DNA from: an uncultured Gemmatimonadales bacterium
GTDB taxonomy: Bacteria > Gemmatimonadota > Gemmatimonadetes > Longimicrobiales > RSA9
NCBI GenBank assembly: GCA_963798085.1
Contig: CAWCRS010000007.1
Span: 576,001-640,000, forward strand
Direction: 5' to 3'
DNA: 64,000 bases
The notes under the pieces were generated by a model. The model had not been told where the DNA came from and did no database searches. It saw nothing but the letters and a program-made list of their open reading frames with translations. This document shows, in pieces, positions 1-64,000 of this stretch; within the stretch, counting starts at the first letter, position 1; each line of letters opens with the position of its first letter. The translations under genes and the position numbers were made by a program.

Positions 1-1712
1 ACTCGTCGTTGACAAAGGCGACCTGCATGCTGTCACCGATCCAGTCACCCGGCTGCGGGCCTCGCCCGCGCCGCACGGTGATGCCCATGGCATCGAGGTA
101 GCCGATGCTGATCGCGCGCACGAATGCAAACGCGTTCTGTGCATCATCCGGGCGCCCGCTGATGGGCGTGCCGGTGGAGAAGTTGTTGAGTCCGTGCTGC
201 GGCAGTGAACTGACGAAGCCCGCGCCCGTGATGCCGGGCGTCGCCATCAAGCCTTCGGTCACAGCGGCGATGAAGCGACGCTGCGCCGCGCCATCCGGAT
301 ACCGCGTCGCGGGCAGATCGATCTGTGTCGCATACACGCCGTCCGCGCGGAATCCCGGGTCCACCGCCGAGAGCCGCAGGAAGCTGCGCAGCAGCAGCGC
401 GGCGCCGGAAAGCACGGCCAGTGAAAGCGCCAGCTGCGCCACAGCGAAGGCGGCCTGAGCGCGCTGCTGCGAGCGGGTCTGCGACGCGCCGCGCGTGCTC
501 CCGGCGAGTCCACCAGCCCCCCGCCGTGACGGCGCCAGACGCAAGGCGGGCACGACGCCGGCCAGCGCGGCGATGGTGAGGGCGAAGGCGAACGCGGCCA
601 GCACCATGCGCGCATCCAGGGCAATGCCATCGAGGCGGGGCAGGCCCGCGGGCGCCACGCTGACGACCAGTCCCAGCCCCGCGGCCGCCAGTGCCAGCCC
701 GGCCATGGCGCCCACCAGTCCCAGCACGAAGACCTCGAGCACGAGCGGCCGCAGGGCACCGATCGTCCCCGCGCCCATGGCGGCGCGCACTTCCATTTCG
801 CGGGCGCGCGTCAGGCCGCGCACCAACACGAGATTAGCAAGGTTGGCGCAGCCGATGAGCAGCACCAGAGCGGCGGTCACGGCCAGCAGCACGAGCACGG
901 GTCGCACTTCGCCGGTCACCTGCGCCTGCAGCGGCAGCGCCACGATACGCGAGGCTTTCGCCCAGTCCGGGAACTGCTCGCCGATACGCTGGCGCAGCGC
1001 GTCCAGCTCGGCGTTGGCCTGCGCCACGCTCACACCGGGCCGCAGCCTGGCCACGGCGCGGAAGGAACGGCTGCCCGGATTCGTGCCGGTAATGGGCCGT
1101 GCCGTCCAGATGTCGGGTGTGCGCGAACCGAACACGTAGTCATTGGGCGAACGGAAATCGGCGGGCATGACGCCGATCACCTCATAGGGAGTGCCGGATA
1201 ACAGGATATTTCGGCCGACCATGCCGGGATCGGCGCCCAGCCGCTGGCGCCACAGGCGATCGCTGATGACCACACGGCGGGCGCCGTTGGGCGCATCATC
1301 GCCCGCCTGGAAGGTGCGGCCCAGACGAGGGGAACGGCGCAGGGCATTGAAGTAGGCGGCAGTGGCGACGGCGCCCGACAGACGCGCCGGATCCCCCGAC
1401 CCGGTCAGCGTCGCCTCCCAGAATGTTGAAGATGGCCACGTCCTGCAGCGTGCGGCTCGACTCCATTACCTGGTTCAATGTGTACGCGCCGGCGACGGAA
1501 GCCGGACCTGTGGCCTCGAGCGAGCGCTCGCCGATGAAGAGCAGTGAGCCCGGATCCGGGTAGGGCAGGGGCCGCAGCAGCACGGCATCCACGGCACCGA
1601 AGATGGCCGCCGCCGCGCCGACGACGAGCGCGCACGTGAGCAGACACACCAGCGCGTAGACCGGCGAGCGAAGCAGCGAACGAAACGCCTGGCGGAACTC
1701 GCGAAACAGCAT
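1..1712 (-). CDS. ADOP/MacB-like ABC transporter permease (frameshifted; runs off left edge)
   Basis: N-terminus MLFREFRQAFRSLLRSP...AIFGAVDAVLLRPLPYPDP is typical of ADOP permeases; minus-strand segments such as LLIGCANLANLVL..REMEVRAAMGAG continue in other frames; frame breaks near ~1420, ~1335 and ~500. Confidence 0.85.
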
Positions 1713-2022
1713 GTTGCCTCCAGAGCTTCACGCGTAGTGGTATCGCGCCGTGCCGACGCGCGATCGTACAGGACGCGCAACCGTTGGACAACGGCGCCGG
1801 GGCCAGTCGTTGCGGGGCCCGGCCGGTCCGGGCGGGTGGCGGATGCGCACGGGCGTGGGACGCAGGCGTCCGGGTACGCGACAGCGATGGGCCGCAGGGG
1901 CCTCCCGCCGCAGCCGGGAGCGCCGCCGTAAGCGATACGCAGTACGCGGGTTGGACCGGCGGCCCGCAGCCCGGCACGAGGTTTCCAGCAGGCAGGCGGG
2001 GACCCGCGAACGGAGACGCACC

Positions 2023-4405
2023 ATGGATGAGCTGCTGCGCGATCTGCGGCACGCCGCGCGCACGCTGGCGCGCACGCCGGCCTTCACGCTCGCGGCCGTG
2101 GCCACGCTCGGCCTGGCCCTGGGCGCAAACAGCGCGATCTTCAGCCTGAGCCACGCCGTCCTCCTGCGCCGCCTGCCTTACGACCATCCCGAGCGGGTCT
2201 TCGCCATGAAGAACCCGCCCCTGGCCTTCAGTTCCGGAGGCTTCGTGCTGGGCCGCAATGTCAGGGAAAGCCCGCTGCTGGAGAGCGCAACACTCTATTA
2301 CACGGGCAGCGGTGCCAACCTCGAGCTTGCCGGCGCGAGTGCGCGGCGCGTGAATCTCGCGCAGGTGGACGTGTCCTTCCTGCGCACGCTCGGCGCGCAC
2401 CCGCTGCTGGGCCGCGATTTCACCGGCGGCGAGGGCGTGAGCGGAGGCAACCACGTGGTGCTCCTGAGCGAGCACGTGTGGCGCGAGCAGTTCAACGCGC
2501 GCGCCGGGATCGTCGGCGAGACCGTTCGCCTCAGCGGCATCGCGTACACGATCGCCGGTGTGATGCCCGCCAGCTTCGAGTTCCCCGTCGGTGCGGAGCT
2601 GTGGATTCCTCTGCCGACCACCTGGGAGTTCATGGGCGGCGCTGCCGCGCCCGACGCCATTGCCCGACTGCGACCGGGCATGAGCGCGGCCGCTGCGGAA
2701 CAGCAGATCCGCGCAGCCATGACGGCACGCCGGCCACGCGATCCCGGCGACCCGCAGCTGCAGCTGGTCAGCCTGCAGACGGACCTCACGCGCGCGCTGC
2801 GCCAGCCGCTGCTCGTGCTGCTGGCCGCCGTGCTGGCCGTGCTGCTGATCGGCTGCGTCAATCTCTCCGGCCTCATGCTGGCGCGCGTCAGTGCGCGCGG
2901 CCGCGAGTTCGCGGTGCGCGGCGCGCTGGGCGCGGGCCGCGCACGCATCATCCGGCAGCTGCTGGTGGAATCCATGCTGCTCGGAGGGGATGGGTCTGTT
3001 GGTAGCACTGCTGTTAGCGGCGTGGACGCTGGATGGCGTCGTCGCGCTGTTCCCGGCCGGCCTGCTGCCCACTGCGCGCGTGAGCCTGCAGGCGCCGGTC
3101 CTCGCCTGGAGCGCCGCCGCGACCTGCCTGGCCGCACTGCTCTTCGGCGCCGCGCCCGCACTGCACGCGGCGCGTGCCAGCCGGCGCCTGCCACGCGCGG
3201 AAGGCGTGGGCGCGGATCCCTCGCGCACACGGGCGAGAAGTGCTCTGCTCGTGCTCGAGGTGGCACTCAGTTTCGTGCTCGTCAGCGCGGCCGGACTGCT
3301 GGCGCGCAGCATGGCCCGCCTGCACGACGTGCCGCTGGGCTTCCACCCGGAGCAGGTGCTCACGCTCAGGCTGCGGCTTCCCGACACGCGATACGCAACC
3401 GGCGCGCAGCAGAACGCGTATGCGACGACACTGCTGGAACGCGTGCGCGCCATCCCTGGTGTGAACGCGGCAGCGGTCGCCAACGGACTGCCGCTGACAC
3501 ACGAGCTGGGTGTGGGCTTCACGGTCCTGCTGCCGGGTGAACCGGCAGCGCAGGATGGGCGCGCCGAACGTACAGCATCCTACCGCACGGCATCGGCCGA
3601 CTGGTTCGGTACCCTCGGCACCCGCGTCCTCGCCGGGCGCGCGTTCCGCGACAATGACGGCACGGCCGGCACCGTCTACATCGTCAACGAAGCACTCGCA
3701 CACTCGCTCTTCCCCGACGGCAATGCCGTGGGGCGCGAGATCGTGCTGCGCACGGGCGGCAAGCCGAGACCCGGCACGATCGTGGGCATGGTCGAGGGAC
3801 AGCGGTTCAACGACGTGGTCGACGCACCGCATCCGGAGATATGGGAGCCGTTCCGCCAGGCGCCTTCACCCTGGATTTCCCTCGCCGTGCGCACGAGTGG
3901 CCCGGCACGCGTTCCGGATGCCTTGCGCGCTGCCGTCGCTGCGGTGGACCCGGCCGTACCGCCCTGGCAGATGCGCGCGCTGAACGACATCGTCGACGCC
4001 TCGCTCGGTCCCCGCCGCGGCGTCAGCTTCGTCATGTCTCGCTTCGCCGGCCTCGCGCTGCTGCTCTCCGCCATCGGGCTGTACGGCCTCATCGCACAAT
4101 CCGTCGCCGAACGTCGCCGCGAGATCGGTGTGCGCATGGCCGTGGGCGCACGGCAGCAGAGCATCCTGCGCCTGATGCTGAGCCGTGGCGTGCGCCCGGC
4201 AGTCATCGGCATCGGCCTGGGCGTCATCCTGGCCGCGGCCGCCACCCGCGTGCTGCGAACACTGCTGTTCGACGTCGACCCGCTCGATCCACTGACCTTC
4301 GCACTCGTGGCCGCCACCCTGATCGGTGTGGCGCTGGCCGCCAGCCTGGCCCCGGCACTGCGCGCCGCGCGCACCGACCCGCTCGCCGCATTGCGCGAGT
4401 CGTGA
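2023..4405 (+). CDS. ADOP/MacB-like ABC transporter permease (one frameshift near 2985)
   Basis: MDELLRDLRHAARTLARTPAF...GANSAIFS; LIGCVNLSGLMLAR..REFAVRGALGAG; second half in ORF 2891..4405 ends ERRREIGVRMAVGA...PALRAARTDPLAALRES; GGAG SD before ATG 2023. Confidence 0.9.
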
Positions 4406-4442
4406 TTCCCCCGGACCAACCCCCAGAAGCAAGGAGTCCACA

Positions 4443-5039
4443 ATGTCGAAATTGCGTGTGCTGACAGCGCTGTTAATGGCGGGCGCGCTGCCCGGCGCGG
4501 TCCACGCCCAGCAGTACGCCGTCGACAAGGGCAGCATCCTGCTGGGCGGCAGCGCCAGCTACACGAGCAGCAGAACCAGGGTGGGCGCTGCAGAGCAGCA
4601 GGACCGCATCAACAACCTGGCCCTCTCGCCCCGGGCGCAACTCTTCGTGGCGCCCGGACTCGGCGTCGGCGCAGAAGTCGATTTCTCCCGCTCCTCCACC
4701 GCCGGACAGTCCGCCACAGCGATCGGCGGCGGCCCCATCGTCGGCTACTACTTCGGACGCGGACCTCGCCTCTGGCACCCCTTCCTCGAGGCCAGCGGTG
4801 CGGCGCTCCACCGCAGCCGGAACAATGGTCTGCTCGGCGACGAGGGCAATACCGAGTGGCAGTGGCGAGGCACGGCCGGTCTGCTCTTCCTGCTGTCGCA
4901 TGGCGTGGGCGTGAACACAGGCGTGTTCTACCAGGGCACACACACGCGCCAGGCGCAGTTCACGCCGCAGCGCACGGAGGTCAATGTCGACAGCAACACC
5001 TACGGCCTTGCCATCGGTATTTCCGCGTTTGTTTTCTGA
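4443..5039 (+). CDS. Secreted outer-membrane beta-barrel protein (OmpA-like barrel size)
   Basis: AAGGAG SD; signal peptide ending AVHA; alternating beta-strand pattern; C-terminal aromatic GISAFVF. Confidence 0.7.
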   Translation: MSKLRVLTALLMAGALPGAVHAQQYAVDKGSILLGGSASYTSSRTRVGAAEQQDRINNLALSPRAQLFVAPGLGVGAEVDFSRSSTAGQSATAIGGGPIVGYYFGRGPRLWHPFLEASGAALHRSRNNGLLGDEGNTEWQWRGTAGLLFLLSHGVGVNTGVFYQGTHTRQAQFTPQRTEVNVDSNTYGLAIGISAFVF

Positions 5040-5045
5040 TCGCGC

Positions 5046-5095
5046 TTGACAGCTGCCGGTGTCTCCGGCATCTTCCTGTCGGGTTTCGACAGGAA
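5046..5095 (+). promoter_or_regulatory. sigma70-type promoter with overlapping palindromic operator, probably PadR autoregulation
   Basis: TTGACA (5046-5051)-N17-CATCTT (5069-5074), overlapped by perfect inverted repeat TTCCTGTCG-N5-CGACAGGAA (5073-5095) just before padR ATG. Confidence 0.7.
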
Positions 5096-5107
5096 CGCCG
5101 GAGCACC

Positions 5108-5446
5108 ATGACCACGCCTCCCACGCCCAATGTACTGCGCGGCACCCTCGATCTGCTGGTGCTGCAGACACTGCTGGCGGGCGAAATGCACGGCTGGGGC
5201 ATCAGCCAGCTGATCCAGCAGCGCTCGCGCGGCGTGCTGGAAGTGAACCAGGGCTCGCTCTATCCGGCGCTGCAGCGGCTGGAGCAGAAGGGCTGGATCG
5301 AGAGCGAGTGGCAGGTGACGGAGAATCGTCGCCGTGCGCGCTACTACCGGTTGACGGCCGCGGGCCGGCGCGCGGTGGGCGAGGAGACGCGCTCGTGGCG
5401 CCGCTACGTGGCGGCGGTGGAATCCATCCTCGACCCGGCTCCCTGA
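5108..5446 (+). CDS. PadR family transcriptional regulator (ADOP-associated type)
   Basis: LRGTLDLLVLQTL..MHGWGI..VNQGSLYPALQRLEQKGWI...RRARYYRLT. Confidence 0.95.
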   Translation: MTTPPTPNVLRGTLDLLVLQTLLAGEMHGWGISQLIQQRSRGVLEVNQGSLYPALQRLEQKGWIESEWQVTENRRRARYYRLTAAGRRAVGEETRSWRRYVAAVESILDPAP

Positions 5447-5583
5447 ATGTCTGGCCCGGGCCGGCGGTTCCCTGACACGTCGTTAGACGGCCGCGCGCGG
5501 CCGTGGGCGGTTCCTCCCTCCTCAGCTTCCGTCGATCGAGCGGTGTGCCGCGGCAAATTCGCGATCGGGCCGGGAGTCTCGCC

Positions 5584-8278
5584 ATGAGCTGGCGCAAGGC
5601 TGCGCGTTTCCGTCTGCGCGAGCTGCTGCGCGGGCGGGGCACGGACCGCGAGCTGGCGGAGGAGCTGCGCTTCCACCTGGAAATGGAAACCGAGAAGAAC
5701 CTGAGGCTGGGCATGAGTGGAGACGAGGCGAGGCGGCGGGCGGGGGTGGCGTTCGGCGGTGTCGAGCGCTACACGGAAGAACTGCGGGCCAATCGCAGCG
5801 GGCGCTGGCTGGCGGAATGCGTGGATGGATCTGCGACACGGGCTGCGCCAGCTGCGTGCGCATCCGGGCTTCACCATGTCAGCGGTGCTCACGCTGGGAC
5901 TCGCCATCGGCGCGAACACGGCGATCTTCGGTGCGCTGCGCGGTCTGCTGCTGCGTCGGCTGCCATGGCCGGATGCGGGTCGTCTCGCGTTCGTGCAGCT
6001 GACCTCGCCTCGCCTCAATGGCACGCGCGTCGACACCCTGACCAGCTGGTCGTATCCGAAGTACGAGGAGCTGCGGCGGCAGCAGGCCGCGTTCAGCGAG
6101 CTTGCCGGCTTTGGCATGCTGGCGCAGAACCTCACGAGCGGCGAAGAGGCGGAGCGCGTGAACGTGGAGCTGGCCACCGGCTCGTATTTCCCGCTGCTGG
6201 GCGTACGTACGGTGCTGGGTCGCACGTTCACACCCGCAGAATCCGCTATGCCGGGTGGCAACGCGGTGGTCGTCATCAGTCACAGTCTCTGGCAGCGGCG
6301 TTTTGGCGGGGCTGACAGCGTGTTGGGGCGCACGCTCGAGCTGAACCACACTCCGTTCAGCATCGTCGGCGTGGCCGCGCCCGGCTTCAGTGGCCTGAGT
6401 CAGGGTGCGGATGTCTGGGTACCGCTCACCATGGCGACGGCGCTCTACTATCCGGAGGCGTTGCAGGAGCGGGGCAATCACTGGTTCCGCGTGATTGCGC
6501 GGCTGCGGCCGGATGTGGACTGGAAGCGGGCGGTGGAGTCGACGGCACGCGCGGGGCAGGCGATCGCGCGCAGCAGTGACGCGGCGAACCCGGCCGGCAG
6601 TGCCGTGCTGGTACGGCTCGATGCGCAGCGCGTCAGCCCGCTGGTGCGACGCACGACGGTCGTATTGTTCAGCGCGGTGCTGCTGGTGCTGCTGGTGGCG
6701 TGCGCCAACATTGCGACGCTGCTGCACGCGCGCAATCTGGTGCGCCGGCGCGAGCTGGCGGTGCGCCTGGCGCTGGGCGCGGGGCCCGGTCGCATCCTGC
6801 GCCAGCTGGCGGTGGAGACACTGCTGCTGGCGCTGCTGGGCGGGGCGCTCGGTCTGCTGCTCGCCGCGGGTGGCGTCCAGGTCCTGTCCGCGTTCAGCCG
6901 CGCCGTCCTGCAGAGTGACCGCGGCTATCTCGTGGGCGCGGACGCCATCGGCATGGATGGCGGCGTGATAACATTCGGTTTGGGACTCACACTGCTCACC
7001 GCACTGGCGGCCGGTGTTACTCTGCTGCGCCGCGCGGCCCGACCCATGCTCAGCGATGCGCTGAGCGAGAACGCGGCCGGCAGCGGCGTCAGCCGGAGCG
7101 GTGTCACCAGTCGCATTTCACTGGTCGTTACGCAGGCGGCGTTCGCTGCCTTGCTGGTGGTGAGCGCGGTGCTGCTGCTGCGCTCTCTGGGGCGGCTCGC
7201 TTCCGTGGATACGGGATTCGATGCGACGCACGTGCTCACGCTGCGCGTCGCGCCATCCCGCAATGACTCCATGCCGGCGCCGGCGCTGTACCGTGATCTT
7301 ACGGCCAGGCTGGCGGCGCTGCCCGGTGTGAGCGCTGCGAGTGTCGACGCCTGCACACCGCTTTCCGGTCTTTGCAGCAGTACGGTGGCCACGCGCGCGG
7401 GCGCGCAGCAGTTCGCGGAGAACAGCCGGCCGGAGGTCGGCATTCACTTCGTCATGCCTGCGCATCTGTCGGTACTGGGCATACCGCTGCGGCGGGGGCG
7501 CATGTTCACGCCGGCGGACAACGCGGAAGGGCCGAGAGTCGTGGTGCTGAGCGAGACCGCGGCGCGCGTGCTGTTCGGGAACGAGGATCCCATTGGCCAG
7601 CCGTTGCAACTGGCCACCGCGTTCCTGCGCGATGGCGCCACGGCCGAGGTGATCGGCATTGTCGGCAATGTGCACTACGACGGCATCGAGCAGGCGCCGG
7701 GCGTGGTGGTGTACGCGCCCGCGCTGCAGTTCGTGTATCGCTCAATGTACGTGTTCCTGCGCACCACTGGCGAGCCGCTGGCGTGGGTGGCGGCCGTACG
7801 TGACGCCACGGCGGAGGTCGCGCCGGCGGTACCGCTGTTCGACGTGCGCACCATGGAGGATCGCGCGCGTGACGTGCTGGCGCGCGCGCGACTGCTGGCA
7901 CTGCTGCTCACCGTGTTCGCGGGGCTGGCGCTGACACTCGCGTCGGTGGGACAGTTCGGCGTGATGTCGTACATCGTGGGGCAGCGCGGCCGCGAGCTGG
8001 GCATCCGTCTGGCGCTCGGGGCTGAGCCGCTGGCGCTGGCCGCGCGCATCACGCGCCAGGGCATGGGCTGGGTCGCGGCGGGCACGGCCATGGGTCTGGT
8101 GCTCGCGCTGCTGTTGACCCGCCAGCTGGCCGACCTGCTCTACCAGGTCAGTCCCCGCGACCCGCTCACCTTTGCCGGCGTGGCCGTGCTGCTGCTGGTG
8201 GTGGGCGCGTGTGCTTCCCTGCTGCCTGCCCGCCGTGCCGCGCGCACCAGTCCGCTCGAGACCATGCGCGTTTCATAA
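5584..8278 (+). CDS. ADOP/MacB-like ABC transporter permease with N-terminal prefix domain (frameshift near 5800-5820)
   Basis: ELAEELRFHLEMETEKNLRLGMS..EARRRA...FGG prefix; then DLRHGLRQL..GANTAIF, LLVACANIA, RELGIRLALGA, PARRAA. Confidence 0.92.
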
Positions 8279-8473
8279 CAGCGCAGTTCGCAGCCGTCCG
8301 GCCCGGGATCGCCGTGCCGCCGGCCACCGGGGGCGGCGCTGTCGGAAACCCGCGGCCTGACGCGTTGGTATTGAGCGGGGTATAACGAATTTCAGGCGAC
8401 GACGCGGCTTCACGTTCGCGTCGCGCCGCCGGCTGCCGGCAGGGGCAGCAGCTCACGGCGAAGGCAGGACCAC

Positions 8474-8923
8474 TTGAAGCGGAACTCGAGAGAACAGCGC
8501 GCTCTTGCGCTTGTCGCATTGCTGGCCGTTTCTGCGTGCACGTCGCACTCGCCTGATCCGGCGTCGCCGGATGTGGGCGCGATCGTAGTCGCTGCGCGGC
8601 GCGGCGAAACGTTCGAGTTGCGACCGGGCCAGGCTGCGCGCGTGGGCAGTACCGGCCTCATCGTGGGCTTCCGCGGCATCATGGCCGACAGCCGCTGCGC
8701 GGTGGACGTGGTCTGCGTCTGGGAGGGCGATGCGGAAGCAAGCGTGCCTGTCGCCATGCAGGGTGGCGAGAGCGCGTCCCTCGTGCTGCACACGGCGGTC
8801 GACCCCGATCACGCCGCGTTCCATGGCTTCACCATCACACTCCTCGCGGTCACGCCCGAGAACCACGCCGGCCAGCGTATCGAGCCCGATCGCTATACCA
8901 TCAGGCTGCGCGTCGATGATTGA
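8474..8923 (+). CDS. Hypothetical lipoprotein
   Basis: Lipobox LLAVSA|C; DSRCxxDVxCVWEG Cys-pair motif; TTG start with AGGA upstream. Confidence 0.7.
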   Translation: MKRNSREQRALALVALLAVSACTSHSPDPASPDVGAIVVAARRGETFELRPGQAARVGSTGLIVGFRGIMADSRCAVDVVCVWEGDAEASVPVAMQGGESASLVLHTAVDPDHAAFHGFTITLLAVTPENHAGQRIEPDRYTIRLRVDD

Positions 8924-9039
8924 TGGCCCGGCCGCGCACGACGGGTGAGACGCGGCGGTTGGTAGTCCGGTTCCGCACAATCCTGTAAGGCAGCGGACGC
9001 ATCCACCCCGGGGGTGTGCCGCGAACCGCCGTCATCGCC

Positions 9040-9066
9040 TAAAGAAATGCATGGCAAGGCCGAAAA
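9040..9066 (+). promoter_or_regulatory. sigma28 (FliA)-type promoter
   Basis: TAAA (9040-9043)-N15-GCCGAAAA (9059-9066); consensus is TAAA-N15-GCCGATAA. Confidence 0.65.
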
Positions 9067-9089
9067 CGCCCCTAACAGGGGGCGTTATC

Positions 9090-10205
9090 ATGGCCATGCT
9101 TGCACGTCACGGCAGCAGTGTGGATCCCGATCCTGTCGCTGCCGTCGCTGAGCTTGCGCGGCAGGTCGGCACCACGGATCTGGACGCGCTGCTTTTCTTC
9201 TGCTCACCCGCGTATGACCTCAATGTGCTCGGTCGCGAGATTCAGCGTGTGTTCCACTGTCCGGCGACGGGTTGCACCTCTTCCGGCCAGCTGGGGCCGT
9301 GGGGCTTCCAGCGCGAGGGCTTGTGCGGCGTCACGCTGAGCGGTGGCGGCGTGCACCTGGAGCCGTATCTGATCCAGCCGCTTTCACGCTGTCAGGCCGA
9401 GGCCTCGCGCATCGCGGACATGGTGCACCTCACCTTCGAGACCTCGGCCGCGGCCGGTCATGTCTTCGGGCTGCTGCTGGTGGATGGTCTCTCGCTGATG
9501 GAAGAGCGGCTGGCCGCCGCGCTGTACCAGGCACTGGGCAATGTACCCATTGTGGGTGGCTCGGCCGGCAATGACCTGCATTTCGCAGAGACCCACGTGT
9601 ACCACTGCGGCCGCTTCCACGGCGATGCGGCGGTGTTCTCTGTCTTCGAGTCGAGCCTTCCTTTCGCCACGTTCAAGCTGCAGCACTTCGTCCCCACCGG
9701 CGTGAAGCTGGTGATCACGGATGCGTTGCCGGAAGAGCGGAAGATCCTCGAAATCAACGGCGAGCCGGCGGCGCTGGTCTATGCGGAAACAATCGGTGTG
9801 CCGGTCGAGCTGCTGAATCTCAACATCTTCTCGCGTCATCCGCTCATGCTGCGCATCGGGGACGACTACTACATCCGCTCCATGACGCAGGTGAATCCGG
9901 ATCTGTCCCTCTCCCTCATCTGCGCCATCGAGGAGGGACTCGTGGTGTCCATCGGCGAGAGTGTGGATGCACTCGCCACGCTGAAGGCGGCCTTCGACCA
10001 GGTTCGCGGCAAGGTGCCCGATCCCGCGCTCGTGATCGGCTGTGACTGCATTCTGCGCCGGCTCGAGCTGGAGCAGCTGGGACAGGACACGCGCATTGGC
10101 GAGTTCCTGGCGGACAACCGCGTCATTGGTTTCTCGACCTATGGCGAGCAGTTCAACGGCGTGCACGTGAACCAGACCTTCACCGGCATTGCCATCGGAG
10201 GCTGA
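9090..10205 (+). CDS. nosP: FIST-domain sensor, NosP-like nitric-oxide-sensing hemoprotein
   Basis: GCTSSG, LLVDGLS..EE, GGSAG, EINGEPA, IGCDCILRRLE, GFSTYGEQFNGVHVNQTFTGIAIG; directly upstream of a sensorless kinase. Confidence 0.8.
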   Translation: MAMLARHGSSVDPDPVAAVAELARQVGTTDLDALLFFCSPAYDLNVLGREIQRVFHCPATGCTSSGQLGPWGFQREGLCGVTLSGGGVHLEPYLIQPLSRCQAEASRIADMVHLTFETSAAAGHVFGLLLVDGLSLMEERLAAALYQALGNVPIVGGSAGNDLHFAETHVYHCGRFHGDAAVFSVFESSLPFATFKLQHFVPTGVKLVITDALPEERKILEINGEPAALVYAETIGVPVELLNLNIFSRHPLMLRIGDDYYIRSMTQVNPDLSLSLICAIEEGLVVSIGESVDALATLKAAFDQVRGKVPDPALVIGCDCILRRLELEQLGQDTRIGEFLADNRVIGFSTYGEQFNGVHVNQTFTGIAIGG

Positions 10206-10206
10206 A

Positions 10207-11364
10207 GTGGCAGACACCGTCGGCTGCGCGGGCGACGCCCGGACCCTGCTGCCGCAGGCAGAATGCCCCGACGTGGACGTCGGTTCGATGGACCCGACTG
10301 TGCTCACGGCCAGCCTGGCCGAACTGGGGCGCAAGCTGCGCGCCCGTGACAAGACAGTGGCCGCACTGATGCGCCGTCTCGAGGACCAGGCCGTCAACCA
10401 GGGGTCGGCGTTCGCCGTGCTGGAGCAGAACATTGGTCTGGAGCAGGTCGTCAGCCGCAAGACACGCGAGCTGGAGAATGAGCGGCAGGAGCTGAAGAAG
10501 GCGCTGGCCGAGCTGCGTGCCACGCAGGTCCGTCTGCTGCAGGCACAGAAGCTGGAAGCGATCGGCCAGCTGGCGGCGGGCGTGGCCCACGAGATCAATA
10601 CGCCCACCCAGTACGTGTCTGATAATGCGGTGTTCGTGAAACGCGCGTTCGCATCGCTGCTGGAAATACTGGATCGCGCTTTGGAAGTCGTGCAGGCCGC
10701 GCGGGAGGCGGGTCTGCTGACGGCGCTGGTCGGTGCGGCGGACGGCGCCATGGCCAGGGGCCGCCTCGACTACCTGCGGGAGCAGGTGCCCGCCGCACTC
10801 GAGCAGTCACAGGATGGGCTCACCCGCATCGCCACCATCGTCGGCGCCATGAAGCAGCTGTCGCATCCCTCGACCGCGGACAAGGAACCGGTCGAGCTGT
10901 CCGAGCTGATCCGCAGCTCCGCGACCGTGGCGCGCAACGAATGGAAGTACGTGGCCGAGCTGGAGACGGAGTTCGATCCCGCGCTGCCGCCAGTGTCCTG
11001 CCTGCGCAACGAAATCGGGCAGGTCGTGCTCAACCTGATCGTCAACAGCGCGCACGCGGTGGCGGAAGCGCGCAGCGGCGACGCCGCGGGCAAGGGACTG
11101 ATCCGCATCACGACACGGCGCCTGGGCGATCATGCGCAGATCACGGTACAGGACGACGGCGCCGGCATCCCGGAGGCCATTCGCGGTCGCGTGTTCGATC
11201 CGTTCTTCACCACGAAACCGGTGGGCAAGGGCACGGGCCAGGGACTGGCCATCGCCTACTCGACAGTGGTGGAGAAACACGGTGGTCAGATCTGGTTCGA
11301 GAGCGAGTTGGGACGCGGCACCACGTTCTTCGTGCAGCTGCCGCTCATCGAGGCGGAGGAATAG
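10207..11364 (+). CDS. Cytoplasmic histidine kinase (coiled coil-HisKA-HATPase); start uncertain
   Basis: QKLEAIGQLAAGVAHEINTP, QVVLNLIVN, DDGAGI, FDPFFTTKPVGKGTGQGL; no TM or sensor domain. Confidence 0.92.
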   Translation: MADTVGCAGDARTLLPQAECPDVDVGSMDPTVLTASLAELGRKLRARDKTVAALMRRLEDQAVNQGSAFAVLEQNIGLEQVVSRKTRELENERQELKKALAELRATQVRLLQAQKLEAIGQLAAGVAHEINTPTQYVSDNAVFVKRAFASLLEILDRALEVVQAAREAGLLTALVGAADGAMARGRLDYLREQVPAALEQSQDGLTRIATIVGAMKQLSHPSTADKEPVELSELIRSSATVARNEWKYVAELETEFDPALPPVSCLRNEIGQVVLNLIVNSAHAVAEARSGDAAGKGLIRITTRRLGDHAQITVQDDGAGIPEAIRGRVFDPFFTTKPVGKGTGQGLAIAYSTVVEKHGGQIWFESELGRGTTFFVQLPLIEAEE

Positions 11365-11366
11365 CG

Positions 11367-12467
11367 ATGCGCGTCCTCTTCGTGGATGACGAACCGCGCG
11401 TGCTGGACGGCCTCGGCCGCATGCTGTTCGGACTGGACCGGGAATGGGAAACACGCTTCGCGACCAGCGCTACGGAAGCCATGGCGCTGCTGGCGGAATG
11501 GAGTGCGGACGTGGTCGTCTGCGACATGCGCATGCCCGGCATGGATGGCGCCGGCCTGCTGCGCCACGTGCAGGCGAGGCATCCCGGCGCCATGCGCATT
11601 CTGCTCTCCAGTCACACGGATCAGGAGGCCGCCTTCCGTGCGCTCGGCCTGGCGCACCAGTTCCTGTCCAAGCCCTGTGCCGGACAGGTGCTGGTCGACG
11701 CCATCGAGCGGTTCGAATGTCTGCAGCGCATGCTGCAGAGCGCGCCCCTGCAGCGTCTGATCGGCCGCGTGGACCGTCTGCCCCCGGCGCCCCGGATCTG
11801 CCTCGAGCTGTGGCGCACGCTCTCCGACAACGCGCAGGGCACGGCGGACGCGGCGGCCATCATCGGCAAGGACCCCGCGCTGGCGCTGCGCGTCCTGCAC
11901 CTGGCTAACTCTGCGTTAATGTGGCGCGGCTCGCCCATCGAGGACATCCGCTCGGCCGTGGCGCGCATCGGCGTGGATTCGCTGCGCACCCTGGTGCTGG
12001 CCAGCGAGGCGCTGGGCGGTTACGGCGGCAGCATGGCCGAGGCGTTGCAGCAGCGCGCGCTGCGCGCGTCGCTCTTCGCGCGGCGCCTGGCGCCATCGCG
12101 CGTGGCGGGCGAGATCGCGGCTACGGCCGCGCTGCTCGCGGATGTGGCGCTGCTGGTGCCCGGTGTGCCGGTACTGTGCGAGGAGGCGAGGGCGGCAGGT
12201 GCGGAGATCACGCACGCGGAAGTGAGCGCCTACCTGCTCGGACTCTGGGGCCTGCCTTCGCCCATTGTCGAAGCCGTGGCGCACCATCACGCGCCGGGTC
12301 GCGTGCCCCAGCACGAGTTCGGGCCCATCGCCATGGTGCACGTGGCCGTGTCACTGGCCGCCGGCGCAGCGCCTGATGCCGCGTTCCTGACACAGCTCGG
12401 TATGGCCGACCGTATCCCCGTCTTCGAGAGCCAGTTCTGCGACATGTGCGGAGAGTCCGATGGCTGA
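11367..12467 (+). CDS. Response regulator, REC + HDOD domain
   Basis: VLFVDDE, DMRMPGMDG, FLSKP; LPPAP..DPALALRVLHLANSA..AVARIG; HAEVSAYLLGLWGLP..IVEAVAHHH. Confidence 0.9.
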   Translation: MRVLFVDDEPRVLDGLGRMLFGLDREWETRFATSATEAMALLAEWSADVVVCDMRMPGMDGAGLLRHVQARHPGAMRILLSSHTDQEAAFRALGLAHQFLSKPCAGQVLVDAIERFECLQRMLQSAPLQRLIGRVDRLPPAPRICLELWRTLSDNAQGTADAAAIIGKDPALALRVLHLANSALMWRGSPIEDIRSAVARIGVDSLRTLVLASEALGGYGGSMAEALQQRALRASLFARRLAPSRVAGEIAATAALLADVALLVPGVPVLCEEARAAGAEITHAEVSAYLLGLWGLPSPIVEAVAHHHAPGRVPQHEFGPIAMVHVAVSLAAGAAPDAAFLTQLGMADRIPVFESQFCDMCGESDG

Positions 12468-13590
12468 CGGCGTGCGCATCCTCTGCGTCGATGACGAGCC
12501 CAACGTGCTGGCGGCGCTGGAACGCACGCTGCACGACCGCTTTGCCGTGGTGACCGCGCCCAGCGGCGAGAAGGGTCTCGAGCTGATGGAGGCGAACGGT
12601 CCGTTCACGGTCGTGGTTTCGGACATGCGCATGCCCGGTATGGACGGCGCATCGTTCCTGGCGCGGGCGAGGGGCCGCTTTCCCGATACTGTCCGGGTGC
12701 TGCTCACCGGACACGCCAATGTGCCGGCCGCCGTTGCGGCCATCAACGATGGCGGAGTGTTCCGTTTCCTGACCAAGCCGTGTCCGCCTGATGTGCTGCT
12801 GGAAACACTGGAGCAGGCCGTGGCGAAGCACTGGTTCGCGCAGGCGGAGCGCGAGCTGCTGGAGACCACGCTGCGCGGCACCATCCACATGCTCACGCAG
12901 ATCCTGGCCGTGGCCTCGCCCTGGGCGTTCCACCGCGCCGCCTTCGCCGAGGCCTGCGTGCGCCACGCCCTGCGCACGCTGCGCTGGCGAGAGGCGTGGA
13001 TGTACGAGGCGGCGGCCTCGCTGAGTCAGATCGGCTGGGTGGGCCTGCCGCAGGACCTGGTGCTGGCGCGCGGCGATGAAGCCCTGCCCGCGCGTGATGC
13101 GGCGCTGCTGGCGAGCCATGCCGAGATCGCGTGGCGTCTGCTCGCGCCGATTCCGCGACTGGATCGCGTCGCCGAAATCGTGCGTTATCAGAATGCGCCG
13201 CCGCCCGCAAAGGCATCATCGGACGTGACCCGTGGCGCAGAGCTGCTGCGCGCCGCGCTGGCAATGGAGGACGCGTTCGTCAAGAACATGCCCGCCGCGA
13301 GCATCAACGAACACCTGCGCCGGCTGCGCCCGCTGCCGAGCGACGCCGTGATTGCGGCCATGGACGGCTTCCGCGCCGAATTCAGTGAGCTGCGCGCCGC
13401 CTCGGTGCGCGATCTCGTTGCCGGCTGGGTGCTGGACGAAGATGTGCGCACGCGCGGCGGCCTGCTGCTGCTGCCGCGCGGCCAGGAGCTGACGGAGCCC
13501 GCCATCCTCTCGCTGCGCCGCATGCGCCAGCGCGACGCGATCGTCGAGCCGATCCGCGTCCGCCTGCGCGCCCGCCCGCCCGCGAACTGA
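12460..13590 (+). CDS. Response regulator, REC + degenerate HD-GYP-like domain
   Basis: ILCVDDE, SDMRMPGMDG, FRFLTKP; AASLSQIG at the usual HDIG position; HAEIAWRLL..IPRL. Confidence 0.85.
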   Translation: MADGVRILCVDDEPNVLAALERTLHDRFAVVTAPSGEKGLELMEANGPFTVVVSDMRMPGMDGASFLARARGRFPDTVRVLLTGHANVPAAVAAINDGGVFRFLTKPCPPDVLLETLEQAVAKHWFAQAERELLETTLRGTIHMLTQILAVASPWAFHRAAFAEACVRHALRTLRWREAWMYEAAASLSQIGWVGLPQDLVLARGDEALPARDAALLASHAEIAWRLLAPIPRLDRVAEIVRYQNAPPPAKASSDVTRGAELLRAALAMEDAFVKNMPAASINEHLRRLRPLPSDAVIAAMDGFRAEFSELRAASVRDLVAGWVLDEDVRTRGGLLLLPRGQELTEPAILSLRRMRQRDAIVEPIRVRLRARPPAN

Positions 13591-13805
13591 ACCGCGCCGG
13601 CCGGGCGCCGCGGACCCCGACTCGCGCGTCCGGCCGCAATGTAGTATCTCTCGACCCTGTCCCACGCAGTTGGCGGGAGCGGGTCATGGTTCAGTCCGCA
13701 ACGGTTTCGTGCCGCCGGGGCCTCCCTGAAGGCCTCGTCCCATCGCGCCGCATCCTGCTCCCCACGCCGTCACACTTGCCACCCGCAAATCCTGGGAGTT
13801 CTGCA

Positions 13806-15920
13806 ATGCGCAAGCGATCTGCTGTTGTGCTGCTGCTTCTGTCGGGCGTGCTGTTCACACCGGCGTTGGCCCGCGCGCAGGCGAGAGGCAACACGGGCGT
13901 CGCGACGGCCGGTCCGCCGCCGCGCGCGATCCGCCGCGACATTCCAATGACCGACATGATCCGGCGCGCCTTCGCGGCCGGCACGCGCGATTCCACCGGA
14001 CGGCCCGGACCGAACTACTGGCAGCTCTGGATGGACTACACGATCGACGCGAAGCTGGACCCATCCACATCGACCGTATCCGGCCACGAGACTGCGATCA
14101 TTCACAACAACAGCCCGCACGAGATGAACGCGATCGTGCTGCGGCTCGACCAGAACATCTTCTCACCCAATGTGCCGCGCGCGGAAACCGTCACCGAGAT
14201 CACCGATGGCATGCAGGTCACGCGTCTTGCCGTCGACGATGAACTCATCGAGCTGCATCCTCTCGCCAGCGAGCTGGGCCGCGGCGGCAGAGGTGGCCGC
14301 GGGGGTCGTGGCGGGGCGCCGCTCGAGCATCCCATAGTCACGGGACTCGATCAGACGGTGGCGCGCATTCAGCTGGCAAAGCCCATCGAAGCGGGTGGCA
14401 CAGCGAAGCTGGAAGCGGAGTGGAACTTCCGTGTTCCGCGTGCCGACAACGTGCGCGGCCTGCGCATGGGCCGCTGGGCGGACAGCCTGTACCAGGTGGC
14501 GCAGTGGTATCCGCGTGTTACCGTGTTCGATGATCTGCGCCAGGGCGGCTGGGATACCGATCCGTATCTTGGCCCCTCCGAGTTCTACAACAACTTCGGC
14601 CACTTCGACGTGCACATCGACGTGCCCGCCGGCTGGATCGTGGGCGCGACGGGCGTGCTGCAGAATCCTGAAGATGTGCTGACCCGCACGGCGCGCGAGC
14701 GGCTGGCACACGTGCTGGATTCGGATTCCGTGCGCAGCATCGTGAGCGCCGATGAGCGCGGGCCGGGCAGGTCTACGGCAGCAGGCGACCGGCTTGTCTG
14801 GCACTTCGTCGCGGATACCGCCGGCGATGTCGCGTGGGCCACGTCGAATCAGTTCGTGTGGGATGCCACCCGCGCCACCATCCCCGGCAAGGGCCCGATC
14901 CCCGTCAACATCCTCTATCTGCCCGGACACGCGCAGCAGTACGCGCAAGGCGGTCCCATTGCCAGCCACGCGCTCGAGTTCTACTCGAAGCTGTGGATGC
15001 CGTACGCGTTCCCGCTGCTCACCGTCGTGGATGGCCCCGAAGGCGGCATGGAATACCCGATGTTCATCATGTCCAGCGCGGGCGCGTCCGACCACGAGAC
15101 CGGACACCAGTGGTGGCCCATGATGGTGGGCGTCAACGAAACCTGGTACGGCTTCATGGATGAAGGCTTCAACCAGTACATGAACGTACTGTCGCGGCAG
15201 GATCGCCAGCACCAGCCGTTCGATGTCGACGGCTACGGCCAGAGCTACGGCCGCAGCAGTGGCGACGAGCGTGAAGCGCCGCTCATGTGGGATGCGAATT
15301 ACGGCGGTCCCATGTATTCGTTTCAGGCGTACTCGAAGGCGCCCATGATGCTCTCGATGCTGGGTGGCGTGGTGGGCGACAGCGCGGTGTGGCACGCCAT
15401 GAGCGCGTACGCGAAGGCGTGGCGCTTCAAGCACCCCTCACCCTGGGACTACGCCTTCTTCATGTCCAACGCGCTGCACCGCGACCTGGGCTGGTTCTGG
15501 TACTACTGGCTGTTCACCACCGATGCGCCGGACGGCTCGATCGCGAATGTCAGCACCACGGGAACGCGCACGACTGTAACCGTGCGTCAGGACGGGCAGA
15601 TGCCATCGCCGGTGGTGCTGGGTGTAAAGTTCGCGCCCCAGGGGCCAGCCATCCATGCCATGCCTAACAGCGTGGTAACCGACAGCACGGCCGTGGTGAC
15701 CTGGCCCGTGGATGTGTGGTTCAACGGCAGCCGCACCTTCAACGCGGTCCTGGACTTCGGTGGCCGGAAGATCGATCGGATCACACTCGATCCGCACTGC
15801 CGCTTCCCGGACAACGATGTGAGTGACAACTACTGGCCACGCAGCGCCGCGCCGCCGCCGCCGCAGGGCCGCGGCTTTGGTGGCGGCGGCGGCCGTGGTG
15901 GCTCGCTCTGTCCGGGCTGA
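13806..15920 (+). CDS. Secreted M1 family zinc metallopeptidase
   Basis: Signal peptide; GGMEYP; HETGH-x18-E (MDEG); GGGAG SD. Confidence 0.9.
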   Translation: MRKRSAVVLLLLSGVLFTPALARAQARGNTGVATAGPPPRAIRRDIPMTDMIRRAFAAGTRDSTGRPGPNYWQLWMDYTIDAKLDPSTSTVSGHETAIIHNNSPHEMNAIVLRLDQNIFSPNVPRAETVTEITDGMQVTRLAVDDELIELHPLASELGRGGRGGRGGRGGAPLEHPIVTGLDQTVARIQLAKPIEAGGTAKLEAEWNFRVPRADNVRGLRMGRWADSLYQVAQWYPRVTVFDDLRQGGWDTDPYLGPSEFYNNFGHFDVHIDVPAGWIVGATGVLQNPEDVLTRTARERLAHVLDSDSVRSIVSADERGPGRSTAAGDRLVWHFVADTAGDVAWATSNQFVWDATRATIPGKGPIPVNILYLPGHAQQYAQGGPIASHALEFYSKLWMPYAFPLLTVVDGPEGGMEYPMFIMSSAGASDHETGHQWWPMMVGVNETWYGFMDEGFNQYMNVLSRQDRQHQPFDVDGYGQSYGRSSGDEREAPLMWDANYGGPMYSFQAYSKAPMMLSMLGGVVGDSAVWHAMSAYAKAWRFKHPSPWDYAFFMSNALHRDLGWFWYYWLFTTDAPDGSIANVSTTGTRTTVTVRQDGQMPSPVVLGVKFAPQGPAIHAMPNSVVTDSTAVVTWPVDVWFNGSRTFNAVLDFGGRKIDRITLDPHCRFPDNDVSDNYWPRSAAPPPPQGRGFGGGGGRGGSLCPG

Positions 15921-15986
15921 GTCGTCGCTGGCATGAATGGAGGGTCGCGGGCGCCTCACACGAACGCCCGCGGCCCGCGCCCGCGA

Positions 15987-17102
15987 TCAGGGCTCGAAGA
16001 AGCGATAGTAGACGTCCTGCGAGCCCTCCGCACCGAACACCCAGACGGCCAGGTACACGCCATTCGTGCTGGTAAGCACGAGTTTGTGCGAGTAGCCGTC
16101 ACCCACCGCGCCAATGCGTGAAACACCCAGCGGGTAGACCTGCGCGGATGCGGCCGGAATCTGATACACGCGCGGGTTGGGGCCTTCGCGCGTGGACAGC
16201 CAGCTGATCATCCAGTTGCCGGTTTCCCGCTGATACAGGCTGGGAAACAGATTCACAATGTTGCCGGCATCCCTCGTGACCCGCACCGGCTCCGTCCACG
16301 TGAGCCCATTGCTGGACGTGGCGTAGTACACATCCGACTTGTGGTTCAACCAGGGCAGCGCTTCCGTCGTGTCGTGCCGTACCCAGACCAGCGCAATGTG
16401 ATCGTCGATGCGCGCGGCGTAGGGCAGGTGGTCGTTCATGACCGGATCGTTCAGGCCGGCCACGGGCACGGGCGAGGTCCAGTTCTCCTGCCCGGGCGGG
16501 CGGCGCGCGACGTAAAGGTCTGTTATCGTGTGCGCGGGCGTGCGCAATGCGCTGGCGAAGTAGATGAGCAGCGCGCCATCGGGCGCCTGCGCGATGGTCG
16601 GCACCCAGTCGTCGACATCGGCCGCCGACGTCACCTGCACTTCATTGGCCGGATCCCACGTGATGCCGTCGGCCGAGTGGTTGTACATGATGTGCCCGCG
16701 GAAGGGTGCGCTCCAGCGGAACCACGTCAGGTGGAAGGTGCCGTCGTCGCTTTGAATCAGATGCCGATTGAACTCGCCATCCTGACTGTGGCTCACCCGC
16801 ACCGGCGCCTGCCACGCGGTGGCCCGCCGGATGCGCGTTACGTAGATGTCGCCGCTGCCCGTGCGGTCGGAGAACCACGCGACGAAGATCGTTCCGTCTT
16901 TCGCGCGCACCACCGACGGGTCTTCGTCCTTGCCCGGATTGTCCACGGACAGGATCGCCGGCGTGGTGGGCGCGAACGCGTGATCGCCGCCATCGCCTGT
17001 GGCGTCGCCATTACAGCCGACACTGGCGAGCAGCAGAATGAGCGCTGGGATGGCGACTGCGGCATGATGAGTGGTGCTGCGCACCTGCCAGACTGGACGC
17101 AT
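15987..17102 (-). CDS. BNR/Asp-box repeat (sialidase-like beta-propeller) lipoprotein
   Basis: Lipobox LASVG|C; SADGITW and SSNGLTW Asp-box motifs; repeated P..V..DG.I.V.W.S blades. Confidence 0.7.
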   Translation of the reverse strand: MRPVWQVRSTTHHAAVAIPALILLLASVGCNGDATGDGGDHAFAPTTPAILSVDNPGKDEDPSVVRAKDGTIFVAWFSDRTGSGDIYVTRIRRATAWQAPVRVSHSQDGEFNRHLIQSDDGTFHLTWFRWSAPFRGHIMYNHSADGITWDPANEVQVTSAADVDDWVPTIAQAPDGALLIYFASALRTPAHTITDLYVARRPPGQENWTSPVPVAGLNDPVMNDHLPYAARIDDHIALVWVRHDTTEALPWLNHKSDVYYATSSNGLTWTEPVRVTRDAGNIVNLFPSLYQRETGNWMISWLSTREGPNPRVYQIPAASAQVYPLGVSRIGAVGDGYSHKLVLTSTNGVYLAVWVFGAEGSQDVYYRFFEP

Positions 17103-17210
17103 CACGGCCTCCTCGCTGGACGGGATGCGGCTGCTACACCGGGTTGCAGGCGGCAAGGGCGGCGCGCGGCCGGATGGGTGCCGGCGGCTGTCACGGCAAC
17201 TGCGCGTCCG

Positions 17211-20200
17211 TCAATTCGTTGTTGAGCTTTCAACAACGGGATCGAGGACTGCGGCGGCGGCGGAACCCTGCAGCCTTGTCGCGCGCATGGCGGATTGCAG
17301 CTCGCCCACGCGCCGCTGCGCCGAGTCGCGCTGCGCGGCAAAGGGCAGCTCCGCGCGTTGCCACGCGCCGATAACGCGCTGATAGTGGGCCAGTGCACTG
17401 TCGCGCTGGCCGGCGGCATCGAAGGCGCGCGCCAGCAGCAGGTGTGCTTCCGTGAGCGTCAGGTGCAGGTTGGAGGCGTCGAGCACGGCGCCGCGCACGA
17501 TGGGGCGCACCGCGGCGATGGCATCGGCGGCGCGGTCGCGGCGCAGCAGCAGCCGGCCCAGCTCGTAGTTCGTGCGATTGCCGCCTGTGGTGCTCGAGTA
17601 GATGGCGCTCGTCAGCTCGGCAATGGCGGCTTCGTCCTGGCCGGCGCCCGCCAGGCCGAGCGCGCGGATGTGATGGTGCAGCCTGCGGTCGCGCTCCAGG
17701 TAGCTGAGCTGCGCCACCTGCTGGATGGTGTCGGCGAGCGCCGCCAGGCTGGCCGTCTCGCCGGCCTGCGCCAGCGCGCTGGCGCGCAGCATTTGCGCCC
17801 AGACCCGCCGGGCCGCGCGATTCGATGCCGGTTCGCCGGGCAGGTACCAGCGCGAGATGGAATCGAACAGCGCGGCGGCATTCTTCGAGCGCTGCATCTC
17901 GAGCAGCACCTGCGCCTCGACGAAGGCGCCCGGCGGCGCGCTGCCCGCCGGTCCGCCGGTCTCGGCAGCGGCGCGCCGGAAGCGGCGCGCGGCGGCGAGC
18001 GCTTCCGTGAGCCGGCCCTGATGGCGCAGGCTCATGACCTGGAAGAACCAGATCTGGCTCACCCGTGAGGCCGGGCTGGTTTCCAGTGCGTCCGATAACA
18101 GCCTGTCAGCCTTGTCGAATTCGCCGTCCCGCACGTAGTGGCGCACGCGCTCGCCCAGTCCGCCGTTCAGCTCGTCCACCGCGTCCGCGTTGCGCAGCGC
18201 CTCGGCGGCATCGTCGTACTCGCCGCGCAGATCCAGCACATCAGCCAGACGGCGCCAGGCGGAAGCGGCGCGCGGCTGCAGTACGAGTCCGCGGCGCGCG
18301 GTGCGCCGGGCCGCATCCATCGAGTCCGCGAACACCCACGCACTGACCAGCAGGTTCAGCGCATCACAGCCGCTGCAGCTGCTCTGCGCGTTCAGCAGCA
18401 CGACGGAATCCATGGCAATGGCGCGCTCCAGAAACGGCACCGCGCCCGCAAAATCACCCGCCACAATGCGTGCCGTCCCCGAGTAGACGTGGCCCACGAC
18501 CTCGTCCGGGTAGCGGATCGAGAGCGTGTCCGCAGTGGCGCGCAGGATGGGATCGTACGTCGTGCTCGCAAACCAGGCGCGTATGATGAGCCGCTCGCGC
18601 TCGCTGGTGCGCTCGGAAAGCCGCAGCGCGCGGTTGATGCGATCCTGGTAGGCGGCGTGACGGGGCAGCCGCCAGTCGGAGCCAATGGCGCGCGCACTCT
18701 GAAAGGCCGCCATGGCGAAAGTGGAATCCTCCGTCAGCGCTGCATCGAACAGACGCTGCGCGCCACTGCGGTCGTTCTCGTAGAGTCGCGCCAGTCCTTC
18801 GCTGTACAGACGGTAGGCGACGACGCTTCGCGTGGTCACGTCCGAGATCGAGCCGCGCGGCGGGGCCACGTCCAGCTGCGCCGCCAGCCTCGCCGTGCCG
18901 CTGTCCGCGAGCGCGAAGAGATCGCCGCCGGTGACCGTGCTCGAGCCGATCACGTTGCCCGACTTCAGATCAATGCGCCGCAGATCGAGGCGCAGACCAC
19001 TCGCCGCCGCGTACAGCGCGCCATCCACCATCTCGGTGGCGCCGGCCAGACGCGCTGCAGCGACAGGCGCGGTTGCCGAATCGACGTCCGACTTCACGTG
19101 GCGCAGCAGCTCACTCATGCGCGTGTTGCTGATCACGCGCAGCCCGCTGGTACGCGCCAGGTTGGTCACCAGCATTTCGGCCAGCGGACTGAACGGTTCC
19201 GGTTCCGCCGCCGAGCGGTAGTCGGCAATGCGGCCCACCGCGAGGACTGGCGCCATGCTCATGGACGAGAGCGACGTGACCATCGTGAGGTTCCGCGACC
19301 TCGCCGACCACAGCCCGAGCGCCGCGCCGCCCAGCGCCAGGCCCGACAGTCCGGTCACGAGACTGTGGCGATTGCGGCGCATGAAGGCGCGCACGCGGTA
19401 GGTGCGCGTGCCACCGCGCGCCAGCACCGGTCGGCCATCGAGATGGCGGCGCACATCCTCGGCCAGCTCTCCGGCCGTGTCGTAGCGCAGCCACGGCTCG
19501 CGCCGCATGCAGCGCAGCGCGATCGCGTCAATGTCGCCGCGCAGCCGCCGGCGCACGGTCTCCTCCACCGCCACACTCGATGGCGGCCGCGGCGTCGCCT
19601 CCAGAACGCGTCGCTCGATGGCAAACCCGTCCTCGCGTTCCTCGCCGAACGGCAGCCGCCCCGCCACCAGCTGGAACAGCACCACACCCAGCGACCACAC
19701 ATCGCTGGCCGGCGTCACGGTATCGCCGCGCACCTGCTCGGGGCTGGCGTAATCCGGTGTCAGGAGGCGCACACCGGTGCGCGTCAGGTTGCGCGCCGCC
19801 TCCGCGTCCGGCGCCACCAGTTTGGCAATGCCGAAATCGAGCAGCTTCACATCGCCTTCCGCCGTGACCAGCACGTTGCCCGGCTTGAGATCGCGGTGCA
19901 CGATCTGGTGGCGGTGCGCGTAACGCACGGCATCGCAGACGGCGAGGAAGAGGTTCAGCCGGCCGGGCACATCCACGGCGTGCTCACGGCAGTAGCGGTC
20001 GATGGGCACGCCGTCGACGTACTCCATCGCGAACCACGGCAGTCCGTCCGGCGTGAAGCCGCCGTCGAGAAGACGAGCGATGTTGGGGTGCTCGAGCGTC
20101 GCGAGGATGCGGCGCTCCTCGAGAAAGCGCTGCACGATCTCGTTGTCCAGGTGCAGGCCACGACGCACCAGTTTGAGTGCGACGCGCTGCTCGAAGTCGT

Positions 20201-20543
20201 CGACCCGCTCCGCCAGATACACGGACCCCATGCCGCCGCGGCCGATTTCACGCACGATGCGATAGTGCTCGATGACTGCGGGCGTCCCGGCGGGAAGTGG
20301 CGCGGGGTTCGGACTCAGCTCTCCCGCAACACGAGCGACCGGCTCGTGCAGGAACGCTTCCGAGCGCTCGATCGCGCCCAGCATGCGCTGTACTTCGGCA
20401 AACAACTCCGGATCATCGGCGGCGCGGGCGAGGAATGCCGCACGCTGCGCCGGTTCCAGCTCGAGGGCTTCGTCGAGCAGCGCCTCGACGCGACGCCAGC
20501 GCTCCTGGTCCGGAGCGTTCTCCGCGGCGTCGTCGGCGCGCAT
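17211..20543 (-). CDS. Membrane Hanks-type Ser/Thr kinase with C-terminal TPR-like region
   Basis: GRGGMGSVY, VALK, HRDLKPGN, DFG, YASPEQ; one TM segment; TPR-like helices; start overlaps ECF stop (ATGA). Confidence 0.92.
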   Translation of the reverse strand: MRADDAAENAPDQERWRRVEALLDEALELEPAQRAAFLARAADDPELFAEVQRMLGAIERSEAFLHEPVARVAGELSPNPAPLPAGTPAVIEHYRIVREIGRGGMGSVYLAERVDDFEQRVALKLVRRGLHLDNEIVQRFLEERRILATLEHPNIARLLDGGFTPDGLPWFAMEYVDGVPIDRYCREHAVDVPGRLNLFLAVCDAVRYAHRHQIVHRDLKPGNVLVTAEGDVKLLDFGIAKLVAPDAEAARNLTRTGVRLLTPDYASPEQVRGDTVTPASDVWSLGVVLFQLVAGRLPFGEEREDGFAIERRVLEATPRPPSSVAVEETVRRRLRGDIDAIALRCMRREPWLRYDTAGELAEDVRRHLDGRPVLARGGTRTYRVRAFMRRNRHSLVTGLSGLALGGAALGLWSARSRNLTMVTSLSSMSMAPVLAVGRIADYRSAAEPEPFSPLAEMLVTNLARTSGLRVISNTRMSELLRHVKSDVDSATAPVAAARLAGATEMVDGALYAAASGLRLDLRRIDLKSGNVIGSSTVTGGDLFALADSGTARLAAQLDVAPPRGSISDVTTRSVVAYRLYSEGLARLYENDRSGAQRLFDAALTEDSTFAMAAFQSARAIGSDWRLPRHAAYQDRINRALRLSERTSERERLIIRAWFASTTYDPILRATADTLSIRYPDEVVGHVYSGTARIVAGDFAGAVPFLERAIAMDSVVLLNAQSSCSGCDALNLLVSAWVFADSMDAARRTARRGLVLQPRAASAWRRLADVLDLRGEYDDAAEALRNADAVDELNGGLGERVRHYVRDGEFDKADRLLSDALETSPASRVSQIWFFQVMSLRHQGRLTEALAAARRFRRAAAETGGPAGSAPPGAFVEAQVLLEMQRSKNAAALFDSISRWYLPGEPASNRAARRVWAQMLRASALAQAGETASLAALADTIQQVAQLSYLERDRRLHHHIRALGLAGAGQDEAAIAELTSAIYSSTTGGNRTNYELGRLLLRRDRAADAIAAVRPIVRGAVLDASNLHLTLTEAHLLLARAFDAAGQRDSALAHYQRVIGAWQRAELPFAAQRDSAQRRVGELQSAMRATRLQGSAAAAVLDPVVESSTTN

Positions 20544-21118
20544 CAGCCAGGGCTGCCCAGTGCCTCGAAGAGCCAGCCCCTCGCCTTGAGCCAGTCCCGC
20601 TGAACGGTCCGCTCCGTGACGCCCAGGGCGAGCGCCGTCTCCGCGTCCGTGAGCCCGCCGAAGAACCGGCACTCGACCACGCGTGCCAGCCGCTCGTTCA
20701 TCCTGGCAAGACCATCCAGCGCCGCATCCAGATCGATCAGGCGGTCCGGATCCGACTCGATCGCGAACATCGCGTCATCCAGCTCGACGGGAACGGCGCC
20801 GCCGCCTCGCCGGGCAGCCCGGTGCTTGCGCGCGTAGTCCACGAGGATTCGGCGCATGGCGCGGGAGGCCATGGCGAGGAAGTGAGCGCGGTCCCGCCAT
20901 TCGACGCGGTTGATGTCGACCAGGCGCACGTAGGCCTCGTGCACCAGCGCGGTCGCGCCCAGCGTGTGCCCGTCGGGCTCGCGTCGCAGCTGCCGGAGCG
21001 CCATCCCGCGCAGGTCCTGGTAGACGAGCGGGAACAGCCGGTCGAATGCATCGCGGTCCCCCCCACGACAGTTCAGGAGGAGCTCGGTAACGCGTTCCTG
21101 GCCCTGCATGGCGCCCAT
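20543..21118 (-). CDS. ECF sigma factor (kinase-associated, TIGR02999-like)
   Basis: VTELL..GDRDAFDRLFPLVYQDLR..HTLGATALVHEAY..RAHFLA..MRRILVDYAR; RFFGGLT..ETA..RTVQRDWLKARGWL; GGAG SD. Confidence 0.93.
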   Translation of the reverse strand: MGAMQGQERVTELLLNCRGGDRDAFDRLFPLVYQDLRGMALRQLRREPDGHTLGATALVHEAYVRLVDINRVEWRDRAHFLAMASRAMRRILVDYARKHRAARRGGGAVPVELDDAMFAIESDPDRLIDLDAALDGLARMNERLARVVECRFFGGLTDAETALALGVTERTVQRDWLKARGWLFEALGSPG

Positions 21119-21198
21119 GTCTGTCTCCAGGGGATCCCCCGACAGCGGCAGCGACAAGATACACGCGGCCCGGCGACGGGAAAATATGTCCGGTTGGC

Positions 21199-22354
21199 TC
21201 AGGTGCAGTAGCCGACCACCGTGCCCGCCAGGATGCGCGCCAGACGATGCACGGACTCGAGGTCCACCCATTCGACAGTCGGCGTGCGCTCCTTCGCCGT
21301 GCGGCCCCAGCACCACCGTGTCGACGCCGGCCGCGGCCAGCAGGGCCGAGTCCATCCAGGGCGTCTCGCCCACGAACTCGGGCGCGTGCCCCAGCTCCGA
21401 CTCGACCTGGCTCGCGACCGCCGACACCAGCGGCGAACCCGGCCTGGCCTCGAACGGCGGCTGCGCCAGCAGCGTCGCGAGCGTGGCGTGAAATGTGTCG
21501 TCTTCCATGTGCAGTGCATCCAGGATGCTCTGCACCTGCTGCACGACTTCGGCTTCCCGCTCGGGCGGTATCGTGCGCCGCTCCAGACCCAGTCGGCATT
21601 CCGCGGCGTACGTGCTCAGGCCGGTGCCGCCCTGCAGCAGCGCCGCGTGCAGCGACGCGTGGCCCAGCAGCGGGTGTGCGGTGCGCGCGCGCAGCTCGCG
21701 GCCCAGCCCCTCGAGTCGCACGAGGACGCGCCCCATGCGCGTGTTCGCATCAATGCCCAGATCGGGGCGGCTGCCGTGCGCGGCACGACCCTGTGTTGTG
21801 ACTTCCATCCACACGAAACCCTTGTGCGCGAGGCAGACCCGCAGCGATGTCGGCTCGGTGACAATCGCGCCATCGACGCGGTAGCGACCCACGAGGTCGC
21901 GGGTGCCGAGACTGGAATGCTCCTCGTCGGCGACGGCCGCAATGAGCACATCGCCGGCTGGTCGCGTGCCCGCGCGCAGCAGCGCTTCCACCGCTCCCAT
22001 GCACGCGGCCAGGCTGCCCTTCATGTCGTATGCGCCGCGGCCGTAGAGCCGGCCATCGCGCACATCCGCCGCGAACGGCGACTGCATACCCTCGACACCC
22101 ACCGTGTCGTAGTGCGCGTTGAGCATGAGCGAGCGCCCGCTGCCCTGACCGCGCAGCCGGCCCACCACGCTGACGCGACCCGGCGAGGGCTCGTGACGGC
22201 TGACCTCGAGACCGAGTCGCGACAGCGTCTCCGCCACGTACGCGCCGATCTCCGCCTCACCGGCACCGTGTGGATCGAGTGAAGGATTTGTGGAATTGAT
22301 GCGCACGAGGCTGCGCAGCACATCCGTGATCCAGTCCGGGTCCGTGCGGATCAT
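21199..22354 (-). CDS. ArgE/DapE-family M20 deacylase (frameshift near 21280)
   Basis: LNAHYDTV, GRGAYDMKG, ADEE, TEP, GRAAHGS, GPHGEGAH; true C-terminus VEWVDLESV... lies in ORF 21199..21519. Confidence 0.9.
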
Positions 22355-22636
22355 GCTCTCTCGAAGTTCGAGTTGCTGCCGCAGCCAACGCGGCGAGCCG
22401 CTCGTGCGTCTCTGCATGGAGGGCGAGATTTACGGCGGCGCACCATTGTCTGCTGCCCGCGTGCGGCTGTCCAGCACGATGGGCTGCGGAAGTGCGCGCC
22501 GCCGTTGCGTTCCGGCACAGTGGATGGACGTCCCGCGGCACACGCGGGTACACCGGCCCCCACGGGTAGGAACCTCGTCCGTGACGTGTTAGTATTCCGG
22601 GTCAGCACCTGCCCCCAGACCGAAAGGAGCGCCGGC

Positions 22637-23419
22637 GTGCGCCCCGCGAGGACGAACCGCGCTGCCACAGTCTCCATCGGCGTGCTCGCCCTGGTCAGCG
22701 CGGCCGCGGCTGGCGCGCCCCCCGATCGCGCGCAGCGCAACGCGGACCGTGCTCAGCCGTACCATTCGTTCTACTTCTCGCGCGGCATCTACTCGGGCTG
22801 GTCGCGCTGGGGCCGGCGAGGCAACAGCTGGCAGACGGACGGACCCAAGTCTGACCGGCAGTTCCTCGTGGTACTGCGCCGGCTCACCAACATGGATGCG
22901 TATCCGATGGAGCACAACATCGCGCTGGATGATCCCGCGCTGCGTCGCTACCCCTTCCTCTACATCCTCGAGGTGGGATACATGGCAATGACACCCGAGG
23001 AGATGCAGGGACTGCGTGACTACGTCGAACACGGCGGCTTCGTGATGGTCGATGATTTCTGGGGCACCGCCGAGTGGGCCAACTTCGAGGAGCAGATGCA
23101 GCAGGTCTTCCCCGAATACGCTATCGTCGAGCTGCCGCGCGATCATCCGATCTTCAACAGCTTCTACGAGATGCACGAGATCCTGCAGGTGCCCAACGTC
23201 AACAACGCGCGCCGCGGCATCACGTGGGAGCGCGATGGCTTCGTGCCGCACGTGCGCGGCATCTTCGACGCCAATGGCCGGCTCATCATGGCCATCAACT
23301 GGAACATGGACATGGGTGATGCCTGGGAGTGGGCGGAACAGCCCGATTATCCCGTGAAGTACTCGAACTACGCCTTCCAGATGGGCGTGAATACGATCAT
23401 CTACGCCATGAGTCATTAG
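22637..23419 (+). CDS. DUF4159-like secreted protein
   Basis: GAAAGGAG SD + GTG; YPFLY..E.G; LRDYVEHGGFVMVDDFWG; HPIF; NMDMGDAWEW; MGVNTIIYAMSH. Confidence 0.8.
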   Translation: MRPARTNRAATVSIGVLALVSAAAAGAPPDRAQRNADRAQPYHSFYFSRGIYSGWSRWGRRGNSWQTDGPKSDRQFLVVLRRLTNMDAYPMEHNIALDDPALRRYPFLYILEVGYMAMTPEEMQGLRDYVEHGGFVMVDDFWGTAEWANFEEQMQQVFPEYAIVELPRDHPIFNSFYEMHEILQVPNVNNARRGITWERDGFVPHVRGIFDANGRLIMAINWNMDMGDAWEWAEQPDYPVKYSNYAFQMGVNTIIYAMSH

Positions 23420-23422
23420 AAC

Positions 23423-25706
23423 GTGCTGTCGCGCATCTTCGAGTTCCTGTTCAAGTACCGCCCGCTGTTCTTCCGTGAGGGCCGTCTCACGTTCGAAGCG
23501 CCCGTCGCGCTGGGCACGCTCAGCGCCGTCGTGCTCGTGGTGGCGTTCATTGCCGTGTGGACGTACCGCGGCGTGGGCGGCAAGGCCACACGCCGCGACC
23601 GCATCGTGCTTTCCACGCTGCGCGTCGTCCTGTTCGCGCTGCTGGGCTTCGCACTCCTGCGGCCCACGCTGCTCGTGTCCAATGTCGTGCCGCAGCAGAA
23701 CTACGTGGGCGTACTGATCGATGACTCGCGCAGCATGCGCATCACCGATGGAGGCGACGCACCTCGTTCCGCGTTCGTCGCCCAGACGTTCGGTCCGCAG
23801 AGCCAGCTCATTGCCCAGCTGGAGAGCAGGTTCCGACTGCGCTTCTTCCGCTTCTCCATGGATGCGGAGCGCGCGGGCGACCCCGCCGCACTCGATTACT
23901 CCGGTGTGCGCACGCGCATTGCCCCGGCGCTGGACCGGGCCCGCGAGGAGCTGGCGCCCGTGCCCCTCTCGGGCCTCGTGCTGATCACGGATGGCGCGGA
24001 CAACTCCTCGTCCACGCTCACCGAATCGCTGCTCGCGCTCAAGGCCGCGCAGGTGCCCGTGTACACTATAGGTCTGGGCCGCGAGCGCTACGAGCACGAC
24101 ATCGAACTCAGCGCGTGTCTCGACACCGCGCTCCGTGCTGAAGGGCGCTTCACTCATGGTCGACCTGCTGGTCACGCAGAGCGGCTACGCCGGCCAGACC
24201 GTGCAGGTGCAGGTGGAGGACGAGGGGCGCATCGTCGGCTCCCAGGATGTGAAGCTGGCCGCGGACGGCGAGCCGCTGCCCGTGCGCGTCAAGTTCACGG
24301 CCAACAATGCCGGTCCGCGCAGGTTCACGTTCCGCGTGCCCGCACAGAACGGTGAGCTGGTGCTCGAGAACAACCAGCAGTCGGCGCTGATCGATGTGCA
24401 GGATGGTAAACGCAAGATTCTCTATTACGAAGGCGAGCCGCGCTGGGAAATGACGTTCATGCGCCGCGCGCTGGAGAAGGATGAGAACGTTCAACTGGTC
24501 GTGCTGCTGCGCTCCGCGGAGAACAAGTACTGGCGAGGCCAGGTGGACAGCGCCGCCGAGCTGCTGCACGGATTCCCGCGCCTCGCGCGAAGAACTGTTC
24601 AAGTATCAGGGCCTGGTGCTCGGGCACCGTGGAAGCCAGCGCGTTCACGCACGATCAGCTGCGCATGATCGCGGACTTCGTGGGCGAGCGCGGCGGCGGT
24701 CTGCTGGCGCTGGGCGGGCGCCACTCCTTCGCGGAGGGCGGCTGGGTGGGCACACCCGTGGCCGACGTGCTGCCCGTCGAGATGGATGTGTCCGGCGGCA
24801 TCGACACGACGTACTTCGACTCGCTCAGGGTCGAGCCCACGCGCGCCGGCCTGGTGCACCCCGCCACGCAGATCGCGCCCACCGAGAAGGCATCGATCGC
24901 GCGCTGGGACAGCATGCCGCGCGTCACCACCATGAACCGGCTCGGTGAGCTGAAGCCGGGCGCCACCGCACTGCTCACCGGCAAGGGCGCCACGGTCCCC
25001 GCCGGCGAGCCGGTCCTCGCCTTCCAGCGCTACGGGAGAGGCCTGGCGATTTCACTGGGCGTGCAGGATACGTGGCTCTGGCAGATGATCCCGCCGACGG
25101 AAGACATGACCCACGAGATGTTCTGGGGCCAGCTGCTGCGCTGGCTGGTGAATGCGACGCCCGACCAGCTCACCATCACGCTGGGTACCGACCACGCTTC
25201 GCCCGGCGAGACCGTGCCCATCGTCGCCGAGGTCGATGACGAGAGCTACCTGCGCGTCAATAACGCGCGTGTTATCGCACACGTAACCTCGCCTTCCGGC
25301 GGGGCGGTCGAATGTGCCGCTGGAGTGGACCATCGAGCGTGACGGCGAGTACCACGGCGCCTTCACACCCAAGGAGGACGGGCTCTACCGCATCGACGTC
25401 GAGGCGAGGCATGACACGGTCTCGCTGAAGGGCAAGCCGGCCTTCATCGAATCGGCGCAGAGCCGCGCGGAGTTCTTCGGCTCGCAGCTCAACGCCACGC
25501 TGCTGAAGCGCATCGCGGATGAGACGGGCGGGCACTACTACACGCCCGCCACCGTGAAGACGCTGCCCGAAGATCTCTCGGTCACTGGCAAGGGCTCGAC
25601 GGTGCTCGAGGAGAAGGAGCTGTGGGACATGCCGATCCTGCTGCTCCTGATGCTCACGGCCGTGGCCGCGGAATGGCTCTACCGCCGGCGCAAGGGTCTC
25701 GCCTGA
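23423..25706 (+). CDS. Membrane protein with vWA-like and class-I GATase-like domains (frameshifts near 24120, 24580-24625, 25310)
   Basis: N-terminal TMs; LIDDSRSM and LITDG MIDAS-like motifs; FVGERGGGLLALGG..LPV; FWGQLLRWL; LLKRIADETGG; EWLYRRRKGL. Confidence 0.75.
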
Positions 25707-26710
25707 TGCGACGCCTCTCGCTCGCCGCCCTCGTGCTCGCCCTCCCGCTCACGCCGCTGCGTGCACAGGAAACAGCGACGCACGTCATCATCGTGAGCGG
25801 CATTGGTGGCGAGCCGCAGTACCAGACCGAGTTTCTGGCGTGGGGTCTGAGCATGGCGAAGGCCGCGGTCGAGCGCTGGGGCGTGCCGAAGTCCGACGTG
25901 ACATTCCTGGCGGAGCAGCCGGAAGCCGCGCCCGGCTACGTCACGGGCAGGTCGACGAAGGAGAATGTCGAGCAGGCGTTCACGCAGGTGGCCGCGAACG
26001 CGGGGCCCAACGATCTCGTGTTCGTGCTGCTCATCGGGCATGGCAGCTTCCTCAATGGCACGGCGCGCATCAACCTGCCGGGACCCGATCTCGCGGCCGC
26101 CGATTTCGCGCAGCTGGTCGACAAGCTGGGCTCGCGCCGCGTGGTGCTCGTCAACACGGCCAGCTCGAGCGGCGAGTTCCTCAAGGCCATCAGCGGACCG
26201 AACCGCATTGTCATCACCTCCACCAAGTCCGGCATGGAGCGCAATGAGTCGCGCTTCGCGCGCTACTTCGTGCAGGCCTTCGCCGAGGACGGCGCGGACA
26301 CCGACAAGGATGGCGCGGTCTCCATGCTGGAAGCATTCCAGTTCGCACGCCGCGAGGTACAGCGTTCCTATGAGGCACAGCAGGCGCTGCTCACCGAACA
26401 CGCTGTTTTCGATGACAACGGTGATGGCAGGGGCAGCGTCGATGCCGCTGCCGGCGGAGATGGCGCGACGGCCCGGCTGACGTTCCTCGGGCGAGGTGCG
26501 GTAGTGGCCGGCGCCGAGGCGCCGGAAGGTGCGAGCCCGCAGCTGCGCGCGCTCTACGAGCAGAAACGCGATCTCGAGCATCGCATCGATGCGCTCAAGG
26601 CCGCCAAGGCGACCATGGACCCCGATGCGTACCAGAAGCAGCTGGAGGATCTGCTGCTCGATCTGGCGCAGAAGAGCGAAGAGATCCGCAAGCTCGAGGG
26701 CAAGTCATGA
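25706..26710 (+). CDS. Secreted caspase/C13-fold-like protein with EF-hand-like loop and C-terminal coiled coil
   Basis: Signal peptide; VFVLLIGHGS; VNTASSSGEF at the expected catalytic Cys; DTDKDGAVSMLE loop; TGATG coupling. Confidence 0.6.
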   Translation: MRRLSLAALVLALPLTPLRAQETATHVIIVSGIGGEPQYQTEFLAWGLSMAKAAVERWGVPKSDVTFLAEQPEAAPGYVTGRSTKENVEQAFTQVAANAGPNDLVFVLLIGHGSFLNGTARINLPGPDLAAADFAQLVDKLGSRRVVLVNTASSSGEFLKAISGPNRIVITSTKSGMERNESRFARYFVQAFAEDGADTDKDGAVSMLEAFQFARREVQRSYEAQQALLTEHAVFDDNGDGRGSVDAAAGGDGATARLTFLGRGAVVAGAEAPEGASPQLRALYEQKRDLEHRIDALKAAKATMDPDAYQKQLEDLLLDLAQKSEEIRKLEGKS

Positions 26711-29368
26711 GTTCGCGCGCACACCTGCACGCGCTCGTTGTGCTCTGCGCTGCGATCACCCTGGTGCCGATCGCGGCTCCGGCCTGCGCGCAGCGCAGCG
26801 GCACGCAATGATGCGTACGCGGCGTACGCGAGCGGCGACTACGATGGCGCCATCAGCGCGCTGCGCCAGATCGTGCAGAACACGCCCGCGGATGTGCGCG
26901 CACGCCGCACGCTGGTAGCCGTACTGGCGGAAACAGGCCATTACGACGATGCGGAAGCCGCCGCGCGCGCCAGCCCATCGCCGGAGCTGGCCAATGCGCT
27001 GGGCCAGGTCCTGTACGCGCGCGGCCGGCTGGATGATGCCGCGGCCGCGTTCCAGCGCGCAGTGCAGGGCAGGGCGTCCGACGCCAACACGGCGAAGCTG
27101 AATCTCGCGCTGCTCGATCTGGATCGCGGGCGCACCGAACCGGCACTCGACGGGTTCGACACGTTCATCGATCTGTACAACAATGCGGGTCAGCTCGCGG
27201 CCCGCGACCTGATCGCCGTGGGCGAAGCCGTGCGCCATCTGGGCGTGCGCGATCCGCAGCTCTTCAAGGATGCCATCAAGGCATTCGACGAAGCCATCAA
27301 GGCGGACAGCGGCACCATCGACGGCACCCCGGCCGCCGTCGAGGCCCGCATCCGCATGGGCAACCTCTTCCTCGACAAGTACAGCAGCACGGATGCACAG
27401 CCACTGTTCCGCGAGGTGCTGGCGGACAATCCGAAGCAGCCGGATGCTCTGCTGGGGATGGCGAAGGCGAAGAATTTCGACGGCTCTGCGGAATCCCTCG
27501 ATCTGGTGGACAGGAGCCTGCAGAGCAATCCTAACAGCGTGCCAGCACTGGTATTCAAGGCCAGGCTGCAGCTGGACCTGGAACGGCCGGAGGAAGCCAG
27601 GGCCAGTATCGACAAGGCGCTGGCCGTGAATCCGAACTCGCTGGAAGCACTCGCGGCACGCGCCACGGCCGCGTTCCTCGCCGGCGACGACGCCGCCTTC
27701 AACAGCACGCGCGATCAGATTCTCGGGCTCGATCCGGCGTACGCAGACCTGTACGATCAGGTGGCCGAGCTGGCCGTGCGCCAGCGCCGTTACGCGGGCG
27801 CCGTCGATCTGGCGACACGCGCAGTGACGCTCGATGCTCGCGACTGGGCGGGCTGGGGCACGCTGGGCCTGAACCAGCTGCGCCTGGGCAAAGTCGATGA
27901 CGCGCGCGCAAGTCTCGAGAAGTCGTTCGCGGGCGACCCCTACAATCCCTGGATCAAGAACACGCTCGACCTGCTCGACACGTTCGGGCAGTACCGCATT
28001 GTGAAGACGCCGCACTTCGAGCTGATGCTGCACGCGGACGAGGCGGATCTGCTGGCGCCCTACGCCATTGCGCTGCTCGATGAAGCGTACGACAAGCTGA
28101 GCGCGCGCTACGGCTACGCGCCGCCTACGCCCATACGCGTCGAGGTGTACCCGCACCACGCGGACTTCTCCGTGCGCACCGTGGGGCTCGCGGGTCTGGG
28201 CGCGCTGGGCGTCTGTTTCGGCCCGGTGCTGGCCATCGATTCACCGGCCGCCCGCGATGAAGGCCAGTTCAACTGGGGCTCCACGCTGTGGCACGAGCTG
28301 ACGCACTCGGTCACGCTCGGGCTGTCGCAGCATCGCGTGCCCCGCTGGTTCACCGAAGGCCTGTCCGTGCTGGAGGAGCGCCGCGCCCGCCCCGGCTGGG
28401 GCGATGACCTGACGCCGGAATTCATCGCCGCCTACAAGCGCGGCGACATGCTGCCCGTGAGCCGGCTGTCGGAGGGTTTCGTGCGGCCGAAGTTCCCCGA
28501 GCAGGTCGTGTTCGCGTACTACGAGGCGTCGCTGGTCGCACAGATGATCGAGGAGCAGCAGGGCTTTCCGAAGATCATCGCGATGCTCAAGGCGTATGGT
28601 GAGGGAAAGTCCGACCGGCAGGTAATCGAGAGCGTGGTGGGCCAGGCGCCCGATGCATTCGACAAGGCGTTCGATCAGTGGATCCGCCAGCGCTTCGCCA
28701 CGCAGTTCGGCGCCATCCGCGCGCAGAAGAGCGAATGGACCCGTGGCGCGCGTCATGGACTCGTTGCGCGGCGGCGAGCCTGCCGCTGATGACTTCGGTG
28801 CGCAGCTGGCCAAGGGGGACGAGCTGGTGAAGGACAGGAAGGACGCCGAAGCCAGGCCCTACCTGGAGAGGGCTAAGGCGCTGTTTCCCGAGTACGTGGC
28901 CGAGGGCAATGCCTACGAACTGCTCGCCGGCATCGACCAGCGCGCGGGCAACAATCGCGCGGCCGCTGACGAGCTGACCGCGCTCGCCGCCATCAACGAG
29001 AACGACTACGAGGCCAACCTGGCGCTGGCGTCGCTGCTGGAAGGCCTGAATGATCCGAAGGGCGCGGCCGCCGCGCTGGAGCGCGCCATCTGGATCTCGC
29101 CCTACGGCCCGGGCTGCACCAGAAGCTGGCGGCGCTGTCATGCGAAGCGGGTGACAGACAGGGTGTTATACGGGCGCGCCGGGCGCTGGTCGCGCTCGAC
29201 CCGGTGGACAAGGCGGAGGCGCTGTATCAGCTGGCCATGGCGTACTTCGATGCCGGCGACAGTGCCGGGGCGCGGCGCGAAGTGCTGCGCGCGCTCGAGA
29301 TCGCACCGGACTTCACCAGGGCGCAGCAGCTGCTCCTGCGCCTGCGTTCGGGCGGAGGCGCACCATGA
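26707..29368 (+). CDS. TPR-repeat protein with HExxH (peptidase MA-like) domain (frameshifts near 26750, 28735, 29110)
   Basis: Many TPRs; WHELTH..VPRWFTEG; C-terminal TPRs; ATGA overlaps at both ends. Confidence 0.8.
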
Positions 29369-30204
29369 TCGCGCGCGCGGCGGGTCTGCTGCTGGCCGGC
29401 TCGGCCAGCCTCCTGCTGAGCGCAGCGCCCGGCAGCCGCGCGCTGCGCCGTCATGCGCATGGCCCCAACCGGAACCGCGGCAGCGTCCGCCCCGCGTCAG
29501 GACTTCCCGTATCATCCGTACAACGCGAAGCTGGACGTTCATCCGTGTGCACACCAACGGCGGCGACCGCAGCATGCGCGGCTGCGGCCGGCGCTTCGAT
29601 CCCGGCTGGTACCACGACTACCCGGATGCGGATCGCAACCTGTCCCGAGATCATCGCCGAGCTGACCAACATATACACGACACTGGACGAGTACGGCGGC
29701 AACATCCTCACCTTCGATGATCCCCGACTGCTGCAGTTCCCCATCGCGTACGTGTCCGAGCCCGGCCAATGGAATGCGACCGACGAGCGAGGCGAAGGCC
29801 TGCGCGAGTACCTGCTCAAGGGCGGGTTCGTCATCTTCGACGACTTCGGCTCACGCGGCTACCGCGACGACATGTGCAATCTGGCCAACCAGATGAAGCG
29901 CGCTCTGCCCGGGCTGGACTGGATGCCGCTCGATGGCAGTGAAGCGATCTGGGACTCGTTCTTCACCATCGAGCAGGAAGAGATCGTGTTCACCGGCCCC
30001 GCCGCGTACCGCGGGCCCACGCCCGAGTTCTTCGGCCTGTTCCTGGACAACGACAGGAAGAAGCGCATGATCGCCATTGCCGGCAACAACGGTGACATTG
30101 GCGAATTCTGGGAATACTCCGACAAGGGCTGGTACCCGGTCGATCTGTCGAACGAAGCGTACAAGGTGGGGATCAACTACGTCATGTATCCGTACACACA
30201 CTGA
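29365..30204 (+). CDS. Second DUF4159-like protein (frameshifted in N-terminal part)
   Basis: WYHDYPDADRN (alternate frame); FPIAYVSEPG; LREYLLKGGFVIFDDF; GDIGEFWE; VGINYVMY. Confidence 0.75.
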   Translation: MIARAAGLLLAGSASLLLSAAPGSRALRRHAHGPNRNRGSVRPASGLPVSSVQREAGRSSVCTPTAATAACAAAAGASIPAGTTTTRMRIATCPEIIAELTNIYTTLDEYGGNILTFDDPRLLQFPIAYVSEPGQWNATDERGEGLREYLLKGGFVIFDDFGSRGYRDDMCNLANQMKRALPGLDWMPLDGSEAIWDSFFTIEQEEIVFTGPAAYRGPTPEFFGLFLDNDRKKRMIAIAGNNGDIGEFWEYSDKGWYPVDLSNEAYKVGINYVMYPYTH

Positions 30205-30237
30205 GAAGCAACGCAGTTCGAAACAGGGGAGCGCACC

Positions 30238-31293
<1,056 letters not shown>

Positions 31294-31302
31294 TGTGGAA
31301 CA

Positions 31303-31611
31303 GAATCCCCGGAAACGTTTCTCGGGCTGGGGCTGGGAACGACATTGAGGATTGAGAATGAATGGGACCTGGAGTCCGGACATGCTGACAACGACGTTAG
31401 CAGAGCTTGCGCGGCGCAGCCACGCCCGGCAGCACGCGCACCGGTGCCAGCAACCAGAACCGCCAGGCAACGCCGTGAAGCCGTTCGCCCTGAATCCGTT
31501 GAACCCCGGCCCCAGCCCGAAATCCAGCCCCGGAAACGCCATCAGGCTGTTCGCCCTGAATGCGTTCAACCCCAGCCCCAGCCCGAGCCCCGGAAACGTT
31601 CCTGGGGAATC
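31303..31611. repeat. ~310-bp intergenic element with imperfect terminal inverted repeats and internal ~60-bp tandem duplication
   Basis: Left arm GAATCCCCGGAAACGTTTCTCGGGCTGGGGCTGGG; reverse complement of right arm GATTCCCCAGGAACGTTT(CCGGGG)CTCGGGCTGGGGCTGGG; GTTCGCCCTGAAT..AACCCC unit occurs twice. Confidence 0.75.
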
Positions 31612-31629
31612 CGTTCGAGCAATGTTGCC

Positions 31630-32553
31630 ATGAGACTTTCCCACCACCACCAGGGCACCGTTCCGGGCGCGAGCTTCGTCGATCCGAAGGCGCTGGCGAG
31701 GATCGATAATCTGGAGTTGGTGGCAAAGTTCGTGGTGGATGGTTTCATCAACGGGCTGCACAAGTCGCCGTACCTGGGGCTGTCGCTGGATTTCGCGGAG
31801 CATCGCGCCTACATGCCGGGCGATGACATCCGCCGCATCGACTGGCGCCTCTACGCGCGCACCGACCGCTACTACGTGAAGGAATTCGAGGCGGACACCA
31901 ACGCCAATTTCACGGTGCTGCTGGATGTGTCGAAGTCGATGGCGTTCGGGATGAAGGGGCTGAGCAAGATCGACTACGCGCGTTTTCTGGGCGCCTCGCT
32001 GGCATACTTCTCGAGTCAGCAGCGTGATCGGGTGGGGCTGGTGACGTTCGATCGCGATGTCGTCGACTACGTGCCGCCCTCGGCCAAGCACCTGGATGTG
32101 GTGCTGCACACCATCGATCGCATCCGGCCGCAGCGGCCGGGCCTGCTGAAGCCGGCCATCGAACACGCGCTGGGTGCGCTCAACCGCCGCGGCGTGCTGC
32201 TGCTCATCTCCGACTTCTACGAACCGCCCGAGCAGGTGCTCGAGGCCGTGCGCCCGCTGCGCTACCGCGGCAACGATGTCATCGTGTTCCACGTGCTCGA
32301 TCCCGCCGAGATCGATTTTCCGTACGAAGAGGCCGGCAATTTCGAGGACCTCGAGACCGGCGAGCGTATCCCCATCGTGCCCGCCACACTGCGCGAGAAG
32401 TATCACGACCTGGTGATGGCGCACGTGGCGCACCTCAGCCGCAAGTTCGCCGATGATCGCATCGACTACGCGCTGTTCGACACCAGCACGCCGCTCGATT
32501 ACGCAATGTTCCACTACCTGAGCAATCGCGTGCGGTTGCTGAAGACACGCTGA
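31630..32553 (+). CDS. DUF58 domain protein
   Basis: GLHKSPYLG.S.DFAEHRAYMPGDDIRRIDW..YARTDRYYVKEFE.DTN; LDVSKSM; LISDF. Confidence 0.95.
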   Translation: MRLSHHHQGTVPGASFVDPKALARIDNLELVAKFVVDGFINGLHKSPYLGLSLDFAEHRAYMPGDDIRRIDWRLYARTDRYYVKEFEADTNANFTVLLDVSKSMAFGMKGLSKIDYARFLGASLAYFSSQQRDRVGLVTFDRDVVDYVPPSAKHLDVVLHTIDRIRPQRPGLLKPAIEHALGALNRRGVLLLISDFYEPPEQVLEAVRPLRYRGNDVIVFHVLDPAEIDFPYEEAGNFEDLETGERIPIVPATLREKYHDLVMAHVAHLSRKFADDRIDYALFDTSTPLDYAMFHYLSNRVRLLKTR

Positions 32554-34640
32554 TGCCGCTCTCCTTCCTCGCCCCTGCCTTCTTCGTGGCGCTGGCTGCG
32601 CTGGCCGTGCCGCTGATCGTCCATCTGATCCAGCGCGAGCGCAAGGAAGCGGTGCCGTTCCCCTCGCTGATGTTCCTCAGCCAGGTGCCCTACAAGTCGA
32701 CGCGCCGGCGCCAGATCCGTAACTGGGTGTTATTCCTCATGCGCGCCGCGGCGCTGGCCATCATCGTGGCCGCCTTCGCGCGCCCGCTGGTGCAGAAGGA
32801 CCTGAGCGCCACCAGCCCGCTGGCCGTGGCCCGGGAAGTCGTGATCCTGCTGGACCGCTCCTACAGCATGGGCTATGGCGACCGCTGGGACCGCGCGGTG
32901 CGCGCCGCGGGCGGGGCGGTGGACGGCATTGGCGGCGAGGACCGCGCCACGCTCGTGCTCTTCGATGGCGGCGCGGTCGCGCTGAACCAGGCGACGGCGG
33001 ACCGCGCCCAGCTGCACGCCGTGCTGGCGGGCGCGAAGCTGGGCTCGGGTGTGACCCGCTTCGGCCCGGCCATGAAGCTGGCGCAGAGCATCCTCGAGCC
33101 ATCGGACAAACCGCGTCGCGAAGTCATCCTGATCAGCGACTTCCAGCGCGCCGGCTGGGATGGCGGCGAGGGCGTGCGCCTGCCCGTGGGCACGAAGATC
33201 ACACCCATCGCCATCAGTGATGACAAGACGACGGATCTGGCCGTCGCCGGCATTCAGCTGCGGCGCGAGGAAGTGAACGGGCGCGAACGCGTGACCGTCA
33301 TTGCGCGCATCACCAACGCCGGCACGACAGCGGCGGCGGCGGTGCCGGTTTCCATTGACCTGAACGGGCGCGAGCTGCAGACGCGCAAGGTCGATGTGCC
33401 CGCCGGCAATTCGGCATCGCTCACCTTCGACCCGTTCACGGTGAGCGAGCCCAACCTGCGCGGCACGGTGCGTCTCTCGAAGGATGCGCTGCCCGCCGAT
33501 GATGCGTTCAACTTCGTGCTCTCGCCCGGGCAGGCGGTGGGCGTCCTGGTGGCGGACGCCGGGGTCGAGCGCGCCAGCCTCTACCTGCAGCGTGCGCTCA
33601 TGCTCGGCGATCAGCCGGCGTTCCGGGTGGACGTGAAGCGCGCCGCCGCGCTCAGCGCAGCGGACCTGGCCGGCAGGAGCGTCGTTGTCTGGAATGATGC
33701 GGACTTCCCGGGCGGCGACATGGGCCAGAAGCTGCGCACCTTCGTGCGCGAGGGCGGCGGCCTCATTGTGACGCTGGGCCCGCGCGGCAGCTGGGATGCG
33801 GCGAAGGATGTGCTCGGAGGTACGGTCGGGCGTGTGCTGGACCGCGACGATCCGGGCGGCGCGCTGGGGTACATCGACTACACGCACCCGGTCTTCGAGG
33901 TGTTCCGCGCGCCTCGCAGCGGCGACCTCGCGGCGGCCCGCTTCTTCCGCTACCGGCCCTTCACGGCGGAGGGGGCGGCCACCGTCCTGGCGCGTTTCGA
34001 TGATGGATCGCCCGCGCTGATCGAGCGGCATCTCGGAAGAGGCAGGGTCATGAGCTGGTGCGACGACGCTCGATAATTTCTGGAGTGATCTCCCGCTGCA
34101 GCCCGTCTTCCTGCCGTTCGCCCACACGCTGGCGCAGTACGCCGCCGGCTACGTGGAGCCGAACCCGTGGTTCACTGTCGGGACAGGTGGTCGATGTGGT
34201 GGGTCGCTCGACCGTTGCCACAACAGATTCGGCGGCGAGGGATACAACTACGCGGCGCATCGTGCCGCGCGGACTCGTGGCCATCGCGCCGCAGGGCGGG
34301 CACATTCCGGTCGATAACGGCCTGCTGCGTCTGGAGCAGGCCGGGTTCTACGAGGTGCGCGGCGCGGGCAGTGCAGCAGACCGGGTCGTGGCGGCCAACG
34401 TCGACCTGACGGAGGCGGACCTCACGCCCATGGACCCGCAGGAAGTCGTGGCCGCAGTGCAGCCGCGCGGCACACTGGCGCCGGGCGCGGCCGCGGCCAG
34501 GGTACGACCCGAGGATCGCGAGCGCAGGCAGGCGCTCTGGTGGTATCTTCTGATCGTGGCGTTCACGCTGCTCGCGGTGGAGACGGCGCTGTCCAATCGG
34601 CTCGTCCCGCCGCCGGGCAGCCGCAGGCTGAGCGAGGTGA
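32553..34640 (+). CDS. BatA-domain/vWA membrane protein (frameshifts near 34060, 34180; end approximate)
   Basis: FLAP..L..LAVPLIVHLI..FPSLMFL...LFLMR..A.ARP; LDRSYSM; LISDFQ; C-terminal LWWYLL..LLAVETALS. Confidence 0.85.
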
Positions 34641-34642
34641 GC

Positions 34643-37600
34643 ATGATCAACCGGGCGAGCATGTCGGCTTCCGCGCACGCACAGCTCTCAACGATCATCG
34701 CGGATATCCGTTCGCGCTGGCGCCTGAAGGTCGCCTTGCGTGGCGCCGCGCGGTCGTCTGCGGCGTCGGCGTCGTCGCGCTGCTGGTTTCCGCGTTCGGC
34801 CTCGAGAAGCTCGGCTTCACGCCGGGCGCCGTGGTCATCGCCTTCCGCGTCGCTGACATGGCTGACGCATCGCCGTGCTCGATCGTGCGCTACCTGATCC
34901 GTCCGCTCATGCGGCGCGTCATCGATGAGACGATCGCGCTCTACCTCGAGGAGCACGAGCCGACGCTTGCAGGCCGCAGTGCTCAGCGCGCTCTCCGTGG
35001 GCGAGCCCGCGAAGGCGGAGGATCGCCGCTCGTGTCCGCAGCGCTCGCCCGCCGCACCATCGAGGATGCCGTGTCCGCGCTGCCACGCGATCGACGACGG
35101 CAGGCGCATCGACGGCCCCGCGATCACCCGCTTCGGCACCGCGCTGGGCGGCGCCGCGGTGCTCGGCATGGCACACTGTTCCTGAGCCCGGCTTCATCCG
35201 CACGGCGCGCGGACCTGCTCAATCCGTTCGCGAGCGCAGCGACGGCGAGCCCGTACGCGATCGAGGTCACACCGGGCAACGTGACCATCCCGCGTGGCGC
35301 TGACCAGTCCGTCACGGCGCAAGCTGCGCGGCTTCACCTCGGAAGCGGCCGAATCGTGGTCAGGACCGGCGGCGACTCCTGCCTTCCAGCGCCTGCCGAT
35401 GAACGCGGCGCGGATTCCGGCAACTTCGAGCTGCTGCTGTTCGCGCTCGACCACAACACGGACTACTACATAGAGTCCAACGGCATGCGCTCGCCCGTGT
35501 TCCACATCACGGTCGCGGACATCCCGTACGTCGAGAACCTGCGCCTCGAATACCATTTCCCTGCGTACACCGGGCTGTCGCCCCAGGTGATCGAAGACGG
35601 CGGCGACATCGCCGGTGCTGCGCGGCACGACCGTTCGCGTGTTCGCAAAGACCACACTGCCCGTGCCCGGTGGCCACATCATCCGCGATGCCGGGCGAGC
35701 CGATAGCGCATGTCACCGGACACCAGCGGGCTGCTGGTCGGTGAGATGCGCGTCGATCAGGACGGCTACTACCACATCGAGCTGACCGGGCGCGAGGGCA
35801 AGCCGGCATCGGGCTCGCCGCAGTACTCGATACAGGTGCTCGAGGACATGCCGCCGATAGTGTCGTTCAACAAGCCCGGCCGCGACACGCGCGTATCACC
35901 CATCCAGGAAGTCTTCGTCGAAGCGAAGGCAGAGGACGATTACGGCATCGCGAAGCTCGAGCTGATCTACTCCGTCAACGGCGGCGCCGAAAAGACGATT
36001 TCGCTGGTCGACACGGACAAGCCGCAGCGGAGACGTGGCCGGCTACACGTTCTACCTCGAAGAACTGGGCCTCAAGCCCGGCGACCTCGTGTCCTACTAC
36101 GCACGCGCGTCCGATAACAACGCGGTTGGACAGAAGAAGACCGCCACCAGCGACATCTACTTCCTCACCGTGCGGCCCTACGACCTGACCTACCGTCAGG
36201 CCGATCAGGCCGTGGCGGCGGCGGCGGCGGGGGACAGCAGCAGCAGCAGAACGGCCGGCTCTCCGATCAGGAGCGCGACATCATTGCCGCCACGTTCAAC
36301 GTCACGCGCGACAGCTCGCACATGACGCGCAAGGAATTCTCGGAGAATCTCGTCACCATCGCGCTGGCGCAGGAAACGCTGCGCGGCCAGGTCGAGACCC
36401 TCGCCGACACGCATGAAGAACCGCGGCATCACCGATGACTCCGTGTTCGCCGCCATCGCGAACATGCTGCCGCAGGCGTCGAAGGAAATGGACGACGCGC
36501 TGAAGAACCTGCGCGCTGAGAAGGCACAGGAAGCGCTGCCCGCGGAGCAGCGCGCGCTGCAGATCCTTTTGCGCGCGGAAGCGCTGTATCGCGATGTGCA
36601 GGTCGCTTTCCAGCAGCAGCAGCAGGCCGGTGGCGGCGGCGGTGGCGGCGGCACGCCCAATGCCGAAGACCTCGCCGATCTGTTCGAGCTGGAGCTGGAC
36701 AAGCTGCGCAATCAGTACGAAACCGTGCAGCGCGGCGAGCGCGATTCCGCGCAGAACCAGGTCGATGAGACGCATCAACCGGCTGAAGGAACTGGCTCGC
36801 CGCCAGCAGCAGGAAAACGAGCGCATGCGCCAGCTCGGCCGCGCCGGCGGCGGCGGCGGCGGTCAGTCCAGCAGCAGCCAGCGCCAGCTCGCCGACTCCA
36901 CCGAGGCCGCTGCGCGTCAGCTCGAGAAGCTGGCCCGCGAACAGTCCAATCCGCAGCTCAACGACATCGCGCGGCGCCTGCGCGAAGCCGCCGACGCCAT
37001 GCGCCGCAGCGCCGCCAACACGCGCAACGGCAACACCGCCGACGGCCAGTCCGCGCTCGACCGGCTCGAGGAGGCGCGCCGTCGCCTGCAGCGCGCGCAG
37101 ACCGGCGCGCTCGCGGATCAGGCGAAGAGCGCGCTGCAGCGCGCCGAAGAGCTGTCGCGCGATCAGAAGGATGTCGCGCGCCAGATGGAAGGCCTCAACA
37201 ACCAGACGGGCCAGGACCGCACCCAGCAGGCCGGCCAGATCATTGAGCGCAAGGACCAGCAGACGGCCGAGCTGGAGAACCTGCAGCACGACCTGAATCG
37301 CATGGCCAGCGAGGCCGGCCGCGACCAGAAGGATGCCGCACGCGCACTGCAGGAAGCCGCCAACGGCATCACCGACAGCCGCGTGCGCGAGAAGATCCGC
37401 TACTCGCGCACCTACACGGCGCCGGGCACGAACCCGGAATACTCACGCGGCCTGGAGCAGGAGATCGGTCAGAACATCGACGGCATCCGTGACAAGCTGC
37501 GTGAAGCCGTGCAGTCCTTCGATCAGGGCGACAAGGCCGACAAGGCGCAGCAGGCCGTGGACCGGGCCCGCGATCTGGCGCGCGGCCTCCAGTCGCTCGA

Positions 37601-38438
37601 AGACCGCACCCGCCAGGCCCAGGACCAGAACGGCCGCCGCCTCGGCGACCGCGCCGGCCGCGACTCGACCGGTCAGAATGGCCAGCAGGGTCAGAATGGC
37701 CAGCAGGGCCAGAACGGCCAGCAGGGGCAGAACGGCCAGCAGGGCCAGAACGGACAGCAGGGCCAGAACGGCCAGCAGGGCCAGAACGGCCAGCAGGGTC
37801 AGAACGGCCAGCAGGGTCAGAACGGCCAGCAGGGCCAGAACGGCCAGCAGGGCCAGAACGGCCAGCAGGGCCAGAATGGCCAGCAGGGTCAGAACGGCCA
37901 GCAGGGTCAGAACGGCCAGCAGGGTCAGAACGGCCAGCAGGGCCAGAACGGCCAGCAGGGCCAGAACGGGCAGCAGGGTGGCAACGGCAATCGCGATGGC
38001 CAGCGGGGCAACGATCAGCGCGGCCTGACACAGGGTTTGCCCGGCGGCCCGGGTGGTGGGCAGGACGCGCGTCCGCGCGGCCTCGCCTCCGACCAGATCC
38101 GCCAGCTGCGTGGTGAAGCCCGTGACCGCCTGGCGGACGCGCAGCGCCTGCGCGACGAGCTGAAGAAGCAGGGCGTGGACACGCGCGAGCTGGACCAGGT
38201 GATCAAGGACCTGCAGTCGCTGGACAGCGATCGTGTGTACGGTGTGCCGGCGGACCTGGCCCAGTTGCAGGCGCAGGTGGTCGACAACATGAAGCAGTTC
38301 GAGTTCCGCCTGCGCCGCCAGCTGCTGGGCGATGACGAAGACAAGCTGCTCCTCTCCGGCTCGGACGAGGTTCCCGAGAAGTTCCGCAAGCTGGTCGAGG
38401 AGTACTACAAGTCGCTGGCGCGCAAACAGCGGAACTAG
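34643..38438 (+). CDS. Large DUF4175-like membrane-anchored coiled-coil protein (many frameshifts)
   Basis: GAGG SD; N-terminal TMs; VTPGN, YHFPAYTG, DMPP.V....PGRD, AEDDYG, LKPGD.V.YYARA.DN; Q-rich coils; VPEKFRKLVEEYYKSLA end. Confidence 0.7.
37671..37976 (+). repeat. 17 x 18-bp coding tandem repeat (GQNGQQ)
   Basis: GGNCAGAAYGGNCAGCAG units, 306 bp, only synonymous variation. Confidence 0.97.
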
Positions 38439-38454
38439 CACCAGTCATCTGGTA

Positions 38455-38485
38455 CCGTGTCCCGGTCGCGACGGCCGGGACACGG
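38455..38485 (+). terminator. GC-rich hairpin after the MoxR operon (no U-tract)
   Basis: CCGTGTCCCGGTCG-CGA-CGGCCGGGACACGG, 14-bp stem with one G-U. Confidence 0.45.
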
Positions 38486-38515
38486 CCGGACCGGCTCGCC
38501 TAACACACCATTTCC

Positions 38516-39405
38516 ATGGCACACATTTTCGGCACGCATCCAGTCGACACGGGCGGTCTGGACATGGCCGTCTACCGCTCGTGGAACGCGGGACTCAGGG
38601 CCGTGCAGATCTTCACGGCCATACCCAAGTTCTACGGCGACAAGTCCACCATCCGCCCGGATCGGGTCGAGCGCTTCCGCGAGGCGCTGGCGAAGACGGG
38701 CATGAAGCCGGAGCACGTGATGGTGCACGCGGCCTACGTGCTCAGTGTGGCGACCGCCGATCCCGCCATGTGGGAGCGGGCAAGCGCGGGCCTGGCGAAG
38801 GAAATGGAGCGCTCCACCGAGCTCGGTGTTGGCCAGGTCTGCTTCCACCCGGGCTCGGCCAGTGATGGCGATCCGAGGGCGGCGGCGAAGCGCGTGGCCC
38901 ATGCCATGGTGGTGGCGCTCGAGCGCGTGCCGCCCGGCGTGCGCCTGCTCGTCGAAAACACGGCCGGCGCCGGCCGCACCTCGGCCGCAGTGCCAGCGAA
39001 GTGGGTGACATCCTTTCGCACATTCCCGCCGCCCTGCGCGCGCGCTGCGGCTACGGTCTCGATACCTGTCACCTGTTCGCCTCCGGCTACGACATCACGG
39101 CGTCGGAGGCGAAGCTGCGCTCGATCCTCGATGAATTCGAGAATGCCGCCGGCGAGAAGCCGTCGTTCTTCCACCTGAACGACAGCGAAGGCGCACTCGG
39201 CTCGAACCGCGACCGCCACACCCTGCTCGGTCGCGGTCTGATCGGCACCGAGCCGTTCCGCTGGCTGTTCGCGGATCCGCGCGCGCTCGGCGTTCCGCTC
39301 ATCCTCGAGACGCCGCAGATCAACGTGGATGTGGCGCGTGATGACCCTTCACCCGATCCGTACGACATCGAGATGCAGGCGCTGCTGGTCTCGCTCACGC
39401 GCTGA
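38516..39405 (+). CDS. nfo: Endonuclease IV (frameshift near 38990)
   Basis: GTH, VQIFT, VHAAY, FHPGS, ENTAG, DTCHLF, HLNDS..GS.RDRH, ILETP. Confidence 0.88.
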
Positions 39406-39434
39406 GACCGCAGCTTCCCGCCACACGCCGCTCC

Positions 39435-39463
39435 TGTAACGCGCCCTGCGCGGCGCTCGTCTC
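39435..39463 (+). promoter_or_regulatory. ECF-type promoter, likely autoregulatory
   Basis: TGTAAC-N17-CGTCTC just upstream of the ECF gene. Confidence 0.6.
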
Positions 39464-39496
39464 ATCCTGCAACCCGGGCGCGGGAGCGGACCCCAA

Positions 39497-40138
39497 TTGA
39501 ACCAGACGCACGGGCACATTCCGGAGGAGCCGCCGGTCGCGAGCCGGCCGCCGCCCGGCCCGGACAGCCGCAGTGATGTGCTGGAGACACTCGCGGCCGC
39601 GGCCCGGCAGAGCGGGCAGGCCGATGCCCTGCTGCACGCCATGCGCCCGCTGGTCTACCGCTGGGCGCTGGTGCGCACGGGTAATGCCGACGAGGCGGAA
39701 GACGTCGCGCAGACAGTGCTGCTGCGCGTGCACCGCGGACTGGGCGCGTTCCATGGCCGCTCACGCTTCACCACCTGGCTGTACCGCGTGACCGCTAACA
39801 CGCTGATAGAGCAGCGTCGCAGGCGGGGACTGCTGCAGCGCCTGCGTGAGCGCTGGGGTGGGCTGGCCGCCACGGTGACGCCGGCGGACGACGCCCTGGC
39901 CGTGATCGAGCACGCGGACACGCGTGAGCTGGTGCGCGTGCTGCTGCACCAGCTGCCGGCGGGGCAGCGCGCCGCGTTCGACCTGGTCGACCTGCAGGGC
40001 CACTCGCCTGCGCTGGCGGCCACCATGCTGGGACTGAAGCCGTCCACATTGCGCGTCAATCTGCTGCGCGCGCGACGGGCCCTGCGCCAGCGCATGCTGG
40101 CCGGGTCGGAACAGAAGGGAGAGACGAAGGATGTCTGA
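39497..40138 (+). CDS. ECF sigma-70 factor
   Basis: EAEDVAQ, F.GRSRFTTWLYRVT.N, LPAGQRAAF.L....G.S. Confidence 0.88.
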   Translation: MNQTHGHIPEEPPVASRPPPGPDSRSDVLETLAAAARQSGQADALLHAMRPLVYRWALVRTGNADEAEDVAQTVLLRVHRGLGAFHGRSRFTTWLYRVTANTLIEQRRRRGLLQRLRERWGGLAATVTPADDALAVIEHADTRELVRVLLHQLPAGQRAAFDLVDLQGHSPALAATMLGLKPSTLRVNLLRARRALRQRMLAGSEQKGETKDV

Positions 40139-40604
40139 CGCATGGCGGGAACTGCTCACGGCAGAACCCCACGAGCTGGCGGGAATCGGCGAATCGCCTG
40201 TCGCACGGGCGGTGCGCAATGACGCGGCTGTTCGCGCGGCCGCGGCCCGGATCCTGGACTCCGTGCATGCCATGGATGGCGCACTCCGGTCGCTGGCGGA
40301 TGCCGCACGGAGTGCAGGCGACGACGTCACTTCCACGATCCCGTCCCGCCGCAGCCTCGCCTCGAGGTCTGCGTACTGGCGGCGGGTCACGTGGGCTGCG
40401 GGCACACTCGCGGCGGCATCGCTCACCGCCCTGCTGCTGGTGCCGCGTGTCCTGTCGGGCCCCCGGTCGCCTGCGCACATGACGCCGGCCGAGCGCCCAC
40501 TGACTGCGACCCTGCAGGTCAGGGCGGACCGGTCCTTTGCCGTCTTCGCCACGGACAACCCCGACATCGCCATTGTCTGGCTCTTCAATGCGAGGGAGAG
40601 ATGA
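40131..40604 (+). CDS. Putative single-TM anti-sigma factor
   Basis: Overlaps ECF stop; one TM; short C-terminus FATDNPDIAIVWLF. Confidence 0.55.
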   Translation: MSDAWRELLTAEPHELAGIGESPVARAVRNDAAVRAAAARILDSVHAMDGALRSLADAARSAGDDVTSTIPSRRSLASRSAYWRRVTWAAGTLAAASLTALLLVPRVLSGPRSPAHMTPAERPLTATLQVRADRSFAVFATDNPDIAIVWLFNARER

Positions 40605-41089
40605 AACTGACATCCATGCTCCTGGCTGTTGCACTGCTGGCCATGCCAGCGGCCCGGCTCCAGGCGCAGAACACGGCCCCCAGGCCGACCAACGTCCGGC
40701 TCACGTTCCGTCTGATCGAGGCCGACGGCTTCAAGGATGACGATCCGGAGATCCGGCCCGTGGTGGCGGAACTGCGCAAGCTCTTCCGCTTCCAGGGCTA
40801 CAAGCTGATGACGACTTCCATACTCACCGGCACGAGCTGGCCGCCCTCGACGGTGCGCCAGACCGTGGCCGACGACCGTGCGCAGGAATACGTGATCACG
40901 GCGGACCTGCGTGGAGGCACTGCGGAGGAAATCGGCATTTCCGTCAGCCTGACGGGGCTCGGCCACCAGGTACTCATCCAGGCGTCAGTCAACCTGCAGG
41001 ATGGGAAGACCGTCGTGCTCGGCACCGCCCGCGGGACCAGCGGCACCGGCGCGCTCATCCTCACGGTGACGCCCACCATCAATCCCTGA
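40601..41089 (+). CDS. Small secreted hypothetical protein
   Basis: GAGGGAG SD, ATGA overlap, signal peptide ending LQA. Confidence 0.7.
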   Translation: MKLTSMLLAVALLAMPAARLQAQNTAPRPTNVRLTFRLIEADGFKDDDPEIRPVVAELRKLFRFQGYKLMTTSILTGTSWPPSTVRQTVADDRAQEYVITADLRGGTAEEIGISVSLTGLGHQVLIQASVNLQDGKTVVLGTARGTSGTGALILTVTPTINP

Positions 41090-41091
41090 GT

Positions 41092-41138
41092 CGACGAGGG
41101 GGCGGCCGCGCCCAGCACAGCCGGCCGCCCCGTCGTCG
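41092..41138 (+). terminator. Strong hairpin after the ECF operon
   Basis: CGACGAGGGGGCGGCCG...CGGCCGCCCCGTCGTCG, 16/17 paired. Confidence 0.5.
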
Positions 41139-41590
41139 CCTGCGACAGACTCCCACCGTACGCGTCTCCGGCTTCCCCCTGCGCCCCGACCGCAGGCGCG
41201 GCCCGCAACATTTCGTTAGCGGCGAGCGGGCAGCTCATGACAGCTCTTTACACGCATGCATGATCTCGCGTCGCCATGCTCGGCCTGCTGAGCGCCCTGG
41301 CCCGCAGCGGGAAATCCCTCGCCTGTGCCGGTGGGCGGTCCGCACCACGACCTGGAGCGGCCGGCCGCCGAATGGACCGGCAATGACTCGGGCGTGAAAG
41401 GGAGGAATCCCCCGCCATCCATGCTGGCGTGTGGTGCGTTCTCCAGAGAAGTTGCCTGAGCGCGTGGAGGATTTCCTTACCAAGCCTGCGGGCTGACCCG
41501 ACAGCGACCCGGCCGTCAGGCCGTAGGTTTTCATTGCAGGGAACATCTGCGCCCCGGGCCCGAAGGCCTCAACCGGGGCAGGAGGTGACC

Positions 41591-41920
41591 ATGGACACTC
41601 GGAACTCGGCCTGGCCCGCGACACTGCGCTCCTTCACGCAGCGCAATGCCGGCCGGCGAACCGTCATGGAGGAAGACGCGCCGGAGATTGGCGCACAAGA
41701 GGAAGAGACGGACTACCCGTTCTGGGGCGCGACCTTCGACCCGCATGATGGCCGGGTACAGATCATGCTGGGCGAACAAGGCAGTGTAGAACAGCACCTC
41801 ACGCGATCGATCGAGGGTGCCAGCGACATTGGAGTGCTGCGCGATGATGACGGCCGCGACAGAGCGTTGCGGATCGTGCACGATACAGGTCAGACGCTGC
41901 TGCGATTCGTCGATCCCTGA
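41591..41920 (+). CDS. Small conserved protein (DUF5335-like)
   Basis: AGGAGGT SD; W...L.SFT.RNAGR...GAQEEE..YPF.G.TFD.HD...HLTRSI...LRI.H..GQTLL. Confidence 0.65.
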   Translation: MDTRNSAWPATLRSFTQRNAGRRTVMEEDAPEIGAQEEETDYPFWGATFDPHDGRVQIMLGEQGSVEQHLTRSIEGASDIGVLRDDDGRDRALRIVHDTGQTLLRFVDP

Positions 41921-41952
41921 GGGTTCAAGCAATACAGTTGAGCCAGCCGCCA

Positions 41953-43095
41953 ATGGCGCCATCCGACGGCGTGCCCCCCGGGGCCGCCGCTGCCGGCCAG
42001 TCCAGCAACCACTCTGGCGGCGCACACCGCGCGCCGCCGCCTGATCGGCCGGCCGAGCGCGGCGCGCTTGCGCCCGCCCTGCGCATCCCGCTGTTCTACA
42101 AGCTGCTCCTCGCCAACGGCATCATTGTAATCACGGTGGCCGGCGTGAGCGCGGCCCTGTCCAGGCATGTCTCCACCCTGGACCGTCCCGAATCCGCAAC
42201 GACGCCCTTCCTGCTGCTCGCACTGGGCGGCCTCCTGCTGACACTGGTGTTCAATGCCCTGATCGTCTGGCTGGCGCTTTCACCCGTGCGCGCGCTGGAA
42301 CAGGCCGCCGCGCGCGTGCGCTCCGGCGACTACTCGGCCCGCGCCACGGTCACGTCCGTGGCCAATGTGGAACTGGAGCGGCTGGTGGGCACCTTCAATC
42401 AGGTGCTCGACGCCGTGCAGGAACAGAACCGGCGCCTGCGCGAGCTGGCCGGCCGCGTCCAGACCGCCATGGAAGAGGAGCGCCAGCGCGTGGCGAGGGA
42501 ACTGCACGACGGGATCGCGCAATCTCTGGCGGCTCTGACGATCAGGGTCAAACTTGCACGCAACGCCACGGACAACGAAGTTCGGGCGTCCGTGCTCAAT
42601 GAGGTCAGCGGCGGCATCGCGGATGCCATTCTGGAGCTCCGGCGCATGGCGAAGGGCCTGCGGCCGCCGGCGCTCGAGACGCTGGGACTCGCGGCCGCCG
42701 TCGAATCACACGCCCGTGCAGTCGGCGAGAATTGCAATATTGTCGCAGAAATTACAACCGATAACGTTGCCGGGCTGCTCGCACCTGAAAACGAACTGAC
42801 GCTCTACCGGATTCTGCAGGAGAGTCTCTCGAATGTCGTCCAGCATTCGGGCGCGTCCCGGGTCGGGGTCGAGCTTCGGCGCAAGAACGGCAGTGTGCTC
42901 CTTGCAATCGAGGATGATGGCTGCGGCTTCGACACGGCCGTCGTACTCCAGGCCGACCGCAGCCTGGGTTTGTTCGGCATGAAGGAGAGGGCCTACTTCA
43001 TGGGCGGCAGTCTGGAAGTGAGCAGCGAAGTGGGTCGCGGTACTCGAGTGCAGGTCACAGTTCCTGTCCTGGAGGGAACAGCGCATGTCCGATGA
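41953..43095 (+). CDS. Membrane sensor histidine kinase (2 TM, HAMP, HisKA_3; NarX/DegS class)
   Basis: EEERQRVARELHDGIAQ, LRPPALE.LGL, LYRILQESLSNV..H, EDDGCGF, LGLFGMKER. Confidence 0.92.
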   Translation: MAPSDGVPPGAAAAGQSSNHSGGAHRAPPPDRPAERGALAPALRIPLFYKLLLANGIIVITVAGVSAALSRHVSTLDRPESATTPFLLLALGGLLLTLVFNALIVWLALSPVRALEQAAARVRSGDYSARATVTSVANVELERLVGTFNQVLDAVQEQNRRLRELAGRVQTAMEEERQRVARELHDGIAQSLAALTIRVKLARNATDNEVRASVLNEVSGGIADAILELRRMAKGLRPPALETLGLAAAVESHARAVGENCNIVAEITTDNVAGLLAPENELTLYRILQESLSNVVQHSGASRVGVELRRKNGSVLLAIEDDGCGFDTAVVLQADRSLGLFGMKERAYFMGGSLEVSSEVGRGTRVQVTVPVLEGTAHVR

Positions 43096-43744
43096 TCTGA
43101 TCCGTATTCTCCTTGCGGATGACCACCAGGTCCTCCGTGCCGGGCTGAAGGCACTGCTCGAAGCGGAGCCCGACATGCGCGTGGTGGCAGAAGCATCAAC
43201 GGGCGAAGAGGCACTCGAGAAGACACGCTTCCTCAAGCCCGATGTCGTGGTCATGGACCTGTCCATGCCGGGCATTGGCGGACTCGAGGCGACGCGCGCC
43301 ATCACCAGCGAAGGCATCGCCAAGGTGCTGGTGCTCACCATGCACGCCGAAGAGGAATACCTGCTGCCCGTGCTGGAAGCCGGTGGCAGCGGCTACGTGA
43401 AGAAGACCAGCGCCGACGTGGACCTGACCGCGGCCATACGCACCGTAGCCAAGGATGAGGTGTTCCTCTATCCCAACGCGGCGAGGCTGCTGCTGCAGGG
43501 CTTCCGCGTGCGCGGTGAAAAGCGCGAGGATGATCCGCTCGACCGACTCACCGAACGCGAGCGCAATGTGCTGACCATGACCGCCGAAGGCTTCAGCTCC
43601 TCCGAAATCGGCGAGAAGCTCTTCATCTCTCCCAAAACGGTCGACACCTACCGCTCTCGCATCATGCAGAAGCTGGAGCTGACGCACCGTTCGGAACTCG
43701 TGCGCTTCGCCCTCAACGCGGGACTGTTGAAGCCGCAGCCGTGA
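43085..43744 (+). CDS. NarL/LuxR-family response regulator
   Basis: ILLADDH, VMDLSMP, LTMH, LTERE..EIGEKLFISPKTVDTYRSRIMQKL. Confidence 0.96.
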   Translation: MSDDLIRILLADDHQVLRAGLKALLEAEPDMRVVAEASTGEEALEKTRFLKPDVVVMDLSMPGIGGLEATRAITSEGIAKVLVLTMHAEEEYLLPVLEAGGSGYVKKTSADVDLTAAIRTVAKDEVFLYPNAARLLLQGFRVRGEKREDDPLDRLTERERNVLTMTAEGFSSSEIGEKLFISPKTVDTYRSRIMQKLELTHRSELVRFALNAGLLKPQP

Positions 43745-44025
43745 TCGCACAGGCTGCGCGCCCGTCTCCCGCACCCTGAGCCGTCGCACCCGACCAACAC
43801 CGGAGCCGGTGACGCGGAATCGTCGCCCGCCCCAACACGTCGTTAGACGGTCACCCGCTCCCGCACGGACCAGACCACGAGGAGAAACGCCTTCCCCGAA
43901 GCCGGGCATGCCGGGCAGCCGGTCCCGGGCATGCGCGGGCGTCCCATCCGCGCCCTGTTCCCCAGCCCCGGCGCGGGCCCCAGCAACGCCGCTCCGCCCA
44001 GGCAAACGACGGGCAGCCGGCAAGC

Positions 44026-45427
44026 CTATTTGCCCGCCAGCGGATCCCCCACGTGACAGGCCTTGCAGATGATCGGGTTCTTCTGCTGCGCGCGTCTGGC
44101 GTCGAAATCCTTGCCGTGCGGACTCACCTGGAACGCGCCCAGTGTGGAGTGGCACTGCAGGCAGTCGCGCTGCTGGTGGCAGGACACGCACCCATCCAGG
44201 CCTCGCCGCGCGGCCGCCGCCGTGGCGCAGCAGCCAGAGCGGCTCCGCATCGTGGAAGACGGGGCTCAGCAGACGGCCCTGCGCCGTCTGGCCCGCCTGC
44301 TGGTGACAGCTGCGGCAGAACACCTTCGGATCGTGGCAGTTCGAGCACTCCATGCGGCCGTTGTAGGCGGACGCGGAATGCGAAACCATGAAATCCGGTG
44401 GATGGAAGCTGGCGCGCGCGGGCGCACTGTGGCACTGCTCGCAGAAGCTGGTGGTGTGACAGGTCGCGCACTCGTTGCGATCCGTAGCCGCCAGTCCTCC
44501 GTGATTGCTCGGGAACGAGGGCGAGGCATGCGACAGCGGCTTGCTGCGCTGCACGGATACGCCCTGCGCCGCCGTACTGGAACGCGACGGCAGCCCTGCC
44601 GCCACAGGCGGCAGTCGCTCGCTATGGCAGGTGGCGCAGCTCTCGCGCGTATGGCACGTCGCGCAGGCCGCGACGGATGCATCCCGGCCGTGTGTCACCG
44701 GAAAGTCTGACCGGTCGTGCGACGCGGGCTTCACATAGTGCGCCGCGATCGTTGCGTAAGGCAGTGTTTGGGGCGCTTCCGGGATGCGCGTGATCGCGTC
44801 CACGCGGGTCGCGTTCACGTGGCACGACGCGCACTGCTGGCGTACGTGACAGAACTGGCAGCTGGCTCCGCTCTGCTGTGCGGCGCGTCCGTGATCACTG
44901 AGGAACGTCGGGCTCGCGTGGCTGGTCGGTCTGGGAAGCGCTGCCAGTCTGTCCGCTGGCAGGTTGCTGCTGGCCAGGGCCGCGTGGCACGTCGAGCACG
45001 GCGCATCCACGTAGTGATCGGTTGCCGGATGCCCGTGGCAGCTCAGACAGGTGGTTGGCCGCGCTGGCGACACATGACCGGCCTGGTCGTGGCAGGAGGC
45101 ACACTGCAGCTGCGGGCTCTCGCTCGATGTCGCCTGCGCGTGGGTGGCGTGGCTGAAGCGCAGGAGCGTGACGCGCGGCGATCGCGGCGACCAGGTGACC
45201 CGGCGCACCTGCGTGCCATCGTGACAGCGTGCGCACAGCTCCGTGGCGGGAAAATGGTCCGCCACGTTGCCGCTCTCCATGACGTGGCAGCCGGTGCAGA
45301 ACGGGAACAGCCGGGCGTGCAGATCGTGCGGGAACGCGCTTTGTTGCCTCGCCGCGCGCGCCAGTACGCCGCCCGCGGCCAGCACGGCCAGCGCCACGCC
45401 GAGCAGCAGAACGCGCAGGGTCTTCAT
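44026..45427 (-). CDS. Exported 16-heme c-type cytochrome (frameshift near 44220)
   Basis: Signal peptide; 13 CxxCH in ORF 43196..45427 plus 3 more (CVSCH, CLQCH, CKACH) in ORF 44026..44250. Confidence 0.9.
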
Positions 45428-46893
45428 CGGCCACCCAGGCGCGCACCCGGATCGCTGCCGAAGCCAATGCGCAGTGACGCAAAACCGCGCAGCTGGTTCC
45501 AGTCGGGCGTGCCCACGCGTCCCGTGAATGTCTGGTGGTAGATGTTGCCGCCCACATCGATGCCGGTGCGTGTGTTCAGGTCGTAACCCAGCGACGCGCC
45601 GCCACCCAGCACCGCACCCTCACCCACGCGGAATTCCTCGATCTGCTGGAACGCCGTGCCGTTCAGCGTGACCGTCAGGTGCTCGTTGGCCTGCCAGCGC
45701 GCGAAAGCGCGGCCCGAGCTGAGGAAGGCGCCGAAGCCCTTCTCGATGTCGTACTGTCCATCCAAGGTCCATGCCGCCCGCGGCGACCAGCGTGCACCCA
45801 CGCCGCCGCGCTGTGCATGGTCGGGCAGCTCGCTGATCACGATGGGTGCGTTGGTCGGCTGGTACTTGCGATAGCCGCCATTGGCGCGCAACGACAGCGT
45901 GCGCGACGGGCTCCAGCTTGCACGCAGCTCGCCCTCGTGGTAGGCGGCGGGATCGAAGAAGCCCCAGATCGTCCACAGCTCGAAGTACGGCACATAGCGG
46001 CGACCGGTGGCTTCGAGCCAGAACGAGCCGTTGCGGCCCAGCGGCGCACGCACCGTGACGTCCGATGTGCCCACGCGGTTGAAGGCGACGTCGTAGTCGC
46101 TCGACGCCGTGAGGCTCATGCGGCGGGGCAGCGGTGCGCGCAGGTCCAGCGAGGCGCGCTCCGAGAGCAGGCCGGACCGGTCCGACCAGATCTCGCGCTG
46201 ATAACGCGCTGTCAGGTTGATGCCGGGCAGCGGTTCGATCCAGGCGGCACCGCCCAGCAGCCATGCGCTGCGGTCCAGCACGAAGTCCTCGACATTCTGC
46301 AGCGCTGCGTTGCGCGGCTCGTCCAGGCCGCGCGCCAGGCTGCGGCCGCCATACGCCTCGATCTGCACGTGCCTGAGCGGCTCGCCCATCACGCTGGCGC
46401 CATCGAATCCCGCGAACCCCAGTCCGCTGGTGGAGCGCTGCCGGCCCACGCGCACCCGCCATGTGCTGCGGTCCAGCTCGAGGTAGGCGAGCATGGCGTC
46501 GAACGCATGGTCCGCGCGCGGCCACGTGAAATCGCTGCCCGCATCCGTTCGCGCGCGCACCAGCACCGTCGCGCTCAGCCCGGTGAGGCCCAGGCCCCAC
46601 GCCGTGAAGCTCACGTCTTCCGCCGCCAGTACCGCGTGCTCGACCCGGCCGGCCTCGTAGCGGATGCAGATGGGCTGGCCGGCGACGCACACGATGGGCA
46701 CACCCTGGTACGTGTATTCGCCGTTAGGGCCGGGCGTGGCGGCGCTGAGTGGAATCGTGTCGCGCACCAGCGGCCGGATCTGCACGTACTGCCCTGTGCT
46801 CGTGGCGGTGCCGCGCAGGCTCTGCGCTGCCGCCGGCGAGGTCATGGCGATGAGCCCCGTGAGACTGAGCCACAGCATGTGGCGCGCACTCAC
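45424..46893 (-). CDS. Putative outer-membrane beta-barrel porin of a porin-cytochrome complex
   Basis: Signal peptide (AAA|Q); no CxxCH; many amphipathic beta-strands rich in W/Y/F/G/R; stop-start overlaps with both flanking cytochromes. Confidence 0.7.
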   Translation of the reverse strand: MSARHMLWLSLTGLIAMTSPAAAQSLRGTATSTGQYVQIRPLVRDTIPLSAATPGPNGEYTYQGVPIVCVAGQPICIRYEAGRVEHAVLAAEDVSFTAWGLGLTGLSATVLVRARTDAGSDFTWPRADHAFDAMLAYLELDRSTWRVRVGRQRSTSGLGFAGFDGASVMGEPLRHVQIEAYGGRSLARGLDEPRNAALQNVEDFVLDRSAWLLGGAAWIEPLPGINLTARYQREIWSDRSGLLSERASLDLRAPLPRRMSLTASSDYDVAFNRVGTSDVTVRAPLGRNGSFWLEATGRRYVPYFELWTIWGFFDPAAYHEGELRASWSPSRTLSLRANGGYRKYQPTNAPIVISELPDHAQRGGVGARWSPRAAWTLDGQYDIEKGFGAFLSSGRAFARWQANEHLTVTLNGTAFQQIEEFRVGEGAVLGGGASLGYDLNTRTGIDVGGNIYHQTFTGRVGTPDWNQLRGFASLRIGFGSDPGARLGGR

Positions 46894-47621
46894 TGGTCAC
46901 CTCGCGCGTCATGGAAGGGGGGCAGAATGTGACAGTTCACACAGCGCTCGCCCGGACAATGCGTGGTGCGGTCGCGATGACACGAGACACAGACTTGTCG
47001 CGTGCGCGGGTCGCCCGCAATGAAATCGGGCTTGTGGCAGCTGCTCCCCGCGCAGCTCAGGTGCACCGCGAGCGGGTGCACGTTCGCCGGCGGCTGCGCG
47101 TGGCAGGCCGTACAGTCGCGCACGCTCTGGTGGTGATCCGCATGACAGGACGCACACAGGTTCGCCGCCACACTGCGCGTCTGCGCATCCGCGTGGCAGC
47201 GCGTGCACTCGACTGTCGCGTGCCGCTCGTGCACGAACGGCAGATTGCGCGGCAGCGGTGCGCGGTTCGCGATCGTCGCGGTCTGTGCGTACAGGTAGGT
47301 GTGTCCGGCATTGGCCGCCGGGGCATGGCAGTTGGCGCAGGTCTTCGACGTCGCCGTCTCGTGATGACAGCGCTGGCAGTCGGCAGGCCGCGAAATCGTG
47401 AGTTTGCCGTGCGCCTGCGTCGAGCTGTGGCACGTGCTGCACTCGAGCTTGCGATGCGGCTGATGCGAGAACGGCTGCTGGCGCGCCATTTCCTGCGCCC
47501 CGGCGCGCGCCGGCGTGATGCCACCCGCGAGCAGCAGACCGGAAGTCGCAAGGCAATAATTGAGCATCCGCCGCACGCGCGAGCGCGGCCCTGCTGTCAG
47601 ACGCCGGAGCTGGGAAAGCAC
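46890..47621 (-). CDS. Periplasmic multiheme cytochrome c (c3-like; 8 CxxCH + 1 CX4CH)
   Basis: FSHxxH and FxHxxH c3-type ligands; CSTCH, CQRCH, CANCH, CTRCH, CASCH, CTACH, CAGSSCH, CVSCH, CVNCH; signal peptide AGA|Q; start may be downstream. Confidence 0.9.
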   Translation of the reverse strand: MLSQLRRLTAGPRSRVRRMLNYCLATSGLLLAGGITPARAGAQEMARQQPFSHQPHRKLECSTCHSSTQAHGKLTISRPADCQRCHHETATSKTCANCHAPAANAGHTYLYAQTATIANRAPLPRNLPFVHERHATVECTRCHADAQTRSVAANLCASCHADHHQSVRDCTACHAQPPANVHPLAVHLSCAGSSCHKPDFIAGDPRTRQVCVSCHRDRTTHCPGERCVNCHILPPFHDARGDQ

Positions 47622-47655
47622 TCGTCGTGTTCCCGGTTCAGTGCGGTGGTAAATG

Positions 47656-47702
47656 GATCGACCCCGGAAGGCGGCTGTTCCGCCGGCCCTCCGAGGTCGA
47701 TC
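47656..47702 (-). terminator. Intra-operon 17-bp hairpin
   Basis: On the minus strand GATCGACCTCGGAGGGC..GCCTTCCGGGGTCGATC is fully paired, including two G-U. Confidence 0.55.
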
Positions 47703-47720
47703 TGCGACTGCGTTCCTCCC

Positions 47721-49160
47721 TTACTTGATGCGCGTCTTCTGCAGAATGTTATCCAGCACGATGCCCGGAGGCGCCGTGATTCCGTAGTCCTTCGTGATCT
47801 GCTTGATGCTGCCCGTGACCAGTGCCTCGGTCAGGAACGGATTATGGATGACCGAGCCATCGAAGTCGCGCGCCAGGCTCAGGTCGAACGACGCACCCTC
47901 GCCGGTCGTCAGTTTGCCATCGCTCGTATTGAACTCCGTCGACGGAATCTTCTTGATCATCGCATCCAGCGTGTTGGTCAGCACGTCGATGCGACTTTGC
48001 GCGGCAATGAAGGCGGAGCGAGCCGATACCTCGGTGTGACAGCCGGTGGCGGCGCAGCTCTTGAACGTACGTGCGCTGATATCGCAATTACCAGCCGTCG
48101 GCAGACCCTTCGAGTCGAGGCAGGGAATGGGCTCGAACAAGTGCCCTGTCGCCTGGAACACGAAGCTGCCCGTATTCGGATCCGTCACCTGGAAACGATT
48201 CACATGGCACGTCGCGCACAGACGGGGATTCGAATCACTCCCGTGCGTCGCGACCAGCTCACCCGGGTTCACCCCGAAATCGGGCGGGAACCAGCCGGCG
48301 TTGCCCAGCAGCAGCGCACCCTGGGGCGCGTGCGGTCCGCGCGTAGAGGTCAGCTCCGGCGTGACGCGCCGGTCATGGCACTTCATGCACAGGTTCTGCT
48401 CTTCGCTCGGCACATCGATGGGGAAGCGCAACTGCGCGCTGTTGGCCTTCTCGTGCGGGTCGTGGCAGACGGCGCACACGATCGCCAGGTGCGCGCTCGC
48501 ATTGTTCGCCAGGCTGTCCTTCTCCAGGTAGTTCGAGTTGATGCCCCACGCCCGCAGAATGCCTTCGCCTACGTGGCAGCCCTGGCATGCGGTGTTGCCT
48601 GCCGGCGAGGGTTCGATGTTGGCGTGCAGCGACTGCCGCCACTCGGTCACGAACGGCTCGTGCGTGCCGCTGTGGCACTCGCCGCAGCCCGTCGTCAGAC
48701 CGGTGTCCACCTTCATCGGCGCCAGCGGCACGTTCGTCGCCTGCGGGTTCTGCACGTGCGTCAGACCCGGGCCATGGCAGTTCTCGCATTGCACGTCGTG
48801 GTAACGTGCATCCTTGGTCACTGTGTAGCCGCCGTCCGCGACCGTCTTGTTGCCCAGCGCGCTCACGGAGTGGCAGTTCTCGCACGCGGCAGACGCGTGG
48901 CCGCTCGCCTGCAGATCCGCCCAGGCGCCGGCGTGCTTGGTCTGCGCCCAGGACGTCTGGTTGTTGACGTGACAGTTGCCACAAACAGTGAGTTTGGTGG
49001 CTTCGTCCGTGTATCCCAGAAAGTTGGCGGCGCCCGGCGGTGGCTCGGTGAACAACTCGCGATCGCGGAATACGACCTTCTCGTCCACGCAACTGGCGCT
49101 CGCAAGACCGAGCAGAAGAATCAGGCTCAGTCGCTTGCCGTGTCCGGTTACGAGCGGCAT
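47721..49160 (-). CDS. Lipoprotein multiheme cytochrome c (8 CxxCH + 1 CX4CH) with helical C-terminus
   Basis: AGGGGG SD; lipobox LASAS|C; CGNCH, CENCH x2, CGECH, CQGCH, CAVCH, CMKCH, CATCH, CAATGCH; DGS.IHNP C-terminal motif. Confidence 0.9.
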   Translation of the reverse strand: MPLVTGHGKRLSLILLLGLASASCVDEKVVFRDRELFTEPPPGAANFLGYTDEATKLTVCGNCHVNNQTSWAQTKHAGAWADLQASGHASAACENCHSVSALGNKTVADGGYTVTKDARYHDVQCENCHGPGLTHVQNPQATNVPLAPMKVDTGLTTGCGECHSGTHEPFVTEWRQSLHANIEPSPAGNTACQGCHVGEGILRAWGINSNYLEKDSLANNASAHLAIVCAVCHDPHEKANSAQLRFPIDVPSEEQNLCMKCHDRRVTPELTSTRGPHAPQGALLLGNAGWFPPDFGVNPGELVATHGSDSNPRLCATCHVNRFQVTDPNTGSFVFQATGHLFEPIPCLDSKGLPTAGNCDISARTFKSCAATGCHTEVSARSAFIAAQSRIDVLTNTLDAMIKKIPSTEFNTSDGKLTTGEGASFDLSLARDFDGSVIHNPFLTEALVTGSIKQITKDYGITAPPGIVLDNILQKTRIK

Positions 49161-49603
49161 CCGTTCCCCCCTTATTACTGCCCAGCGTGTTGGGGCAGCC
49201 GATTCGCCGGCTGCCAGTCTCTGCTGCACGATCGTCATCGGTTTCTGCCGATGGACCTCGCGGTGGACCGGGCTCAAAGGGAGCGCGCACAGCCGCCCGC
49301 ACAGCCCGATGCTTCCCCGCGAACTCGCTTGTTATTCTAGGTAGTCTCCCGGAACCATTTCGCCAGCAAATGCCGGAATGGTTGTGGTGATTTTCCTGAC
49401 GCCGGTGTAGGGCGTATCAGCAAGTCTGCTTGCGTGTTAGCCTCGACGGCAGGGCGCCGCGGAAGGCCCTGATCGCCCGCCCGCGTACCCGTAACGATCG
49501 CCCGGCAATGCCCCAAACCCTTGCGGTATGTGCCGATAGCCCGCAAGCTACAAGGGTGGTTCGTGGGAGCGGCTCCCCTGCTCCCGCTTGGGACGACGAG
49601 TGA

Positions 49604-51652
49604 ATGAGTGATTCTAGCGGGCCCGCAGCCCCTGCGAGTGCTGCGATGCGGCACGGTCTGGTGGGATCGGAACCTCGCGCAGACTACCTGGCCATCGCGT
49701 TCGAACACACGACGCGGCTGATTACCGTTCTGTCTCCGGAAGGCATCTTCCTGGAAGCCAATCGCGCGGTCTGCGAGTTCGTTCAGCTGCCCGCGGAGGA
49801 GCTGATCGGCCGGAGCGTCTGGGACATGGCCTCCAGCTCCGGCATCGAGCAATTCCGGGTCGCATGGAACCGGGCGTTGCTCGGCGAGACCGTCCAGTAC
49901 CGTTCGTCTGACAGGCGTACCGGCCGCACCGTCTGGTTCGACATCACCCTTACTCCCGTCCTCGACGCCCGCGGCGATATCGGCCTGGTTGTAAGCGAAG
50001 CGCGCGATGTCACGGAGATCGAGCTGGCCGAGCGCGAGGTGCGTCTGTCGCGCGAAAAATACGCCGGCATCGTGGACATCTCCGCTGATGCCATCATTTC
50101 ACTGGACGAAGCCCTCCGCATTACGGATTTCAACAAAGGCGCTGAGCGCATTTTCGGCTATGCGGCGGGCGAGATCGTCGGCGAGCCGCTCGACCTGCTG
50201 ATCCCGGAGCGCTTCCGCACGGCTCATCGCTCGCACATCCGCGCGTTCGGAACCTCGTCTGTGGACGCCCGGCGCATGGGCGAGCGCCAGGGAATCTGGG
50301 GCATCCGCAAGGGCGGTGACGAGTTCCCGGCGGATGCGAGTATCTCCAAGCAGGTGATTGACGGGCAGCGCGTCTACACGGTGGTGCTGCGCGACAACTC
50401 ACTGCCCAAACAGCTCGAATCCGTGCAACGCTTCCTGGCTCGCGCGGGAAGCCTGCTGGCATCGTCGCTCAATGTGGCGACGACGTTCGACAGCGTCGCC
50501 AGCCTGGCCGCCGACTTCATTGCCGACTGCTGCGTGATCTACGATGCGCGCGAGCCGGGTGCGCCGCGGCGCGTGGCCGTCGCGACACGAGTACCGGCGA
50601 AGGAGGCGGTGCTGAACGCGTATCGCGGCCGCCCGTTGCGGCTGGACAGTCAGCACCCGGTGATGCGCGTGCTGGAGACGGGCGAGCCGTTGCTGCTGCA
50701 GGAGGCGGAAGTCGCAGCGTCGTCAACCGGGGATGGCGACGCTGGCCTGCTGCGCGAACTGCCCGTACGCTCGGCCATGTTCGTGCCACTGGGCGCGCGC
50801 GGTCGCACCTGGGGCGCCATCGCGTTCTTCAACGTGGCGAGCGAGTCGCGCTTTGATACGGAAGATGTGGGACTGGCCCAGCAGCTGGCCTCGCGCGCAT
50901 CCCTCGCCATCGACAATGCGCAGCTCTACCAGTCCGCGAAGGACGCGATTTCCGCCCGTGACGACGTGCTGGCCGTCGTTTCCCACGACCTGGGCAATCC
51001 GCTCAGCGCCATTCGCATTGGCGTGTCGCTGCTGCTGCGCAACACTACGCACGGTCGTCAGGGCGAGGGCTGGGAGCACCTCTCGGGCATCAAGCAGTCC
51101 GTCGAGCAGATGGAGCGGCTCATCCGCGATCTGCTCGACATCAAGCGCATCGAGGCAGGACATCTCTCGCTCGACTGGAAACCGCTGCGGCCCGCCCTGC
51201 TGGTGAACAGTGTGATCGAAATGTTTGCGGCCATCGCCGCCCAGAAATCGATTGCGCTGAAGGCGCGCGTGGCCACCCGGCTGCCGGCCGTGCGCGCCGA
51301 CCGCGAACGCATCATCCAGGTCCTCTCCAACCTGATCGGCAATGCCCTGAAGTTCACGCCCAAGGGCGGCGTGATCGAGGTACACGCATCGTCAGTCGAC
51401 CGGCACGTCCTCTTTTCCGTGCGCGACAATGGCGCCGGCATCACGCCCGAAGACCTGGAGCACATCTTTGACCGCTTCTGGCGCGCCCGTCGGATGCAAC
51501 GCGAATCAGGGGCCGGACTGGGCCTGGGTCTCGCCATTGTGAAAGGCATTGTGCAGGCGCATGGCGGACGTGTCTGGGCGGAGAGTCAGCCGCAGCAGGG
51601 CACAGCGGTATACTTCACCATCCCCACGGTGCGCGAGGCCGCCCCCGCCTGA
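49604..51652 (+). CDS. Cytoplasmic PAS-PAS-GAF histidine kinase
   Basis: Two PAS domains (second FixL-like: FNKGAERIFGY..LIPERFRTAH), GAF, VSHDLGNPL, NLIGNALKFT, DNGAGI, GLGLGL. Confidence 0.93.
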   Translation: MSDSSGPAAPASAAMRHGLVGSEPRADYLAIAFEHTTRLITVLSPEGIFLEANRAVCEFVQLPAEELIGRSVWDMASSSGIEQFRVAWNRALLGETVQYRSSDRRTGRTVWFDITLTPVLDARGDIGLVVSEARDVTEIELAEREVRLSREKYAGIVDISADAIISLDEALRITDFNKGAERIFGYAAGEIVGEPLDLLIPERFRTAHRSHIRAFGTSSVDARRMGERQGIWGIRKGGDEFPADASISKQVIDGQRVYTVVLRDNSLPKQLESVQRFLARAGSLLASSLNVATTFDSVASLAADFIADCCVIYDAREPGAPRRVAVATRVPAKEAVLNAYRGRPLRLDSQHPVMRVLETGEPLLLQEAEVAASSTGDGDAGLLRELPVRSAMFVPLGARGRTWGAIAFFNVASESRFDTEDVGLAQQLASRASLAIDNAQLYQSAKDAISARDDVLAVVSHDLGNPLSAIRIGVSLLLRNTTHGRQGEGWEHLSGIKQSVEQMERLIRDLLDIKRIEAGHLSLDWKPLRPALLVNSVIEMFAAIAAQKSIALKARVATRLPAVRADRERIIQVLSNLIGNALKFTPKGGVIEVHASSVDRHVLFSVRDNGAGITPEDLEHIFDRFWRARRMQRESGAGLGLGLAIVKGIVQAHGGRVWAESQPQQGTAVYFTIPTVREAAPA

Positions 51653-51822
51653 GCTTCGCGCACGCCGCGCGTCGCAGCACGTTGCCCCGCAAATCCAGCA
51701 CGCGTCGTCAGGTCGTCGCTTCCCGCCAGTCGTCCATCGCCCGACAGAGGCTCACCGCTCCGACCACCAGATTCCATGTATAGTGCGCGTGGAAGCGCAC
51801 GACGCGGTGAAGGGAGAGGACG

Positions 51823-52794
51823 CTGTTCCGATCGATTCTCGTGCCGCTCGACGGGTCCGCGTACGCGGAACAGGCGCTGGGCAGGGCCATGTGGGTGGCG
51901 AAGCGGGGCGCAGCCGCAGTGCGCCTGCTGCACGTGCGCCCGCCGCTCGTGGTACCCTACCACGTTGGCGCTGACATCGACGCGCTGCTGGCGGCGGAGA
52001 CATCCGTACGGCTGCACATGGGGGAGTACCTGGCGCTGCAGGCGAGGCGGCTCGGTCAGAGCGGTGACATCGCGGTTTCCAGCGAACTCGTCGAAGGTGC
52101 CGTCGTGCGCCGGATTCTGGAAACCGCGCGCGCGACAGGCAGTGATCTGATTGCCATGACCACGCACGGCAGCGGTGGTCTTTCGGATGCATGGCTGGGC
52201 AACGTGGCGGACGGCGTAATGCGCAATGCGCGCGTGCCGGTGCTGCTGGTGCGCGCGCGCCCTCGGCCGCCGGAACGCGCCGAGCCGTTCATCGGGCGCG
52301 TGCTCGTGCCACTGGATGGCTCGGCGCAATCCGAGACCGTGCTGGCTCCCACAACAGCCCTGGCCCGCATGGCTGCGCTCGCCGTCACCGTTCTCGCCGT
52401 GGTGACGTTGCCTGTCAGCGTGGGGGAGCCACCGATCATGCTGGGCGGCGCGCCGGATCCGGCGGAAGAGTACCGCCGCGCCAACGACTACGTACAGCGT
52501 GCCGAGGCGCAGCTGCGCGCCAGTGGCGTGGACGCCGTGGGCATCGTGCGCGTAGGACTGCACCCCGCCTCCGTGATCCTGGAGACGGCGAGCGAGCTGG
52601 ACGCGCACATCGTGGTCATGGCGACGCACGGGCGGAGTCGCCTGCACCGGCTGTCGATGGGAAGTGTATCGGACAAGGTGCTGCGCAGCACGCACGTGCC
52701 GGTGCTGCTGGTGCGACCGCCCGCGGACAGGCGAACCGTGCGTCCGTCCGACAGGGGCTACAGCAATGCGGGGCGGCAGGCCCGGCACGAATGA
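51823..52794 (+). CDS. Tandem universal stress protein (start probably CTG 51823; GTG 51841 alternative)
   Basis: FRSILVPLDGS; DLIAMTTHG..LGNVAD; second domain VLVPLDGS..MATHGR..GSVSDKV. Confidence 0.92.
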   Translation: MFRSILVPLDGSAYAEQALGRAMWVAKRGAAAVRLLHVRPPLVVPYHVGADIDALLAAETSVRLHMGEYLALQARRLGQSGDIAVSSELVEGAVVRRILETARATGSDLIAMTTHGSGGLSDAWLGNVADGVMRNARVPVLLVRARPRPPERAEPFIGRVLVPLDGSAQSETVLAPTTALARMAALAVTVLAVVTLPVSVGEPPIMLGGAPDPAEEYRRANDYVQRAEAQLRASGVDAVGIVRVGLHPASVILETASELDAHIVVMATHGRSRLHRLSMGSVSDKVLRSTHVPVLLVRPPADRRTVRPSDRGYSNAGRQARHE

Positions 52795-52814
52795 GACACG
52801 TCGTGGAGGGAGAC

Positions 52815-53369
52815 ATGACAACGTTGCGGGAAATCATGACGCGCGATCCTGTGACCGTGGGGCCGGAAGCGACCCTGCGCGAGCTGGTCGAGCTGCTCAC
52901 CAATCGATCGATCAGCGGCGTCCCTGTCGTGACCGGTTCCGGCGAAGTGGTGGGCGTCATCTCGGCGACCAATGTGCTCTCCTTCACCGCAAGTACGCCC
53001 GCGATACCCTCAGACCGCTCCGAATCGCTGGCCGAATGGGGCGAGGAACCGGACACGTCCGACGAAGACGACGAATCGACGCCCGAGTTCTACGCCGAGC
53101 TGTGGGCCGACTCGGAGGCAGACGTGCTCACGCGCGTCGATGGCGCCACCTCGCCGGAATGGGATCTGCTCGAGGAGCACACCGTGAGTGAAGTGATGAG
53201 CCGTCGCCTGCAGTCGGTTCCCATCGACGCGGACCTGCCGACCGTGGCCCGGCGCATGATCCGCGCTGGCGTGCACCGGTTGCTCGTACTGGAAGACAAA
53301 CACCTGGTTGGGCTGGTGACCACCACCGATTTCGTGCGCGCCGTGGCGGAGCGGCGCATCCCCGCCTGA
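52815..53369 (+). CDS. CBS-pair protein with acidic insertion
   Basis: EIMTRDPVTV, ISGVPVV..VGVIS, EVMS, VHRLLV..LVGLVT; GGAGG SD. Confidence 0.9.
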   Translation: MTTLREIMTRDPVTVGPEATLRELVELLTNRSISGVPVVTGSGEVVGVISATNVLSFTASTPAIPSDRSESLAEWGEEPDTSDEDDESTPEFYAELWADSEADVLTRVDGATSPEWDLLEEHTVSEVMSRRLQSVPIDADLPTVARRMIRAGVHRLLVLEDKHLVGLVTTTDFVRAVAERRIPA

Positions 53370-53387
53370 GAATGCGCCGCCCGCGTC

Positions 53388-54476
53388 TCAGGTGGTGAAG
53401 CGCAGACGCGCGCCAATCCCCTCCGCCGCGTTATCGAGCTTCGTCGCCGCCCCCGCCAGCAGCTCTTCCACATCGGCATCCTGCTCGAACGCCGCTCCCA
53501 CACAGAAATCCGAGTATTCCGGGTCCTTCTGGCGCAGGTGCTTCGACAGCAGCAGCACTTCGACGCGGCGCTCGGCGAGAGCGCGATCCGTGCCCGTGCG
53601 TCCCAGGCAGCCTCGCCCGCCCGCCCCGGCCAGCTCGATCACCTGCTCGAGCGTGCGCTGCTGGCGCCGCTCCGTCATCGCCGACGCAGCCGTTTCCGCC
53701 GCACGCTTCAGCTCGGCCGTTGATTGATAGAAGCTGAGCGACGGGTCCTCCGTCACACGCCCATTCAACGTGCGCGGCAGTCGCTGCACCGTCGCAGCGG
53801 TCATTTCCGTGGTGCCGCCCACCAGGACGGTGCCTTCCGCACCGGCGTGCTCGCGAATCGCTTCGGTAAGCGCCTTGAGCAGGCGTTCCGAGCCGACTTC
53901 CTCGAAGCGACGCGCTGCGTCAGTGTCCGTTTCGCCGCGCACGCCGCTGTGCGTCGTCGCCCGCTTCGACATGTTCACATCGCGCAGGTCGCCGAAGAAC
54001 ATGTCCGCTCGCAGCTCGGGCAGTTCCTCGAACGCGCCCTGCCGGTAGCGGTACAGCCTCGCCTGCCGGCTGTCCACCAGCACGGTGATCACCGGGACCG
54101 CCTGTTTCAGCGCACGCACGTACGGCGCGACACGCAGGCCGTCTTCCCAACGTGCCAGGTCCGGCATCGGGACCGGCAGCGTCTCTGCGTAGAGCACGGC
54201 GTCCGGTGTCGCGAAGCCGGCCCAGCCGCGCTCCGGCAGGAACGCGTCGTAGCGGCGCAGCTCCTTCTTCAGATGACCGAGTGCGCTGTCCCACGCCTGG
54301 CGCTCGGCGACACTCTCACCGACGCCGCGCTGCGCGTCGGCCACCACGTGATCCAGTGCGCGGCGCCATGCGCGGCGCTTGGCCGGATCGTGCTCGTCCG
54401 CGTTCAGGTAGATGCTCAGCACACGCTCGCTGCGGTGCTTGCGATAGAGTCCGACGAGTTCTTCTCGTGTAAGCAT
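53388..54476 (-). CDS. Bacterial aeRF1-like (baeRF) protein
   Basis: VLSIYLN..., PYVRAL..VLVDSRQARLY, VLVGG, AL..RRVEVLL, GIGARLRF C-terminus; no GGQ. Confidence 0.75.
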   Translation of the reverse strand: MLTREELVGLYRKHRSERVLSIYLNADEHDPAKRRAWRRALDHVVADAQRGVGESVAERQAWDSALGHLKKELRRYDAFLPERGWAGFATPDAVLYAETLPVPMPDLARWEDGLRVAPYVRALKQAVPVITVLVDSRQARLYRYRQGAFEELPELRADMFFGDLRDVNMSKRATTHSGVRGETDTDAARRFEEVGSERLLKALTEAIREHAGAEGTVLVGGTTEMTAATVQRLPRTLNGRVTEDPSLSFYQSTAELKRAAETAASAMTERRQQRTLEQVIELAGAGGRGCLGRTGTDRALAERRVEVLLLSKHLRQKDPEYSDFCVGAAFEQDADVEELLAGAATKLDNAAEGIGARLRFTT

Positions 54477-54600
54477 GATCAACCCCACTCCCTCACGATG
54501 ACAGAACGCATCATAGATCAGGAGAGGCGGGTTGGAAAAGGGCAGGGCCGAAGTCGGGTGCCCCCACACGCGCGAGATGCGCGCGCGAGAGGCCACGTCA

Positions 54601-56943
54601 TCAGAATCGCATCAGATAGCTGAGCTTGATGAAGAAGCCGTCGCTGGTGCGTCGCAGATCGTGCAGGCTCACCGTGGCATCGGCGCCCATGCTGCTGCCG
54701 TACCCGAGGAACACCACGGTGCCGGGCGTGGGCTGATAGGAGAGCAGCCAGTCCGCGCGGAAGCGGGCCCGGCGATAGCCGGCGGCGGGTACGCAGTCGG
54801 TCGCGCCCGCGTCGCACAACAGGATCGGGCGTTCCGTACGCGAGTCATCGCGCAGGTCAGCCTGGCGATTCGCGTCATACTCGCCCACCAGGCGGAGGAA
54901 CAGCGGCCGCGCCACCTGGTACTCGAGCTTGAGCCGGGGAATCTGGCGCAGGCCCACCGAGCTGCCGTCACTGAAACGCTGGTAGCGCTGCAGCACGTAA
55001 TTGCCCGTTATCCTCGCCTTGTCCGTGGGCCGCCACTGCGCGCTCAGCGTGGCCAGCAGTACCCACGACTTCGACCACTCGAAGAAGTTCTCGTCGCGGC
55101 CACCGATCAGAAACGCATTGGCGGAAAATGTCTTGTACTGCGGCGTGGCCAGCGTGAACTGGGCATCGTAGTTGGCAATGCGGTCGACACCCACGTACGG
55201 CACCGTGTCCGTACCCGTGTCGATGAAGTAGTTCGTGTACAGTTCGACCGGGTACTTGAACGATTCGAGCAGCAGCGCGTAGCCCGTGTGCCAGCCGCCG
55301 CGCAGCGTGAAGTCGCCGCCCACGTGGAATTTCTGGTCGTCGGGCACGTCGCCGGCCGTGAAGTGATCCCAGGTCCAGGTGCCATCCAGGTTGACGTACT
55401 GCGTGTAGTTCTCGATGAACGCAGCACGCCGGCCGTAGAACGTCCAGGCGGGCCGCACGTTGGCGTGCGCGATGCCTGCGCGGTTCACAAAACCGGCCGC
55501 GGCCACGAACTCGTTGTGTATGCCCTGGAATGCGGTGGCGAGACCGAAGTGCCGGTCGCGCACGGCACCGGTCGCTGTGAAAATCGGGCGCCACGCATTG
55601 GCGCCCGCATCGGTGCGCGTGAAGCTCGCGCCGGCCTGCAGGCTGAGCGCGTACTTGTCGCCGAACACCAGTCGCGCATCGGTTGCCGCGACGCGGTTGT
55701 AGTCACTGCCTTCCACGCGATCCGTGTAGGCCAGGCCCACCGTCGAGCTGTGACCTATGTCGCGACGGATGCGCAGCAGATTGAACACGGGGTGCGCGCC
55801 GGAGGCCGAAAGCGCGTCGTCGTCCACAGCCGACAGCACGCCCAGGTCGGTGCCCGACACCTTGCCGGTGAATTTCGCCGCCCCGACCGGCGACACGATG
55901 CGCCGGGTGTAGATCAGGCGGTTCGGCGTGCTGAAGTTCTCGCTGGCCTCCAGGAAGAAAGGACGCTTTTCCGGGAAGAACAGCGCCTGCCGGGGATCGA
56001 ACGTGAGCTGGCTGGCATCCGACTCGACCTGCGAAAAATCCGGATTAAGGGTGGCGTTCATCGTGAGGTTCGCGCTCACGCCCCAGCGCAGGTTGAGGCC
56101 GGGCTCCGGCCGCTGGCCATCATACTGCCAGCGCCCCAGTGAGTCGGGCGCGCCATCCGTCCTCGCCGTGATCACCGGATTCGCATCCAGCACCAGCCCC
56201 CGCCGCAGGTCGGTGAGCCCGGTGAGCGTGCCACTCTGCGCCAGGAACGAAGCGCGATCGCGCCGCGCCGGCGTCCACGTCTGCAGATACCCCGAGTGTT
56301 GCACGCCACGCAGGATGTTAATGCCCCACGTCTGCACCTTGTCCGGCTGGTAGCGCAGGCTCTTGAAGGGAATACGGATCTCCACTTCGTAGCCGAAGTC
56401 GGTGAGGCGGCCCTTCGATTCGAACACGAAGTCAGGGCTCAGGTCCAGACCCGGATTCAGATCGCTGCCCGACACATCGGCCATCACGCCATCCGCCTGT
56501 ACACCAAACGGGTTCACGCTGAAGACGAGGGCGCGACGATGGTCGTTGAACGTGTCGAGCAGAAACTCGATGTAGTCGTCGGCGCCAATGTGGTCGCGGT
56601 CCGGCAGCGAGGCGTGCACCACGCCGTGCGGCTCGAAGGCGCGTACACCGAGCCGGATCTCGTGCTCATCGTAGAAGATCAGGACCTCGGTGGAATCCTC
56701 GGCGGCCACGCCATCATTCGGCTGGAACTGCGAGAAGCCCGTCAGCAGCGCAGCCTGCTGCCAGACCGGCTCGTCGAGCACCCCATCGATGCGCACGCGT
56801 CCACTCAGCCGCGGCACACGCACTTCCGTCCGATTGAGACGTCCGTTGTAGACTTCCGGCGGATCGGCGGTGGCGAGTGTGGCGGCGAGCAGGACACCGA
56901 GCATGCGTTGCGTACTCCTCGTTTGCCCGGGCAAATGCATCAC
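54601..56943 (-). CDS. Outer-membrane protein with CBM9-like N-terminus and DUF5916 domain
   Basis: IDGVLDEPVW, LDTFND, FSVNPFGVQAD, EIRIPFKSLRY, NPDFSQVESD, FPEKRPFFLE, FFIKLSY..RF. Confidence 0.85.
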   Translation of the reverse strand: MMHLPGQTRSTQRMLGVLLAATLATADPPEVYNGRLNRTEVRVPRLSGRVRIDGVLDEPVWQQAALLTGFSQFQPNDGVAAEDSTEVLIFYDEHEIRLGVRAFEPHGVVHASLPDRDHIGADDYIEFLLDTFNDHRRALVFSVNPFGVQADGVMADVSGSDLNPGLDLSPDFVFESKGRLTDFGYEVEIRIPFKSLRYQPDKVQTWGINILRGVQHSGYLQTWTPARRDRASFLAQSGTLTGLTDLRRGLVLDANPVITARTDGAPDSLGRWQYDGQRPEPGLNLRWGVSANLTMNATLNPDFSQVESDASQLTFDPRQALFFPEKRPFFLEASENFSTPNRLIYTRRIVSPVGAAKFTGKVSGTDLGVLSAVDDDALSASGAHPVFNLLRIRRDIGHSSTVGLAYTDRVEGSDYNRVAATDARLVFGDKYALSLQAGASFTRTDAGANAWRPIFTATGAVRDRHFGLATAFQGIHNEFVAAAGFVNRAGIAHANVRPAWTFYGRRAAFIENYTQYVNLDGTWTWDHFTAGDVPDDQKFHVGGDFTLRGGWHTGYALLLESFKYPVELYTNYFIDTGTDTVPYVGVDRIANYDAQFTLATPQYKTFSANAFLIGGRDENFFEWSKSWVLLATLSAQWRPTDKARITGNYVLQRYQRFSDGSSVGLRQIPRLKLEYQVARPLFLRLVGEYDANRQADLRDDSRTERPILLCDAGATDCVPAAGYRRARFRADWLLSYQPTPGTVVFLGYGSSMGADATVSLHDLRRTSDGFFIKLSYLMRF

Positions 56944-57159
56944 GGCGAGGAACGGCGGGCCTCACGCGAGGTATTCCCGACAGTGACCTGACGTCGCTGG
57001 CAGGCAACCGGCGCCGGGCCGCGCGGGCTGTCCTCAACATCCCTCGTGCACGAATTCCGCGCGGAGGGTACGCGGCCGGGGCGCCGTACGCAATCAGGGC
57101 GGGATGGATGCCTGCGCTGGAAGGATCAGAAGATGCCGCGCGGGTCGAATGGGGGCGTC

Positions 57160-58149
57160 ATGCAGGCAATGGTGCTTAAGGCGCAGCGACAGCCGCTCCG
57201 CGCGACCGAGCTGCCCGTGCCTGAGCCGGCCGCGGGGCAGCTGCTGTTGCGTGTGCGCTGCTGCGCGGTCTGCCGCACCGACCTGCACGTGATTGATGGC
57301 GATCTGACACGACCGAAGCTGCCCCTGGTTCCCGGTCACGAGATCATCGCCGACGTGGTCGCGGCCGGTGCGGGTGTGAGCGGCTTCGCGGCGGGCCAGC
57401 GCGTGGGCGTGCCCTGGCTGGGCTGGACCTGCGGCGTCTGCGACTTCTGCCGCACCGGCCGCGAGAATCTCTGCGATAATGCGCGCTTCACCGGCTACGA
57501 CATCAATGGCGGCTACGCCGAGTACACGGTTGCCGACCACCGCTACTGTCTGCCCGTGCCCGCGGACTGCCCCGACCTGCAGGCGGCGCCGCTCATGTGC
57601 GCCGGTCTCATCGGCTACCGCTCGCTGCGCATGACCGGTACTGCTCTAACACTCGGTTTCTACGGCTTCGGCGCGGCCGCGCACATCCTGACGCAGGTGG
57701 CGCGGCACGAGGGCCGCCGCGTGTTCGCCTTCACCCGCCCGGGCGATGTCAGCGGGCAGGCCTTCGCCCGGTCGGTGGGCGCCGAATGGGCCGGCGGCAG
57801 CGACGAGGCGCCACCCGAGCCGCTCAATGCCGCCATACTCTTCGCACCCGTGGGCGCACTGGTGCCCGCTGCGCTGCGCGCTGTCAGGAAGGGCGGCACC
57901 GTGGTGTGCGGTGGCATACACATGAGCGACATTCCGCGCTTCCCGTACGAGCTGCTCTGGGGCGAGCGCGTGCTGCGCTCCGTGGCCAACCTCACGCGCC
58001 AGGATGGCCTCGATTTCCTGGAGCTGGCGCCCCGTGTGCCCGTGCACAGCACGGTCCACACCTATCCCCTGGAAGCGGCTAACACCGCGTTGGACGACTT
58101 GCGGGCCGGGCGCCTGGAAGGCGCGGCCGTGCTGCAGGTGCAGCCGTGA
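57160..58149 (+). CDS. Zinc-dependent alcohol dehydrogenase family protein
   Basis: VCRTDLH, PGHE, CGVCDFC..ENLC, APLMCAG, YGFGAAAH. Confidence 0.95.
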   Translation: MQAMVLKAQRQPLRATELPVPEPAAGQLLLRVRCCAVCRTDLHVIDGDLTRPKLPLVPGHEIIADVVAAGAGVSGFAAGQRVGVPWLGWTCGVCDFCRTGRENLCDNARFTGYDINGGYAEYTVADHRYCLPVPADCPDLQAAPLMCAGLIGYRSLRMTGTALTLGFYGFGAAAHILTQVARHEGRRVFAFTRPGDVSGQAFARSVGAEWAGGSDEAPPEPLNAAILFAPVGALVPAALRAVRKGGTVVCGGIHMSDIPRFPYELLWGERVLRSVANLTRQDGLDFLELAPRVPVHSTVHTYPLEAANTALDDLRAGRLEGAAVLQVQP

Positions 58150-58730
58150 GTCTGCTGCGCCGCTTCCGCCGCCTGCCGGATCAGCTGACGCTGCTGCGCC
58201 TGCTGCTGGCCGGCCCGCTCTGGCTGCTGGCGCTGCTGCATTGGCGTCATGCGCTCGGAGTGGGCATGGCTGTGGCCGGCACCACCGACATGCTGGATGG
58301 CTGGCTGGCCCGCCGCGCCGGCCGCACCTCGCGTTTCGGCAGTCAGCTGGATTCTGTGGCGGACGTCGTGCTCTTCTGCTCCATCGCCATCTGGGTGGCC
58401 ATGCTGCGGCCCGAATTCTACCGCCAGTACACGGGACTGCTGCTGCTCTGGGCGGGCCTGGGCATGCTCACACTGGCTGTGGGCTGGGTGCGCTTCCGCC
58501 GCCTGGCCAATCTGCACCTCTATTCCGCCAAGGCGGCGGGCGTCATCGGCTACCTGTTCGCGCTCTACATGATCATGTTCGATGCGCCGGCGGCGCCCTT
58601 CTTCTACGTCGCGCTAACCCTGGCGTTCGCCGGCTCGCTGGAGACACTGGCCATGCTGCTCACGCGCTCGCGCGTCGATGAGCACGGCGGCAGCATCCTG
58701 CGCCCGCGACCGGGCAGCCGTTCCCTCTGA
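58146..58730 (+). CDS. CDP-alcohol phosphatidyltransferase family protein
   Basis: TDMLDGWLARR...SRFGSQLDSVAD; multiple TMs. Confidence 0.9.
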   Translation: MSLLRRFRRLPDQLTLLRLLLAGPLWLLALLHWRHALGVGMAVAGTTDMLDGWLARRAGRTSRFGSQLDSVADVVLFCSIAIWVAMLRPEFYRQYTGLLLLWAGLGMLTLAVGWVRFRRLANLHLYSAKAAGVIGYLFALYMIMFDAPAAPFFYVALTLAFAGSLETLAMLLTRSRVDEHGGSILRPRPGSRSL

Positions 58731-58752
58731 CAGCGCGTCAGGGGCGCACCGC

Positions 58753-59241
58753 TCACACATCGAAGATCACGCTTGCCTGCCAGCCGTCCCCGGTTTCCTT
58801 CAGTTCCAGTGCGTGGTAGGTCACACCTTTGATCTCCTGCAGCGCCGCCGCCGCGCAGGGAGCCAGCGCCACCTGCGCGCGCAGCCGCGTCGGCTCCAGC
58901 AGCGGGAACGCGGCGCCGGCGTAGCACTGCCCGCGCACCTGGGCGAGGAACAGCAGCTCGCGCAGCCACGCCGCGAGCAGCAGCGCAGGGTCGTCCGCCT
59001 CCAGCTCCAGCATGACAGACGATGCAGCGGCGGCAGCGGGCGAGGCAGGCCCGGTCGCGGCGCCAGCGGGCGCTGCGGGATCCGGGCGCAGGAACGCCAG
59101 CATGCCGAGCGCCGCGCGCTGGAACAGCGTGTGCGCATCGGGTGCGGTCACGCGCATCCCAATGTCTGCGGTGTGATCGAGCGGGTAAACGCCGGCGGGG
59201 AAGCCGGGCTCGCGCCGCTGCTGCGCATCGCGGCGCATCAT
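58753..59241 (-). CDS. Archease
   Basis: LDHTADIG, WLRELLF, EIKGVTYH.L, A.VIFDV C-terminus. Confidence 0.92.
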   Translation of the reverse strand: MMRRDAQQRREPGFPAGVYPLDHTADIGMRVTAPDAHTLFQRAALGMLAFLRPDPAAPAGAATGPASPAAAAASSVMLELEADDPALLLAAWLRELLFLAQVRGQCYAGAAFPLLEPTRLRAQVALAPCAAAALQEIKGVTYHALELKETGDGWQASVIFDV

Positions 59242-59278
59242 GATCCCGTCTTCCCGCCGACGCTGCGGGCCGGCCTGC

Positions 59279-59767
59279 TCAGGGCGACGTGGACGCGAGG
59301 CGGCCGTGCAGCTCCTGCACGGCAATGCCAAACACGATGTTGCGGAACGGCACAGGGTCTCCCTCAGCCAGCGTTTCCGGCAGCAGGCGGCGCAACGCCC
59401 CGAGCGCGCGCTGATAGCGGGCGACATCCTGCTCCGTGCCGCCGGGCGCGAGCGGGTAGAAACCGCCGTTCACGACCACGCTGCGCCAGTCGAAGGCGCC
59501 GTCCACTTCATCCACGGCCAGGGCCACCCACCAGTTGTGCGAGAGCGCGTCCAGCTTCTCGCCATCCGAGGTGCGGCCCCAGATCCACTCACCGTCGTAC
59601 ACGTAGTGGATGGGACGGATGTCGACGCGCCGGTCCGTCCGCGCAAATGCCAGCCTCGCCACACTGTTGCGTCGCAGCACCGCCTCGCACTGCGCGCGGC
59701 TCAGCGAGTCGAAGCGCGGCTCAGATCGTGGCGCCTGCGGCCTCGCTGCCAACCGGGATTCGCTCAT
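59279..59767 (-). CDS. Pyridoxamine 5'-phosphate oxidase-like (split-barrel) protein
   Basis: LS..QC..VL..ARLA, PIHY, G.KL, VDE...WRSVVV.G, LHGR. Confidence 0.85.
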   Translation of the reverse strand: MSESRLAARPQAPRSEPRFDSLSRAQCEAVLRRNSVARLAFARTDRRVDIRPIHYVYDGEWIWGRTSDGEKLDALSHNWWVALAVDEVDGAFDWRSVVVNGGFYPLAPGGTEQDVARYQRALGALRRLLPETLAEGDPVPFRNIVFGIAVQELHGRLASTSP

Positions 59768-60686
59768 GGCTCACCATCGACGGACGGTACACCATCACCG
59801 GACACACGGCGCCGCGCAACACCTTGTCCGCGACGCTGCCCAGCGCCAGCCGCGACCAGCCGCCTCGCCCGTGCGTGGCCAGCGCGACCAGACTCACCGC
59901 ACGCGTCGCCGCGAACTCGAGAATGGCGGCGGCGGGCACGGCATCACTCACGACCGCGATTTCCACGTCCAGGCCACGGGCACGCAGCGGCTGCGCGACG
60001 CGTTCCAGCTCCTCCCGCGCATGCGAGCGCTGCTCGCTGGCCAGGTTCTCCGAGAAATCTTCCGCTGTCAATGCCACAGGCGGACGCAGCATGGGCACAG
60101 GCAGCACGACACGCATGAGCGTGTAGCGCGCGCCGAAATAGGATCCCAGCTGTATTGCCGGCCCGAGTACGCCTTGCGACAGTTCGGACCCATCGAGCGG
60201 CACCAGGATGTGCTGTGGCCGGATTTCTTCGGCCAGATCGACCGCCTCGTGCTCGGGCCGCAGCACCAGCACCGGTACACCGCCCCGTCGCATCACACCA
60301 TCGGTGACGCTGCCCAGCCACACGCGCGAAATACCGCCGCGGCCGTGCGTGGTCATCACGATGAGATCGATCTCCATCTCGCGGGCGTACGTCGCCAGCG
60401 CCGTGGCCGGCGTTCCATCCACCAGCTCCGTGCGCACGGAAACGCCGTGCTCGCTCAGCCGTGCGGCGACCGAATACAGGTACTCGCGCTCCTGCGTGCG
60501 CAGTCCCTGGTCCCAGCGACCATCGTAGGTGACCAGTGCGTCGGGCGCAGCCGTGACCACTGGCACCTCGTGAGCCTGTACGAGATGAATCCGCGCACCC
60601 GATCGCCGCGCGATGCCCAGCGCCACAGGCAACGCATGCTCCGCGAACGTCGAACCGTCCAGCGGGACCATGATCGTCCTGTTCAT
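59721..60686 (-). CDS. Tandem universal stress protein
   Basis: IMVPLDGSTFAEHA; DLIVMTTHGRGG..WLGSV; ILVPLDGS; ATHGRGG..LGSVADKVLR; AGGAGG SD. Confidence 0.93.
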   Translation of the reverse strand: MNRTIMVPLDGSTFAEHALPVALGIARRSGARIHLVQAHEVPVVTAAPDALVTYDGRWDQGLRTQEREYLYSVAARLSEHGVSVRTELVDGTPATALATYAREMEIDLIVMTTHGRGGISRVWLGSVTDGVMRRGGVPVLVLRPEHEAVDLAEEIRPQHILVPLDGSELSQGVLGPAIQLGSYFGARYTLMRVVLPVPMLRPPVALTAEDFSENLASEQRSHAREELERVAQPLRARGLDVEIAVVSDAVPAAAILEFAATRAVSLVALATHGRGGWSRLALGSVADKVLRGAVCPVMVYRPSMVSHERIPVGSEAAGATI

Positions 60687-60900
60687 GACCAAACCTCCTG
60701 AAGGCGGACTGCATCTCAAGTTGTGCCCGCCACGGCCGTGCGGCTGTCGGGAGGATGCTTAGCCTGCGTGAGGAAGTTGACCCGGGTTTCAGGCGACGAT
60801 GCCCGGTCAGCCACCGTCGCCTTCAAACGGCCGCGCTTCCGTCCTACATTGCGCCGCGCGCCCCATGTGTGCGGCGCAGCCCAGCATGCAGGAGGGGATC

Positions 60901-61840
60901 GTGCACACGGTGATCGCGGTGGTGCAGGCGGAAGCGCCCGCCGATCTGGTGCAGGGACTGGAGCAGACGGCGCAGCTCGCGGCGGATGCCGCGGCGCGCG
61001 GCGCCCGCCTCGTCGCATTCCCGGAAACCTGGCTGCCCGGCTACCCGGCGTGGCTCGACGTCTGTCGCGACGTCGCCCTCTGGGACAGCGCCGCCGTGAA
61101 GCAGGTGTTCCGCGAGATGGCCGAACAGAGTGTCGATGGTGCCCGGGCCTGCAACCCGGCGGCTGGGCGAGATCGCGAGCGCGCACGAGATCACGCTCGT
61201 CAGCGGCGTCACGGAACGCATTGCGGCAGGACCCGGGCGAGGCACGCTGTACAACGCGCTGCTCACGTTCGGACCCGACGGTCGCATTCTCAATCATCAT
61301 CGCAAGCTCATGCCCACGTACACGGAGCGCATGGTGTGGGGCGCGGGCGATGCGCACGGTGTGGGGGCGGTGGACACACCCGCAGGTCGCGTGGGTGGAC
61401 TCATCTGCTGGGAACACTGGATGCCGCTCGCGCGCCAGGCACTGCACGAATCCGCAGAGGATGTGCACGTCGCCGCCTGGCCCGCGGTCAAGGAGATGAA
61501 CCTCGTTGCCAGCCGTCACTACGCTTTCGAGGGGCGCTGCTTCGTGATCGCCAGCGGTGCGCTCATGCGTGCGTCCGCGTTGCCGCCGCAGCTGCAGGCG
61601 CACCCCGATGTCGCCGCTGCGGCCGATGCGTGGATCCTGCGCGGCGGCAGCGCCATCATTGCGCCCGACGGCGGGCTGCTCGAAGGTCCGGTGTACGGCC
61701 TCGCCTGCACGCTCGTAGCGGAGCTGGATCTGGGACGCATTCGCGAAGAAAGCCTGACGCTGGACGTCACGGGCCATTACAGCCGGCCGGATTGCTTCCG
61801 CCTCGAACGCATCGCGGCCGGCGCCCGTCGCGACCACTGA
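60901..61840 (+). CDS. Nitrilase / carbon-nitrogen hydrolase (frameshift near 61140)
   Basis: Catalytic triad FPE / HRKLMPT / ICWEH; LDVTGHYSRPD. Confidence 0.9.
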
Positions 61841-61951
61841 CAGAGCGCTGCCGGCGACCCCACCCCCTTGCAGCGGCGCGCGGCCGCGGCGCACAATCAC
61901 ACACCGGGCAGCGCGTGCCCGCCGCTGCCGCCACCTCTTCAGGAAGTTCGC

Positions 61952-63906
61952 ATGACTGGACCTCGCCGTTCGTTCCTCGCCCTCACCCTGCTCGCCGCGG
62001 CCGGCGCCTGTTATCCGGCCATGAAGCTGGCGAAGAACGACGCCGACGTCGTGCTCGCGCACCAGACACTGGATGCACCGGATCCTTCACAGGCCGGTCC
62101 GCTGCGCGTGCTGCACCTGTACTACGGCAGCGGCAAGGACAAGAACCGCGTCGTGTATCGTGATTCCGTCACGATCAGGACCGATTCGATCGATGCCGGC
62201 AAACTGGTCGATCTGGGACAGTCCGCCAAATCACGCAACAAGTACTGGGGCTTCACACCCAAGGGCATGCCCCTCAATGCGCGCGTCTGGTATCCCGATG
62301 GACCCGGGCCCTATCCGCTCGTGCTCATTGCGCACGGCAACCACGACATGACCGATTTCTCCGACCCCGGTTACGGCTACCTCGGCGAGCTGCTCGCCAG
62401 TCGCGGCTTCATCGTGGCATCGCTGGACATGAATTTCATCAATGGCGGCATCCGCAACGAGAACGATGCGCGCGGCTGGTTCTTCCTGAAGCACCTGGAG
62501 CTGTGGCGCAAATGGAACGGCACGGATGGCAATGCCTTCCACGGCAGAGTGGACATGGACCGCATCGCGCTGATCGGTCACTCGCGCGGCGGCGAAGCTG
62601 TCGGTCATGCGGCAGCCTTCAACCGGCTCAGCCACTACCCCGATGATGGGAATGTGAAGTTCGATTTCAATTTCGGTATCCGCTCGCTCATTGCCATCGC
62701 GCCGGTCGACGGACAGTACCGGCCGGCGGATCGTCTGGTGCCGGTCGAGAACGTCAACTACCTCGTCTTCCACGGCTCACACGATGGCGACGTCTCCAGC
62801 TTCATGGGCATCCGCCAGTATCAGCGCGTGCGCTTCACCGATGGCGCGCCGCACTTCAAGGCAGCCGTTTTCGTGTACCGCGCCAACCACGGCCAGTGGA
62901 ACACCGTCTGGAACAACCACGACAACGGCCCGCGCAGCGGCCGGGTGCTCGACCTGCGCACGCTCATGCCTCCCGAGGATCAGCGCCAGTTCGCCAGGGT
63001 CTACATCTCCTCGTTCCTCCAGGCCACCCTGAAGGATGACAAGCGCTACCTGCCTCTCTTTCGCGACCATCGCGTGGCCGGCGCATGGCTGCCGAAGACA
63101 ATGTACATCACGCGCTTCGAAGAAAGCTCATTCCGCCCGCTCGCGACGTTCGAAGAAGACGTCGAGCTGACGTACCGGCAGCGTCAACGGTGTGCGCATC
63201 GAAGGCGACAGCCTGGCCACGTGGAAGGAAAGCCTGCTGCAGCTGCGCACCGCCAATTCACCGGCGGAAGGCAGTTCGCAGTACAACAACGTGGTCACGG
63301 TGGGCTGGAACAACCGCATCGCCGGACCCGACACGACGCGCATGGGGCCGCCCGCGGTGTACGCCGTCGACCTGCCCTTCTCGCTCGCGCGCACCTGGGG
63401 TCTTTCGGAAGCGTCCTCACTGCAGTTCCTGCTCATGCCGACGGACGTCATGCCCGGGCCACGCCGCTCACCCGACAAGCCCGCGGCGGACTCGACGAAG
63501 CGCGGTGCCCGCGGCGGCCGCGGCGCCACGCCACCTCGCCCGCCGAAGGCCGACAAGAACGCGGAGAAGCCGCCCGTCGATCTCAGCATGGAGCTCACCG
63601 ACGCATCCGGCGCCAGCGCCCGGCTGCCCCTGAGCCACTACGGGGTCATCCGCCGCCCGCTCGAAGCCTGGATCCTGCGCCGCCGCAGCCAGGAATCCCG
63701 CTTCGGTGCGCACTACGAGCTGGTGATGCAGACCTTCACGCCTGCCGCTCGCCGATTTCAAGCGCGCCAATCCCGCACTCGACATCGGCCAGCTCACTGC
63801 CGTGCGCTTCGTGTTCGACCGCGCCACCGCCGGCACCGTCATCATCGACGAGATCGGCTTCGCCAACATGGATCCGGCATTCAAGGCGGCCGTAGCGGCT
63901 AACTAG
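61952..63906 (+). CDS. Secreted or lipoprotein alpha/beta hydrolase (frameshifts near 63175 and 63740)
   Basis: LAAAGA|C; PLVLIAHGNH, GHSRGGE, GSHDGD, ANHGQWN; final frame ends at TAG 63904-63906. Confidence 0.8.
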
Positions 63907-63920
63907 CTGTTCTGAAAGGC

Positions 63921-63959
63921 GTTGCTGGGGCTGGTTGCCGGGGCTGGTTGCTCGGGAAC
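63921..63959. repeat. Three 13-bp tandem units
   Basis: GTTGCTGGGGCTG / GTTGCCGGGGCTG / GTTGCTCGGGAAC. Confidence 0.7.
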
Positions 63960-64000
63960 AGATCAACGGATGCATGCGCGCTGGCCCGCGCCCAATCCGT

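Follow-up and report, generated by a model that had tools for sequence, protein, structure and literature searches.

A four-gene operon of an uncultured member of Gemmatimonadota most likely encodes a porin-cytochrome conduit of a non-Mtr type which, as judged from structural models and sequence comparisons, has exchangeable quinol-side modules. This conduit probably moves respiratory electrons outward from menaquinol. An earlier note on this DNA had read the operon as a trans-outer-membrane conduit, a reading which is supported by the modeled barrel fold of one product, the linkage of the genes, the want of a close enzyme homologue for the cytochromes and a predicted complex of the barrel with its cytochrome.

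Organization of the operon

The operon spans 5.1 kb of the 64-kb stretch of DNA that was analyzed (the window). The four genes lie on the minus strand. As the earlier note had it, they are co-oriented and in the order A-B-C-D (lipoprotein cytochrome, cytochrome, barrel, cytochrome), and the last three overlap at stop and start; B/C overlap as GTGA and C/D as ATGA. The features and the evidence by which they were defined are:

47721..49160, minus strand: A, nine-heme lipoprotein cytochrome (motifs, lipobox, PDB matches)
47655..47701, minus strand: long hairpin between A and B (folding energy against shuffles)
46890..47621, minus strand: B, exported nine-heme cytochrome, tail half of a 20-heme protein (homologue alignment, motif pattern)
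45424..46893, minus strand: C, heme-free, predicted 22-strand outer-membrane beta-barrel (AlphaFold2 model)
44222..45427, minus strand: D in its main frame, with the signal peptide and the first 13 hemes (motifs, homologue identity)
44026..44221, minus strand: 3' piece of D in the shifted frame, with the last three hemes (14-16) and the stop (motifs, homologue C-termini)

The genes together contain 34 heme motifs (nine in A, nine in B, none in C and 13+3 in D), which agrees with the approximate total given earlier, but only when the count is carried across a frame break in D. Six-frame translation of the window yields 37 CxxCH motifs, 32 of them inside the operon; the cluster is thus far from chance, and a chance accumulation of heme motifs was rejected. 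Genes flanking the operon encode two histidine kinases and a LuxR-type regulator. The window was said to lack genes for quinol oxidoreductases and cytochrome maturation, which holds for PF03264, PF03916, PF01578 and a single cytochrome b query, whose matches in the genome all lie outside it; ccm genes, proposed then as something to look for, are present elsewhere in the genome.

The 104-nt spacer between A and B folds at -46.1 kcal/mol (z -3.5), with 1 of 200 shuffles equally good. Its hairpin has no T-run and is absent from the terminator-scan list, and it is possibly a transcript-stability or attenuation element. The scan found neither a sigma-70 promoter nor a terminator on the coding strand of the operon. 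A search with an FNR-like consensus found no box upstream of the operon and nine matches elsewhere, against 5.8 by chance.

The barrel and its partner cytochrome

By its AlphaFold2 model (pLDDT 88.5, pTM 0.81; 22 long strands by DSSP), C is a barrel of 22 strands that lacks a plug; its family is unnamed. This protein of 489 aa has no heme motif, and its first strand begins directly after the signal peptide, leaving no plug domain; what had been described as a heme-free beta-barrel-like protein is thus modeled as a barrel of the outer-membrane type. Structure searches with C recovered generic barrels only, which speaks to fold and not to function. TonB-dependent receptors (Z 19.6, rmsd 3.8 over 353 residues) aligned through their barrel domains only, and an identity as such a receptor was rejected as the plug domain is absent. 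A Foldseek comparison with MtrB gave a TM of 0.41 and an rmsd of 15.7. At the level of sequence, no Pfam or NCBIfam family matched C at cut-off, a PDB search with the barrel and the barrel profile found nothing, and the barrel-profile searches for OmbB/ExtB gave 13 proteins, none so named. The family is present in 138 of 301 Gemmatimonadota genomes sampled.

The barrel gene is directly followed by D in all 20 loci of a first set and in all 13 hand-picked loci, two of the latter being repeats, and A lies upstream in 18/20 and 13/13 of these, the two misses falling at a contig edge. All complete D homologues carry 16 motifs, and each of seven distant barrels precedes a cytochrome with 11-14 hemes. 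The expectation that the operon genes are conserved together therefore stands, apart from B, which is missing in 7 of 31 distinct loci.

The earlier note had also raised the possibility of a cytochrome threading the barrel. A complex model of the intact C-D pair of an orthologous locus (G010) scored 0.78, against 0.00 for the best of three controls; of 157 solved pairs 116 attain the mark used, as do 2 of 215 mismatched ones. In this model hemes 10-16 of D contact the barrel, by way of alternating residues on strands around its whole circumference, and at least 80% of contacts recur between the runs, in which the partner has a pLDDT of 76-77. The complex, which was folded for the orthologue without hemes and may score by likeness to MtrAB, supports the entry of D into the barrel. 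The lowest-error contacts involve residues 386-402 of the orthologue, which are homologous to the 3' piece of D; this piece is predicted to hold the segment that docks on the outer loop of the barrel.

The frame break in D

As sequenced, the last gene is not the exported 16-heme cytochrome it had been taken for: the frame from 45427 contains 13 motifs and departs from the homologous frame near 44220, where a GGC run has one extra base relative to the homologues, and the last three motifs, like the stop at 44026, are read in a different frame. The main frame is 34-50% identical to homologues with 16 motifs in a single frame, and the 3' piece, which is stop-free and the best-conserved part of D, is 58-79% identical to their C-termini. 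Since rpoB, rpoC, atpD and coxA are frameshifted in this genome as well, as is the barrel of a paralogous operon on contig C10, and the homologues are single 16-heme frames, the frameshift is most likely an assembly error. In three DNA runs from one soil sample, near-identical contigs cover 43925-44181 and 44656-45055 gap-free, and none spans the break. A crude codon model called 15 frameshifts in 480 kb of this genome, five in 405 kb from 26 other loci and five in 87 kb from five more; as it overlooked the break in D itself, the argument rests on the broken essential genes. Counting by homology gave four splits, not confirmed singly, in 31 loci of this genome.

Modeled alone, D reached a pLDDT of 63, and Foldseek found no match to this model. 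RecA matches to D in a PDB sequence search were rejected as chance. No close enzyme homologue of the cytochromes was recovered and no NCBIfam model reached cut-off.

A nine-heme lipoprotein related to surface cytochromes

A (479 aa) has eight CxxCH motifs, one CxxxxCH and a lipobox with Cys24. The lipobox Cys is kept in 30/30 aligned homologues, as are Cys347 and Cys359, and nine free His are kept in 28-30 of the 30. A PDB sequence search with A retrieved OcwA of Thermincola (6I5B, E 1.4e-8), which also has nine hemes, and OmhA of Carboxydothermus (6QVM, E 2.4e-5), the latter match spanning residues 79-412. Both are surface reductases according to the accessible portion of PMC7096707, where OcwA is also said to reduce nitrite and hydroxylamine; unlike A, they are Gram-positive surface proteins that work without a barrel. 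The suspicion that the cytochromes might be homologues of soluble periplasmic enzymes is thus not borne out, for these best solved relatives of A are surface cytochromes. An Atlas look-alike of A falls in an 'OmcB family' cluster (0.94, rank 12) and serves as a lead only. The MtrC-type family PF22113 does not match A, MtrC is absent from its PDB matches, and no CxxCK motif is present in it. Two distal His pairs described as conserved (PMC9250108) are only partly kept in the family of A: on weak phmmer alignments, the OcwA H282 site is His in 19/30 homologues and Glu168 in the A of the window, and the H381 site corresponds to Ala278. From these sequence relationships A is an OcwA/OmhA/OmcB-like protein and probably a cell-surface terminal cytochrome; alternatively, it could face the periplasm.

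Gene B and the putative quinol-side modules

B (243 aa; eight CxxCH and one CxxxxCH) had been called c3-like. It is not a free-standing c3: its alignment to long homologues is confined to their last ~200 aa, and its motif pattern equals their last nine motifs. By sequence, B is the C-terminal half of a longer protein with 20 hemes, which at other loci bears a membrane-anchored NapC/NrfH-like head; the B of the window has neither the membrane helix at the N terminus nor the tetraheme head with CxxCHxM. The first 11 motifs of the long homologues are matched by the pattern of a reading frame on contig C1 (G000:C1:68103-69512), so that what is new here, on these alignments, is a split B with the tail in the operon and the matching head alone on another contig. 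The genome also has a full-length orphan B on contig C8. A second genome, G023, combines the same headless B and lone head with an intact D.

The heads of long B proteins have a hydrophobic stretch in 20/22 and CxxCHxM in 17/22. They match an NrfH model at E 1e-8 to 1e-11 and the PDB NrfH at E 3.8e-4, mainly across the first two hemes, and score 35-46 bits against the NCBIfam NrfH/NapC cut-off of 134. CymA- and NrfD-type genes had been named as something to look for elsewhere in the genome: PF03264 lies above cut-off on contigs C1 and C8, but the NCBIfam NrfH/NapC model stays far under its own. The paralogous operon on contig C10 has genes for a Rieske protein, cytochrome b and a 9-heme cytochrome instead. 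All seven tail-only operons encountered are accompanied by another quinol-side candidate, four by an in-operon Rieske/cytochrome b and three by a lone head elsewhere. A search of five genomes with one head query found none in G013, G295 and G056, all of which have B-less operons; the quinol link is thus not always visible.

In a barrel tree of 40 rows, the barrel of the window groups with two others, one from G023, where B is tail-only, and one from G010, whose operon lacks B; the support of 94/87 is just under the mark, in a tree that is not rooted. This group lies within a 100/100 clade holding many full-B operons, and bc-type operons form a separate clade (98/95), one row labeled as full-B (the second copy in L039) being a bc-type operon. 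The tree suggests a fission of the head and tail of B.

Comparison with known conduits

In its presumed working plan the system resembles Shewanella MtrCAB with CymA (PDB 6R2Q), MtoAB and PioAB, which combine a NapC-type quinol dehydrogenase, a barrel-inserted cytochrome and a surface lipoprotein cytochrome. The parts differ, as the earlier note had recognized in remarking on the lack of an MtrA-like decaheme: the MtrB/PioB family PF11854 matches neither C nor the genome (none of 14 control genomes passed its cut-off either), TIGR03508 matches neither B nor the main frame of D, and PF22113 has no match in A. C has 22 modeled strands against 28 predicted in MtrB, D, B and A have 16, nine and nine motifs in place of a decaheme MtrA or MtrC, and the CymA-like part is in most cases joined in one protein with a 20-heme chain that the operon encodes. 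An identity as MtrCAB was accordingly rejected.

The Pcc systems of Geobacter, in the part of PMC4245776 available, have porins of 18-22 predicted strands, a range that includes C, and periplasmic cytochromes of 5-14 hemes. As in our operon, their barrel gene stands before one for a periplasmic multiheme cytochrome; their outer-membrane multiheme cytochrome has its candidate counterpart in A. The distant relatives of C that precede 11-14-heme cytochromes likewise recall the 12-14-heme Pcc pairs described in that text for Anaeromyxobacter and Kuenenia. In contrast, D has 16 hemes, A has nine where OmcB has 12 and stands first in the operon, and B, normally with a NapC/NrfH-like head, is an extra cytochrome. 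The authors of that text recognize Pcc members by BLAST similarity to OmbB, OmaB or OmcB, which enter this comparison through their published description. The PCC3/PCC4 systems also pair a porin, with as many as 42 strands in PCC3, with large multiheme cytochromes. They are defined, in the sections of PMC5566968 at hand, by a cluster gene for a conserved inner-membrane protein of five helices; this is absent from our operon of four genes, and the identity was rejected.

A porin-cytochrome cluster was already known from one Gemmatimonadota genome: as far as the accessible text of PMC13264449 goes, the MAG SAW209 has PCCs including petB and petC, which resemble the paralogous operon on contig C10 and are not described there as a family. 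The SAW209 cluster may belong to the same family as barrel C. No paper describing this family was found in a search of mostly open-access journals, and five names of the phylum gave no match in the MHCscan supplements of PMC11475568, of which the files may be partial.

Electron flow and alternative functions

We propose that electrons would leave the quinol pool through a membrane-anchored NapC/NrfH-like cytochrome, supplied in most relatives by the N-terminal half of B and here by the head on contig C1 or the full-length orphan on C8; in the paralogous operon the Rieske/cytochrome b/9-heme module would, from its genes, take this role. B and the N-terminal half of D might then carry them over the periplasm. 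In the complex model, hemes 10-16 of D would pass through the plugless barrel with the last hemes toward the outer loops. By analogy with OcwA and OmcB, A would receive the electrons at the surface and pass them to an external acceptor, for example minerals with Fe(III) or Mn(IV), quinones of humic matter or a second cell.

The genome encodes menaquinone synthesis, a [NiFe] hydrogenase and a bd oxidase, and also aerobic respiration with alternative complex III and a heme-copper oxidase, so that the gene set does not fix the direction of flow. It is conceivable, if unlikely, that the same conduit runs inward as in MtoAB/PioAB, taking electrons from Fe(II), reduced humics or partner cells and passing them by way of A, D and B to quinone or an oxidase. 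Alternative complex III and the two oxidases would suit this, the available part of PMC8805035 states that architecture leaves direction unfixed, and the paralogous operon carries a bc-type module much as the PCC4 clusters of Fe(II) oxidizers include other redox genes. However, reducing systems typically have a surface cytochrome of their own, which MtoAB, PioAB and PCC4 lack, the nearest solved relatives of A are reductases, and the genome, 90% complete, gives no RuBisCO match.

We give still less credence to an NrfHA-like system, in which A would reduce nitrite, hydroxylamine or a sulfur oxyanion with electrons from the head of B, the barrel and D serving A or detoxifying at the surface. A does belong by sequence to an OcwA/NrfA-related group, the heads of B resemble NrfH, and the His pair beside the first open heme of OcwA is kept in the 19 homologues mentioned above. 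Against this, A of the window carries Glu in place of the second His of that pair and has no CxxCK, its nine conserved free His for nine hemes permit full bis-His ligation, a periplasmic enzyme would need no 16-heme partner modeled within a barrel, and the invariant pair is barrel and D, not A and B.

That the operon copy is decaying, with a real frameshift in D, its docking hemes lost, the head of B degenerated and only the paralogue on C10 functional, appears very improbable: D is broken as sequenced with no reads across the break and B is headless, but the other frameshifted genes, the conservation of the 3' piece and the state of G023 all speak against this. A use outside respiration, whether to store electrons, to reduce metals for uptake or detoxification, or to sense redox state at the surface, is the least probable, for although the literature found reports no metal respiration for a phylum in which the family is so widespread, and Pcc clusters also occur in non-metal-reducers, the coupling to quinol-interacting modules is in keeping with a respiratory chain, as is the count of 34-45 hemes in an operon, and no transporter gene is present among the flanking genes scanned.

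Implications

Porin-cytochrome conduits define the bacteria able to breathe minerals, humics and electrodes. Returning to the outward conduit, we tentatively extend it to a phylum-wide wire, a picture which as a joint whole falls somewhat short of an even chance. Its fixed core would be the 22-strand barrel, the 16-heme insert and an OcwA-like surface lipoprotein, and its quinol-side plugs would be exchangeable. In most genomes the 20-heme anchored protein would both oxidize quinol and span the periplasm with no soluble shuttles; the present lineage would have the split B and a sister bc-type operon, and a cell would bear a pair of conduits that serve acceptors at different potentials. If so, close to half of Gemmatimonadota genomes would belong to organisms respiring minerals, humics or other cells.

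As no Pfam or NCBIfam model recognizes barrel C, profile-based screens miss the conduit. The complex model pinpoints the predicted barrel-crossing segment of D, and the split of B may offer natural evidence on how such a wire is fed; with both in hand, they are testable in a Shewanella or Geobacter deletion background. Gemmatimonadota are common in soils and sediments, and if the conduit works, this phylum would join the iron, manganese and humic redox cycles.

Operon organization and synteny

The four genes are co-oriented on the minus strand, the last three with overlapping junctions, an arrangement noted earlier and borne out by their coordinates and a motif scan:

Genes of the operon and its flanks (window positions)
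49160-47721, minus strand: A, lipoprotein cytochrome, 479 aa, lipobox Cys24, nine heme motifs (eight CxxCH and one CxxxxCH)
47621-46890, minus strand: B, exported cytochrome, 243 aa, 8 + 1 heme motifs
46893-45424, minus strand: C, barrel protein, 489 aa, 0 heme motifs
45427 (start) to 44026 (stop, in a shifted frame), minus strand: D, cytochrome with 13 motifs in the main frame and 3 beyond a break
41938-43744, plus strand: histidine kinase with LuxR-type regulator, possible operon regulator
49604-53369, plus strand: PAS/GAF kinase, Usp and CBS genes, possible operon regulators

The B/C and C/D junctions are both four-base overlaps, and the A-B spacer contains a hairpin (z -3.5). This 5.1-kb operon holds 32 of the window's 37 CxxCH motifs (all six frames). 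The PAS/GAF histidine kinase on one flank is divergent and the kinase on the opposite flank convergent, with the Usp and CBS genes lying beyond the PAS/GAF kinase. Farther out, 36594-38438 (plus strand) covers the C-terminal end of a large repeat protein (about 17 GQNGQQ units in tandem) and gives rise to the strong AT skew at 36001-38000.

D immediately follows the barrel gene in 20/20 loci of a first set and in 13/13 further loci, the latter hand-picked, mostly on long contigs and including two duplicates of earlier loci; A lies upstream of the barrel in 18/20, the remaining two loci being cut short by the edge of the contig, and in 13/13. The operon is thus real and conserved, its genes, motifs and synteny being directly established. 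Conservation of the full set is not complete: B is missing from 7 of 31 distinct loci.

A probable assembly frameshift in D

Near 44220, D departs from the frame of its homologues, and its last three motifs and stop (44026) fall in another frame. The intact 16-heme gene of the earlier note is therefore not in the assembly as sequenced, and the heme-motif total given there stands with 16 counted for D, but these span two frames. Homologous D genes keep all 16 motifs in one frame at 17 of 20 loci (two others are truncated at contig ends and one is broken) and at all 13 further ones. The shifted 3' piece runs without a stop and is the most conserved part of D (58-79% identity to homologues). In the source genome, G000, rpoB, rpoC, atpD and coxA are each divided between two frames, as are the barrel gene of a paralogous operon and two alternative complex III subunits; because of these splits we infer an indel-prone assembly. 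The break in D is probably not real; a search of public reads found none bridging the site. The window has many other frameshifts that are probably due to assembly; one near 38980 splits a gene (38516-39405, plus strand) that we take to be endonuclease IV-like.

The barrel and its distribution

C matches no Pfam or NCBIfam family at its cut-off. Its AlphaFold2 model (119 sequences, pLDDT 88.5) has 22 membrane strands, counted by hand from the DSSP line, with strand 1 beginning directly after the signal peptide and long loops after odd strands. The closest structural matches are barrel domains of TonB-dependent receptors minus their plugs (Z 19.6, rmsd 3.8, 353 residues). As the model lacks a plug and the matches are limited to these domains, C is predicted to be an empty 22-strand barrel, in line with the fold first suspected for it. 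MtrB, in contrast, aligns poorly (TM 0.41, rmsd 15.7) and has 28 predicted strands, whereas the 22 of C are the upper limit of the 18-22 given for Geobacter Pcc porins (PMC4245776). A PF11854 (MtrB) search of G000 was negative; the proposed conduit would have non-Mtr parts, as the earlier note has it.

Wherever carriers of the barrel are named, they belong to Gemmatimonadota. Its profile matches 138/301 genomes of the phylum, G000 included; 131 of these are from its own class, and the other 7, from different classes, match weakly (E 1e-11 to 1e-20). Within its own family it occurs in 17/24 relatives, compared with 1/8 and 0/8 for two further families from that order, all counts over related, non-independent genomes. 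Of 8000 candidates from protein databases, 803 proved homologous, and those among the 120 matches listed are unnamed or hypothetical; a separate search of sequences clustered at 50% identity gave 544 clusters. The next gene after distant barrels encodes an 11-14-heme cytochrome in 7/7 cases. These loci (L041-L047, other Gemmatimonadota classes; barrels about 410-430 aa) add another multiheme gene, some of CxxxxCH type, and their pairs are closer in size to the Anaeromyxobacter/Kuenenia Pcc pairs.

Predicted docking of D in the barrel

For complex prediction we used the intact pair of orthologues from the relative G010, 56% (C) and 50% (D) identical to the window proteins. It scored 0.78 against 0.00 for the best of three controls; the score mark is passed by 116/157 solved complexes and 2/215 mismatched pairs, rates that are rough here (own alignments). 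The model, folded without hemes and with a score to which likeness to MtrAB may contribute, supports C-D binding and favors the possibility, raised earlier, of a cytochrome threading the barrel. Contacts agree to at least 80% between runs (partner pLDDT 76-77), and the confident ones involve chiefly D residues 283-437, spanning hemes 10-16. As they fall on alternating residues of strands all around the barrel, they read as insertion of D in the lumen. The tightest join D 386-402 to a conserved loop after strand 13 (window C 302-317), by strand parity a predicted outer loop; the last hemes of D would therefore face outward, with its c7-like N-terminal half in the periplasm. The docking segment is the piece downstream of the frameshift.

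The lipoprotein cytochrome A

An alignment of 30 copies of A retains the lipobox Cys and two additional Cys in 30/30 and nine free His in 28-30/30. The sole PDB matches of A are OcwA and OmhA, described in PMC9250108 and PMC7096707 as surface cytochromes of Gram-positive iron reducers. A has no CxxCK motif, and the distal His pairs of OcwA are kept only in part across the A family, so any catalytic site in A would be hypothetical. An Atlas look-alike from an OmcB-family cluster (0.94) offers a lead. A is probably located at the surface.

A probably split B and candidate quinol-side modules

Where present in the 31 loci, B is long (17-21 CxxCH where complete). Of the 22 extracted long forms, 20 show a hydrophobic segment ahead of heme 1 and 17 contain CxxCHxM; their putatively membrane-anchored N-terminal halves (heads) match NrfH in PDB and reach E 1e-8 to 1e-11, far under cut-off, with NrfH and NapC models. 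The window's B aligns only to the last 200 residues (the tail), and a lone G000 gene, C1:68103-69512, to the first 320. The 11 motifs of this gene and the 9 of the window's B reproduce the 20-motif spacing of 6/8 full-length forms listed, the remaining 2 differing at one motif. B is likewise split in G023, where D is intact. Since the window barrel nests among full-B operons in the barrel tree, beside G023 and G010 (94/87), the split suggests fission; head and tail would meet as separate proteins. The putatively membrane-anchored 11-heme head and an additional, frameshifted full-length orphan B (C8:32762-34480) both lie apart from the family's barrel genes.

G010 has an operon without B and a full-length B elsewhere. 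A second, bc-type operon, laid out alike in G000, G010, G013 and G017, continues downstream of D with genes for a 9-heme cytochrome that ends in a membrane helix, for a Rieske protein and for cytochrome b:

G000:C10:103254-111503 (L061): lipoprotein cytochrome, tail-only B with lipobox, frameshifted barrel, 16-heme, 9-heme, Rieske, cytochrome b

In all seven tail-only operons observed another quinol-side candidate is present, four inside the operon and three elsewhere in the genome. Counting against a general quinol link, one query found no B head in G013, G295 or G056, whose main operons lack B; G013 does have the bc-type operon. Membrane-anchored cytochromes at other loci are presumably CbcL-like. 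The orthologous locus L025, from the window's genus, encodes two lipoprotein cytochromes, with 11- and 21-heme genes replacing B; the input module thus appears to vary within one genus.

Genome background

Outside the window G000 encodes ccm genes for cytochrome maturation, as well as menaquinone synthesis, an [NiFe] hydrogenase, bd oxidase and alternative complex III; no RuBisCO was found in this 90% complete genome. Its gene content fits a facultative heterotroph capable of making cytochromes. Several further multiheme clusters are present:

G000:C7:483959-489875 (L064): 19-heme and 27-heme cytochromes, heme-free 528-aa exported protein, ferredoxin-flavoprotein; possibly a second, unrelated conduit
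G000:C4:34200-49600 (L063): 5-, 8- and 10-heme cytochromes, cNMP-binding/ferredoxin, FHA-domain oxidoreductase, TPR/CsgG, unnamed exported proteins
G000:C8:284698-286680 (L066): HAO/hydrazine-dehydrogenase-like multiheme protein (PF13447 156 bits; HDH model far under cut-off)

Proposed electron path and relation to known systems

The most likely reading, which we hold to be probable, is an outward chain: quinol electrons would enter the NapC-like head encoded in trans, pass to B, then to D running through barrel C, and via A to an acceptor outside the cell. Inward flow through the same conduit is unlikely, and an NrfHA-like enzyme system somewhat less likely still. A decaying copy is improbable, and a non-respiratory role slightly more so.

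The working plan resembles that of MtrCAB plus CymA and of Geobacter Pcc, to which the family may be distantly related; membership in Mtr, PCC3 or PCC4 was rejected. In the accessible parts of the literature, a single Gemmatimonadota carrier of MtrCAB is in print (PMC8805035), a table lists one CbcL and two ImcH homologues (PMC6295460), and multiheme proteins or Cyc2 receive general mention for the phylum (PMC9769843, PMC9671151, PMC10367259). PCCs with petBC are reported for MAG SAW209 (PMC13264449), placed in Gemmatimonadota by the supplement, and may belong to the same barrel family. The accessible parts of PMC11495043, PMC11237511 and PMC11492766 contain nothing on the barrel/D family, and those of the MHCscan supplements (PMC11475568) none of five Gemmatimonadota names; our literature search found no paper describing the barrel-D operon family. 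Judged from sequence and models, the operon would be a variant of the porin-cytochrome kind, in which the new point is a B whose head and tail are encoded apart.
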